Assembly: GCA_000146045.2 (NCBI GenBank)
Contig: BK006943.2
Span: forward strand, 640,001-704,000
Source of the DNA: TPA_inf: Saccharomyces
Taxonomy: Eukaryota
Reading direction: 5' to 3'
DNA length: 64,000 nt
How positions within the stretch are numbered: the first letter of the stretch is position 1; each line of letters starts with the position of its first letter. Shown in pieces: positions 1 through 64,000 of the stretch. A model generated the notes under the pieces. That model was not told where the DNA came from. It saw only the letters and a program-made list of their open reading frames with translations, and searched no databases. The translations under genes were made by a program, and so were the position numbers.

Positions 1-11459: not shown

Positions 11460-11900
11460 TTGTCTCAAGTTTATTTTTCAGATGAGAATGGCCCTGCATC
11501 AGTTTTTTTCCAGAAACTAATTCATGGTAACAAACATTTCGCGCCCTGCTACGGGGAAGGAGAATTCTTTTTCTCCCGCCCAGAACGTAAAGCCTTGTTT
11601 CTTTCTACCGTACTGGGCCCGTCTAATTCTGCCCCTTTGCTGGGAAATCTCCTTTGCAAGCTCCCCTACCTTCGCCGCAGGCTTAGTGGAGGTCTCACTG
11701 AACCCTTCCACCTTGGGCCAACTTCTACGCTCACGTTAGTAGGTAATGGATTATCCACAATGTGCCCATTAGTTCTAAAATATTTTGTACTTTTTATCAA
11801 TACTTAAAATTTCATTTTGAATTAAAATTACTTTTTATTTTAATTACACTCCTTTCATAATACCAAGAAAAGAGACTAGAAATAACCGACCATTCCAAAG

Positions 11901-12578
11901 ATGTCTGACACCGAAGCTCCAGTTGAAGTTCAAGAAGATTTCGAAGTTGTTGAAGAATTCACCCCAGTCGTCTTGGCTACTCCAATTCCAGAAGAAGTCC
12001 AACAAGCTCAAACCGAGATTAAGTTGTTCAACAAATGGTCTTTTGAAGAAGTTGAAGTTAAGGATGCTTCTTTGGTTGACTACGTTCAAGTTAGACAACC
12101 AATCTTTGTTGCTCACACCGCTGGTCGTTACGCCAACAAGAGATTCAGAAAGGCTCAATGTCCAATCATTGAAAGATTGACCAACTCCTTGATGATGAAC
12201 GGTAGAAACAACGGTAAGAAATTAAAGGCTGTTAGAATCATCAAGCACACTTTGGACATCATCAATGTCTTGACTGACCAAAACCCAATCCAAGTTGTTG
12301 TTGACGCTATCACCAACACTGGTCCAAGAGAAGACACCACCAGAGTCGGTGGTGGTGGTGCTGCTAGACGTCAAGCTGTCGATGTTTCTCCATTGAGAAG
12401 AGTTAACCAAGCTATTGCTTTGTTGACCATTGGTGCCAGAGAAGCTGCTTTCAGAAACATCAAGACCATTGCTGAAACTTTGGCCGAAGAATTGATCAAT
12501 GCTGCTAAGGGTTCCTCTACTTCTTACGCTATCAAGAAGAAGGATGAATTGGAACGTGTTGCCAAGTCTAACCGTTAA
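11901..12578 (+). CDS. RPS5: 40S ribosomal protein S5 (uS7), 225 aa
   Basis: Highly conserved uS7 sequence and a codon-biased ORF with ATG at 11901. Confidence 0.97.
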
Positions 12579-12891
12579 GAAGCTAAAAAAAGTGAAAGAT
12601 TTTCAATATTACATATGTTTTTCTTATTATTACTTTTATCTTCTTTGTACACTCTATTGTTTAAATTTATAACATAATACAATCTTATCTTTTGATGTAA
12701 AAAAAAATAGGACTATCAATTTTTAAATAATATATCTTACGCAAATCTATCAAGTAAATATAAATGCTATTGGTTGTACTTCCTCGTGTGTCAGATACTT
12801 TAACTGGGTACTATTTACATTGTCTCTAAACGTAACGTTTCCTTGAAATGATCTACACATGTTTCTAAGTCACTCTACATTTGCTGCTGCA

Positions 12892-14238
12892 TTAATGGCG
12901 GTTCATTTGCTTTTTAATTTTAGCGTCCACTCCTAAAAACATGCATGCCAGTATTAGATCCGCCGTTATCACCAAGGACCCACTAATGATGTAACATAGC
13001 CATAAATAATTATTGTTAGCAAGTATACCCGTGAATATTGGACCAACACACCGAGCAAATGTCTTTCCAATGTTGACCACCCCCATAACTTTGGTTAAAT
13101 CTCTTGGTTTGATGATATTTGTTAATAGAATTTGCCTTGGTGTAACGTCCATGGCAGTTGTTGCAAAATGCAGATTCAAAAACAAAATAGATAAGGGCAA
13201 GTAATTCTTGGCCATAGGGATGAGAATAGAAAATATCCCTGATGGAATTTGGACCAATAGTGTGGCTCTTACTGGGCCAAAACATCTGGCAATTATTGAT
13301 GATGGGATGGTGGAAGATGCCATAACCAGTTGCGTGATGAAAAATAAAGTACCCAACGCCAGAGATCCCATCAAAAATTGCTTACTATAGTAGTAAACCA
13401 TCCAGCCACTTGTCATAAACCCGGACCCGAGAGAGTCGACCATGAAGATTACTAACAATTTCATCAAAACCGAAACGGTCTCCTTAGATAGTTTGTTGGA
13501 TCTTTCTTCTGGGTGAGTTGCTTGTCTCATTAATGGTGCAGTTTCATCGTTAACGTCCAATGGTTCAGCTGTTTCTTCATTGCAATCTGTATGTTCATAA
13601 TGCCCGTCCAATTCTGTAGCATCTGATAATAAGAGCATGATGACCATTTTGCAAAAGGCGAAGAAGGCATACAGTAAGAAAACTAATTTATAACATTGCA
13701 AATCAGTAGCAGCTAAACCAGTTCTTTTCAAAAGATCTACAAATATACCACAAATTATTGCACCTAGAGCGCTTCCAATTGTTCCAACCAAGGCGTGAAT
13801 AGCATAAATCTCTGGTCTTGCATTATGAGGACTCAGATGTGCAATCATGGCCTCTTCTATAGATTTGAAAGGCCCGACTTCATCACTTGAAGGCGATATA
13901 ACACCGAAGATAGCAAATACTAGCAAGAGGGTGAAATTTTCGCTAAAACTGAAAACCAACCCACTTAACAACATCATTGCACAACCATAAACTAGGACTC
14001 TTCTTCGGCCCCAGGAATCCGCATACCAAGTAAGAATGTAAGAGCAAATTACATCCCCTGCCAGTGTTAATGACATAAACAGCCCAATTTTATCCTCTGT
14101 CATATTGATGGCATTTAAAAAAAGCGTCAAAACTTGATTTGTTAAACCATATGATAGAAGTCTAAGAAAGACGGACGCCCATAGTAGCTTTATGTCTCTA
14201 CTTGCACACTTGAATTTAACAAAAATTTCCGGTGCCAT
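12892..14238 (-). CDS. MFS-like multi-pass membrane transporter of unknown substrate, 448 aa
   Basis: About 10-12 predicted TM helices and an MFS-like topology. ATG at 14238. Length and position match YJR124C. Confidence 0.72.
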   Translation of the reverse strand: MAPEIFVKFKCASRDIKLLWASVFLRLLSYGLTNQVLTLFLNAINMTEDKIGLFMSLTLAGDVICSYILTWYADSWGRRRVLVYGCAMMLLSGLVFSFSENFTLLLVFAIFGVISPSSDEVGPFKSIEEAMIAHLSPHNARPEIYAIHALVGTIGSALGAIICGIFVDLLKRTGLAATDLQCYKLVFLLYAFFAFCKMVIMLLLSDATELDGHYEHTDCNEETAEPLDVNDETAPLMRQATHPEERSNKLSKETVSVLMKLLVIFMVDSLGSGFMTSGWMVYYYSKQFLMGSLALGTLFFITQLVMASSTIPSSIIARCFGPVRATLLVQIPSGIFSILIPMAKNYLPLSILFLNLHFATTAMDVTPRQILLTNIIKPRDLTKVMGVVNIGKTFARCVGPIFTGILANNNYLWLCYIISGSLVITADLILACMFLGVDAKIKKQMNRH

Positions 14239-14736
14239 GGTTACGTTAACTTTAGAAATATTGGTAAATCCTTCTGCAATGAGCTTTTTCGAGATGTGAA
14301 AAATTAGTAGAGTTTTCTTTCGTGCCTTTTTTTTCGGTGCGTCAACTTTAATATATAGTTATAATTGCTCTATAATGCTAGGCAAAAATAAACGAGAAGG
14401 AAGGTGAGTTTTAGTTCATTGACTAAAAATGAGCAAAAAAAGTCAGGAGTTTTTGTTTTGAAGGGCACTTCAACTCTCGAACTATGGATTTACAGTTTCT
14501 TCCTCGTCTTTTTAAGTAAAGTATTTTCAAATGACCAAAATGTAAATAAATTTGAAAAGGGCCCTTCTTTACGAAAAAAAGATCAAAAAAATGTTCACAA
14601 ACTATTTCACGAAATCAAGACAAACATATAAAGGAGAAATACAGTGGAGATTAGATAGTAATGTTCGTAATACCTGTTACAAAGTACTTTCTATTGTTAT
14701 AAAACATTTACATATTGTGTAAACCAATAATATCAC

Positions 14737-15963
14737 TCAAAAGGAAAGTAAATCGATTTCTTTGGATGATGTATGGTTATTATTGGTATTCTGTTCTTGT
14801 TGAACAGCTCCACCATGCATTTCACCAAATTCGTCATCATCATCTTGATCTGTACTTAGTGCAGTTGTGCTATTAGATACAGGATTAGAGGCAGCGGCTT
14901 TCGCTTGGGATGCTTTAGGAGCACTAGGTGCTTCTGCAGATGCCTTTGCAGTTGAAAAGAGAGAGCTAAAAGGATCTACTTTTTTAGGTTCCGCAATAGC
15001 TGGGGTAATCTTGCCTTGGTCGGTAGTGGAGCTGTTATAAAAAGGCATTGAACTCGTGGTGGCGGGCATACCCTCAATTGGGCTCGTGTTTAGCAAGTTA
15101 AACGAATTAGCAGGGTTGGTAACAGGGACGGCGCTTTGAAATTCTGAAAACTCGTCATCATCGTCCTCTTCTTCGTCCGCCTTCTTTTCATCTTCTTGTA
15201 TGAGTTCTTTAGATGGTTTTGAAGACTCACTAGAAAAAAAGTCAACAAAGTCCTCTGGTTCTTGTTTTCCTTGCCCAGGAGTAGATGTGGCTCTCGAGGC
15301 ATTATCGTTATATCCATTTTGACTAAAAGAACCATCTTCGTTATCTTCATTGTCACTATCGAAATCAGCACTCACGCTAATGCCGTGCACTTTCGTTGAC
15401 GTGAAACCTGCCTTCGAATTCAAACTGCCATCAGCAGAGGCAGATCCTCCAGCAACGCCCTTGTACTTCTTTGCCGTTTCTCTTGCCTTTTTTCTTTCTG
15501 CGCGTATCTTATTATCGTCGCTCAATAATTCAATCAAAGCTTTGACCCTAGTTCTGACATTAATTCCTTGATCTCTTCCCTGGGAATCAATATAGTGAAA
15601 AGTTTCTAAAATCCTAATTAAGTTAATGCTATTCCTTGTATCATCGATAAACCTTTCAGAACCGTGTTTGATAAGGTAATCGAGCAATTGCAAGGCTTTA
15701 TAAATTTGCCTCCACTCACTACCTGCCTTTTCAGTGAACCTTCTGAATATCATGGACAAAATTTCTTCTCTTTCCCTGAAATTGTAAGTTCCTTGAGAAA
15801 TCTGGTCCATTAAAGTGGATGAGGCACCCCAAGGCTCGTTGTTTGTCGCTTCACGAACTTTCCCCTCCATCTCAGTATAATTGAAAACAACATTTTGAGC
15901 TTTACGAAAATATTTCTTGGCGTCATATAATGACATGTTGGCTAATGTATCCTCTAAACTCAT
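14737..15963 (-). CDS. ENT3: Epsin-like clathrin adaptor with an N-terminal ENTH domain, 408 aa from ATG 15963
   Basis: ENTH domain followed by a low-complexity acidic tail with D/E-F motifs. The track ORF starts on GTG 12 nt upstream of the first ATG. Confidence 0.83.
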   Translation of the reverse strand: MSLEDTLANMSLYDAKKYFRKAQNVVFNYTEMEGKVREATNNEPWGASSTLMDQISQGTYNFREREEILSMIFRRFTEKAGSEWRQIYKALQLLDYLIKHGSERFIDDTRNSINLIRILETFHYIDSQGRDQGINVRTRVKALIELLSDDNKIRAERKKARETAKKYKGVAGGSASADGSLNSKAGFTSTKVHGISVSADFDSDNEDNEDGSFSQNGYNDNASRATSTPGQGKQEPEDFVDFFSSESSKPSKELIQEDEKKADEEEDDDDEFSEFQSAVPVTNPANSFNLLNTSPIEGMPATTSSMPFYNSSTTDQGKITPAIAEPKKVDPFSSLFSTAKASAEAPSAPKASQAKAAASNPVSNSTTALSTDQDDDDEFGEMHGGAVQQEQNTNNNHTSSKEIDLLSF

Positions 15964-16253
15964 TCTTCCTAACACTAATTAACGATGTGATCTCCTATCG
16001 ACGTCCCTACACCTTCCTGAATTGGTAATTTTTGCTTTCCTCAAATAACTGTATCTACAAATCATTTCATGATTCTTCTAGTCCCCTTTTACTTTTCCTA
16101 ATCACCTCGCACAACGTACGGTGTGACATGTATAAGAAATTGAAGCCATGTTTATAGAGTATATACAAAAAAGCCTCTCATGGTTATTATTCAAAGTCAC
16201 TCTACGTATGCAAATAAAATAAATGTATATACTGAGGTGAGGTACTTAAATGC

Positions 16254-18689
16254 TTATTGAAGTAAATAGCGAACGTTGCTGAATTGGCTTAGCAAAATGG
16301 TTAACCACTGAATGACCTCGTTTCTATCAATATCAGCCAATCCTTCGTGAAGGCCGGGCAAAACTTCCCCGACAGATCCCTCAAACTTACTAGGTGCTAA
16401 AAGAGAGTACTTCATCCATTCCCTGTCTTTCAGTCCTCTGTGTGTAATAAATAATTGATCAATTTGCTTTGATTTGCTATTGGATCGTTGCAGTTTAATA
16501 TAGCTCTTGATTTTTTTGTAAAAAGCCCAAACAGGTAAAGCTTCCCTACACTCTTTATAGAGAATACCATTTTGTTGGTCAAATTGGATGCTATCTTCCT
16601 GTGTGGCAACTTTTAATAAGTCCAGAACCCTTTTTGCTAAGCTGTTCACTTCATCGTCCTGGGGAAATGCTGAAGATAGATTAGAGTGCCATGCGATATA
16701 CCAGTTATATATTTTCTTCAGGTAAACATGTGTATTGAATCTTGCCAGTTCGTTTTCACTCAGCATCAGCGTTGTCAAACCTACAAACATGGCCATGGTG
16801 TTGTGTAACTTGTAGTCAGAATTGGTAAATTTTTCCAACCAAGTTGGGCTATCGAATACGGAGTTACTATGATAGACTGCGCCTGAAGTATCATTGGCAT
16901 TAAACTGAAAATGTGCAGCGGGCACTCCAAGATGGTACTGAAATGAAGTGTAACTAGACAACCCATCAAGTAGAGAAATAGTGGCATTAGAAGTGTATTT
17001 CCAATGGTCGAACAATGACCAGTCTTCGTGCCCATTAAATTCCGTGAGCTTAGCAGCTTCGTATATCACGTCTTGTAAAAGTGGGTTGGCTTTACAGTGA
17101 AAATTTGTCCCAGAGATTGCATTATCTAGATTTAGGTATACCAAGGCCCTTCTCCTGAGAATCGCAGCATGAGCTTCTGCATAATCTGTAGATCCCAGAA
17201 GGCCGGATCGTTCACCATCCCAACTTATTAGTTTGATAGGACGCAGTGGCTTCCAACCATGCTTAAGTAATTTACTCATTCCTCGTGCAATTTCTAAAAG
17301 AATAGCGCTGCCACTATTTGCATCACCGGCGCTACTCGAGGCGAGCGAATCCCTATGAGCTCCGATAATAATCTCCCCCTCAGTGAATATACCAGGGATA
17401 CTAACCTCTACACTACTCATTTCCTTGATGTTGTAAGTTAGCTCATTATGCAAATGGACTTTATCGATAGAGCTTGAAGGTCCAGTGAATGATCCAAAAT
17501 CTTTTATATTACTACCGGGCCCAATTTGAAAACCCCTGCCATTCAATCTTTCTAAAATTGGTTGGACATCTCTAGCACTCATCGGCACCGATGGTATCCT
17601 CGGCACTCTCCCTACCGGTGACATATGTTCAGTGTCGGAATCCTTGGAGGGATACCCTGGAGTTGTCGGATCTCCTGGAGTGTCACTGAAATAGTTTACA
17701 GAATCTCTCCTAATATAACTTGGGTTTCTTGCTGGTCCATAAGGATAGTGTAAAAACCCATTTTCCTCAGTAACTTTACCATCGTCAAATGGGTCTGTAT
17801 ATATAATGACACTGGAAGCGCCATAAAGTTCTGCATTCTTTACCTTTAATCCAGGTAATATTTTACCCGATCGTACGATGTGGATTTTATCTTCAATATC
17901 AATGTTTTTCTTCAAAAGTAGCTTGTAATCACTGATGCTACCATAATTGCAAAACACGTATCGAGCAGTTACACTTCCATTTTTTGAATATTGATGGAAA
18001 CCCTTTTGCCTTTTCCTAGCGTGAGAAGCAGGATCACCTTTAACTCTATCCTCGATCATGCTTGCTTCGTAGACCACTTTACCATTTTCTAAAGGAGCTA
18101 CGTTAGTGTCTACTGGTTCACCTATCCATGGGTAATATTTTTCAACTTTGGGTTTGTACCCCATATCTAGAAACTCGTCCAAGGTATATTTAAACGTTGA
18201 CGAATCACTTGCTCCGTTGCTCATGTACCCAGCATACTTGTATACATGTTCTTTCGCTCTATTTTCCTGTTGCAAGGAGTTCAAGTATATCCTATAAACC
18301 TCTGCATTCGTCAATCTGGAAGAGTGAAACCGCCGAAAGTCTCTTGATAAAGACGTCCTGGGAGCAAATGCGGCAACAAATCCCATGTACAAAAGGAGAC
18401 TCGCTAGAATCAAGTACATAAACTTTTCCTTGTCCATATGTTCTTTCATTATTTCATAACCACTAACAATACTAGATATTGTATTACTTCTGCCTCTATT
18501 CCTGGATGTTAAAGTGAAAGAATCATTCATGCTTTCTTCATTGTCATCGCGAGTGGTCTCGCCACTATATTGTTGTAATCCAGTGGCTTCGGCCTCATTG
18601 TCATCAGGGTCTGCCATATTAACAACAGTTCTCTCCTTTAATTGACCTTCCTCTTTCTCTCTCTTTCTCTCTCTCTGTATCATTCTCAT
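16254..18689 (-). CDS. VPS70: Transferrin-receptor/PSMA-like type II membrane protein (PA domain, M28 peptidase-like, TfR dimerisation domain), 811 aa
   Basis: N-terminal TM anchor and M28/PA architecture. The 5' end holds a GA-rich run (CT-rich on the + strand, about 18631-18677) that encodes the RE/KE repeats RERKREKEE. Confidence 0.83.
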   Translation of the reverse strand: MRMIQRERKREKEEGQLKERTVVNMADPDDNEAEATGLQQYSGETTRDDNEESMNDSFTLTSRNRGRSNTISSIVSGYEIMKEHMDKEKFMYLILASLLLYMGFVAAFAPRTSLSRDFRRFHSSRLTNAEVYRIYLNSLQQENRAKEHVYKYAGYMSNGASDSSTFKYTLDEFLDMGYKPKVEKYYPWIGEPVDTNVAPLENGKVVYEASMIEDRVKGDPASHARKRQKGFHQYSKNGSVTARYVFCNYGSISDYKLLLKKNIDIEDKIHIVRSGKILPGLKVKNAELYGASSVIIYTDPFDDGKVTEENGFLHYPYGPARNPSYIRRDSVNYFSDTPGDPTTPGYPSKDSDTEHMSPVGRVPRIPSVPMSARDVQPILERLNGRGFQIGPGSNIKDFGSFTGPSSSIDKVHLHNELTYNIKEMSSVEVSIPGIFTEGEIIIGAHRDSLASSSAGDANSGSAILLEIARGMSKLLKHGWKPLRPIKLISWDGERSGLLGSTDYAEAHAAILRRRALVYLNLDNAISGTNFHCKANPLLQDVIYEAAKLTEFNGHEDWSLFDHWKYTSNATISLLDGLSSYTSFQYHLGVPAAHFQFNANDTSGAVYHSNSVFDSPTWLEKFTNSDYKLHNTMAMFVGLTTLMLSENELARFNTHVYLKKIYNWYIAWHSNLSSAFPQDDEVNSLAKRVLDLLKVATQEDSIQFDQQNGILYKECREALPVWAFYKKIKSYIKLQRSNSKSKQIDQLFITHRGLKDREWMKYSLLAPSKFEGSVGEVLPGLHEGLADIDRNEVIQWLTILLSQFSNVRYLLQ

Positions 18690-18763
18690 ATATCTCTTAC
18701 ATTCTTAATTGTGCATGTTGAAATTGTTTTAATAAGTACGGCCCCTTGCCTTGTCAAACCTTT

Positions 18764-18771
18764 TTACCCGG
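18764..18771 (+). promoter_or_regulatory. TTACCCGG Reb1 consensus about 75 bp upstream of the VPS70 ATG
   Basis: Exact 8-mer match to the Reb1 site, positioned for a nucleosome-free region. Function is inferred only. Confidence 0.35.
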
Positions 18772-18916
18772 GCCATCAAACTCAAGCAAACTCCGAATGG
18801 AACAATGCCTTTTTGAAGCCTGGTGGTATATTATGAAAGTTATGATAGTTCTAAGCTTTAATTCTGTAAATACTATAGTATAGAGACGGCCGCCATTATA
18901 TATTTGTAAATCGGAC

Positions 18917-21900
18917 TTATATTCTAGTGTTTCTTTTTTTCGTAACACTATAGATAGCTCTTGATTGCAAACCATGAGCGAACGATAATATTATAGGCCA
19001 AATTGGCGCATCACCCAATATTTGAACACCCAAATATAAACATTTGGAGGATAGACTTGCCGCTACAATTAGTTGAATTGTCTCATTTATATCGGTATTC
19101 GGGTCCATGGCCCTTTGTGCTTGTTCTTCATTTAGTGCTGACAAATCTAGGGCATCCTTGTCCTGCCATCTTAAGAAATCAGTGTACGATTTCAACACAT
19201 CACACTCCTTCGGTATCAAGTTCATTTGTAATCTTCTCAAAATCCTTTCTGCTTTTAGCCATAAGACACGGTCCGAAAAATCCAATAATGCTGAGTTAGG
19301 GTTGTTGGCATTGTACCCGCGTGCCCAATCCTCTACACATTTCATGTATTCCGAAATCACTAATACTGCAGTGAACATACATGTGGTCGCAAATACAGGA
19401 GTATTGAAAATTCTGCGCTTGCCCTGTTTAATGTACGTAAAAAATGAAGTCCACGCATCCACCATATTCAGTGCATACTCGGTAGCTTCCCTCAATGAAC
19501 CCATGTCATAGCAAACTTCCTCCAAAGCTTTATTCATATTGGACCAATCTTTCAACCAGATTTTCTCAATAACATGTGCCAGGTCCAAACACCGTCTCAT
19601 TTTGGCAAACAAATATACCGGAATTATTAACCTCATTGCTGGATTGGCGTTTATTGTTGACATGCTATTCTCGGTAGGTGTCAAGATGCCACCATTTTTC
19701 AAATAAAGGTTTTCCCAGTATTTTAACATTGTATCGATCCGTTGTCTGGAAGTCATCTTCCACTCAATATCGTCCAACTCAATGTTATTGCTATTGGTGT
19801 TGTTATTACTGATCCTTGCGTTATTTCTTTCAATAAGTATTTTCTCATGGATAGATATCAACAATGATAGACATGTACTTAACGAAACCCTAGCATTTCC
19901 GTAAAAAAAACTATCGCCTGTAGAAAGAAACCTCAAACAATTTTCATATGCCTCGTTACCATTAGACAATTCAATCAACGAAAATTTCGAATCTAACGTT
20001 ATTTTGTATTGACATAATAGGTCCGACCATTCATCGGAATTTCGGCACTGATATAATTCTTCTTTATAGCATGGAACACCACATTTTAAATCGACTGAAT
20101 GAAAACAGCAATCAGCACCTACCAGTGAAGAAAATAAGTTAGATATAAGTAATACCGCATGGCAAGTCCTGATACGTGACTGCGCCAATACAAAATATTG
20201 GTAGTTTTTGTTCATTTGATTCGGCGCGTTGTATTGCTCTCTTATTTTTGAAAACATATGAGGACTGTTTTCATATTCCATAATATGATCACTCTCAATA
20301 GGCGGCTGGCATAGGGACTCTAGGGGCAAATTTAAACGAGAGGCCTTCAAGAGACGAATAATAGTCGTCAACTGACCATGCATCCCCTTGATCACGGCTG
20401 TATTTTTATTGAAAATACAGTAGAACGTTAGCAATACTAATGTCTGTATAACCCATAACTCTGTCGTCTCCGGGTTTTTCTCACTAACTTTCAAGCTTTT
20501 CCTAATTTGGGTGCTAGCTGCATTAGCTAACACTTTTGCATGCGTCGAATGAAACCCATACAATGCTCCGACCATGGAGATAGATAATAACAAGGGATAA
20601 CTGTCCATATTAGGTATGATAGAAGGAAGATGAATAAATGAAAAAAATGGATGGAATTCTTCCTTATAGTAAGTCACATAATCGTTCAATTGACTAGTTG
20701 TGGGGAAGGCTCCTGAATCGATATTATTGTCGGCTAGCATCATACTCCTTAGCTCATTGGTAAAAAGCACTTGAGATACTGAAGGGACAGAAAACGGAGA
20801 TAACAAATCCGAAGGAGTAAGAACAGGCAGCTGTTTCTGTGTTGCATTAGAATCAGTTTCGCCGGGGAAAGACAAAGTGAGAACATCGTCGTTCACATGA
20901 GAATTATTTTGCTCTGTCCCGTTTAATACCTTGGAAATATCCAATTGCCTTGAGCTGAAAAAATTGGATAGATCGTAGTCCATCATGACGCTATCACGAC
21001 GCCTCTTATGAGAACTATGGGAAATAGGGTCAGAATAGGAAGGCTCCTTTAGTTGGTTTTGTGGTGTACTTGGTAAATCTGTGCTTCCATTCAAACTCAA
21101 GTTTAAGCGAGGTGATAAAGAAGCTTTTTCATGATTTAATGAGGTAGCAGAATGGTTTGGAGGTGACTTGTTTGGTATAGATGACCTTGATGAAGGTGGA
21201 GAATAAATAAACCCAATGTCATTGAAATGATTGAAGTTGATCTTGAAGGTAGATTTTGGATCAGAGTTGTTAATAAACTCTGATAACCACTTGTCATCTA
21301 TGGCAGCAGGATCGATATTACTATCCTTATCATTGGGCTCCATTGATGGTTCCAGTAAATTATTTGTGCCTGGATTGAAATTGATCGTGGAAGAGGAATC
21401 TGAAACAGTTGTTGGTGGGTTTTTAGGAGATAGTGACATAAGCGGCTGCTCATTGCTCATTTGCCTATAAGTTTGATTTGCCAAATTACTGTAACTATTA
21501 GAAGCCGTAGTAGAATTAGACGGTATAGTATTCGGGAAGCTTGACGGAAGGTTAAATTCAGAAACTGTCGGTTTATCATGACTGAAGCAGCCCAAATCAA
21601 ATGGCGAATGGTGGCTAGACATGTATCCTCCCGCACCTGCATGTGCAGAGTTCATTGTCAAAAGATCGGTTAAAGATGGACCGCTACTTAAGAGATACAC
21701 TCCAGGTGTAGCAACTGTACTTCCATTGTTGCTGTTCACTATGGTACTAGAGGTGGAATTTTGCTGTTGTTGTTGTTGTTGTTGTTGCTGTCCGGAGGGG
21801 TCATTGTTAAATAGATTTAAGTTAAACTTGATAGCTTGCGGTGGTTCGTCCAGGGTTAACGGAGGTAAATCCAATTCTGACACGCTTTCCATGAGCTGCT

Positions 21901-23059
21901 TCGCGGTCATTTGTGGAGTAGAAAAGCCGACTTGATGCGGAGCGTCTTCAACGAGCTCGAAATTGGTAATTGAATGGTGGGGGCTATTGCTACTAGACAT
22001 GTAAGTCATTGCACTGGATGCAGAGAAAGACGCATGTCTTTTCGTCTTATGCATGGAAGAGGGAGTGTTCGCCCTGTCGATAACAGCATCGCTTGATGCA
22101 GAGTGAACTGGCACGCCTTTCGTGCTGAACTTGAACTCTCGAAATCCTAGGGAGCCTGCCTTACTAGGAGGAGTTTTCTCTCGCTTATCGTTCATTACTG
22201 GGGCCGAGACGGGAAGTTCTACATTATTTGATTTGGCCAAGGCAACCACGGCCTCTTTCAATTCTTCAGATGTCTTACCAGCAAGGTTCTTCGGGGTGGG
22301 TAGAATAGTCTCTTTATTTCCGGCTATTTTAATGATATGAAGGTCGGTTGGATCATCCGCCGCCACGGAATGGCGCCGCTTGGAGGCAAAAGAAGAAGTC
22401 GAATTTGGTGCTGGCGTCATTCGCCGTGGATCCCCCGTACCTACAAGAGCAGCATGAAGTTTTTGCTGATGCCTGAGCACTAAATCTCTACGAGCAAAAC
22501 ACCTACCGCAAAAGATACAAAGATACGGTTTCTCACGGGTATGCGAATGCTGATGTCTCTTCAAATGCTCCTGCCTGACAAAACCCCTAGTGCATGTGGG
22601 ACACAAGAACGGTCTTGGCTTATCAGTCTTAATAATTCGAGATTTTTTAGGAATGGGCAGAATACCTTGACCAGCGGGCTTAGCGAAATTAGATTGATTA
22701 CCGTTCACAAACATACTTGGCTCCGGCACTAATAAAAAATCTTTATCTGCCCTATCTATTCTAGTATCGCCAATGTCTTTTAGCTTCTTCGCCCTAAAGT
22801 TTCTTTTTGGTGCAAGAGTCTTCGAGAAAAACGTGTGTTGAGAGAGGCAATGTTTAACGAAGAAAAAAAACTCTATGGAAATCCAAGAAGTCCTTGTTTC
22901 TTTGTTTTCGTTTCTAATATATGCAGGGTCAAGCGGGAAAAAGAAAGACAGACGGAAAAGTGCCCAGCAACACGGAACAAAATTGTCCAGATTTATTCGA
23001 GCGGCCGCGGTTAGTATGCATAATGCAGGCGCCCCTCGTCCAAATGCGAACGGTTCCAT
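18917..23059 (-). CDS. RSF2: C2H2 zinc-finger transcription factor with polyQ and Asn/Ser-rich regions, 1380 aa from ATG 23059
   Basis: Two C2H2 fingers: FLCPTCTRGFVRQEHLKRHQHSH and YLCIFCGRCFARRDLVLRHQQKLH. The Q11 tract and C-terminal fungal transcription-factor region fit RSF2. The track ORF starts on TTG 21 nt upstream. Confidence 0.85.
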   Translation of the reverse strand: MEPFAFGRGAPALCILTAAARINLDNFVPCCWALFRLSFFFPLDPAYIRNENKETRTSWISIEFFFFVKHCLSQHTFFSKTLAPKRNFRAKKLKDIGDTRIDRADKDFLLVPEPSMFVNGNQSNFAKPAGQGILPIPKKSRIIKTDKPRPFLCPTCTRGFVRQEHLKRHQHSHTREKPYLCIFCGRCFARRDLVLRHQQKLHAALVGTGDPRRMTPAPNSTSSFASKRRHSVAADDPTDLHIIKIAGNKETILPTPKNLAGKTSEELKEAVVALAKSNNVELPVSAPVMNDKREKTPPSKAGSLGFREFKFSTKGVPVHSASSDAVIDRANTPSSMHKTKRHASFSASSAMTYMSSSNSPHHSITNFELVEDAPHQVGFSTPQMTAKQLMESVSELDLPPLTLDEPPQAIKFNLNLFNNDPSGQQQQQQQQQQNSTSSTIVNSNNGSTVATPGVYLLSSGPSLTDLLTMNSAHAGAGGYMSSHHSPFDLGCFSHDKPTVSEFNLPSSFPNTIPSNSTTASNSYSNLANQTYRQMSNEQPLMSLSPKNPPTTVSDSSSTINFNPGTNNLLEPSMEPNDKDSNIDPAAIDDKWLSEFINNSDPKSTFKINFNHFNDIGFIYSPPSSRSSIPNKSPPNHSATSLNHEKASLSPRLNLSLNGSTDLPSTPQNQLKEPSYSDPISHSSHKRRRDSVMMDYDLSNFFSSRQLDISKVLNGTEQNNSHVNDDVLTLSFPGETDSNATQKQLPVLTPSDLLSPFSVPSVSQVLFTNELRSMMLADNNIDSGAFPTTSQLNDYVTYYKEEFHPFFSFIHLPSIIPNMDSYPLLLSISMVGALYGFHSTHAKVLANAASTQIRKSLKVSEKNPETTELWVIQTLVLLTFYCIFNKNTAVIKGMHGQLTTIIRLLKASRLNLPLESLCQPPIESDHIMEYENSPHMFSKIREQYNAPNQMNKNYQYFVLAQSRIRTCHAVLLISNLFSSLVGADCCFHSVDLKCGVPCYKEELYQCRNSDEWSDLLCQYKITLDSKFSLIELSNGNEAYENCLRFLSTGDSFFYGNARVSLSTCLSLLISIHEKILIERNNARISNNNTNSNNIELDDIEWKMTSRQRIDTMLKYWENLYLKNGGILTPTENSMSTINANPAMRLIIPVYLFAKMRRCLDLAHVIEKIWLKDWSNMNKALEEVCYDMGSLREATEYALNMVDAWTSFFTYIKQGKRRIFNTPVFATTCMFTAVLVISEYMKCVEDWARGYNANNPNSALLDFSDRVLWLKAERILRRLQMNLIPKECDVLKSYTDFLRWQDKDALDLSALNEEQAQRAMDPNTDINETIQLIVAASLSSKCLYLGVQILGDAPIWPIILSFAHGLQSRAIYSVTKKRNTRI
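21761..21793 (-). repeat. (CAA)n/CAG trinucleotide repeat encoding Q11 inside RSF2
   Basis: The + strand reads ttgctg(ttg)8ttgctg, which translates on the minus strand to eleven glutamines. Confidence 0.85.
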
Positions 23060-23280
23060 CCGAAACAGGCCATTTCCCAAAAATTATTTCTCTTAATAGA
23101 AGTTGCTCGCGTAGTTACCTATTGTCGATGCCGCATACGCAGTTACCTTATCCGTTGCCCTACGGAGAATTTCCGCGATGCAGCACCGTGCGGCGAGATC
23201 ACAATTTTCCTTGTACACTCTACTCTGCCCCTGGAGTGGTTCACCCCCGTCTGTGCGTATTTTCGTGTATGATGATATAA
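22921..23280 (+). CDS. Dubious 119-aa ORF overlapping the RSF2 5' end and promoter on the opposite strand
   Basis: Open frame with an ATG start but no domain and low complexity. It overlaps a well-supported gene, so it is likely non-coding. It corresponds in position to the dubious ORF YJR128W. Confidence 0.12.
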   Translation: MQGQAGKRKTDGKVPSNTEQNCPDLFERPRLVCIMQAPLVQMRTVPSETGHFPKIISLNRSCSRSYLLSMPHTQLPYPLPYGEFPRCSTVRRDHNFPCTLYSAPGVVHPRLCVFSCMMI

Positions 23281-23744
23281 GGTCGTTACTACCGTTGATT
23301 CAAAAACAGTTGCTTCTTCCATATATTGTAGCACGAACAACTATGGCCGGCCGCAAATTGCGACAATTACACCTAACGCAGCATTAAGGTCGCAGGAAAT
23401 GTTATCTGCCGAGCTGTTTATCTCTGTTTTCCAAGATTTTTTCAACCAGCCCATGAGTCTGCTGTTGGCGGCAACCCAGTTACAGATAATGGTGCATGTG
23501 ATAAGCTTCGTACCACTATTCGTAGTTTGTTACATCTTGTAAGCCAGTATATATATTTGTTAGATTGTGCCCTAACGTTCCAGTAATTGAAGGGTAACCG
23601 AGGTTTCCGTGGAAAAAAACCGTGTATAAGCAAGAGGTTCCGAGCGAAAAAAAAAAGTATAAAAGAAAGCACAGGCAATGAGATTTGTTTTTCGCTTTTC
23701 CTTCTTATTTGTTAATTCTATTTTTGAAGTTTCCTTCCGAAAAA

Positions 23745-23945
23745 AAGTAACTTTGTCCTAAAGTACTAATCCACCGCATTAGACAGTACGAAGATCGAGC
23801 TATTTATTTGAACACTCGGTCTTATTCGTGATAAGCGTAATGTGGAGAGATCAATTTCCGGGTCATTTATAAGAACTCGAGTGGATTGCTAGTTGTTTTG
23901 ATTAGCTGAATGAGACTCGAGTGTCAGAAGATGACTATATTTTTT
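23745..23945. ncRNA. Candidate small structured ncRNA in the RSF2-EFM3 intergenic region, possibly the H/ACA snoRNA snR3; strand not resolved
   Basis: A TATA element (gtataaaag, about 23657) lies roughly 90 bp upstream and a long T tract (23941-23960) follows. Two copies of the self-complementary octamer ACTCGAGT (about 23873-23881 and 23915-23923) can form an 8-bp stem around a 33-nt loop. The minus-strand reading ends ...GGACAAAG, an ACA box 3 nt from a plausible 3' end. No ORF is present. The snR3 assignment is only an unverified recollection that an H/ACA snoRNA maps near here. Confidence 0.35.
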
Positions 23946-23999
23946 TTCTTTTTTTTTTTAGTTATGTTTTATTTTTGAACTTGTACTTGCACATGTATC

Positions 24000-25019
24000 T
24001 TATTGTTTCGTGATCTTGTAGATCCGTATGGGTGCAATCAAAGGTTTGAATTGCAGGGCTTTCATCGCGCGGATCTCGTTGTTTGCGTCGTACTCTGTGC
24101 TGGTGACTATGGTACATTTTAGCCCGAGTTTATTGCACTCTTGAGAAAACAGTTGGACAGTGGATTCGCTTCTAATTGTCGCGGATAGGAGACACAGTTT
24201 GCATCGGTCTAAAGCAAGACATTCGGCCAGACACTCGCATAGATCAGGAAGGATAGTTGGGTCATACGTAACATCTGCCCCCACTACTAAATCTATATCC
24301 TCAGGAACTCTATCGCTGCCCCACCATAATCTTTGCAACTTGATGTCTGGTTCGTTCTCACGCACTTCATTGTTCAATTCAAAATTTCTTTTCAGCTGCG
24401 TCTCAACGAGATTCGAATCACCATCCGTGACGTACATCTTATTTACGAACTCGTGATACTTTTGTAAAATGACGAGACTCACTATGCCTGTGCCAGCGCC
24501 GACCTCAAGAACATTTAATTTTTTCTTGCCATCGTCTTGTCCTTGTACCGGTGCCAACTCTTGTAAGGGCTTATGAATAAGGAAATCACCCATGTATAAG
24601 GCAGCTTCCCATGTCCTGAAACCTGTAGTACTGGCCGCACTGATCAAATTCGGTGTTTCCTCAATTTTGATCTTTACGTCCTCGTCAAACCTGTACCTCA
24701 CGACGTCTTTCATCATCGGGTCTGGCTTGCCTGTGCTTAATAGTTTTATGTACTTCTCATAGAGATAATCATATATCTCTATCTCGTCTTCGCCATCGTT
24801 GACAATTGTGAATGCCTTCGCGAAAATCCATTCGTGGTCTAAGAGCATCTTGACTATGGTTTTGCAATAATATGCATTCGTCTTTTGCACAAGTTCCATC
24901 TCACAAACAAATCTCGATGCATGCAGGACATCGTTAGATTTGCTTGTTTCCAACTCTTCTAGCAAGTATTTTCCAGGGCACCGCTGATGTAATCTATCGT
25001 AGAATAGATCTTCATTCAT
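24000..25019 (-). CDS. EFM3: Class I SAM-dependent protein-lysine methyltransferase (eEF2 lysine methyltransferase), 339 aa from ATG 25019
   Basis: Motif I LEVGAGTG and an FAM86-like N-terminal region. The track ORF starts on TTG 24 nt upstream. Confidence 0.82.
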   Translation of the reverse strand: MNEDLFYDRLHQRCPGKYLLEELETSKSNDVLHASRFVCEMELVQKTNAYYCKTIVKMLLDHEWIFAKAFTIVNDGEDEIEIYDYLYEKYIKLLSTGKPDPMMKDVVRYRFDEDVKIKIEETPNLISAASTTGFRTWEAALYMGDFLIHKPLQELAPVQGQDDGKKKLNVLEVGAGTGIVSLVILQKYHEFVNKMYVTDGDSNLVETQLKRNFELNNEVRENEPDIKLQRLWWGSDRVPEDIDLVVGADVTYDPTILPDLCECLAECLALDRCKLCLLSATIRSESTVQLFSQECNKLGLKCTIVTSTEYDANNEIRAMKALQFKPLIAPIRIYKITKQ

Positions 25020-25217
25020 GTTATCTTTGACGAGGAGGGTCAAGTTTTACTAGCTCGATTTTTCTGCTTTCTTTTCCTTTTTCATTTACTTATACATTCT
25101 TCATCATTTTTGCGATGATGTACTAACTGCTAGTATTTATTTCGCTGTTTGTCGTGTCCGGACAATCAGCATTAAAATTTTCTACAGAGTTTTCTAATAC
25201 ATATAAACATTTTGGCT

Positions 25218-27137
25218 TTATTCCCCTAAAGCTTTCTCAATGGCACGCTGAAAAACATTGCATAAAACGTCGCTATTTTCCAAACCGACGCTCACTCTTA
25301 CAAGATTTGTTTCGACACCATATTGAGCTACCTCGTCTAATTCCTGGTAGTGGGCAATAATAGCATATGGACACGCCAAAGTGAAATTCGTACCGAGAGA
25401 AGGTCCTTTGCACAATTCCAGATTATTGAAAAACTTCTTTGCCTCTTCAATATTGAAAAAAGTTAGTGAAAATAAACCTCCATACCCACCATCTTTTGTA
25501 GACATAACGCTGTCATAATTCCGCTTGGTATCCTCTGATGTTAAACTGGGGTAATATATTTTCTTGAACAATTTTCCCACCTGAGGCAATAACACCCTTT
25601 TTAACAATATATCAGTGTTTGTATTCACCTTGATTGTACGTTCCACGAAGTCTCTCGAATTTCTTTCCAGGCATAACGCATCTTCGCACCATAGGCAATC
25701 TTCATATCCGTCTTCAGTCTTCATAAATTTTCTAGCAAACTCATAAATCTTTCCTCTAGGATTTAGTACTAAGGATCCTGCAATAACGTTCGAGTCGCCG
25801 CTGAAGATTTTCGTTAGCGAACTACAAACAATATCGGCATACGGTAATACATCTATATTGACAAAGCCACCCACAGTTTCATCGACCACTATGTAAAATG
25901 AATACAAGTCTGATAGCCTTTTCAGTTCTTGTAAATCTCCCATTTTCAACAGTGGGTTCGATGGAGCTTCTATAAATACCGCCAGTATTTGCTCACCAGA
26001 ATGTAAAATATTTTTCAGAGCGTTCATTGACGTTGAATCTCCCTGTCCCAAGAAATGTGTGTGATTGAACTTCCGAAGAATGCTCAGAGTATCTGTATAT
26101 GGGAATCCAAACATGACGGTCTTCTTGAACGGAGGTCCATATCCAATCAACTTATCTTGTCTACTAGAAGACCTTGATAAGCGCTTGGCATCGAAGTTTA
26201 AAAGCAGCCTGTGGGCAGTGAAAATGGACGCCATTCCACTTGGAAATAAGTAAACATCCGTATTAGGGTTGACATGAAACTTCAAGTCATCGGTAGCTGT
26301 GTTTTCAAAAGTACTGTTTGAGCCACTTTCTCCCATAGAAGTAATTGTTTCGGCAGGTATGTCCGAATTCAACTGATCATCATCCAGAGCCTCTCCACTG
26401 CCAACATTGAATGGACCGTTGCTCTCGTTATAGTGTTCAAAAGAGAATAGGTCCGATAGACCTTCAGAGTCAATTTTTTCAACAACTTTTGTGGCAATCC
26501 TCTTTCGTATTAGATATTTGGCTTTATCAGCAGCAAGAAAATTTAAATTTCTCCCAAATCTCGTTTCTATATATTCTTCGTTCACTCTGTTTTCATCTTC
26601 GGTCATAAATTTTTTACCGTTATCCACTGTTTCCATCTTCTTAAGATTATCCTTGACTTGTAATTCATGTAAAATATACTCCGCCATTCTGCTAGATACA
26701 ATCTCACCAGAATGTTGCCAATACTGCTTCATCACGGGGAATATTTCCTGGTCTACAAACACCACCGTGATTTTACATTCCCTTCTCCAGAGCTTTTCCT
26801 CTTGGTTCATAGGTTTAGGTGTACATAGTTGTAAGATGCGTACTTTGGTAGAAAGACCCGTTTTCACTTTGATAAACTCTCTGCACCTATTGGCAACCTT
26901 GTAAGAGGGGAAGCAAAGACAAGCTTCATCTTCCATGGAGTACTTAGCGGATAAAATTTCACATAATTTCTTTATTGACTTGTGTATGAAAAATCTTGGA
27001 TATCCGGTAGTAAGCGAGTTAATTATACTGCTTTCACCCTCTTCATAGCCTACTGTAGCTTCCCATGTGGGCAAACACACGGAAACAGCATGTTTTGTGT
27101 TGGGCGGAATAGATTCACCAATGGTTCTAGATATCAT
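25218..27137 (-). CDS. STR2: Cystathionine gamma-synthase-like PLP enzyme of Cys/Met metabolism, 639 aa
   Basis: C-terminal Cys/Met-metabolism PLP-dependent domain with the conserved SLTK lysine region, and a long N-terminal extension typical of Str2. ATG at 27137. Confidence 0.88.
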   Translation of the reverse strand: MISRTIGESIPPNTKHAVSVCLPTWEATVGYEEGESSIINSLTTGYPRFFIHKSIKKLCEILSAKYSMEDEACLCFPSYKVANRCREFIKVKTGLSTKVRILQLCTPKPMNQEEKLWRRECKITVVFVDQEIFPVMKQYWQHSGEIVSSRMAEYILHELQVKDNLKKMETVDNGKKFMTEDENRVNEEYIETRFGRNLNFLAADKAKYLIRKRIATKVVEKIDSEGLSDLFSFEHYNESNGPFNVGSGEALDDDQLNSDIPAETITSMGESGSNSTFENTATDDLKFHVNPNTDVYLFPSGMASIFTAHRLLLNFDAKRLSRSSSRQDKLIGYGPPFKKTVMFGFPYTDTLSILRKFNHTHFLGQGDSTSMNALKNILHSGEQILAVFIEAPSNPLLKMGDLQELKRLSDLYSFYIVVDETVGGFVNIDVLPYADIVCSSLTKIFSGDSNVIAGSLVLNPRGKIYEFARKFMKTEDGYEDCLWCEDALCLERNSRDFVERTIKVNTNTDILLKRVLLPQVGKLFKKIYYPSLTSEDTKRNYDSVMSTKDGGYGGLFSLTFFNIEEAKKFFNNLELCKGPSLGTNFTLACPYAIIAHYQELDEVAQYGVETNLVRVSVGLENSDVLCNVFQRAIEKALGE

Positions 27138-27211
27138 TTTTTCTTCTGTTCCTCTTCTCTCTCTTGTTTATGTAGGTCCCGAATCGGCACATGAGCGTCA
27201 TTCTACTATCG

Positions 27212-27243
27212 TTATATATATGGGTATATATATATATATATAT
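27212..27243. repeat. (TA)n tract in the STR2 promoter
   Basis: Read directly: tatatata...tatatatatatatatata. Confidence 0.85.
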
Positions 27244-27643
27244 CCAAAATATATGACTAATTTTTAGACCGAGATATTGTGAAGTGCAGAGGCGCTATCA
27301 TGATTTTTGTTTTTTACATCCACGCATGAAGATAAGTCATATTTACTAGGTTTGAAGGGTTTTACCTGAACAACACTGGCAATCATTGAAGTTAATTGAG
27401 TTCTTAAACCGCAAGATATTTTAATATGAATACTGCTATTTTTAAATAAGACTGTAGCAAAATGTGGGGTTAAACTTTTACAAATTCACTTTGGTTGTAA
27501 CGCATTTTCTGTGGAAGAGCAATTATTTGGAATTTTCAGTTTCGCCAAACGAAAGAATGAAAGAAATGTGCTTTGCCAAGAAACGAAAGACGACAGAAAA
27601 AGGTAGTAAAAGAGGAAAAGGTTAAACATTGAAAAAGGATTCT

Positions 27644-29293
27644 ATGAAGAACTCTGTCGGTATTTCAATTGCAACCATTGTTGCTATCATAGCAGCTATA
27701 TACTATGTGCCATGGTACGAACACTTTGAGAGAAAGTCACCGGGGGCCGGAGAAATGAGAGATCGGATTGAAAGCATGTTCTTGGAATCGTGGAGAGACT
27801 ATTCCAAGCATGGCTGGGGATACGATGTGTATGGACCTATTGAGCACACTTCCCATAATATGCCTCGTGGCAACCAGCCGTTAGGCTGGATTATCGTAGA
27901 TTCAGTGGATACCTTGATGTTAATGTATAACTCCTCCACACTATACAAAAGTGAGTTCGAGGCAGAAATTCAGAGATCGGAGCATTGGATAAACGATGTT
28001 TTGGATTTTGATATTGATGCCGAAGTGAATGTTTTTGAAACTACTATTAGAATGCTAGGTGGTTTATTATCCGCATATCATCTATCTGATGTTTTAGAAG
28101 TAGGTAATAAGACTGTCTACTTGAACAAAGCAATAGATTTGGGGGATAGGCTTGCTTTGGCGTTCTTATCCACTCAGACCGGAATTCCATACTCAAGTAT
28201 AAACCTTCATAGTGGCCAAGCGGTTAAGAACCATGCAGATGGGGGGGCATCTTCTACCGCAGAATTCACTACGCTACAAATGGAATTCAAATATCTGGCG
28301 TATTTGACAGGAAATCGTACTTATTGGGAGCTGGTGGAGCGTGTTTACGAGCCATTATACAAAAATAACGATCTTCTAAATACCTACGATGGATTGGTTC
28401 CAATTTATACATTTCCAGATACTGGGAAGTTTGGTGCTTCGACTATCCGGTTCGGATCAAGAGGTGATTCTTTTTATGAGTATTTACTAAAACAATATTT
28501 ATTGACGCACGAAACACTTTATTATGATCTGTACAGAAAATCCATGGAAGGTATGAAAAAGCATTTATTAGCACAATCCAAACCCTCTTCTCTGTGGTAC
28601 ATTGGGGAAAGAGAACAAGGTCTACATGGACAACTTTCTCCTAAGATGGACCACCTCGTGTGCTTTATGGGGGGATTGTTAGCATCAGGCTCTACTGAGG
28701 GCCTTTCTATTCATGAAGCCCGAAGACGTCCGTTTTTCTCTCTTTCCCTTGAAAGAAAAAGTGACTGGGATTTGGCTAAAGGGATAACTGACACATGTTA
28801 TCAAATGTACAAGCAGTCTTCCTCGGGGCTTGCGCCTGAAATCGTTGTCTTCAATGATGGAAACATAAAACAGGATGGTTGGTGGCGGTCGTCTGTGGGT
28901 GATTTTTTTGTTAAACCACTCGATAGGCACAACCTACAAAGACCAGAAACGGTGGAATCGATTATGTTCATGTATCATTTATCTCATGATCACAAATATC
29001 GTGAATGGGGGGCGGAAATCGCAACTAGCTTCTTTGAAAATACCTGTGTTGATTGTAATGACCCAAAATTAAGGCGGTTCACCAGTTTAAGTGATTGTAT
29101 CACGTTACCTACAAAGAAATCTAACAATATGGAAAGTTTCTGGTTGGCAGAGACTTTAAAGTATTTATATATATTGTTTTTAGACGAGTTTGATTTGACC
29201 AAAGTTGTTTTCAACACAGAAGCTCATCCTTTTCCAGTATTAGACGAAGAAATATTAAAATCGCAGTCTCTGACCACAGGTTGGTCGTTGTAG
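27644..29293 (+). CDS. MNS1: ER alpha-1,2-mannosidase (glycoside hydrolase family 47), type II membrane protein, 549 aa from ATG 27644
   Basis: GH47 motifs (RxxGG..., catalytic Glu/Asp residues) and an N-terminal signal anchor. The track ORF starts on TTG 15 nt upstream. Confidence 0.9.
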   Translation: MKNSVGISIATIVAIIAAIYYVPWYEHFERKSPGAGEMRDRIESMFLESWRDYSKHGWGYDVYGPIEHTSHNMPRGNQPLGWIIVDSVDTLMLMYNSSTLYKSEFEAEIQRSEHWINDVLDFDIDAEVNVFETTIRMLGGLLSAYHLSDVLEVGNKTVYLNKAIDLGDRLALAFLSTQTGIPYSSINLHSGQAVKNHADGGASSTAEFTTLQMEFKYLAYLTGNRTYWELVERVYEPLYKNNDLLNTYDGLVPIYTFPDTGKFGASTIRFGSRGDSFYEYLLKQYLLTHETLYYDLYRKSMEGMKKHLLAQSKPSSLWYIGEREQGLHGQLSPKMDHLVCFMGGLLASGSTEGLSIHEARRRPFFSLSLERKSDWDLAKGITDTCYQMYKQSSSGLAPEIVVFNDGNIKQDGWWRSSVGDFFVKPLDRHNLQRPETVESIMFMYHLSHDHKYREWGAEIATSFFENTCVDCNDPKLRRFTSLSDCITLPTKKSNNMESFWLAETLKYLYILFLDEFDLTKVVFNTEAHPFPVLDEEILKSQSLTTGWSL

Positions 29294-29521
29294 GTTAGTG
29301 TGCTATATAGTGGCCAGATTCGCCTTTTAAAATTCACTATGCGGTGTGATGATGTGCTATACCATTTTTTCCATGTTTAGGAAAATGAAAAATTTGCAAT
29401 GCTTACTTCAGCAAAAAAGTATATTTGAATCAATATTCATTTATATATTTCAGCATAATCAATCATTTTTCGTCTGGATATTTGACACAATTTTGATTTT
29501 GACGAAGACATTTTATTCTCG

Positions 29522-32500
29522 ATGGATATTACAGAATTGTTACAGTGCTTTGCCTGTACTTTGGACCATAACGCTGCCGTAAGAACTAATGCAGAAACAC
29601 ATCTTAAAAATGCAAGTAAAGTACCGGGATTCTTAGGCGCATGCCTGGATATCATTGCTGCTGATGAAGTACCAGAAAACATCAAATTATCAGCTTCCTT
29701 ATATTTCAAGAATAAGATTACATACGGATGGTCTGCTGGTGCAAGACAGGGTTCAAATGAATTATTAGATTCACATGTTGATCCGGATGAAAAACCAGTA
29801 GTAAAAGATATGTTAATTAAAACAATGGTCAGTGTGTCCAAGACCTCCCCGCGTTGTATCAGAGTGCTAAAATCTGCCCTTACTGTAATTATTTCAGAAG
29901 ATTACCCTAGCAAAAAATGGGGCAATTTGTTACCAAATTCCTTAGAATTACTCGCAAATGAAGACATCACAGTAACATATGTCGGACTTCTGTGTCTTGC
30001 TGAGATTTTTAGGACCTATAGGTGGAAGAATAATGATGAAAGACAGGACTTAGAAGAGTTGATTTTAAATTATTTCCCTGCTTTATTAAACTATGGCGCA
30101 AATGTCCTTTTCCAAGATGGTAAATATATGAATAACGAGCAAATTGGCGAATTGGTAAAATTAATCATTAAAATTTATAAGTTCGTTTCATACCATGACC
30201 TACCATTTACATTACAACGCTCAGAATCGTTTACCCCATGGGCATGTTTTTTTGTCAGCATCATTCAGCAGCCATTGCCTCAGGAAGTTTTGGCTATATC
30301 AGATATTGAGGTCAGAAGTAAAAATCCATGGGTCAAATGTAAGAAATGGGCTCTTGCAAACCTTTATAGACTTTTCCAGAGATACGCATCAACGTCATTA
30401 ACAAGGAAGTTTCAGTACGATGAGTTTAAACAGATGTACTGTGAAGAGTTTTTGACTCAGTTTTTGCAAGTCGTCTTCGATCAAATCGAGAAATGGGGAA
30501 CTGGACAGTTGTGGTTAAGTGACGAATGCTTATACTACATATTGAACTTTGTTGAGCAGTGTGTTGTGCAGAAAACAACTTGGAAACTTGTTGGGCCCCA
30601 CTACAATGTAATACTTCAACATGTCATTTTCCCACTACTAAAGCCCACTGCAGAGACTTTGGAGGCCTTTGACAATGACCCTCAAGAATATATCAACCGG
30701 AATATGGACTTTTGGGATGTCGGCTATTCCCCAGATCTTGCCGCACTGGCTTTGCTAACGACATGCGTGACGAAACGCGGTAAAACGACCTTACAACCGA
30801 CCTTAGAATTTATGGTCTCAACCTTACAAAGTGCCGTTGGTGATTACAACAATATTATGTTGGATAATGCCTTGCAAATTGAGTCCTGTTTGAGAATATT
30901 CTCCAGCATTATTGACCGTTTGATAACTAAAGATTCTCCATTTGCCAGTGAGATGGAAAAGTTTATATTGACATACGTTTTACCTTTTTTTAAGTCTCAG
31001 TATGGGTTTCTGCAAAGTCGTGTTTGCGATATTTGTTCGAAGTTGGGTTCTATGGATTTCAAAGACCCGGTAATAACCTCTACTATCTACGAAGGTGTTA
31101 TGAATTGTCTGAATAACTCTTCTAATTCTTTACCTGTAGAATTGACAGCTGCATTGGCATTGCAAACTTTTATCAGTGATGACCAGTTTAATATGAAGTT
31201 ATCCGAACACGTTGTTCCTACTATGCAGAAATTACTAAGTTTGTCTAATGATTTTGAATCTGATGTCATTTCAGGCGTTATGCAAGATTTTGTGGAGCAG
31301 TTTGCTGAGCAATTACAACCTTTTGGTGTTGAATTAATGAACACTTTGGTCCAACAGTTTTTGAAATTAGCTATTGATCTGCATGAAACATCCAATTTGG
31401 ATCCAGATTCCTTCACGAACGTTGATAGCATACCCGATGAATCTGACAAGCAAATGGCGGCGCTAGGTATTTTGTCGACTACGATATCTATTCTGTTGTC
31501 TTTTGAGAATTCACCTGAAATTTTAAAAAACTTGGAACAGTCATTTTATCCAGCTGCAGAGTTTATTTTGAAAAACGACATCGAAGATTTCTATCGCGAA
31601 TGTTGCGAATTTGTAGAGAACTCTACATTCCTACTAAGAGATATCACACCCATCAGCTGGAAAATTTTGGAGCTGATTGGAGAATGTAATAGAAAACCAG
31701 ATAGTATGGTATCTTATTATTTAAGTGATTTCATGCTAGCCTTAAATAATATCCTCATTTATGGAAGGAACGAATTAAAGAAGAACGAGTTTTACACAAA
31801 AATCATATTCGAAATATATCAAAAGGCTGTTACTGCAGAAGATAATTCGTTAGACGATCTTAGAGTGGTTTTTGATTTATCCCAAGAGTTGGTTCTTGCA
31901 TTAGATGACAGTTTACCTCAACAATACAGAGAGCGCCTACTGGCGGATGTTGTCGGCTCTATTCTAACGCAAAAGAATGAATTGAAAACTAATGTTGTAT
32001 TTAGTGTGACTGCTTTTAATGTCGTAATCTCAAATATGATAACAGAGCCTTTGATCACGCTTCAGTACCTGAAACAGCAAGGTTGTCTTGAAATCTTCTT
32101 TCAAACGTGGATTACAGACTATATTCCGAATTATAAAAGGTGCTATGATATCAAATTATCAGTTCTTGCGTTATTAAAAATTATACTGAAGTTAGAAAGC
32201 AACGATTATTCAGTGTTGAACTTAGAAAATTTGGTTCCGCAATTAGGGAGTATTGTTACGCAGTTAGCTTCGAGGCTACCAACGGCGTTAAGGCAATTAG
32301 CTAACCAACGCAAGGAATTCTCATCATCCGGTTTTGAAGAGGATACTAAGTGGGATGAAAATTTTCTTGACGTTGGAGACGATGATGAAAATGATGACGA
32401 GGGAGACCTTACTGAGAAATATCTGGAACTGATAAAAAATAGAGCCGATTCCTTGGACTTCGTAGATGGTTATGACGCAAAGGAAACTTTCGATGACCTA

Positions 32501-32668
32501 GAAGAGGACCCATTAACGGGGTCGATCCTGGACACAGTTGACGTATACAAGGTTTTCAAGGAGTCCATTGCGAACTTACAACATGTTGACAGCAATAGAT
32601 ATCAGGGAATCTTGAGACATCTGACCCCGGCTGATCAAGAACTATTCATGGGAATTATGAATGCCTAA
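29522..32668 (+). CDS. NMD5: Importin-beta family karyopherin, 1048 aa
   Basis: N-terminal importin-beta domain, HEAT/ARM-like repeats throughout and an acidic C-terminus. ATG at 29522. Confidence 0.88.
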   Translation: MDITELLQCFACTLDHNAAVRTNAETHLKNASKVPGFLGACLDIIAADEVPENIKLSASLYFKNKITYGWSAGARQGSNELLDSHVDPDEKPVVKDMLIKTMVSVSKTSPRCIRVLKSALTVIISEDYPSKKWGNLLPNSLELLANEDITVTYVGLLCLAEIFRTYRWKNNDERQDLEELILNYFPALLNYGANVLFQDGKYMNNEQIGELVKLIIKIYKFVSYHDLPFTLQRSESFTPWACFFVSIIQQPLPQEVLAISDIEVRSKNPWVKCKKWALANLYRLFQRYASTSLTRKFQYDEFKQMYCEEFLTQFLQVVFDQIEKWGTGQLWLSDECLYYILNFVEQCVVQKTTWKLVGPHYNVILQHVIFPLLKPTAETLEAFDNDPQEYINRNMDFWDVGYSPDLAALALLTTCVTKRGKTTLQPTLEFMVSTLQSAVGDYNNIMLDNALQIESCLRIFSSIIDRLITKDSPFASEMEKFILTYVLPFFKSQYGFLQSRVCDICSKLGSMDFKDPVITSTIYEGVMNCLNNSSNSLPVELTAALALQTFISDDQFNMKLSEHVVPTMQKLLSLSNDFESDVISGVMQDFVEQFAEQLQPFGVELMNTLVQQFLKLAIDLHETSNLDPDSFTNVDSIPDESDKQMAALGILSTTISILLSFENSPEILKNLEQSFYPAAEFILKNDIEDFYRECCEFVENSTFLLRDITPISWKILELIGECNRKPDSMVSYYLSDFMLALNNILIYGRNELKKNEFYTKIIFEIYQKAVTAEDNSLDDLRVVFDLSQELVLALDDSLPQQYRERLLADVVGSILTQKNELKTNVVFSVTAFNVVISNMITEPLITLQYLKQQGCLEIFFQTWITDYIPNYKRCYDIKLSVLALLKIILKLESNDYSVLNLENLVPQLGSIVTQLASRLPTALRQLANQRKEFSSSGFEEDTKWDENFLDVGDDDENDDEGDLTEKYLELIKNRADSLDFVDGYDAKETFDDLEEDPLTGSILDTVDVYKVFKESIANLQHVDSNRYQGILRHLTPADQELFMGIMNA

Positions 32669-32990
32669 TTGAATTAAATGGCGATTGTATATTGAAACAA
32701 ACACTGGATTACATAATTTAGATAGAAGAGAGAGGATATTATGCTCAAAGTTTGTTGCCTTTGCCTCGGCCAGTTGACTTTGATTTGATATCAAGATCTT
32801 TTTTTTTTATCTGGAGTCAATGCGATGAACCTAAAAAAATCACAAGCTTTTTTTATCTCTAAGCTGGGGAAAGAATCGTAGTTAAATCGGAAAGAAAAAT
32901 ATCTGAGTTTTGTCAGTCTTTCTTTTGCATAGCCCATCCTTGTACTAGATTTCATAAACATTGATCACTTCAAAATATACTTGTACCAAG

Positions 32991-33620
32991 ATGGCCGAAA
33001 ATGAGAGAATGTACATCTCCTATAATAATATTCACAAGCTTTGTCAGGGAGTGGCTAAACATATCTTAGCTAGAAACGAAAGACCTGATATTATTATCGC
33101 CATCACTGGTGGTGGTATGATCCCCGCAAGAATTATTAGGTCCTTTTTGAAAACTAAAGGACAAAAGAATATTCCGATTCAGGCCATCGGCCTATCTTTG
33201 TATGAAGATTTAGGGTTGGATAATAGCGTCGAAACTATCGGCAAAGAGGTCATCAGAACACAATGGCTGGACTTCGGTGCTTTGAACCAACATTTCGATT
33301 CCTTAATTGGTAAAAAGGTCCTAATTGTGGATGAAGTTGACGATACTAGAACTACCCTCCACTATGCTGTTTCTGAGCTGGAAAAAGAGATTGCTGAACA
33401 ACAAAAGGTTTTGAATAGAATGAGTGAGGAAACCGTTATTTCTATCTTTGTTCTACATAATAAGGACAAACCAAAGAGAGCTGGACTACCTGACTCCATG
33501 ATGAATTCTGGACGTTACATTGCTGCGCAAACTGTCCCTGATAAGTGGTTGTGCTATCCATGGGACGCTGAAGATATCGAAGAACATACCATGCTCGCTA
33601 AGGCTCAAGGTCATGACTGA
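32991..33620 (+). CDS. XPT1: Xanthine phosphoribosyltransferase (type I PRTase fold), 209 aa from ATG 32991
   Basis: PRPP-binding motif VLIVDEVDDTRTT. The track ORF starts on TTG 30 nt upstream. Confidence 0.88.
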   Translation: MAENERMYISYNNIHKLCQGVAKHILARNERPDIIIAITGGGMIPARIIRSFLKTKGQKNIPIQAIGLSLYEDLGLDNSVETIGKEVIRTQWLDFGALNQHFDSLIGKKVLIVDEVDDTRTTLHYAVSELEKEIAEQQKVLNRMSEETVISIFVLHNKDKPKRAGLPDSMMNSGRYIAAQTVPDKWLCYPWDAEDIEEHTMLAKAQGHD

Positions 33621-33728
33621 TGACAAACAGTATGTTGCGATGGGGTTGCATGTATATAGATACATATAGTTATCATTGGTAATTATTTCATATTTAACCT
33701 AAATCTAAAGATAAGAGTGTATTTCTAG

Positions 33729-35852
33729 TTATCTCATTTTTCCTTGCATTTCTACCATTTGTTGAACTTGTTGATGCATCATCTCTTTTAAATCGGACAC
33801 ATCATTTTCTAATTCCTCCACTTGTTCAGTCTTTTCACCTAATAGTTGTAAGGAGGTTTCCAATTTACTTTGCATCTGCTCAACTCTTTTTAAGAGATCA
33901 TCTTTCTGTTTATTTACCTCATTGAATTTATCGTTTTCTTCCAGAAGTCTTAAAATCTCATCATTTGCTTTTGTCTTTTCTTTCAGTAAATTATCGTATA
34001 ATTCCTTTGATGCTGATAATTCACCTTCCAATCTTTTTAACTCCGTACTTAACTTGTTCACCAGATGAGCGCTTATGTGGCCGTTAGAATTCGATAGCTG
34101 GACGCTAGCTCTTCTGTATGGTATTGATGTGTTGTTTAACGAGTTCATTGATTCCCCTTCCCTGATTGCTTGTAAAGCAGCGGCCTCTTCTGGAATATCG
34201 TCAATGCTGAAATCCACATTTTTTCTATCAAAATGTTGGCTTTCTTCGCTACATATGGTTTCGTGAGATTCATTGTAAATGGGTTTTAGAGACGGATCGC
34301 TTTCTAATTCGCCAAGTTTTGACATTGATAATGACAGCATAGAATTTTCTTGAGGTAAAGTCCATTCGTCTTCTATATTTCCCTCCATGGAGTTTAAACT
34401 ATCTGTTAATTCTACAGGTATTTTATCTATAATTTTCTCATTGCTGTTTTCTTGATGTGGTTTTAGTTCGTTCTCTTTTTGTTCCAACTGAGACCTTTGA
34501 ATTTCGTACTTCTTCTTCAGTAGATTATAATCATCACTTATACTTTGCAATGATGACTTCAATGTCTCCGCCCGTCTCTCCAAGTCTTTCACTTCCAAAA
34601 CTGCCTTCGAATGATTCTCTTTTTCTTTTTCTAATTGCTTACCTAATGTTTCAGATGAACGTAAGGCAGTTTGATATTTTTCTTCAATATCATTTTTTTC
34701 TTTCATTGTAGATTCAAAGCGGTTTTCCAAGTTCACAATTTTAGTGTTCAAAGCGTATTCAATACTATCCCAGTTGGCCTTTGATGACTCAAGCTGTTCT
34801 TTGAGCCGATTGTATTGGAAAGATGCGTGTTGTTTTTCTTCATAACTTTGTTGGTCATCGACAAAATCTCTATTTGATTTAGCGTCTAAATTTTGAGTAG
34901 AGCTATCTAATTCTATTCTTAGTTGTTCTAGTTTAGTCTCTAGAGTGGTAACTTGATCAACTGTTGCTTCTTGTAGTGCTTTCTTTTCCGTTTGAAATTC
35001 ACTTTTTTCTTTTTCAAGCAATGTTCTCATATTATCTAAAGATTGCTGTAAAATTGTTATCAAATCATCTTTTTCTTTTATATTTTTCTCTAATGTTTCA
35101 AGTGACTCTTTTTGTTTATCTGCATCCTTTAATTTATTTGTAGCTTCAGCCAGTTGTCCTTGTATGTTGTGATACAATGATTGCAGCTCATTATAGTTTT
35201 CGACACTCTGAGCAGAACTATCGTTTAGTTCAGATACCTCATACTCTAAGTCTTTCACTTTTGTTCTTAAAGCTTTGATTTGATTTGATTGCCTCAGCTC
35301 AGTTTCCGCTAATTTAGCTCCTTCTTTTCTCAACTGATCTATCAAGTCGTCCTTCTCTTTAATCAATTTGAAAAAACTAGAATCCGTGGTTTCGATTTGT
35401 GATTTTCTGTTTAGTTCGTTAGTTAGGTCATCAATCTGTTTGTTTAATCTTAAATATTCAGGACTAATTTCTTTGACTAATTCTTCAACAGTAAATTCAG
35501 TGTAATTTTTAGGTAGCCATGTAGGCAGTGATACCATAGTGTCGTCGAAGCAATCAGTCCTATTGTGATCGGGATGCACCACGTCATCGACAGCGATTGA
35601 ATCTGCCTTACCTGTATCGCCTTCCACAGTGCTTTCTGATCGTACCGCAGGATCATCTATGTTTTCAGCATTGTCAATTGACACCACACCGGCAGCCGCA
35701 TCATCAATGGATGTACGAGCACTTTCTTGTTCATTGTTTGACAGCACCACAGGCGATGGAGACGACAAATTTGACGTTGACCTTTTATTTTTCTTTCTTC
35801 CTTTCTTAGTTGCCAAGGAGAGTCTCTCTTCCAACGATAATTTTTTACTCAT
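33729..35852 (-). CDS. SGM1: Long coiled-coil golgin-like protein, 707 aa
   Basis: Heptad-rich sequence with abundant E/K/L/Q throughout. ATG at 35852. Position matches YJR134C. Confidence 0.78.
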   Translation of the reverse strand: MSKKLSLEERLSLATKKGRKKNKRSTSNLSSPSPVVLSNNEQESARTSIDDAAAGVVSIDNAENIDDPAVRSESTVEGDTGKADSIAVDDVVHPDHNRTDCFDDTMVSLPTWLPKNYTEFTVEELVKEISPEYLRLNKQIDDLTNELNRKSQIETTDSSFFKLIKEKDDLIDQLRKEGAKLAETELRQSNQIKALRTKVKDLEYEVSELNDSSAQSVENYNELQSLYHNIQGQLAEATNKLKDADKQKESLETLEKNIKEKDDLITILQQSLDNMRTLLEKEKSEFQTEKKALQEATVDQVTTLETKLEQLRIELDSSTQNLDAKSNRDFVDDQQSYEEKQHASFQYNRLKEQLESSKANWDSIEYALNTKIVNLENRFESTMKEKNDIEEKYQTALRSSETLGKQLEKEKENHSKAVLEVKDLERRAETLKSSLQSISDDYNLLKKKYEIQRSQLEQKENELKPHQENSNEKIIDKIPVELTDSLNSMEGNIEDEWTLPQENSMLSLSMSKLGELESDPSLKPIYNESHETICSEESQHFDRKNVDFSIDDIPEEAAALQAIREGESMNSLNNTSIPYRRASVQLSNSNGHISAHLVNKLSTELKRLEGELSASKELYDNLLKEKTKANDEILRLLEENDKFNEVNKQKDDLLKRVEQMQSKLETSLQLLGEKTEQVEELENDVSDLKEMMHQQVQQMVEMQGKMR

Positions 35853-36058
35853 AGCAAAATTGGTATACCACTACCATACAACACTTTTTATATACTATTC
35901 TGGACTAAGGACCTTTTAACGACAGTCTATTAAAAGAGGAAGTCAAGAGCTTTTTGGTGAATAATCTACGGTTACTGCCAAATTATGATCTTCTAAATTT
36001 TGGCGCTTTATAACATCCTCACACCACTACGAAGCACACTTTGACTACGAAGTATTAC

Positions 36059-36778
36059 TTAAGTTAGACTGGTCTCATTGAAATCTATTAGTTTGATGTA
36101 TTTAGTCCCTGGATTTGTAGAGCCCTCAATTACTGTTATTATATTAGCCCTAAGTAATAATCTGTATATTGGTATCGTTTTAGATGAAAAATCGTTTAAT
36201 GTCAGATTCAAATCATGCTCAATTAGTCTTTTCATTAACAGCATGACTTCGTTCGTTAAGCTATCTATTGATTCATCATTATCATCCAAATTCGGTACTA
36301 GATAACCCTTGAGAAAGTCCGCCAGTGAGTCCCAAAGCTCTTTATTTCTGGCTTTTCGTGTTCTAATATGGGCGTGATCTTGCTTCTTACTGTCCATAAT
36401 GGTCATTTGATGCTGCAGTTTTCGTAGCAGCTCTTTCAAGTCACTATTAATATTATTCTGTAACAATAACATGGCCTTTTGATCAACTGATTGATCATTC
36501 ATAAGCGAGAGCCATTCACTGGAACTTTGGGCTCTCAAAGACAAAAAATTCGATGTCAAACTGAAACCAATAGGATCAGCTCTCTCTGAGAAGAACATGG
36601 GTTTTCTTAATAACTCTGTAAAGACCTCAGAATTGACCGGTTTACCCTCTGTATCCAGAGATCTCTTCGTGATCTCATCGATGGCACCTTGAGCTTGCTT
36701 CAAGAAATATCGTTTGTTTCCGATCTGGTTCTCCAGGTTCTTTATGTAGACATCCAGGACATCCTTTTCAACATCCAT
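36059..36778 (-). CDS. MCM22: Kinetochore COMA/CENP-K-like subunit, 239 aa
   Basis: Small coiled-coil protein. Length and position match YJR135C. ATG at 36778. Confidence 0.72.
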   Translation of the reverse strand: MDVEKDVLDVYIKNLENQIGNKRYFLKQAQGAIDEITKRSLDTEGKPVNSEVFTELLRKPMFFSERADPIGFSLTSNFLSLRAQSSSEWLSLMNDQSVDQKAMLLLQNNINSDLKELLRKLQHQMTIMDSKKQDHAHIRTRKARNKELWDSLADFLKGYLVPNLDDNDESIDSLTNEVMLLMKRLIEHDLNLTLNDFSSKTIPIYRLLLRANIITVIEGSTNPGTKYIKLIDFNETSLT

Positions 36779-36970
36779 GTTTCCTTTGTGAGACTTTCTG
36801 CCGTTTGCTCTTGTCCCTCTTTGTCGTCATATGCGTCTTGTTTGTTGTTACGCTGCATATCAAAGCGAACGGTTAGTTATTAACTAACGTAAAAATTGAT
36901 GGAAACATTCATTTATATGAAAGTATTGAAGAAGAGGTAAAAAGGAAAACAAATTTACAAACAACAAAGA

Positions 36971-37234
36971 ATGTCTTCTCTATCAACGTCTGATTTGGCC
37001 TCCCTTGATGACACTTCCAAAAAGGAAATTGCTACTTTCTTGGAGGGAGAGAACTCCAAACAAAAAGTCCAGATGTCAATCCATCAATTCACTAATATAT
37101 GCTTCAAAAAATGTGTTGAGTCTGTCAATGATTCTAATTTAAGTTCGCAAGAAGAGCAATGTTTGTCTAACTGTGTGAATCGGTTTTTGGATACTAATAT
37201 CAGGATTGTGAACGGGTTGCAAAACACCCGTTAA
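36971..37234 (+). CDS. TIM8: Small TIM chaperone of the mitochondrial intermembrane space, 87 aa
   Basis: Twin CX3C motif: CFKKC ... CLSNC. Confidence 0.9.
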   Translation: MSSLSTSDLASLDDTSKKEIATFLEGENSKQKVQMSIHQFTNICFKKCVESVNDSNLSSQEEQCLSNCVNRFLDTNIRIVNGLQNTR

Positions 37235-37390
37235 TATGAAACCGATTTATCTCTCCGAGTCATTATTCTCTTTACCTTAATATATCTGTAAATAAGCAAA
37301 TGAATATTTTAATATATGTCCAAGGTTTCTTTAAAAGGGATTCTTCAGCATAAAGGGCAAATAACTCTTTTTGTTTATATACTGTCTAGT

Positions 37391-37437
37391 TATATATATA
37401 TATATATGTATATGCATTTGTCTGTGTCTGTGTCTGT
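37391..37437. repeat. (TA)n followed by (TGTC)n microsatellite between the TIM8 and TTI2 3' ends
   Basis: Read directly: tatatatatatatatatgtatatgcatttgtctgtgtctgtgtctgt. Confidence 0.85.
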
Positions 37438-37440
37438 TTC

Positions 37441-38706
37441 CTATGAGAACTCAAAAAGTAACTGAAACCGCGGTTGCTTAGATAGAGTCGATAACTGTTC
37501 ACCCATAGCGCAGTCACAATTCAGCAACCAGCTTATCGTTTCCTTACATTGTTGTAGTATTGATTCGTTCAACGCATCCTCTTGCGAACACTTATCGTAT
37601 GTAACTAGAATTAATGATAAAATGTCGAATCTGTGAGCCACTATTCTTTCATTCGGGCAAACCTTTATGAGAGTACTTACCACTGAAAGAGTTTTTGAAA
37701 TAAGTTTTGGAAAAGTTGTGTAAAAAGGATTTCGTACAATATATTCACCTAAAACAAAAATCAGCCTCTGGAGATGTACAACAGACCCTTCTCTTTGAAG
37801 TCTCAGTATGTTCATTGTGCATTCCAATGCGTATAACGTCAAATTTTCGTATGCAAGGCTAGCCCTAGGAATTATGTTTTGCAAGATTATCTCTGACATG
37901 AACTTTTCCAGGTGATATTGATACTTTGTGTAATTGTCCAAAAATTCTACTTTATATAACGACTGTATCGTTGGGAAAACGACCCGCCATATGGCTATTG
38001 TTTCATCAGCATTGTATGAGGGAGGGAGAAAATAGCACATATTGATTAGCGTCTTTTCGAACAGTGGAAATAAACCAGTACTAGAGAACTGTATCCATTT
38101 TGAGTCATTGGTTTCGTTCATAAAGGTATGATTTAATAGCGTCTGTAGGAGCAGAACACCACGAAGTTTAATTCTTCTTATATCAGTGGTATCATCTAGT
38201 ATGTTTAGAATTCCTGGAATAATCCAAGAAAGATTCGTAGATATGTCTCTCCTTTTCAAATGTAACAGAATTACGTAGAATAACGGAATGCCTTTCAAGC
38301 CACCCTGACTTACCCACGCCTGCATTAGGTTATCTTCTTTCAAAGACATTCCAAGCGTGGGTTTGAGACCAAGATTACGTTGCTCTTTGAGTTCGAAGTT
38401 GCTTTTGCGTTTTAAAAGTAGTGGCTGTAACTTAGAAATAAGGACGCACATAATTTCGTCATGTTCACTTTTGTTACGCTGAAAGTAGTAATCTATAGTC
38501 TGCAAAACATCTGTGTTGATTTGTATGTCTACTCCTGGAGATATGGAGTGATATGAGAGAGATTCAATAAGGTTGACCTCATCGGACACCGTAATTGCAC
38601 ATCCAGTATCTGTCTTCTTTCGTAACTGGAGACACAACTCTCGAAGCCTTGTAGAAGAAAGACTCGAATCATTCAATTCATCGATGATATCAGTTACGGC
38701 CGTCAT
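37441..38706 (-). CDS. TTI2: Tel2-interacting protein (TTT complex subunit), helical-repeat protein, 421 aa from ATG 38706
   Basis: Helical-repeat composition. Length and position match YJR136C. The track ORF starts on TTG 9 nt upstream. Confidence 0.72.
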   Translation of the reverse strand: MTAVTDIIDELNDSSLSSTRLRELCLQLRKKTDTGCAITVSDEVNLIESLSYHSISPGVDIQINTDVLQTIDYYFQRNKSEHDEIMCVLISKLQPLLLKRKSNFELKEQRNLGLKPTLGMSLKEDNLMQAWVSQGGLKGIPLFYVILLHLKRRDISTNLSWIIPGILNILDDTTDIRRIKLRGVLLLQTLLNHTFMNETNDSKWIQFSSTGLFPLFEKTLINMCYFLPPSYNADETIAIWRVVFPTIQSLYKVEFLDNYTKYQYHLEKFMSEIILQNIIPRASLAYENLTLYALECTMNILRLQREGSVVHLQRLIFVLGEYIVRNPFYTTFPKLISKTLSVVSTLIKVCPNERIVAHRFDILSLILVTYDKCSQEDALNESILQQCKETISWLLNCDCAMGEQLSTLSKQPRFQLLFEFS

Positions 38707-38956
38707 TCTTTTCAATATTTTGTTATATGATTTTATTCTTCACCTCGTTTTCATTCTTCATAGTTTTCGTTTCTCATCTGCTATTGAAAAACCGAACTAG
38801 CCGAAGGATAACAATAATGAGTCTTAACTGTTAATATACAAGATTATACAAATAAATATGTTTCTATAAAATAAAAAGTTATATTCAATTGCGAAAAAAA
38901 TAAATAAATGTGGGAAGAAAACCCAATAGTATGTCCTACTATGTCATATGCTATCA

Positions 38957-41900
38957 TTAATAGGCATCTTCAGACACATCTTCATGGAAGTATTTACCCT
39001 CGGTGGTTGGTTTAATGATACCTACTCTTATACAGAAATCACCAAAGTGTTCCCCTTCTTCTCTTTCTAAAGCATACCTTTTAAACAATGGTTTGATGTA
39101 GTCGACAATTTCCTCATCCTTCACATTGGCCTTATACAATTTGTTTAGCCTTTGGCCGAGGTAACCACCACCAAGCATCAAGTTATAAGTATGTGGAGCT
39201 TTACCAACAAGAGCTAATTCACCTAGCCATGGACGAGAACAACCGTTAGGGCAACCAGTCATTCTCATAATAATGGAATCATGGCGTAAACCATACTCTT
39301 CTAAACAATCTTCCAACTGAGTAATAATGTCAGGTAGGAAACGTTCAGATTCGGCAAACGCTAAACCACATGTTGGCAAACCAACACAGGAAGATGAAGA
39401 TAATCTCAAACCGCTGAAATCGGTGTTATCCAATTTATAGGTCTTTAAAATAGATTTTATTCCAGCAACATGTTCATCTGTAATATTAGAGATAACCAAA
39501 TGTTGATTACCAGTCAATCTGAAATGACCAGAATTAGTCTTAAGCATGTATTCAGCAACCTTTCTAATACCTGTCTTTTGAGGCAAATCTGGTGTATCTT
39601 CAACCCTACCATTTTCAATAAATGCGGTAAAGTGGTTTAACCCAGTTTCATCTTTAATCCATCCAAAGTAATCAATATTAGATTTAAACTCAAATGGTCT
39701 CTCAGGCTCGAATTTCTTACCCCAGTATTCCTCCACTTTTTGCTTGAAGCCTTCGACACCCATATCATCTACAGTATACTTTAAACGAGCATGCTTACGG
39801 TCTTTACGGTCACCGTGATCTCTTTGGACAATAACGATACCTTCAAGTGGTGGAATAATGTCTTCAGTTTTAACAAAACCTAAGCATGACCCTAATCTTG
39901 GGTAAGTTTTCTTGTTGTTATGAGTGGTACCCATACCACCACCAACAAAAACATTATAACCCTCCACGATTTGAGTTTCTGGGTTAACTATAGCAACTAA
40001 ACCGACATCGATAGATAATACATCCACATCGTTATATGGAGGAACGGCGATGTTGAATTTAAACTTTCTTGGCAGATAAGTTGGACCGTAAATTGGTTCA
40101 ATATCGACCAAAGCGTTACCGCTAACTAGAGTCTTCTTTTTTCTTGGACCATCTTTTCTGTTTTCAAAAATAGATGGCCAGGATGGATCATCGTCCTGTT
40201 CTTCTGGGCCCTCCAGCCAAACTTCGTGGTAGGCCGTAGTCTTTGGTAAGAAATGATCAGAAATCAATTTTCCCATATCAGCGATTTGTTGGTGAACCTT
40301 GGCATTGGTTGGTAGAGCAGAAACCATGACATTTCTGTTCACGTCACCTGCAGCAGCTAATGTATCCATAAGAACTGCATTCATTCCTCTCAATGTGTGT
40401 TTCAAGTTCTTCTTTAGCACACCATGAATCTGGAAGGTTGCCCTTGTTGTTAATTTCAGGGTACCATTGCCTGAAGTATCAGATAAGTGATCCAGAGCAA
40501 GCCATTGTTGTGGAGTGGTCTTACCACCTGGTAAACGAGCTCTTGCCATAAACATATAGTATGGCTCTAAGCCTTGTGACTTACGTATTTCTCTAATGTC
40601 ACGATCGTCTTGGGTGTAAATACCGTGAAATTTCATTAATTGTTCATTAGCGTGAGTAACACCACCTGAAGAAGTATCCTTTAAGTTCTCACTGATAGTA
40701 CCTCTCAAGAAATTAGATTCTCTCTTAATATCCTCGTTTGTAACAGGTTTTGGCTCATCATCAACAGCAGCGCCGGAAACACCAAGAGCTTCCCATAATT
40801 TAGGTTCCCACTCAGAATAAGCAGTTTGGAAACCATCAGCATCTTGATCATCACCCAGTCCCAAGGGAATTAGGGCTTTGGCACTCAATAATTCCAAGCG
40901 CTTAAATAAATCCTGTGAAGGCTTGTTAAAATAATGTTTATCTTCTTTACGTGGCCAATACTCAGAATCACCGAGACCAAAAACAGCAACATTCAAACTA
41001 GCTAAATCCAAGTCGGTGTCATTTTTCAGAGCTTCCCAGAAAGACTTACCGTCTTGGGGGAATTCACCTTGCCCAGCCGTGGAAGTAATGAAAACTACAT
41101 TCTCTTCACCAGGTAATTCTTCCAAAATAATGTCATCCATGGACAGAACAGTAGCCTTTAAACCTCTTGCAGATGCCCTTGCTGCTAGTCTCTTTGCCAA
41201 GTTTGCAGCATTACCACCGTCAGAAGCATAATAGACGTGTAGCGGTGGGCCGGACAAACCCTCCAATAACTGATCGAAGGCAGCCTTGCTTCTTTTTTCT
41301 TGTTTCCTTGTCAACGCATCACCAGCAGATTGCTTTAGATTTCTTGACAAAGATGGATCTTTTCTGGTTAATAGGGTAAGCTTATTCTCACGGTCTAAGA
41401 AGTCCTGTAATTGTTTTCTGATAACCGAAGAATCCAAGCTAAATGCCTCCTTATCTGTTGATGGATCGTCATAAACAGGATTAAACCTATACAATGGCCA
41501 GTAACCAGATTCAACGGCGTTTTTGGTTTCCTTTAAGACTTCTAATGGAGTATCATTTTCGGAATTATACGGCAAATAAGCCAAGACAATAGAAGGACCA
41601 TTGTATTTAGATGCCTCTATTATTGCAGTCAATAGTTGGGTGTAAGAAGCATATACTGCTACAGAGGCAACATAGGCACTGTAATAATTCATGGCGTACA
41701 AACCAACATCTTTCTTTCTATCCTGGTTTTGCTTTCTATGGTCATATGGCTCTGAATCAATCAATAAAACATTAATGTTTTTACGGGAGGATAAAACCTG
41801 TTGAATACCTGAGTGACCCAAATCATAAGACCAGGCATCGGAGCCAATTAGCCAGCTTGATTTGAAAATAAAAGAATCGCTTGTTGGAGCTATCTTTAAG

Positions 41901-43285
41901 AATTTTAAGACAGTAGAGGAATCTTGATTAGATTGTAATAACTGAAATATTTCCAAACCTGTCGCATTGGCCTCTTGTAATTGAGCTTCGTCAAGATCGC
42001 GTCCATTGAATGACAACCATTTAGATAATAGTTGAACAATTTTATTTGCATCCTCGGACAAGTAAAGACTTGGATCAAGAGAGGTTTTTGCTAAGCTGAT
42101 CAATTCTTCACGCTGGGCTTCTTGTTTTAAAAAGCGTCCAAAACCAAATTCTGGATTACTTGGTTCAATTGTCTCACTGGAAAATTGATTCAAAATTTGT
42201 AGATTTGATGAAAATAACTGTTTTAGCACTTTGATATAGGCGTCTTCTAAGTTCACAACTTTTTTGACAGAAGAAATAAGTTGAGTAACTTCAGCTTGTT
42301 CCTCAGCCTTTTCATTGGATTCACCTAAAAATAAGTTATTATCTGGTTCCTTCTTGTTAATATTCGATATGACGGTGTTGATAACGTTGCCATAATCATT
42401 CACATTACCAATATTAGTCAACACTACCTGCTCGATGTTCCTAGAAACTAATTCATTAAAATTGCCAAAGAAGTCCAAAAGAAATGGTTGAAATTCGTTT
42501 GATTGCGATTTCTTAGAGACACCCTGTAAAACGGCGATTTTGGTAACAGAAGATGGCAGTATTTCCAAGAACTTGGAAAAATTCCATGGTCTGTATACTC
42601 TAATCTTGATCAATCCTACGTTTGAAGGCAATACGCTACTGAATTCCGCGTCATATGGTGACAGGTTAACAATGACAGTGGTAATTGACTCTTTACCTTT
42701 AACCAGTTCAAAATTTGTCAATGAATCAGTAGCTTCTGATAATGCTACTTTAGTCTCTTCGTTAGCAATCTCCAAGGTAGGAAAGTCGATGTCTTGTTCA
42801 ATAGCTGTACTCGTGCCAATTTTCTCCAAGTTAAGAAAATGGAAAACTGGGGTCAGAGAACTTGTAGCAATCTTATAAGAAGAGTCCGCGTTTGAAATTG
42901 CAGTTTGCAAATCAGAAGATATTAAGATGGGGAAAGAAAGATCCTTTAACGCAGGAATTGCGGAATAATCTTGCAAATTCAAATCCACTGTAATCACCAA
43001 TGGAAGTTTATTAGGAAGAGAATATAGATGGTGGATGGATTTGACCAAAGTAGTTTCATCTGTAAAAACGGTAGTTAAAATGTCCTTAGAGAGTTGATCT
43101 TTGATGGTATTCAATGGATCTTGATTGTTCAATAGATGAGTAGCATCTGTGGCAACAGATTCTAGCCCTTTGAAGGATGAATGACTATTTTTTGTGCTAG
43201 TAGTGTAGAACACTTTATTTTGGGGAGCACTAGAGGAATATTGCGCCAACAATTGTGGGAGCGTCAAGAGGTCAGAAGCAGTCAT
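38957..43285 (-). CDS. MET5: Sulfite reductase (NADPH) beta/hemoprotein subunit, 1442 aa from ATG 43285
   Basis: Flavodoxin-like FMN domain in the middle and C-terminal nitrite/sulfite reductase ferredoxin-like and siroheme domains with the CPNGC...C cluster motif (MRMTGCPNGCSRP). The track ORF 38957..43387 starts upstream of the first ATG. Confidence 0.92.
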   Translation of the reverse strand: MTASDLLTLPQLLAQYSSSAPQNKVFYTTSTKNSHSSFKGLESVATDATHLLNNQDPLNTIKDQLSKDILTTVFTDETTLVKSIHHLYSLPNKLPLVITVDLNLQDYSAIPALKDLSFPILISSDLQTAISNADSSYKIATSSLTPVFHFLNLEKIGTSTAIEQDIDFPTLEIANEETKVALSEATDSLTNFELVKGKESITTVIVNLSPYDAEFSSVLPSNVGLIKIRVYRPWNFSKFLEILPSSVTKIAVLQGVSKKSQSNEFQPFLLDFFGNFNELVSRNIEQVVLTNIGNVNDYGNVINTVISNINKKEPDNNLFLGESNEKAEEQAEVTQLISSVKKVVNLEDAYIKVLKQLFSSNLQILNQFSSETIEPSNPEFGFGRFLKQEAQREELISLAKTSLDPSLYLSEDANKIVQLLSKWLSFNGRDLDEAQLQEANATGLEIFQLLQSNQDSSTVLKFLKIAPTSDSFIFKSSWLIGSDAWSYDLGHSGIQQVLSSRKNINVLLIDSEPYDHRKQNQDRKKDVGLYAMNYYSAYVASVAVYASYTQLLTAIIEASKYNGPSIVLAYLPYNSENDTPLEVLKETKNAVESGYWPLYRFNPVYDDPSTDKEAFSLDSSVIRKQLQDFLDRENKLTLLTRKDPSLSRNLKQSAGDALTRKQEKRSKAAFDQLLEGLSGPPLHVYYASDGGNAANLAKRLAARASARGLKATVLSMDDIILEELPGEENVVFITSTAGQGEFPQDGKSFWEALKNDTDLDLASLNVAVFGLGDSEYWPRKEDKHYFNKPSQDLFKRLELLSAKALIPLGLGDDQDADGFQTAYSEWEPKLWEALGVSGAAVDDEPKPVTNEDIKRESNFLRGTISENLKDTSSGGVTHANEQLMKFHGIYTQDDRDIREIRKSQGLEPYYMFMARARLPGGKTTPQQWLALDHLSDTSGNGTLKLTTRATFQIHGVLKKNLKHTLRGMNAVLMDTLAAAGDVNRNVMVSALPTNAKVHQQIADMGKLISDHFLPKTTAYHEVWLEGPEEQDDDPSWPSIFENRKDGPRKKKTLVSGNALVDIEPIYGPTYLPRKFKFNIAVPPYNDVDVLSIDVGLVAIVNPETQIVEGYNVFVGGGMGTTHNNKKTYPRLGSCLGFVKTEDIIPPLEGIVIVQRDHGDRKDRKHARLKYTVDDMGVEGFKQKVEEYWGKKFEPERPFEFKSNIDYFGWIKDETGLNHFTAFIENGRVEDTPDLPQKTGIRKVAEYMLKTNSGHFRLTGNQHLVISNITDEHVAGIKSILKTYKLDNTDFSGLRLSSSSCVGLPTCGLAFAESERFLPDIITQLEDCLEEYGLRHDSIIMRMTGCPNGCSRPWLGELALVGKAPHTYNLMLGGGYLGQRLNKLYKANVKDEEIVDYIKPLFKRYALEREEGEHFGDFCIRVGIIKPTTEGKYFHEDVSEDAY

Positions 43286-43583
43286 TCGCCAATCTTTTGT
43301 TTTTCTCTGGTTCCCGTTCCCTACTGTTACTTTATTAGTATATAAGGGATCTGAATAAATATCAAGACGATGGAAAAAAAATAACAAGCAAAGGAACCTT
43401 TCTATATCCCAATTTTATTTCACATTAAAAACTATCGTCTTCCAACACTTTATATAACTGCTTGCAGCGGCCAGTAATTCGTCGCATCTCCATGACTCAA
43501 ATTTTCCAGTGTCTCTTAGCAGTTAAACCATTCCTGCCTCTGTGTGGTGGTAATTGTGGCATTATGAGTTAAGAGATAATACG

Positions 43584-43637
43584 CACGTGATGAAATTCAT
43601 TCTGTGAAATATCACGTGGACAAATTATATTACCCGG
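43584..43637. promoter_or_regulatory. MET5 promoter cluster: two CACGTGA Cbf1 E-boxes (about 43584-43589 and 43613-43618) plus a TTACCCGG Reb1 site (about 43630-43637)
   Basis: The 5'-TCACGTGA-3' Cbf1/Met4-Met28 element is the hallmark of MET regulon promoters (established knowledge). The sites lie about 300-350 bp upstream of the MET5 ATG. A CTGTGTGG/ATTGTGGC Met31/32-like core sits about 30 bp further. Confidence 0.55.
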
Positions 43638-44566
43638 ATTCATAAATCCACGTATTTTACCTGCATCTTTATTGAGTGCTTAGTAAAAGTCAGTTGGTGA
43701 AATTCCGCAGATAAAACAGCATATTAGTTGCCTGAAAATAGCCTTATGTGTTGGTTTGATACGTCTTTGTCATTATATACCCAAAGGTTTGTAGTTCATG
43801 TTGCGGGTTGGTATGAATAAATTTTTCGTATTTAGTGATTATAATACTTATTACCCATTTCGGCGGCTAATAAGGAATCTGCTAAGATAGGTAAATGTAC
43901 AATACCATCAATGGCTTCTAAAAGTTTTCAAAGAAGTGGGATAAGGGATGAAAGTTGTGCGTGTGTTGGTTACTTAGGTTCTAATTTGGCTTCAATTTGA
44001 AGTGAGATGTTTTGTTTAACATTAGTTTCAAATTAACAGCTTTTGTGAGAAAATATATTTTGGATGAATAGCAGAAAATAGAAATCTGGAAATAAACAAA
44101 ACAGAGCCAAAATTCTAAGCTTAATAACATGAATATTTGTTTATCTAGCATCTTGTTCCTCCCACTCTTTTTCCGAAAATATGGCTAGCCAACTTAGGTG
44201 AATGGGGAAGGGTACTAGATTCATTCATTTATTTCTATTCAAGGACAAGAACTTTTAACATAGTAAGACCTTTATGTTAGTTTGGTGCGGCTGACAAATT
44301 CATAGCTAATGTGCTAGAGCTCTTATATTGGTAATTACTAATCCTTCATTGCTATTATGACTATCACATTATAAGGTAATGAAAAATTAAATCATTGTGT
44401 ACGGATTAAGTCCTTTCTCTAAAAGAGATCACGTGACTATTTGAATCACTATCTATGTTAATCATTATTGTTTAAAAGATAGTAAGTGACAGAACAACGA
44501 ATTGTTTCTGTAACTACTTTTTAAGCAGGGAAATAACTCAGCACTGACAAGGGACACTTTTTAAGG

Positions 44567-47500
44567 ATGTTCGCTAAATTGCATGGGAAGAAACAAAGAC
44601 CAATTTCTTCCATCAATTCACAAACTCCAAGGACTAGCAATACTACTCACGCAAATAGCATATCCTTATCATCGGGTAATTTGATAGTAGGTTCCAATAG
44701 AAATTTAAGACAAAAGAAAGAGCAGTTTGGTTCTCAACAAAGGGCTTCCGGCAGAAAGCTGATTTCAAATAAGGAAAATGACGATAACGTCAACAATGGT
44801 GGTGACAACAATTATGACAATGGGGAACGGGTCCATCGCCATCATATTCCAGGACTGAAAATAAAGGCGTATCAAGCTGAATTAGGCTATCATGAGTCCC
44901 GATTTTCCGAGAATTTAGTGATGCTAAATCTAGTTGAGTTCCCGGATATAAAACCTGGTGATTTGGTAGAATTGAAAACATATCACAAAAATCCATCTGC
45001 ATCGAACGGAGATAAGAAAATTTATTTTATTGCAAAAGATTTTGACGGAGAGACTAAAAGAAGGGCAAAAACATCTAATGTTTCAATACTTTCGGGTCAA
45101 CTGCAAACTTTGTTAGATTTGCCTTCTAGGTCTAGGATATGGATAAAATTGAAACCAAACAAATTTGACTTACAGGCAGATGTGGTAGAGTTTAATATCA
45201 AAGATTGCCTACTAAATAGAGGTGATATGTGGGTTCTATCATCTAAGCTGGTAGATACATGTGTGTTTATGGATCAAAGACTGGCATTCTTAGACTCTAT
45301 CAGAGGTACTATTAAGGGAATTTATCGAAATGGTAAGAAGATTGTTTCTGGATATATTGGCGAACAAACAAGGATAATTTTTCGGTCCGAATCTGCCAGA
45401 TTAATTTTTTTGATTCAAATAACTGATGAAATGTGGAACTTCGAAGAAACTGGTGAACAATTATTTCAAAAGATGGTTAATTCATTTTTCCCGAAGATCT
45501 TCAAAAAATGGAAAGATGTGGACACCCACCATACTATCACTATAGCCTTCGCTATATCAATGGACTTGTCTGATACATCATTCAAGGACTTAACACCCGG
45601 CGAATCTTTGAAAAATTCACAGGATTATTTTAGGATAGTTGTAGATCAAGTCAGTATTATCCATTGGGTTGATATTATGGAAACATTAAGAGAAGAATTT
45701 ATGGAAATCAGAAAAGATTTATTAAACAAGCAAACGGATAAGGGTTACAGTGTAGCGAATGGAAGATTTTCACCTGTAATCAAGTCGAATTTTCTCGAAT
45801 TGGTCAATTTTGCCACGACAATTTTAACGGATCCTTTCAAGCAATTAGATCTTCGACACACTACAACGCACGTCATGATTATTTCACCAGGGTCTGGATT
45901 ATTTGACGTTGATTATAGTTTATTAAGGCTAACAGGAAAAAAACTACTCTCTCTTGAAATGACGATGGATTTAATATGTCTTTCAAAAGCTCCATTGCAC
46001 ATAGTTCCACTTTTTAGGTACCGAGACTTTGAGAACAAGCTTCATCATTGTGTACCGCTTTGGTTAAGTGTTTTCTTTTGGAATGATCATGACAAAAAGA
46101 GTAACTCAGAATGGACTCCAAGATGTAAAATTTATGACTTACAAATGATGGGGATTACTGAAAATGAGTTAATTCGGGAAGTGGATGTTGAATATTTACA
46201 GCTGAACAAGAAAGTCAAATCACTATCCGAGTTTATGAATGATTACGACAAAAATGCCTTCGAGGTGAAAATTTTATGCGCTGGCTCTAATACGAAACAA
46301 TCTAAGAAATTAAATTCAAAGTTTGATACCGTCTTCGAGAATGATGTTGTTGTGAAGGCAAGGAAAATCCCGGCAACAGCAACAACAACACACGGTAACA
46401 CAAAATTCATATGGAGAGGTCCAAAAGTTGCTCTCCCAGCCATTAAGGATATTCAAAAACCAAACGTAATACCAGATCTATCAATAAAAACAATAGAGGC
46501 CTCTTTTTATGATGATTGTAATACTACAAATGATAAAATTAGCACTCCCACCACTTCTAACAATGACAATCTCGAAATGAATGACTCATTGGTCTCTGTG
46601 AGATCTGCTGATAACCAAAACACATCTTTGGCGCTGGATTCGCTCAAAGGACTAAGCAAAAGGAACTCATTGAAAGATTTTACTCAAAGAGTAATTACAA
46701 AATTTATTTCGAACATAGACACAAGTAAAAATAAAAAAATAAAGTCAACATTACTCAGAGATGATGTGGATAACTCACCTTTAGGTTCAAATACACCACT
46801 ACCATCTTCTGAAAGTAAAATAAGTGGCCTGAAATTACAACAAAAAGGCCTGGCAGATGAAAACGTTATCAGTAAACGTGGAAATTTGATAATAAAGAAA
46901 AACCTATCCATTTTTGGGCTACCTAGTAATGAAATCATGAGTGGTTCACCCTCCTCATATTTAGGCTCATCACATACCAGAACATCCTCTAAACTTTCTA
47001 ATATGTCAGACAAGGCTGCTTTCATTACAGAAGGGCAAAAATCAAAACATGATGACTCGAACACTTATAGCCTCACACAGCAATTGAAACATCGTATAAG
47101 TGAAACTTGGGTGGATATTAAAAGTCCTTCCATTCCGGTAAGTAGTGAATTTGCCAACGAATTATTGCCTATACGTTGGAAAGATGTATGGCCAAAATAT
47201 GTGGCCAGAAAATATAGTAAATGGAGGTCTTTTACAACCCCAGCAGAGTTACCAATCACAATTTCTGATTTTCCATCCAAGGATGATTTTGATAGGAACT
47301 TCATCTTCAGAAATCACTCAGTGACTTTAAACACAGATCAAGAACAATATAATCAGACATACAAAGACTTACTTCGTGATATGATTTATATGCGACTGTT
47401 AACTGGTTTTCAAATCTGCGTGGGCCGACAAGTAGAAAAAATAGAACTTTCTAGGGAAAGTGGTGAAAGTGAAACTGTAGTCAACAAGTATTTAGATTTC

Positions 47501-49321
47501 AATCAAAATGATGCGTTCAAACTTTATCTAATGATCGACTCTGAAATACACAGAATAACATGCTCGTCAAGTGGAATTATTGATGTGGAGAGGTATTTGA
47601 GAAAAGATGAAGCAAACTTGTTTGATCAGGTTCCTAGTTATATTCCGTTGGTTAAAACGAGATACGAGAGCTCATTTCGTGATGCTATGATTGACCCACT
47701 TCATGTTAAAAGAGAATCTTTGAACTGGAATCAAATTGATCAGGTTCTAGCAGGTTATGGCGATAACTTAATAGATAGGAAATGGCACGGATTTCGAGCT
47801 AAATATGTGGTGTTACCAACAGATATCCCTCCCAACACATATTCTATGGTTATCAATGGTAAAAGCGAAACTTTAAACCCAGAAGAAATCAGAGTCGAGG
47901 GTTTGAGAAGATTAATTGGCTCAATAACGAGGTCAAGACTAAGAACAGAGAAAGAAAAAAAAGGAAGAAAAACTAAGAGAGAAGAAATACAGCCTGAAGT
48001 TATGTTTTACACCGGCCCGCTTTACAACTTCATTAATGAGCAACAAACATCTTTAGAAAGCTCGGCTATAAATTTTAAAGATTCAATTTTTGTTAATGAT
48101 AATAACCTTTTAAACAGAAATGTAGAACTATCCAAGTTGGCGTATCAAATTCAACGTGGCGAAGATCGCATTACTTTAGTCAACAGAAAATGGCACTGGA
48201 AAAAGCATGAAAAGTGTTTTGTTGGCTCGGAGATGGTTAATTGGCTCATAAGAAACTTCTCTGATATAGATACTCGAGAAGATGCAATTAAATATGGGCA
48301 GAAGGTGATGAAAGAGGGATTATTTGTTCACGTTTTAAATAAGCACAATTTTTTGGACGGGCACTACTTTTACCAGTTCTCACCTGAATACGTAATGGAC
48401 ACTAATAAACTAGAAAAAACAAACTCCCATCGCTCTACATTATCCGATCCAAAGCAGATGTTGAGAAAAGCATCCACTGGTAGCTCAAACGATCCAAGCG
48501 CTATGACTCCTTTTTCTTCAGTAGTACCTGCTATAAGCGCTTCGAATGCTTCAGTTGCTGACGCCAAAGAGCCATCACGCCCTATTTTAATGCTGAGTAA
48601 CTCTCTTGTTATCGATGTTGATCCCGCGGGAAAATCCTCGAAACAAGAATCGTGTACAGTCCATTATGACAGAGTTCATAACCCCGACCACTGTTTTCAC
48701 ATAAGATTGGAATGGTTGACTACCACCCCAAAATTGATCGATGATTTGGTTGGGAACTGGTCAAGGTTATGCGAAAGGTACGGTTTGAAAATGATTGAAA
48801 TTCCTTGGGAAGAACTTTGTACTATCCCTTCGGTCAATCCATTTCACTCTTTTGTGGAAATTAAGTTAGCTATCAATCCTTGGGAAGATCCTGAGTTCAA
48901 GGATAGGGAGCTTTTCGCTAAAAGCAAATTCTACTACCACGTTTATCTTTTAAAGGCATCTGGGTTTTTATTAGACAATAGGGCATCCAAATTTTTACAA
49001 AATCAAGATATAGAGTTTGACATCATGTATTCATGGGGCAAACCACAGTTCAAATATGTTCAATATATTCATCATACGGGTGCTTACGTCGCGGAATTGA
49101 GGGAAAATGGCTGCCTATTTTTAGCTCCTAACAACATTTATATATCCAGAGTGAATCCGGGAAACATAATCGGGAAAATTCATTCTGCTTCAAGCTCTTC
49201 ATTAGATGCTCAAAAAGTGATCCTAAATTTCAAATCAACTTGCTTGGACTATCAGAAGTTAAGGTCAATTTTCCTTGACGCAAAGGAAATGTGGATTACA
49301 GGAAAGATTGTAGAAGATTGA
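44567..49321 (+). CDS. IML1: SEACIT/GATOR1 subunit (DEPDC5 orthologue) with a DEP domain, 1584 aa
   Basis: Large protein with a C-terminal-half DEP domain (RKWHWKKHEKCFVGSEMVNWLIRNF...). ATG at 44567. Length matches Iml1. Confidence 0.85.
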   Translation: MFAKLHGKKQRPISSINSQTPRTSNTTHANSISLSSGNLIVGSNRNLRQKKEQFGSQQRASGRKLISNKENDDNVNNGGDNNYDNGERVHRHHIPGLKIKAYQAELGYHESRFSENLVMLNLVEFPDIKPGDLVELKTYHKNPSASNGDKKIYFIAKDFDGETKRRAKTSNVSILSGQLQTLLDLPSRSRIWIKLKPNKFDLQADVVEFNIKDCLLNRGDMWVLSSKLVDTCVFMDQRLAFLDSIRGTIKGIYRNGKKIVSGYIGEQTRIIFRSESARLIFLIQITDEMWNFEETGEQLFQKMVNSFFPKIFKKWKDVDTHHTITIAFAISMDLSDTSFKDLTPGESLKNSQDYFRIVVDQVSIIHWVDIMETLREEFMEIRKDLLNKQTDKGYSVANGRFSPVIKSNFLELVNFATTILTDPFKQLDLRHTTTHVMIISPGSGLFDVDYSLLRLTGKKLLSLEMTMDLICLSKAPLHIVPLFRYRDFENKLHHCVPLWLSVFFWNDHDKKSNSEWTPRCKIYDLQMMGITENELIREVDVEYLQLNKKVKSLSEFMNDYDKNAFEVKILCAGSNTKQSKKLNSKFDTVFENDVVVKARKIPATATTTHGNTKFIWRGPKVALPAIKDIQKPNVIPDLSIKTIEASFYDDCNTTNDKISTPTTSNNDNLEMNDSLVSVRSADNQNTSLALDSLKGLSKRNSLKDFTQRVITKFISNIDTSKNKKIKSTLLRDDVDNSPLGSNTPLPSSESKISGLKLQQKGLADENVISKRGNLIIKKNLSIFGLPSNEIMSGSPSSYLGSSHTRTSSKLSNMSDKAAFITEGQKSKHDDSNTYSLTQQLKHRISETWVDIKSPSIPVSSEFANELLPIRWKDVWPKYVARKYSKWRSFTTPAELPITISDFPSKDDFDRNFIFRNHSVTLNTDQEQYNQTYKDLLRDMIYMRLLTGFQICVGRQVEKIELSRESGESETVVNKYLDFNQNDAFKLYLMIDSEIHRITCSSSGIIDVERYLRKDEANLFDQVPSYIPLVKTRYESSFRDAMIDPLHVKRESLNWNQIDQVLAGYGDNLIDRKWHGFRAKYVVLPTDIPPNTYSMVINGKSETLNPEEIRVEGLRRLIGSITRSRLRTEKEKKGRKTKREEIQPEVMFYTGPLYNFINEQQTSLESSAINFKDSIFVNDNNLLNRNVELSKLAYQIQRGEDRITLVNRKWHWKKHEKCFVGSEMVNWLIRNFSDIDTREDAIKYGQKVMKEGLFVHVLNKHNFLDGHYFYQFSPEYVMDTNKLEKTNSHRSTLSDPKQMLRKASTGSSNDPSAMTPFSSVVPAISASNASVADAKEPSRPILMLSNSLVIDVDPAGKSSKQESCTVHYDRVHNPDHCFHIRLEWLTTTPKLIDDLVGNWSRLCERYGLKMIEIPWEELCTIPSVNPFHSFVEIKLAINPWEDPEFKDRELFAKSKFYYHVYLLKASGFLLDNRASKFLQNQDIEFDIMYSWGKPQFKYVQYIHHTGAYVAELRENGCLFLAPNNIYISRVNPGNIIGKIHSASSSSLDAQKVILNFKSTCLDYQKLRSIFLDAKEMWITGKIVED

Positions 49322-49444
49322 GTAGCCCCATGACATGGATGAGTTTCTTCACAAAGTAAATAATATTCGAACGTGGATAGTAAAGCATAATGTTATCTAT
49401 TTATATATAAATATACCTATGTTTTTATATGTCTGTTTACTGAT

Positions 49445-50524
49445 CTAAAGTCTTTGAGCAATCTTGATAACATCACCCAAAACACCAGCGGCAGTAACGG
49501 CAGCACCGGCACCGGCACCTTGAATGACAACAGGATTGGTGTAACGCTTAGTCTTGATGGAAATAACGTTATCTGATCCCTTCAATGATGCGAATGGGTG
49601 TGAGTAATCGTACTTTTCAATTCCTACAGACACAGATTTGGTGGCAACATCGACTTTACCAATGAATCTCAATACCTTATTTTCAGTGGCAGCTTCCTTC
49701 TTCAATTGAGTCAAATCTTTATCGTAATCAGATAATTTTTCCAAGAATTCATCAGCAGACTTGACAGATTCCAATGGTTTTGGAATCAAAGACTGGACAG
49801 GGAAGGAAGTTGGAGATTCAACTTCCACACCAGATATCCTACCAACAATGGTAACCTTTCTAGCAACATCCAACCCATTCAAATCATCTCTTGGATCTGG
49901 TTCAGTATAACCCAATTTTTTAGCAACTTTGACAACATCAGAGAATTTGACGTCGTTAGCTTGACTAGTGGAGAACTCGTTGAAAATATAAGATAGAGTA
50001 CCAGAGAAGATACCTTCAATTTTTTCAACTTCGTCACCGGTTTGAATAATTTCTCTTAAGAAACTGATGATAGGCAAACCAGCACCGACGGTAGCTTCAT
50101 GATAGACAAAACCGTTAGTTGGCTTATTTGAGAAAAGAGCCTTCCAGGTAGCCAAATCAGAGGAAAAGGCCTTCTTGTTTGGAGTAGCAATGGAAATACC
50201 ATTTTCGACAAACTTAGTGTAAAAACCAGCAATGTAAGCGCTGGAAGTGTTATCAACCAAAATGACTGGCTTAGGTGAAGTCTTCAAATGAGCAATTAAA
50301 TCATCCAAAGGCAACGTTTTAGTAGTGGAGGCTGCTAAAGCAGCCTTCCAATCAGAACCAACATTTAATGGAGAAAAGTCCTTGGAGATTAAAGAACGCT
50401 CAGCTTCAGCCAAAAGAACTAGATTGTAAGTAATGGTAGACTTCATGGCTAACAATTGATCCAAGAAAGCTGAACCAACAACACCGGCACCGATAACGGC
50501 AACATTAACAACTTTAGTGCTCAT
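49445..50524 (-). CDS. HOM6: Homoserine dehydrogenase, 359 aa
   Basis: N-terminal Rossmann motif VAVIGAGVVGSAF and a conserved HSDH catalytic domain. Confidence 0.95.
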   Translation of the reverse strand: MSTKVVNVAVIGAGVVGSAFLDQLLAMKSTITYNLVLLAEAERSLISKDFSPLNVGSDWKAALAASTTKTLPLDDLIAHLKTSPKPVILVDNTSSAYIAGFYTKFVENGISIATPNKKAFSSDLATWKALFSNKPTNGFVYHEATVGAGLPIISFLREIIQTGDEVEKIEGIFSGTLSYIFNEFSTSQANDVKFSDVVKVAKKLGYTEPDPRDDLNGLDVARKVTIVGRISGVEVESPTSFPVQSLIPKPLESVKSADEFLEKLSDYDKDLTQLKKEAATENKVLRFIGKVDVATKSVSVGIEKYDYSHPFASLKGSDNVISIKTKRYTNPVVIQGAGAGAAVTAAGVLGDVIKIAQRL

Positions 50525-50749
50525 TTTTTTTTTATTATTCGATTGATGATACTATCTACGTTCTTAAAACAGTCCTGAGTACACACACAGAAGATTTAGC
50601 TTCAACAAATTGTCTATCGCTAACCGCAATATTTACATATTCTTTATACATTTCTGTTCCATTCAACCCAACTTTACCACCAGGGCACACTTCTTCCAAA
50701 ATATGGTCATCAACACACCCGTACACCACCATGTGCGTTATTGAAAAAC

Positions 50750-53700
50750 TCACGTGATCTTATCCACTAATAGCCTCACTCTATCGAAGACTTCCTTCTT
50801 TGTAACACGTTTCTTAATTGCACTTGGCTTAGAAGTAGGGTCTGGAGTGCTTTTTGATGTCACAGAACCTGATGACGGTAGTGCTGGATTGTTTTCATCG
50901 TTCACGTCTGTGAGGGATTGATCCTGTCGAGCTAGAGGAAAATAGAGATACTCGAAATAAATGCCCAAGCAAACGCTGTCAAATGCAATTCCGCTATGTC
51001 CCTTTTTCAACTGGAAAGCAAGTTTTAACCCGGATGATATTTCTTCAGGGTACTTTCCTTGGTCGAAAACTTGGTTCAGTTGCTCACTAATCTTCAGGAA
51101 TTCTTGGTAGTTCAAGGTTGGAAGGATTTGCTCCACGTAGCTCTTGTCTTGCAATTGCAGCTTGATTTTGGCACTTTGCGTGTACACATTAATGGCACGC
51201 TCTAATAGTTCGTTTACGTTCACAGTTCCAGAACCAAATCGCCTTAGCTTTTTTATAACAAGACCTGTTGTATTGAAGTCTTTTATTGCGAAGAGTAAAT
51301 CCAAATACAAAACCAGGTACTGGTAAGTATAGATGAAATGTTTCCCTGGCCTTTCAAAATCTGGTTTCCATATATTGACCAAGTTTTTGTTTATACTTTT
51401 TGCGGATATTAAGCTATCCATCTCCTCCAAAGCACCGTTCACATCACCCAAATCGTCAAACAATATGCGCGCTATTCTGTAACGAGGTCTGTGCTGCCAT
51501 TTTTTTTTATCAACAGATAGTAAATGGCGAAGTAGTCTTATGATTTTGTCAAAAAAGAATTTTTCTTGATAATCCCATGCAAGACCTTCGTCGTTGACCC
51601 AAAATTCCTCTTGTTCCTGGAAGAATTGGTTATCTTTAGACAGTAAGGTCAGAGCTTCGTTAACACCTATGACGCCTCTTTTTACCCACTTGTAACAAGC
51701 ATTAACTAACAGATAATGGGGTTCTATGATCGGATCTTTAGCAGGTGATGACTCATAAGCTATTTGGCAACCCTGAGTAATATATTTGGCAACTAATTTA
51801 CAATTATTACCACCATCTGTTTTGAAAAAGAACTTGGCCAGATTGTAAAAACTAGACCAATTCAACACGAATACATCGTCCTGTGACTTGATATCGCCGG
51901 ATAAAGAACAAGCCCTATTAAAACATAAAAATATACTTTGCTCGATGTTAAAGTCTGAGATTGTGGTGATTTTCTTAGTTTTTTCCATTACTACTTCACC
52001 GGTTTCAGACAATCTCATTGTATTCTCAGCACTGCTTTTCCAGCTAAAACAAAGCTTATTCATGGGATTATAGTAGCCGCTAATCAGCATAGATCCTAAG
52101 TCATCCAATGCCTCCAATATAATCTTTTTATCGTCAATAGTTCGATCCAACTTACTATAATAAATGGAAATGGCCATTAAATAACACAATATTGCCTTTC
52201 TTTGAGTCAAAGCAATAACATCTTTTTTCTCAGGGACAGTGATCTTATCTGAGGTCCATATTAAATCATCTTCAACAATATAACTGTAACACTTTCCGAG
52301 TAATATCCAACTTTCGAAACGGTTTGTGTTGTATATAATGTCATTCTTTAACATTCTGATAATGGAGTCTAATTCAGAAGGTCTTGCTTGCATAGACTTC
52401 TTTCTCATTTTATACAAACCCAGGGACTGTAAGCTGGATACGTAGAACAAGCCGGCTGTCATGCCTTGCTGTAACTCGTCGTTTGGAGAAGTTAAATACA
52501 AACTTGTTGCACCAGAAAATGTATGCTTCAACAAGTCTGCCGTTATTGGCCTTGATAAATATTCATTTAATAGAAATGAGTTTCTAGATATGATATGATT
52601 GTCCAGCGTTGATGGGTCGCCAATTTTTTCTATAATATTATCCATTATCTGTTTTAGGGTGGTCTTTGACGACGACAGGTAAGGGTTCTTATTTTGATAC
52701 TGTAATTTGATTAGATATGTACCTAAAGGCAAAGAGTGTATCTTTTCCATCTCTACCGCTTTTGTATCATGCAGATCAGGACTGAAGTTATCACTAGCTA
52801 TCGCGTAGTGATATCTACACCACAGTATTTGCTTCAATTGTAAAAAAGAATCATTATTAATGAACTGGCACAATAGTTTTTCAGCTAAATCTAGGAACTT
52901 TCCATTTGATGCATCACAAAAATGGAAATGTCCAAAAAGAGTGTGTAAGGACCAAATTAGTTCCGTTGTTTCAATACCTTGTTCAGCAGGTGTCCTGAGC
53001 TTTGCTTGTAAATCATAATAATAAAGTATCAACGTCGCTAAATCTATCATTATATCCTTCATTTTCCCTGATGATTTCGATGCTCTTTTGAAAAAAGACT
53101 TATTAGAAACGTCGTTAACCGCAGAGCTTTCATAGAAAAGGACAGTATAAAAGAAGAAGAATGTTTGCAGCAGCTTTTCAAACATATAGTCCTCCAAGAC
53201 AAAATCGCTGCTTTCCCACCTATTTGAATTTAGTATCGCTGTCAGTTGGCTTGAGAGATAGCCAATTGCTGTCAACACTGTTAATAACATTTGGTGCCTT
53301 CCGTGTGGGTTCGATTCTTTGTAGACAGGTGACGTCAATGCGCCCTTCATAAAATCAAGTACGTGGAAATAAATTCTTTGAACATCCTGTATACTGGATT
53401 TTTTGACATATGACGAAAAGAGAACGCCCCAAAGTCTAATTTTCAATAAAAATGGTGAGTTGAAAATAAAGGAAACCATCTCCTCATCAATATTTGAATG
53501 ATTAGTCGAAGGGTGTAATATATGTAAAAGGACTTTTTCTAGTGTCTCTAGATGATTTTCTGAATGAGTGTCAGAGTTCGTGTCTTCAGATATATCTTCG
53601 ACTGTTATGTTTTGTATTATTCTTATTTTCCTTTTCTGGGATTGAACTGTGTTTAGGTTTAGTGCCGGTATATGACGGTAATTCGGATAGGCAATGTCTA

Positions 53701-55696
53701 AAGAAGAATCTGAATCCTTTATAGTATTTTCTAAAGACGTCAAAGTTTCAGAGAGTCTGCTATCGACTATATCACATGTATATTGCAAGAAGCAGTAATG
53801 CGTCCATTGAAAATGTACATACAGTTCTTTATCTTTTTCGTCAGCAATTTGTTCTAACAGAGTATGCCACGACCTTATTCTTTTCTCGACTTTATTTCTT
53901 TGACTTTTTAGGTCTGCTGACTTATGTCCTTGAATCCGTTTATTTGTGATTTCCTCCACAATATTCCCTAAATGGTTAACAAGAAGTTCGTAAATCGATA
54001 AAGCCAAATATTTGCATTGCCTTTTGTTTTTGTTAATAAGTGCAAAAATGTTCGATTCGATTCCAAATACAAACCATAAAACAATTTTTAGAAGCTGAGA
54101 CTCCCAAAGGTAGTCTATAATGAGACGCCTTCCGTTTCCTTCATCGTAAGTTCCAAGCAATTTGAATAATAATTTCAAACGCACTTGATGGAAGTGAAGA
54201 TTGCCTGCATTCACTTCGGAAATAAAAGATCTGATGTGATCCGAGTCCAAATCATTTAAATATCTAGGAAAGCTCTCCTTATCATCAAATGCATTAGATT
54301 TCAGGAGCGCATTTAGTTGGAATAATTCCTCATTTTCGTTAGAACCACTGGACAAGTAGTCATTTTGGTTAAAAATATCAGTATATCTACTACTCCAAGA
54401 TTTCAAACATTCATAGAGATCAGTATAGGGAATAAATTTTTCGGGTTGTTTGTCACTAGAGCCAATGATAAATTTGGAAGCAAATGTGTCAAAATCGCAA
54501 AAGGGTAGAATGTGAATATATGACAACAACGTGTTGAACTCACCAAAAAATCTTTTATGAACGTCCATAACAAGCTCTTTTGAGTTTTCTTGTTCTCTTT
54601 CTTTAAAGCGTTTACTACTTCTTTGAAGAGGCTTCGTGCTATCGATATGTTCATCAGTTCTCTTGTTAGGCCTTGCTTCTTCATTAGTTTGGATATCCGA
54701 TGGAGCTAAATTCCCACTCTTATCATCTGCTCGTACACTCTCATTATCTTGCTCTTCTTCTTGTCGCTCAGACTCTCTATCTAAAGATGGTGTATTATTA
54801 ATTGCTTCCGATAGTTCAAACTTAACCGCTTCAATAGGTTCTTCAATTTCGTTATACGGATCCATATTCCTTCCAATAAGAGACGATGTTTTAACGCTGG
54901 GTAGTAAGTTTTTCAAAGCCTTCGCAACTTCATCCCATGATTCTTCATTCAAAGTGACATTAAACACGTCCAGCTTTTTCATTATTTCCTCATCTTGCTT
55001 TTTCATTTCTGATATTCTAGAAAGAATTGGACCAAAAGCTAGTGGTTCCGGCTTAATATCTTTGTACTTCTCCAAATGATATCTCTCAAAGATTGTGTTA
55101 TCCGATAAGTTGGGGACTAATAGTTTGTTCGTGAGTTCTACGTAGTTATTCATCATCAGAGTCAAATCGTTCAAAAGAAATTTACGATGTCGCCCCAACA
55201 AAAGTGAAAGATTTTCCTGCTTAGTGAATTCATATTCTGATATTAAACGTTCCAACTTGACACTATTAAAGCTCTTGAAGATGCGAGCCAGCAAATCTGT
55301 AACTGCAAAATCAGCATCGCTATGTTGAATAGACTCAACCAAGTTCTCAACTGCTTTTAAAATACAATTAACTAGTTCTTGTGAGTTCAACCTTTCATAG
55401 TTATTCTCCAAATACAGATGATAGTACATCCCTCTGTTCCTATAACATAGATATCGCAGGTTATCTAGCGTAGGAGAAGAATTGCGATACATGCCCCACC
55501 TATCAGGCTTGACGACATCAATCTGGAAGAGCTCTTGGAATTTGCTGTCCGACTTTTCGAAGTCCTTGTTTTTTAGATCAATCAGAGCGTCCTGCAAAAT
55601 ATTAAAACTCTGTTCTATTTGAAGCTCTCTTGAATGCTCCTCTGCTTCATATTGTTCACCTTCGATGTTTGAATTGAGGGCATTGAACATAGACAT
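50750..55696 (-). CDS. HIR3: HIR histone-chaperone complex subunit (CABIN1-like TPR-rich protein), 1648 aa
   Basis: Very long helical/TPR-like protein. Length and position match YJR140C. ATG at 55696. Confidence 0.82.
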   Translation of the reverse strand: MSMFNALNSNIEGEQYEAEEHSRELQIEQSFNILQDALIDLKNKDFEKSDSKFQELFQIDVVKPDRWGMYRNSSPTLDNLRYLCYRNRGMYYHLYLENNYERLNSQELVNCILKAVENLVESIQHSDADFAVTDLLARIFKSFNSVKLERLISEYEFTKQENLSLLLGRHRKFLLNDLTLMMNNYVELTNKLLVPNLSDNTIFERYHLEKYKDIKPEPLAFGPILSRISEMKKQDEEIMKKLDVFNVTLNEESWDEVAKALKNLLPSVKTSSLIGRNMDPYNEIEEPIEAVKFELSEAINNTPSLDRESERQEEEQDNESVRADDKSGNLAPSDIQTNEEARPNKRTDEHIDSTKPLQRSSKRFKEREQENSKELVMDVHKRFFGEFNTLLSYIHILPFCDFDTFASKFIIGSSDKQPEKFIPYTDLYECLKSWSSRYTDIFNQNDYLSSGSNENEELFQLNALLKSNAFDDKESFPRYLNDLDSDHIRSFISEVNAGNLHFHQVRLKLLFKLLGTYDEGNGRRLIIDYLWESQLLKIVLWFVFGIESNIFALINKNKRQCKYLALSIYELLVNHLGNIVEEITNKRIQGHKSADLKSQRNKVEKRIRSWHTLLEQIADEKDKELYVHFQWTHYCFLQYTCDIVDSRLSETLTSLENTIKDSDSSLDIAYPNYRHIPALNLNTVQSQKRKIRIIQNITVEDISEDTNSDTHSENHLETLEKVLLHILHPSTNHSNIDEEMVSFIFNSPFLLKIRLWGVLFSSYVKKSSIQDVQRIYFHVLDFMKGALTSPVYKESNPHGRHQMLLTVLTAIGYLSSQLTAILNSNRWESSDFVLEDYMFEKLLQTFFFFYTVLFYESSAVNDVSNKSFFKRASKSSGKMKDIMIDLATLILYYYDLQAKLRTPAEQGIETTELIWSLHTLFGHFHFCDASNGKFLDLAEKLLCQFINNDSFLQLKQILWCRYHYAIASDNFSPDLHDTKAVEMEKIHSLPLGTYLIKLQYQNKNPYLSSSKTTLKQIMDNIIEKIGDPSTLDNHIISRNSFLLNEYLSRPITADLLKHTFSGATSLYLTSPNDELQQGMTAGLFYVSSLQSLGLYKMRKKSMQARPSELDSIIRMLKNDIIYNTNRFESWILLGKCYSYIVEDDLIWTSDKITVPEKKDVIALTQRKAILCYLMAISIYYSKLDRTIDDKKIILEALDDLGSMLISGYYNPMNKLCFSWKSSAENTMRLSETGEVVMEKTKKITTISDFNIEQSIFLCFNRACSLSGDIKSQDDVFVLNWSSFYNLAKFFFKTDGGNNCKLVAKYITQGCQIAYESSPAKDPIIEPHYLLVNACYKWVKRGVIGVNEALTLLSKDNQFFQEQEEFWVNDEGLAWDYQEKFFFDKIIRLLRHLLSVDKKKWQHRPRYRIARILFDDLGDVNGALEEMDSLISAKSINKNLVNIWKPDFERPGKHFIYTYQYLVLYLDLLFAIKDFNTTGLVIKKLRRFGSGTVNVNELLERAINVYTQSAKIKLQLQDKSYVEQILPTLNYQEFLKISEQLNQVFDQGKYPEEISSGLKLAFQLKKGHSGIAFDSVCLGIYFEYLYFPLARQDQSLTDVNDENNPALPSSGSVTSKSTPDPTSKPSAIKKRVTKKEVFDRVRLLVDKIT
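50751..50756. promoter_or_regulatory. CTCACGTGATC Cbf1-type E-box about 230 bp upstream of HOM6, abutting the HIR3 stop codon
   Basis: Exact CACGTG with a flanking T and A that fit the Cbf1 preference. Location and role are inferred. Confidence 0.3.
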
Positions 55697-55905
55697 AATA
55701 AGCTTTATCTAGAATCTGTGTTGAGGTTCTAACTCCTTAAAGTGCCTTTACGGACCTGCCTTGCTACCGTCTATTTGTATTTCTGCTCTTCCCAACGTAA
55801 ACAATTCAATAAATAATTTCGCGATGGCACATAGTAACAAGCTGTTAAATCGAAGTAAAGAAAAGGAAAGTCAAGAAAACAAAGAGAGAAACAAATGCAA
55901 GGGTG

Positions 55906-56949
55906 ATGGTTCAATATGTGGTAGAATGGTTACCAAGGATACAGAGCATTTCAGTGGTAGTAGAAGGTTGGAAGCAGGTGGAGATAAAGAACTTGAAGGA
56001 CACACTCATGAGCATATCTGGTGATGAAGAACAAGTTGAAGATATTTTACTTCCAGTAGAAGTTGAAGAAAAAGTAGACGCTTCTTACAAGTTCAAAAAC
56101 AGAGGTAAAGACTTAGAATGGATGACGAAGTTAAGAAGCAAATCCTCTAAGATATATGACAGTTCTATCATGTCGCTTCCAGATGGAAGATGGACTAAAG
56201 AAGAGCTTCGCTCAGATTCTGATTTCTCGATAGAATGTCTTAACTGTAAGCAAAAAATTATAAGCAAAGATAACTGTCAAGTTTTGAATGATATGCCTTC
56301 AGAGTTTTGGTTCGAGTTAATGGATTATTGGCATTGCCACAAACCCGATGTTAAGGAAGACAAGTCTTCCTACACAAGATTTGAAACGCTAAAACCATCT
56401 AAAAACGAAATTTTAATTGGAAGCTCTTATTTTCAAGGCACTCCTGCGACTTTTGAAAATGTAGCGACTACAAAGGAAAATGATAATGTTTTATGCATAA
56501 AGTGCTCAGCAGTGTTAGGCCAAGTAACTGCTGGTTCGCTTTATAAACTACACAAATGGAAACTGCAGTTAATACGCAGTGGAAACACATACAAATTTCC
56601 TCCAGAATGTGACATTACAATTTCTTTAATAAACGTAGTTAAGGCAAACTCTTGTCGTTACGTACTAGTAAAATGTAAAACGGAATCATTGCTAGTTTGG
56701 ATATTTTCCGTTGACATTGGAGTCACATTGACGGGAAACAAAAGCTTCAAGAGAGCGATGAAGTTGCTTTACACAAACAGCGTTACCACAATAAATCGAT
56801 GTCTCAATCGACAAGTCGTCGAGGAATTAGATTTCCAAGAAACATCGTTTAATGCTTTTTACAGCGCCCTTCAACATACTAATGCACTTTTACCCTCAAG
56901 CATGAAAAAAATTGGTGAATGGACCATTAGCTATACATCACTAATCTAA
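55906..56949 (+). CDS. IPA1: UBE3D-like protein involved in mRNA 3' processing, 347 aa from ATG 55906
   Basis: Cys-rich C-terminal region. The track ORF starts on a GTG codon directly before the ATG. Length matches YJR141W. Confidence 0.72.
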   Translation: MVQYVVEWLPRIQSISVVVEGWKQVEIKNLKDTLMSISGDEEQVEDILLPVEVEEKVDASYKFKNRGKDLEWMTKLRSKSSKIYDSSIMSLPDGRWTKEELRSDSDFSIECLNCKQKIISKDNCQVLNDMPSEFWFELMDYWHCHKPDVKEDKSSYTRFETLKPSKNEILIGSSYFQGTPATFENVATTKENDNVLCIKCSAVLGQVTAGSLYKLHKWKLQLIRSGNTYKFPPECDITISLINVVKANSCRYVLVKCKTESLLVWIFSVDIGVTLTGNKSFKRAMKLLYTNSVTTINRCLNRQVVEELDFQETSFNAFYSALQHTNALLPSSMKKIGEWTISYTSLI

Positions 56950-57140
56950 TTTTAAGAACCATTCTCTTTCAAATTTGTACAAATATTGTCATCAAGTAAT
57001 AAATAGCTTCTTTTTTTTTTTAACATACAGTTGTAGAATTAACTTCGTTGGCCGAAGAATTGCACAACAATAGCGTTTGTTATATTACTAAATATAGGGG
57101 CTTTCTTGGGAACGAAAGTGAAACAAACGCTTTTAATACA

Positions 57141-58169
57141 ATGAAGGTCGAGAAATCATCTAAAGGCTTGGAAGTTTTAGTGAGGACACAGGAGGATGAT
57201 CTAGAGGGGTTCTCTTTCCTGGAGATTATGGACCGCGTAGACCCTTTACCATTAGACTTCGAGAATTACAAAAATTTCAAAGAGGGCATTTACTATATGT
57301 GTACACACGATGGCACAAAGATCGGTTTCGTGTTGAAATTTGCGATAAATGAAATGGAGACTGTTTGCTCGGAAATCTTCGAAGAAACCTTCCAATTAGA
57401 TGAATCTAGACATGAGTTAAGGTTTAAAAGTGAAGATTTTGATCATAGAAACAATCTAATTGACCAATTGGCTCGTAAAATGTATTTAGAATCATCCTTG
57501 AGTGGTGTGAAGGGCTGGAGAAACGAGAAATATGCCGTTTGGGTTAATAAAAAACCCTATGTACTGGTTGAGCGTGCAGTAGCAGGTGTTCTTGGTATAA
57601 TTACCTACGGGATTCATATTAATGGTTATGTGCTAGATCCAAAGTCAAAAAAAGTTCAGTTTTGGGTTCCAAGAAGATCTAAAACGAAACAAACATGGCC
57701 GCTAATGCTTGACAACATTATCGCCGGGGGATTAGGTTATCCTTATGGTATCTATGAAACAGTTTTGAAAGAAAGCATGGAGGAAGCCAATCTAGAAAAG
57801 AGTGTTATTGAGGATAACATTAAAGCAACTGGTTCAGTTTCCTACCTTTACTTTACGGGTGATATTTCTGTAACGAAGTTCAATAAGGAATCAGATTTTA
57901 TCGTAGGGGAAGTACAATATGTATACGATCTAAAACTCAGCGAAGACATCATTCCAAAACCAAACGATGGTGAAGTCGAGAGTTTCAATTTATTCAGCCT
58001 GCAAGAGACGATTAATGCTTTAAGAAAAAAAGAGTTCAAACCAAATTGTGCATTGGTAATGGTAGATTTCTTGATTAGACATGGCTACATCACTCCAGAA
58101 AATGAGCCCAATTATCTTGAACTAGTAACTAGAATGCACAGAAGGTTACCATTCCCCACCTTGAATTAA
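57141..58169 (+). CDS. Nudix-family hydrolase, 342 aa from ATG 57141
   Basis: Degenerate Nudix box near GGLGYPYGIYETVLKESMEEANL. The track ORF starts on TTG 93 nt upstream. Corresponds to YJR142W. Confidence 0.72.
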   Translation: MKVEKSSKGLEVLVRTQEDDLEGFSFLEIMDRVDPLPLDFENYKNFKEGIYYMCTHDGTKIGFVLKFAINEMETVCSEIFEETFQLDESRHELRFKSEDFDHRNNLIDQLARKMYLESSLSGVKGWRNEKYAVWVNKKPYVLVERAVAGVLGIITYGIHINGYVLDPKSKKVQFWVPRRSKTKQTWPLMLDNIIAGGLGYPYGIYETVLKESMEEANLEKSVIEDNIKATGSVSYLYFTGDISVTKFNKESDFIVGEVQYVYDLKLSEDIIPKPNDGEVESFNLFSLQETINALRKKEFKPNCALVMVDFLIRHGYITPENEPNYLELVTRMHRRLPFPTLN

Positions 58170-58325
58170 CATTCAAGAGGTTACCGGTTGATATCTAAAC
58201 AAATATAAAGAATTTTTTTCATATATACACATCTAGGTACATACTATCTAAGATCAAAAGTACTCTATTTTGTCACTAAACGGAGGAAGGCGTTCAGTTC
58301 GTTTGTGGTTAGTGAACAGAAAAAG

Positions 58326-60614
58326 TTACTTGGAGAAATTTAATTCTATGTCAAACCACTCTCTAGAAACAACTTCCGATGGTGACAAGCTGACATCTCC
58401 ATACACTAGTGGTGAAAAGTATACAAAAAACCACGCAACAGCACAGGAGACACACACCAAGAAGACGGTATAGGGTTTAACGTAGACCTTAGGGTTCCGT
58501 TCATATGATGCACCTGAAATATCCTCGTCTTTCTCCAAATCCAATGATTTGCAATCACTGAAAATTACTTCCCATAGTGCTCCTGAGAATAAGCACGCGA
58601 TTAAATGAGCTGGTAAGTAATGATGCAAAAACTTTTGACGCGCCATTAAAAAGAATGGAAAATAATGACAGCACCAGGAGACGAAGAAAAACATCAATGG
58701 GCCATACAGCTTTTCTCTGGTCATCTTGTTTAGGGCATAATAGCCACGATGTCTAGTAATTAAATCGGCCACGATAATGCCAACAAAAACAGCCAATGAT
58801 ATGACTTGGAACCACCACCCAATGATGTTACCAATGAAATATATTTGCTTCTTTTCGTCACCGTTGGTCCAGAACGAAACACCACTTAAACTACCGGGCC
58901 AACTGTAAGGTTCAGAGGCAAATGGATGCTCTGATGATAGTTTATTGTTATGTTCGAACATAGATTTTTGAGTTTCAATCCATTTCTTCAAGAATGGTAA
59001 TGGCTTAACAACCTTCGGAATATATACCTTCCGAACCTCGTCCAGGTTAACAATTTCATCAACAACCCAGTTATTTGAAGGATCAATAACTTTTTTGTTA
59101 CCATTAATTTCTTGTTGTTGGAACCCCCAATCCGGTAACAACTCGTCGTTGTGAGTCCACAAAGCTACGGAGGTATCAACGTGGAAAAGACGGAAAGAAA
59201 CCGTTTTACTCTTTAAAACGTGACCTTCATCTGATTTTTTCAGTGGTTGGAATGCAAAAAGTGTTTCAGGATATAATTCCCCATCACCTTCTTCTAAAGT
59301 TACTGTAGTGATTTCTTCATTGGTAGGGTAAAATGGGGAGGCGACATCATGGGCTAACAAGTAGGTATCGGTGGCTACATGTCTCAATCTTATATGCTGG
59401 TTCAATAGAACAGCTTGTCCTTTACCGACATCACTGCCATGGGGTGGTAACACTTCCCATTGATTGTTGAAGTCAGGATGCGTGTAACCAGTAACTTGTT
59501 GACCAGCGGATGAGATACGACCATCTTCATACCGTTGTGGGTAACGTGCCAAGTGAGAATGTAAGAATGCGTCAGTATCTTGATGTTTGATAGTGATAAT
59601 ATCAAAATAATTGACGGTTTTAGAGTCAACACTTAAGGGAGAGTCCTTAAGTGTTTCTTGAAATTCAGCAGACATAAATGCGTCGCCAGGACCTGAAGTA
59701 TTCAAAACGGTGAAATGAACCCAGAACCAAAACAAGTAAATCACAAATGGAATCAAAACTAAACCATTCAGCCTTTTACTAAAATGTCTCATGAACTGCC
59801 TCAAGGACAAACCCGCCTTGATGTCCAGTAATTGCCATAAGTTGACCACAGCAGCAAAACCAATAGCGGAATATGTCATAACACCAACATATTTTGTGGA
59901 AATCACGAAGGATAAAGACAAACCAGTAGCGTGTAACCAAATATACCAACTCCATGTAAAAGGTTGACGCAATTGGCACTTGTAGAAACGAACGTAACAA
60001 TACATAGTAGCAGCAATAGAAATAATCAAGATGGCATCCAGTAAAATCAGCCTAGTTTCTGTAACATGCGCAGTATCGATTGCAACCAAGAGAGATGCAA
60101 ACGCACATGTAATAGCCCTGAAATTCAGTTCCTTCAAAGTGTTGAACATAATTGGTACAGTCAATGTGCCCAATATCGCGTTGAAAGAACGGTACGCGAT
60201 ATATGGAGCTGGATGAGTTTCATAAGAATACCCAATCTCATCAAACTTAAAGGAACCATCATAGCCACATAACCAACCAATGAAGGCAATCATCATCTTA
60301 GCAAAAGGGGGATGAACGTCAAAGAAATAAGACCTTTCTAAGTAATACGATGCAAATTTCCCGAAATGTACCTCATCAAAAACAACTTCTTTTGGATACC
60401 AGATCTTATAAAATCTAGCAGCAAACGCTAATAAGGTAACAATTGTTACCCAAAAGCTATAACGTGATTCCGGTTCCGGTAGTGGCTGCAAGAGCCAATG
60501 TTCAGCAACTTGTTCACATTTAGGCGCGGCCTTCGTGTACTTCAACGAAGGATCGTCTACGTCCTTAGTGGAAGGTGGTAACTTCCCATGGTTACGTTTT
60601 TTGGGCACAGACAT
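58326..60614 (-). CDS. PMT4: Dolichyl-phosphate-mannose protein O-mannosyltransferase (GT39 family), 762 aa
   Basis: PMT N-terminal multi-TM domain, central MIR motifs and a C-terminal TM domain. Confidence 0.94.
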   Translation of the reverse strand: MSVPKKRNHGKLPPSTKDVDDPSLKYTKAAPKCEQVAEHWLLQPLPEPESRYSFWVTIVTLLAFAARFYKIWYPKEVVFDEVHFGKFASYYLERSYFFDVHPPFAKMMIAFIGWLCGYDGSFKFDEIGYSYETHPAPYIAYRSFNAILGTLTVPIMFNTLKELNFRAITCAFASLLVAIDTAHVTETRLILLDAILIISIAATMYCYVRFYKCQLRQPFTWSWYIWLHATGLSLSFVISTKYVGVMTYSAIGFAAVVNLWQLLDIKAGLSLRQFMRHFSKRLNGLVLIPFVIYLFWFWVHFTVLNTSGPGDAFMSAEFQETLKDSPLSVDSKTVNYFDIITIKHQDTDAFLHSHLARYPQRYEDGRISSAGQQVTGYTHPDFNNQWEVLPPHGSDVGKGQAVLLNQHIRLRHVATDTYLLAHDVASPFYPTNEEITTVTLEEGDGELYPETLFAFQPLKKSDEGHVLKSKTVSFRLFHVDTSVALWTHNDELLPDWGFQQQEINGNKKVIDPSNNWVVDEIVNLDEVRKVYIPKVVKPLPFLKKWIETQKSMFEHNNKLSSEHPFASEPYSWPGSLSGVSFWTNGDEKKQIYFIGNIIGWWFQVISLAVFVGIIVADLITRHRGYYALNKMTREKLYGPLMFFFVSWCCHYFPFFLMARQKFLHHYLPAHLIACLFSGALWEVIFSDCKSLDLEKDEDISGASYERNPKVYVKPYTVFLVCVSCAVAWFFVYFSPLVYGDVSLSPSEVVSREWFDIELNFSK

Positions 60615-60866
60615 CTGTACTTCTGTGGACTGTCAGAAAATATCTTGGTAAAATATGTATCGACAAACTTCTTAGTACAGTTAATATAGAAGTAAGGATT
60701 CGAGTGAGTAGTTTTGATAAAGCGCGTTTCATTATGCATATTTTTCATTTTTTATTTTTTTTGTCAAGAAATACACGAATAACATCACGAAATTTATCGA
60801 CAGAATAATGGAAGAAACTATTTAAAAAGACGGTAGAGACTAAAAAAGGAAAGAAAGGACAAGTAG

Positions 60867-61691
<825 letters not shown>

Positions 61692-61745
61692 TCAATATGC
61701 GAACCATATAAGCTAATTTTAGTAAGTATATATATTCCAATACAA

Positions 61746-61746
<1 letters not shown>

Positions 61747-61780
<34 letters not shown>
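61747..61780. repeat. (CA)17 microsatellite between the MGM101 and RPS4A 3' ends
   Basis: Read directly: 34 nt of uninterrupted CA. Confidence 0.9.
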
Positions 61781-61783
<3 letters not shown>

Positions 61784-62026
61784 GCATATATTGTGGTAGT
61801 GCGTAGTGTCAGTACGTCTTATCATACGCCTTCTATTTCAGGGTTAGCGTATTTTTACTATCAATATTACAATACGGATATATATACACACACCTAATAT
61901 ATATATTATACGTTATATTACTGCCAGTCGAAAAAGGAAGATACGATGTATTATTTTAAAATTCAATTTCTAATAAACATTAATGGAGATATACAAAAGA
62001 AGAAAATAATTAAGTTGTTATGAAAT

Positions 62027-63068
62027 TTATAAACCTTGTTGAGCTCTTCTTCTGTCACGTTCTTCAGCAATAGACAACTTGATACCCTTACCCTTTGGCA
62101 AAGAAATGTAAGGCTTACCTTGTTCACCGATGACGAAGACATTGTTCAATCTAGTGACGAAAGTGTTGTCCAAGGAGTCCTTGATGTGAACTAAATCGAA
62201 ACCACCATCGTGTCTTTCCTTGTGAACGATAGTACCGATACGACCCAAGTTACGACCACCAGTAACGTAAACCAACTTACCGGCATCGAACTTGATGAAA
62301 TCAGTAATCTTACCAGAGGCCAAGTCGATCTTAACAGTGTCATTGACCTTGATGTTTGGGTCTGGGTATCTGATAGTTCTACCATCGTGGGTAACAACGT
62401 ATGGAACACCCTTCTTACCTAATTGAACCTTCTTGACCTTACCCAACTTGTAAGAAGCTTCTTCATCGGTGATACGGTGGACAGCGAATCTACCCTTGAC
62501 ATCGTAGACCAATCTGAAGTTTTCATTGGTGGCATCTAGAGTGATGACATCCATGAAACCAGCTGGGTAGGTAGTGTCGGTTCTAACCTTACCGTCCACT
62601 TTAACGTGACGTTGCATCAAGATAGCCTTGACTTCACGGCCGTTCAAAGCATACTTTAATCTGTTTCTTAGAAAGACAATCAATGGCAAGGATTCACGCA
62701 ATTTGTGTGGACCAGCAGATGGTCTTGGGGCGTAACAACCGGACAACTTGTCCAATAACCAGTGGTGTGGAGCTGCTAATCTTTTTAGATGCTTCTTTCT
62801 GTACGGAAAAAAATGAGAAAAAAGGGCAAAAATGAATGTATAATGAAGATACAGACATTTTATTTTTTTCATTGTGCTCGTTAGTAAATCATTACTCGTA
62901 AAATATTTGTACAATCCCAGGATGATCTAAAATTAAATGGACATAAACTGGTTCATTGTTGTTCCTATTCGTTTGGTTAAGACTCCACTTGTTTCTTGTC
63001 TATCATTCTTCTCATCCTTGCGTAATTATAATCAAAGTCTATAGTCAAACATACGGTCCTCTAGCCAT
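62027..63068 (-). CDS. RPS4A: 40S ribosomal protein S4 (eS4), 261 aa, two exons: exon 1 63055..63068 and exon 2 62027..62798
   Basis: Exon 1 is ATGGCTAGAGGACC (M-A-R-G-P), followed by a GTATGT 5' splice site. Exon 2 begins aAAGAAGCAT, giving the eS4 N-terminus [18 protein letters not shown]. The spliced length is 786 nt, or 262 codons. Which paralogue (A or B) this is follows from the neighbouring genes. Confidence 0.92.
62799..63054 (-). other. Spliceosomal intron of RPS4A, 256 nt (5'SS GTATGT, branch point TACTAAC at about 62880-62886, 3'SS CAG)
   Basis: Canonical yeast splice signals read directly on the minus strand. The branch A lies about 80 nt from the 3' splice site. Confidence 0.85.
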
Positions 63069-63451
63069 CTTTGCGTATTGATTCTTTGGTTTGTTTTGGG
63101 CAGAAAAATCGCTATATAAGAAAGTATTTCAACACTAGATTAAATTATAGTATAATTTTTAATATACTAGTATTGCCGACAATCTCTGAAATTTCAATAC
63201 TACCACACAGAACAGGACTTGCCAGGGCCAGTCCGAGCCAGCCTAACTCCAAGACCACGTACTAAGTGAATTGCTACTCCCCCTTACCACGACTACAAAG
63301 AGCTACACGGCCTCCCGGCCTAGGCCGCTGCTACTTTCAACTGATGTCACCGAAAAAAATAACGGAAAACGACAGTTCAAGAAAAAAAGAACGCAGGAAG
63401 AAAAAGGAAGCAAAATTACAGAATGTACGGCTGTTTAAAAATAAATAGTGG

Positions 63452-63464
63452 ATGCATGGGTGCT
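63452..63464 (-). promoter_or_regulatory. Rap1-like site (TGCATGGGTG) about 390 bp upstream of the RPS4A ATG
   Basis: One mismatch to the Rap1 core TGTATGGGTG, at a typical ribosomal-protein promoter distance. Weak evidence. Confidence 0.25.
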
Positions 63465-64000
63465 TCCACGCGTCTCTGGGAAAAAAAACCAGGATATTTT
63501 AATGTTTGTTTATTTGTTTATTTCCTGCTGAACTGAATATTGAAAACATCGAAAAAATGCAGTACCCAGCTCTCCATTAGGACTTTTTACGTAATGACGA
63601 AAATGGACAAGCTGCGCAGGAAAGGACTACGAAAAGTATGCTGCCATAATGACAAGATAAGGCGCAACACACGTAATCATGACTAATGGTTGCACAGACG
63701 GTAGGCCAGGAGAAGGATTAGATCTCGTGCCGAACGACAGCAAGCTAGCTAGACTATGTTATCTGAGTGTAAACGAAAGCGCAGCAGTCTCTGCAAGAGC
63801 ACGTGCGACGTGTCTGGTGTGCAAAAACCCTCTAGAGAAACATTGCTAAGGTTTACCGATGCAGGAAATCTTTAGTTCTAAAAGATGAAAGTCGGAAAAG
63901 CCAAAAAGAAACCGGAAATCTTCTCTGCGCATTGTTCTGTGGCCACGGCCTTCCTGGACCCGTCCTTCTTTTACCCGAACTTTGTCGCCCAAAAGGCATC

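Follow-up and report, generated by a model that had tools for sequence, protein, structure and literature searches.

The locus between RSF2 and EFM3

In the 64-kb window, by which we mean the whole stretch of DNA that was analysed, an RSF2-like gene and EFM3 are both encoded on the minus strand, and the interval between them holds a 194-nt RNA gene on the plus strand. The RSF2-like gene was recognized from its domain content and the EFM3 protein is identical to NP_012663.2 of S. cerevisiae S288C. Both neighbours are thus the ones named in the original prediction, which was made from the letters alone and had suggested a structured RNA in this interval. The main features of the locus are as follows:

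18917-23059, minus strand: RSF2-like gene with C2H2 and Fungal_trans domains, ATG at 23059
23569-23597, plus strand: upstream blocks GCCCTAA (23569-75) and AGGGTAA (23591-97), both invariant in five Saccharomyces species
23647-23665, plus strand: putative core promoter of SNR3, judged from conservation, with an A10 tract (23647-56) followed by TATAAAAG (23658-65)
23749-23942, plus strand: SNR3 gene, mature snR3 H/ACA snoRNA, 194 nt (Rfam RF01251)
23940-23959, plus strand: T8-C-T11 tract (T8 at 23940-47, T11 at 23949-59), beginning in the last 3 nt of the RNA
24000-25019, minus strand: EFM3, with a Methyltransf_16 domain

SNR3 is transcribed divergently from RSF2, whose ATG is 689 bp away from the 5' end of snR3, and convergently with EFM3, from which it is separated by 57 bp. 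The list of open reading frames contains none of at least 60 aa inside 23749-23942, in agreement with the earlier statement that the segment lacks coding potential. A 78-aa reading frame with a TTG start lies further upstream on the minus strand (23442-23678), where it overlaps the conserved blocks of the snR3 promoter; it has no Pfam match and is probably spurious rather than a gene.

Identity and strand of the RNA gene

A comparison of the 64-kb window with Rfam 15 produced a single match above the gathering score, to RF01251 (snR3), at positions 23749-23942 of the plus strand (236.6 bits, E = 6e-47). The match covers model positions 1-193 of 193 without truncation, and its score is to be compared with a gathering score of 40 bits. 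An S. cerevisiae assembly contains a locus with an snR3 match identical to that of the window. The suggestion of an H/ACA snoRNA, and of snR3 in particular, is thereby confirmed, and the Rfam scan of both strands that had been proposed as a check matched the snR3 model on the plus strand. The 5' and 3' ends of the mature RNA were taken from the Rfam boundaries and the literature, the DNA itself giving neither ends nor expression; snR3 has been detected on a Northern blot, for which a probe is in use (PMC13015370).

The strand was another matter, as the original prediction had placed the RNA on the minus strand, ending in ...GGACAAAG with an ACA box 3 nt from a 3' end near position 23748. The motif does exist (CTTTGTCC, 23751-58), and the z-score of the minimum free energy (MFE) fold is similar for the two strands, at -2.4 for the minus strand and -2.6, itself a modest value, for the plus strand. 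However, on the plus strand these nucleotides form the tip of the leader hairpin, of which the motif is the antisense, and the true box is an AUA at 23937-39. The minus-strand fold is 10 kcal/mol weaker than the plus-strand fold, and a permissive rescan of positions 23400-24200 on both strands (E <= 10) gave no snoRNA-like match on the minus strand, as against 236.6 bits on the plus strand. Furthermore, complementarity to the known 25S targets is found in the plus-strand RNA only, and a transcript of the plus strand has the TATA box ahead of it and the T tract behind it. We consider a minus-strand snoRNA to have practically no chance of being the correct reading, and take the gene to be the plus-strand SNR3.

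The same permissive search also returned alignments to the Plasmodium RNase_P and IMES-5 models at 23613-23744, with 15-27 bits against gathering scores of 96-100 (27 and 23 bits for Plasmodium RNase_P, whose gathering score is 100). We rejected these as chance alignments to the A/T-rich, low-complexity promoter.

SNR3 is already known and annotated, and it has long been characterised by experiment, with established targets and mechanism. What this article shows, from identity and strand through fold, boxes and guide-target complementarity to synteny and conservation, belongs to a familiar gene, and the discovery value is small. What the case illustrates is that reading the letters can locate a snoRNA gene from hints of a promoter, a terminator and a stem, whereas the strand and box assignments made in this way are not trustworthy without a covariance-model scan.

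Anatomy and fold of snR3

From its 5' end, snR3 consists of a leader hairpin, hairpin 1, the H box, hairpin 2, the AUA box and a 3-nt tail. Nucleotides of the snoRNA are numbered as the window coordinate minus 23748, and the elements, all on the plus strand, are:

23749-23764, plus strand: 5' leader hairpin AACUUUGUCCUAAAGU, nt 1-16 (Rfam consensus, MFE, alifold)
23774-23844, plus strand: hairpin 1, nt 26-96, with lower stem CCG/UGG, pseudouridylation pocket, upper stem and loop (Rfam structure)
23778-23787, plus strand: 5' strand of the hairpin-1 pocket, AUUAGACAGU, nt 30-39, pairing with 25S 2131-2140 over 10 bp (rRNA complementarity)
23830-23841, plus strand: 3' strand of the hairpin-1 pocket, GAUAAGCGUAAU, nt 82-93, of which the first 3 nt, GAU, pair with 25S 2126-2128 (rRNA complementarity)
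23848-23853, plus strand: H box AGAUCA, nt 100-105, the sole match to ANANNA in the hinge
23861-23936, plus strand: hairpin 2, nt 113-188, with lower stem GGUCAUUU/AGAUGACU, pocket, upper stem and apical stem-loop (Rfam and MFE agree)
23869-23874, plus strand: 5' strand of the hairpin-2 pocket, AUAAGA, pairing with 25S 2135-2140 (3+2 bp) and 2266-2270 (5 bp)
23875-23882, plus strand: first ACTCGAGT octamer, the 5' arm of the hairpin-2 upper stem that closes the pocket (Rfam, MFE)
23915-23922, plus strand: second ACTCGAGT octamer, the 3' arm of the same upper stem (Rfam, MFE)
23923-23928, plus strand: 3' strand of the hairpin-2 pocket, GUCAGA, pairing with 25S 2127-2132 (6 bp) and 2260-2263 (4 bp)
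23937-23939, plus strand: 3' box AUA, a variant of ACA, nt 189-191 (Rfam alignment, motif search)
23940-23942, plus strand: UUU tail, nt 192-194, to the end of the model (Rfam model)

The two-hairpin architecture of hairpin, hinge, hairpin and tail is common to the Rfam structure, the MFE fold and the alifold consensus. A folding test for this arrangement had been proposed along with the original prediction, and it yielded two hairpins with an ANANNA box in the hinge and, at positions -6 to -4 from the 3' end of snR3, a 3' box in the variant form AUA.

The twin ACTCGAGT octamers are present in two copies as described, with a spacer of 32 nt (40 nt from start to start) instead of the 34 nt given. 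The 8-bp stem that they were thought to form is real: as RNA, it is the upper stem of hairpin 2, ACUCGAGU/ACUCGAGU, which is followed by the apical stem-loop, and since each arm is its own reverse complement, the two cannot differ in sequence. The second short hairpin fared less well. Its motifs GTACT and AGTAC were located at 23763 and 23785, but they do not pair with each other in the Rfam structure, the MFE fold or the alifold consensus.

The 64-kb window contains exactly two copies of the octamer ACTCGAGT, against an expectation of about 0.8, and perfect 8-bp inverted repeats with spacers of 3-60 nt begin at 140 positions in the window and are thus not unusual. The case for snR3 is carried by the covariance-model match, the complementarity to rRNA and the orthologs, because the structural hints alone do not exceed what chance would produce.

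Guide strands and their targets in 25S rRNA

The pairings were computed with 25S rDNA of the S. cerevisiae type from two metagenome contigs that were found via a conserved 25S segment; both carry the 25S 5' end and a D2 segment of the S. cerevisiae type. Positions were counted from the 5' end, and this numbering placed the expected base at 25 of the 25 modified positions in the table of PMC5699541.

In hairpin 1, the pocket pairs with 10 + 3 bp around U2129: all ten nucleotides of the 5' strand match 2131-2140 and the GAU of the 3' strand matches 2126-2128, so that U2129-G2130, at the top of the pocket, remain without a partner. The pocket of hairpin 2 forms 6 + 3(+2) bp around U2133, with GUCAGA matching 2127-2132 at six of six positions, and the same pocket can also form 4 + 5 bp around U2264, with 2260-2263 on one side and 2266-2270 on the other. 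The distance from the start of the pocket to the box is 14 nt for hairpin 2 and the AUA box, and a slightly long 17-18 nt for hairpin 1 and the H box; the textbook distance for H/ACA pockets is 14-16 nt.

These computed pairings match the published target assignments exactly. In the table of PMC5699541, snR3 is assigned to 25S Psi2129, Psi2133 and Psi2264, and a passage of PMC5824354 that cites Schattner 2004 attributes 2129 to hairpin 1 and both 2133 and 2264 to hairpin 2. PMC5824354 also names a homolog in S. pombe. The 3-bp arm of snR3 is mentioned in PMC6800473. In nanopore data, furthermore, the signals at Psi2129, Psi2133 and Psi2264 disappear once snR3 is deleted (bioRxiv 10.1101/2020.07.06.189969).

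[quoted passage not shown] Hairpin 1 directs the formation of Psi2129, and the single pocket of hairpin 2 that of both Psi2133 and Psi2264 (in helix 69). Each H/ACA hairpin assembles with Cbf5, Nop10, Nhp2 and Gar1, and Cbf5 isomerises the target uridine to pseudouridine; by analogy, the target uridines of snR3 are expected to be converted by Cbf5 within such an RNP.

Taken together, we estimate a probability of about 0.98 that the segment is SNR3, encoding the H/ACA snoRNA snR3 that guides the formation of 25S Psi2129, Psi2133 and Psi2264, on the plus strand between RSF2 and EFM3. The points on the other side are minor, namely the AUA box, the 17-18 nt spacing in hairpin 1 and the z-score of -2.6, and nothing substantial speaks against it.

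Orthologs and selection on the RNA helices

Ortholog loci were reached via homologs of EFM3, and the species names used here are assigned from the source names of these homologs. Eight genomes were added to the window in this way: an S. paradoxus-like genome (EFM3 81% identical), S. mikatae, S. kudriavzevii, S. eubayanus/pastorianus, Vanderwaltozyma polyspora, Torulaspora globosa, Kazachstania africana and Lachancea fermentati. An snR3 match lies directly downstream of EFM3, and convergent with it, in nine of nine loci (92-237 bits; 92-235 bits in the eight Saccharomycetaceae genomes other than the window). In V. polyspora (L129 7060-10290) the other flank is occupied by an opposite-strand Zn_clus gene and not by an RSF2-like C2H2 gene, while snR3 still adjoins EFM3, and the conserved linkage is therefore that of EFM3 with snR3 and not that of RSF2 with snR3.

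A side observation concerns the S. paradoxus-like sequences. An EFM3 allele whose product is only 81% identical to the window protein (L125, Logan SRR31591876, and P0002) is labelled Saccharomyces cerevisiae in NCBI. The gene order at the L125 locus is as in the window and its snR3 match scores 231.8 bits. This segment looks like an introgressed piece of chromosome or one from a sister species (S. paradoxus-like).

Invariant in all nine species are UAGACAGUACG in the hairpin-1 pocket, CGUGAUA, UAAGAACUC in the 5' strand of hairpin 2 and GAGUGUCAG in its 3' strand, and CGUGAUA(A)GCG is conserved around the 3' strand of the hairpin-1 pocket. Likewise, A100, A102 and A105 of the H box do not vary among the nine species. 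The 3' box is AUA in eight of the nine orthologs; the exception is L. fermentati (L132 8245-8453, minus strand), where ACA stands in its place.

The stems have changed in a manner that preserves pairing. For 14 of the 42 pairs in the alifold consensus, one sequence or more carries a change at both partners, and in hairpin 1 six pairs of the upper stem were changed on both sides in the orthologs. Compensatory changes, from U-A to C-G or G-C at several positions, are seen in the lower stem of hairpin 2 in V. polyspora, T. globosa, L. fermentati and K. africana; these were read from the cmscan alignments, as the pocket lengths differ by 1 nt, a difference with which MAFFT plus alifold did not recover this stem. 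In K. africana (L131 6941-7173) and L. fermentati, 48-53 nt replace the 14-nt apical loop region of hairpin 1, and for the 19-nt apical stem-loop that the model shows in hairpin 2, L. fermentati has only 3 nt.

The upper stem of hairpin 2 bears on the possibility that the twin ACTCGAGT palindromes are elements of the DNA between RSF2 and EFM3, for instance a site for a dimeric transcription factor or a cruciform, that act independently of any RNA. A related fallback offered with the original prediction was that they form an unexplained element of the RSF2 promoter. Each octamer is indeed perfectly palindromic, the two copies recur unchanged in V. polyspora and the five Saccharomyces species, and there are just two copies in 64 kb. 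However, the octamers lie inside the transcribed snoRNA, where they coincide exactly with the two arms of a helix in the model, and they are located about 820 bp from the RSF2 ATG, downstream of EFM3. Moreover, the arms are ACUCUUGU/ACCAGAGU in T. globosa and ACUCGAAU/AUUCGAGU in L. fermentati. In both species they have lost palindromy and mutual identity and yet still pair, and this variation with retained pairing is the signature of selection on an RNA helix. A function at the DNA level is accordingly most improbable, and we interpret the octamers as the arms of the hairpin-2 upper stem of snR3.

Probable promoter and 3' flank

The TATA-like motif noted earlier near position 23657 corresponds to TATAAAAG at 23658-65, preceded by the A10 tract, and starts 91 nt upstream of the 5' end of snR3. 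The block formed by the A-tract and the TATA box, AAAAAAA..TATAAAAGAA.GCA (23647-72), is invariant in the five Saccharomyces species, and the 30 nt before the 5' end of snR3 are also common to all five. Transcription of SNR3 would thus begin downstream of a conserved A-tract/TATA promoter.

Further upstream, GCCCTAA resembles a Tbf1 site and AGGGTAA a Reb1 site, which we take to be putative sites from their agreement with the consensus motifs. Yeast snoRNA promoters typically contain Tbf1 and Reb1 sites; nothing that connects snR3 with Tbf1 came up in a literature search.

On the other side of the gene, the long T tract of the original prediction is the T8-C-T11 tract, which is likely to be part of the region of 3'-end formation. 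The downstream flank has kept its T-richness in the five species but not its exact sequence, and it is in this T-rich flank that the 3' end of snR3 may be formed. UCUUG and GUAG motifs of the Nab3/Nrd1 type at 24014-21 are consensus matches only. We infer the function of the promoter, the factor sites and the termination signals from such features.

The 5' leader as a possible accessory rRNA-binding element

The invariance of the leader across the Saccharomycetaceae is the only loose end of the analysis. The sequence AACUUUGUCC[U/A]AAAGU (nt 1-16, 23749-64) is the same in nine species except at nt 11, and there is no covariation between the arms of the leader although the orthologs diverge down to matches of 92 bits. 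An identical leader without covariation suggests selection on the sequence, and not only on the hairpin.

One hypothesis is that the leader pairs with rRNA itself. Nucleotides 3-10, CUUUGUCC (23751-58), are complementary to 25S 2115-2122, GGACAAGG, over 8 bp including one G.U, and this site is followed, after 3 nt, by the weak 3-bp arm of the duplex between hairpin 1 and the Psi2129 region. The duplex has a predicted energy of -12.5 kcal/mol, which was equalled on the adjacent 30 nt by 25 of 5000 shuffled leaders. Within 25S 1-2322 it is the third-best site for the leader, the two others being slightly better, and covariation between leader and 25S is uninformative, as both partners are invariant. 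The pairing is a post hoc observation, and a shallow literature search found no report of pairing between the snR3 leader and rRNA.

If true, the leader would be an accessory rRNA-binding element that pairs with 25S 2115-2122 and stabilises the docking of the Psi2129 substrate, an effect that additional pairing has in certain box C/D snoRNAs. We think it rather unlikely that the leader acts in this way, and propose the complementarity as a lead and not as a finding.

Comparison with known systems

The leader recalls box C/D snoRNAs with extra pre-rRNA pairing next to the guide (PMC3116282). The likeness consists in a conserved segment outside the guide that is complementary to rRNA beside the target duplex; box C/D snoRNAs are, however, another class of snoRNA, and the pairing in snR3 is one of computed complementarity alone.

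With the canonical box H/ACA snoRNAs, snR3 shares the two pocket hairpins and the ANANNA box in the hinge; its 3' trinucleotide box is likewise placed 3 nt before the 3' end, and 14 nt separate this box from a pocket. In contrast to them, snR3 has AUA rather than ACA in eight of the nine Saccharomycetaceae orthologs, it carries an extra and invariant 5' leader hairpin of 16 nt, a single pocket serves two target sites, and one guide arm comprises just 3 bp. Compared with snR3 itself (RF01251), the model match, the architecture, the boxes, the guides, the targets and the position between RSF2 and EFM3 are all the same; there is no difference, and the two are the same gene.
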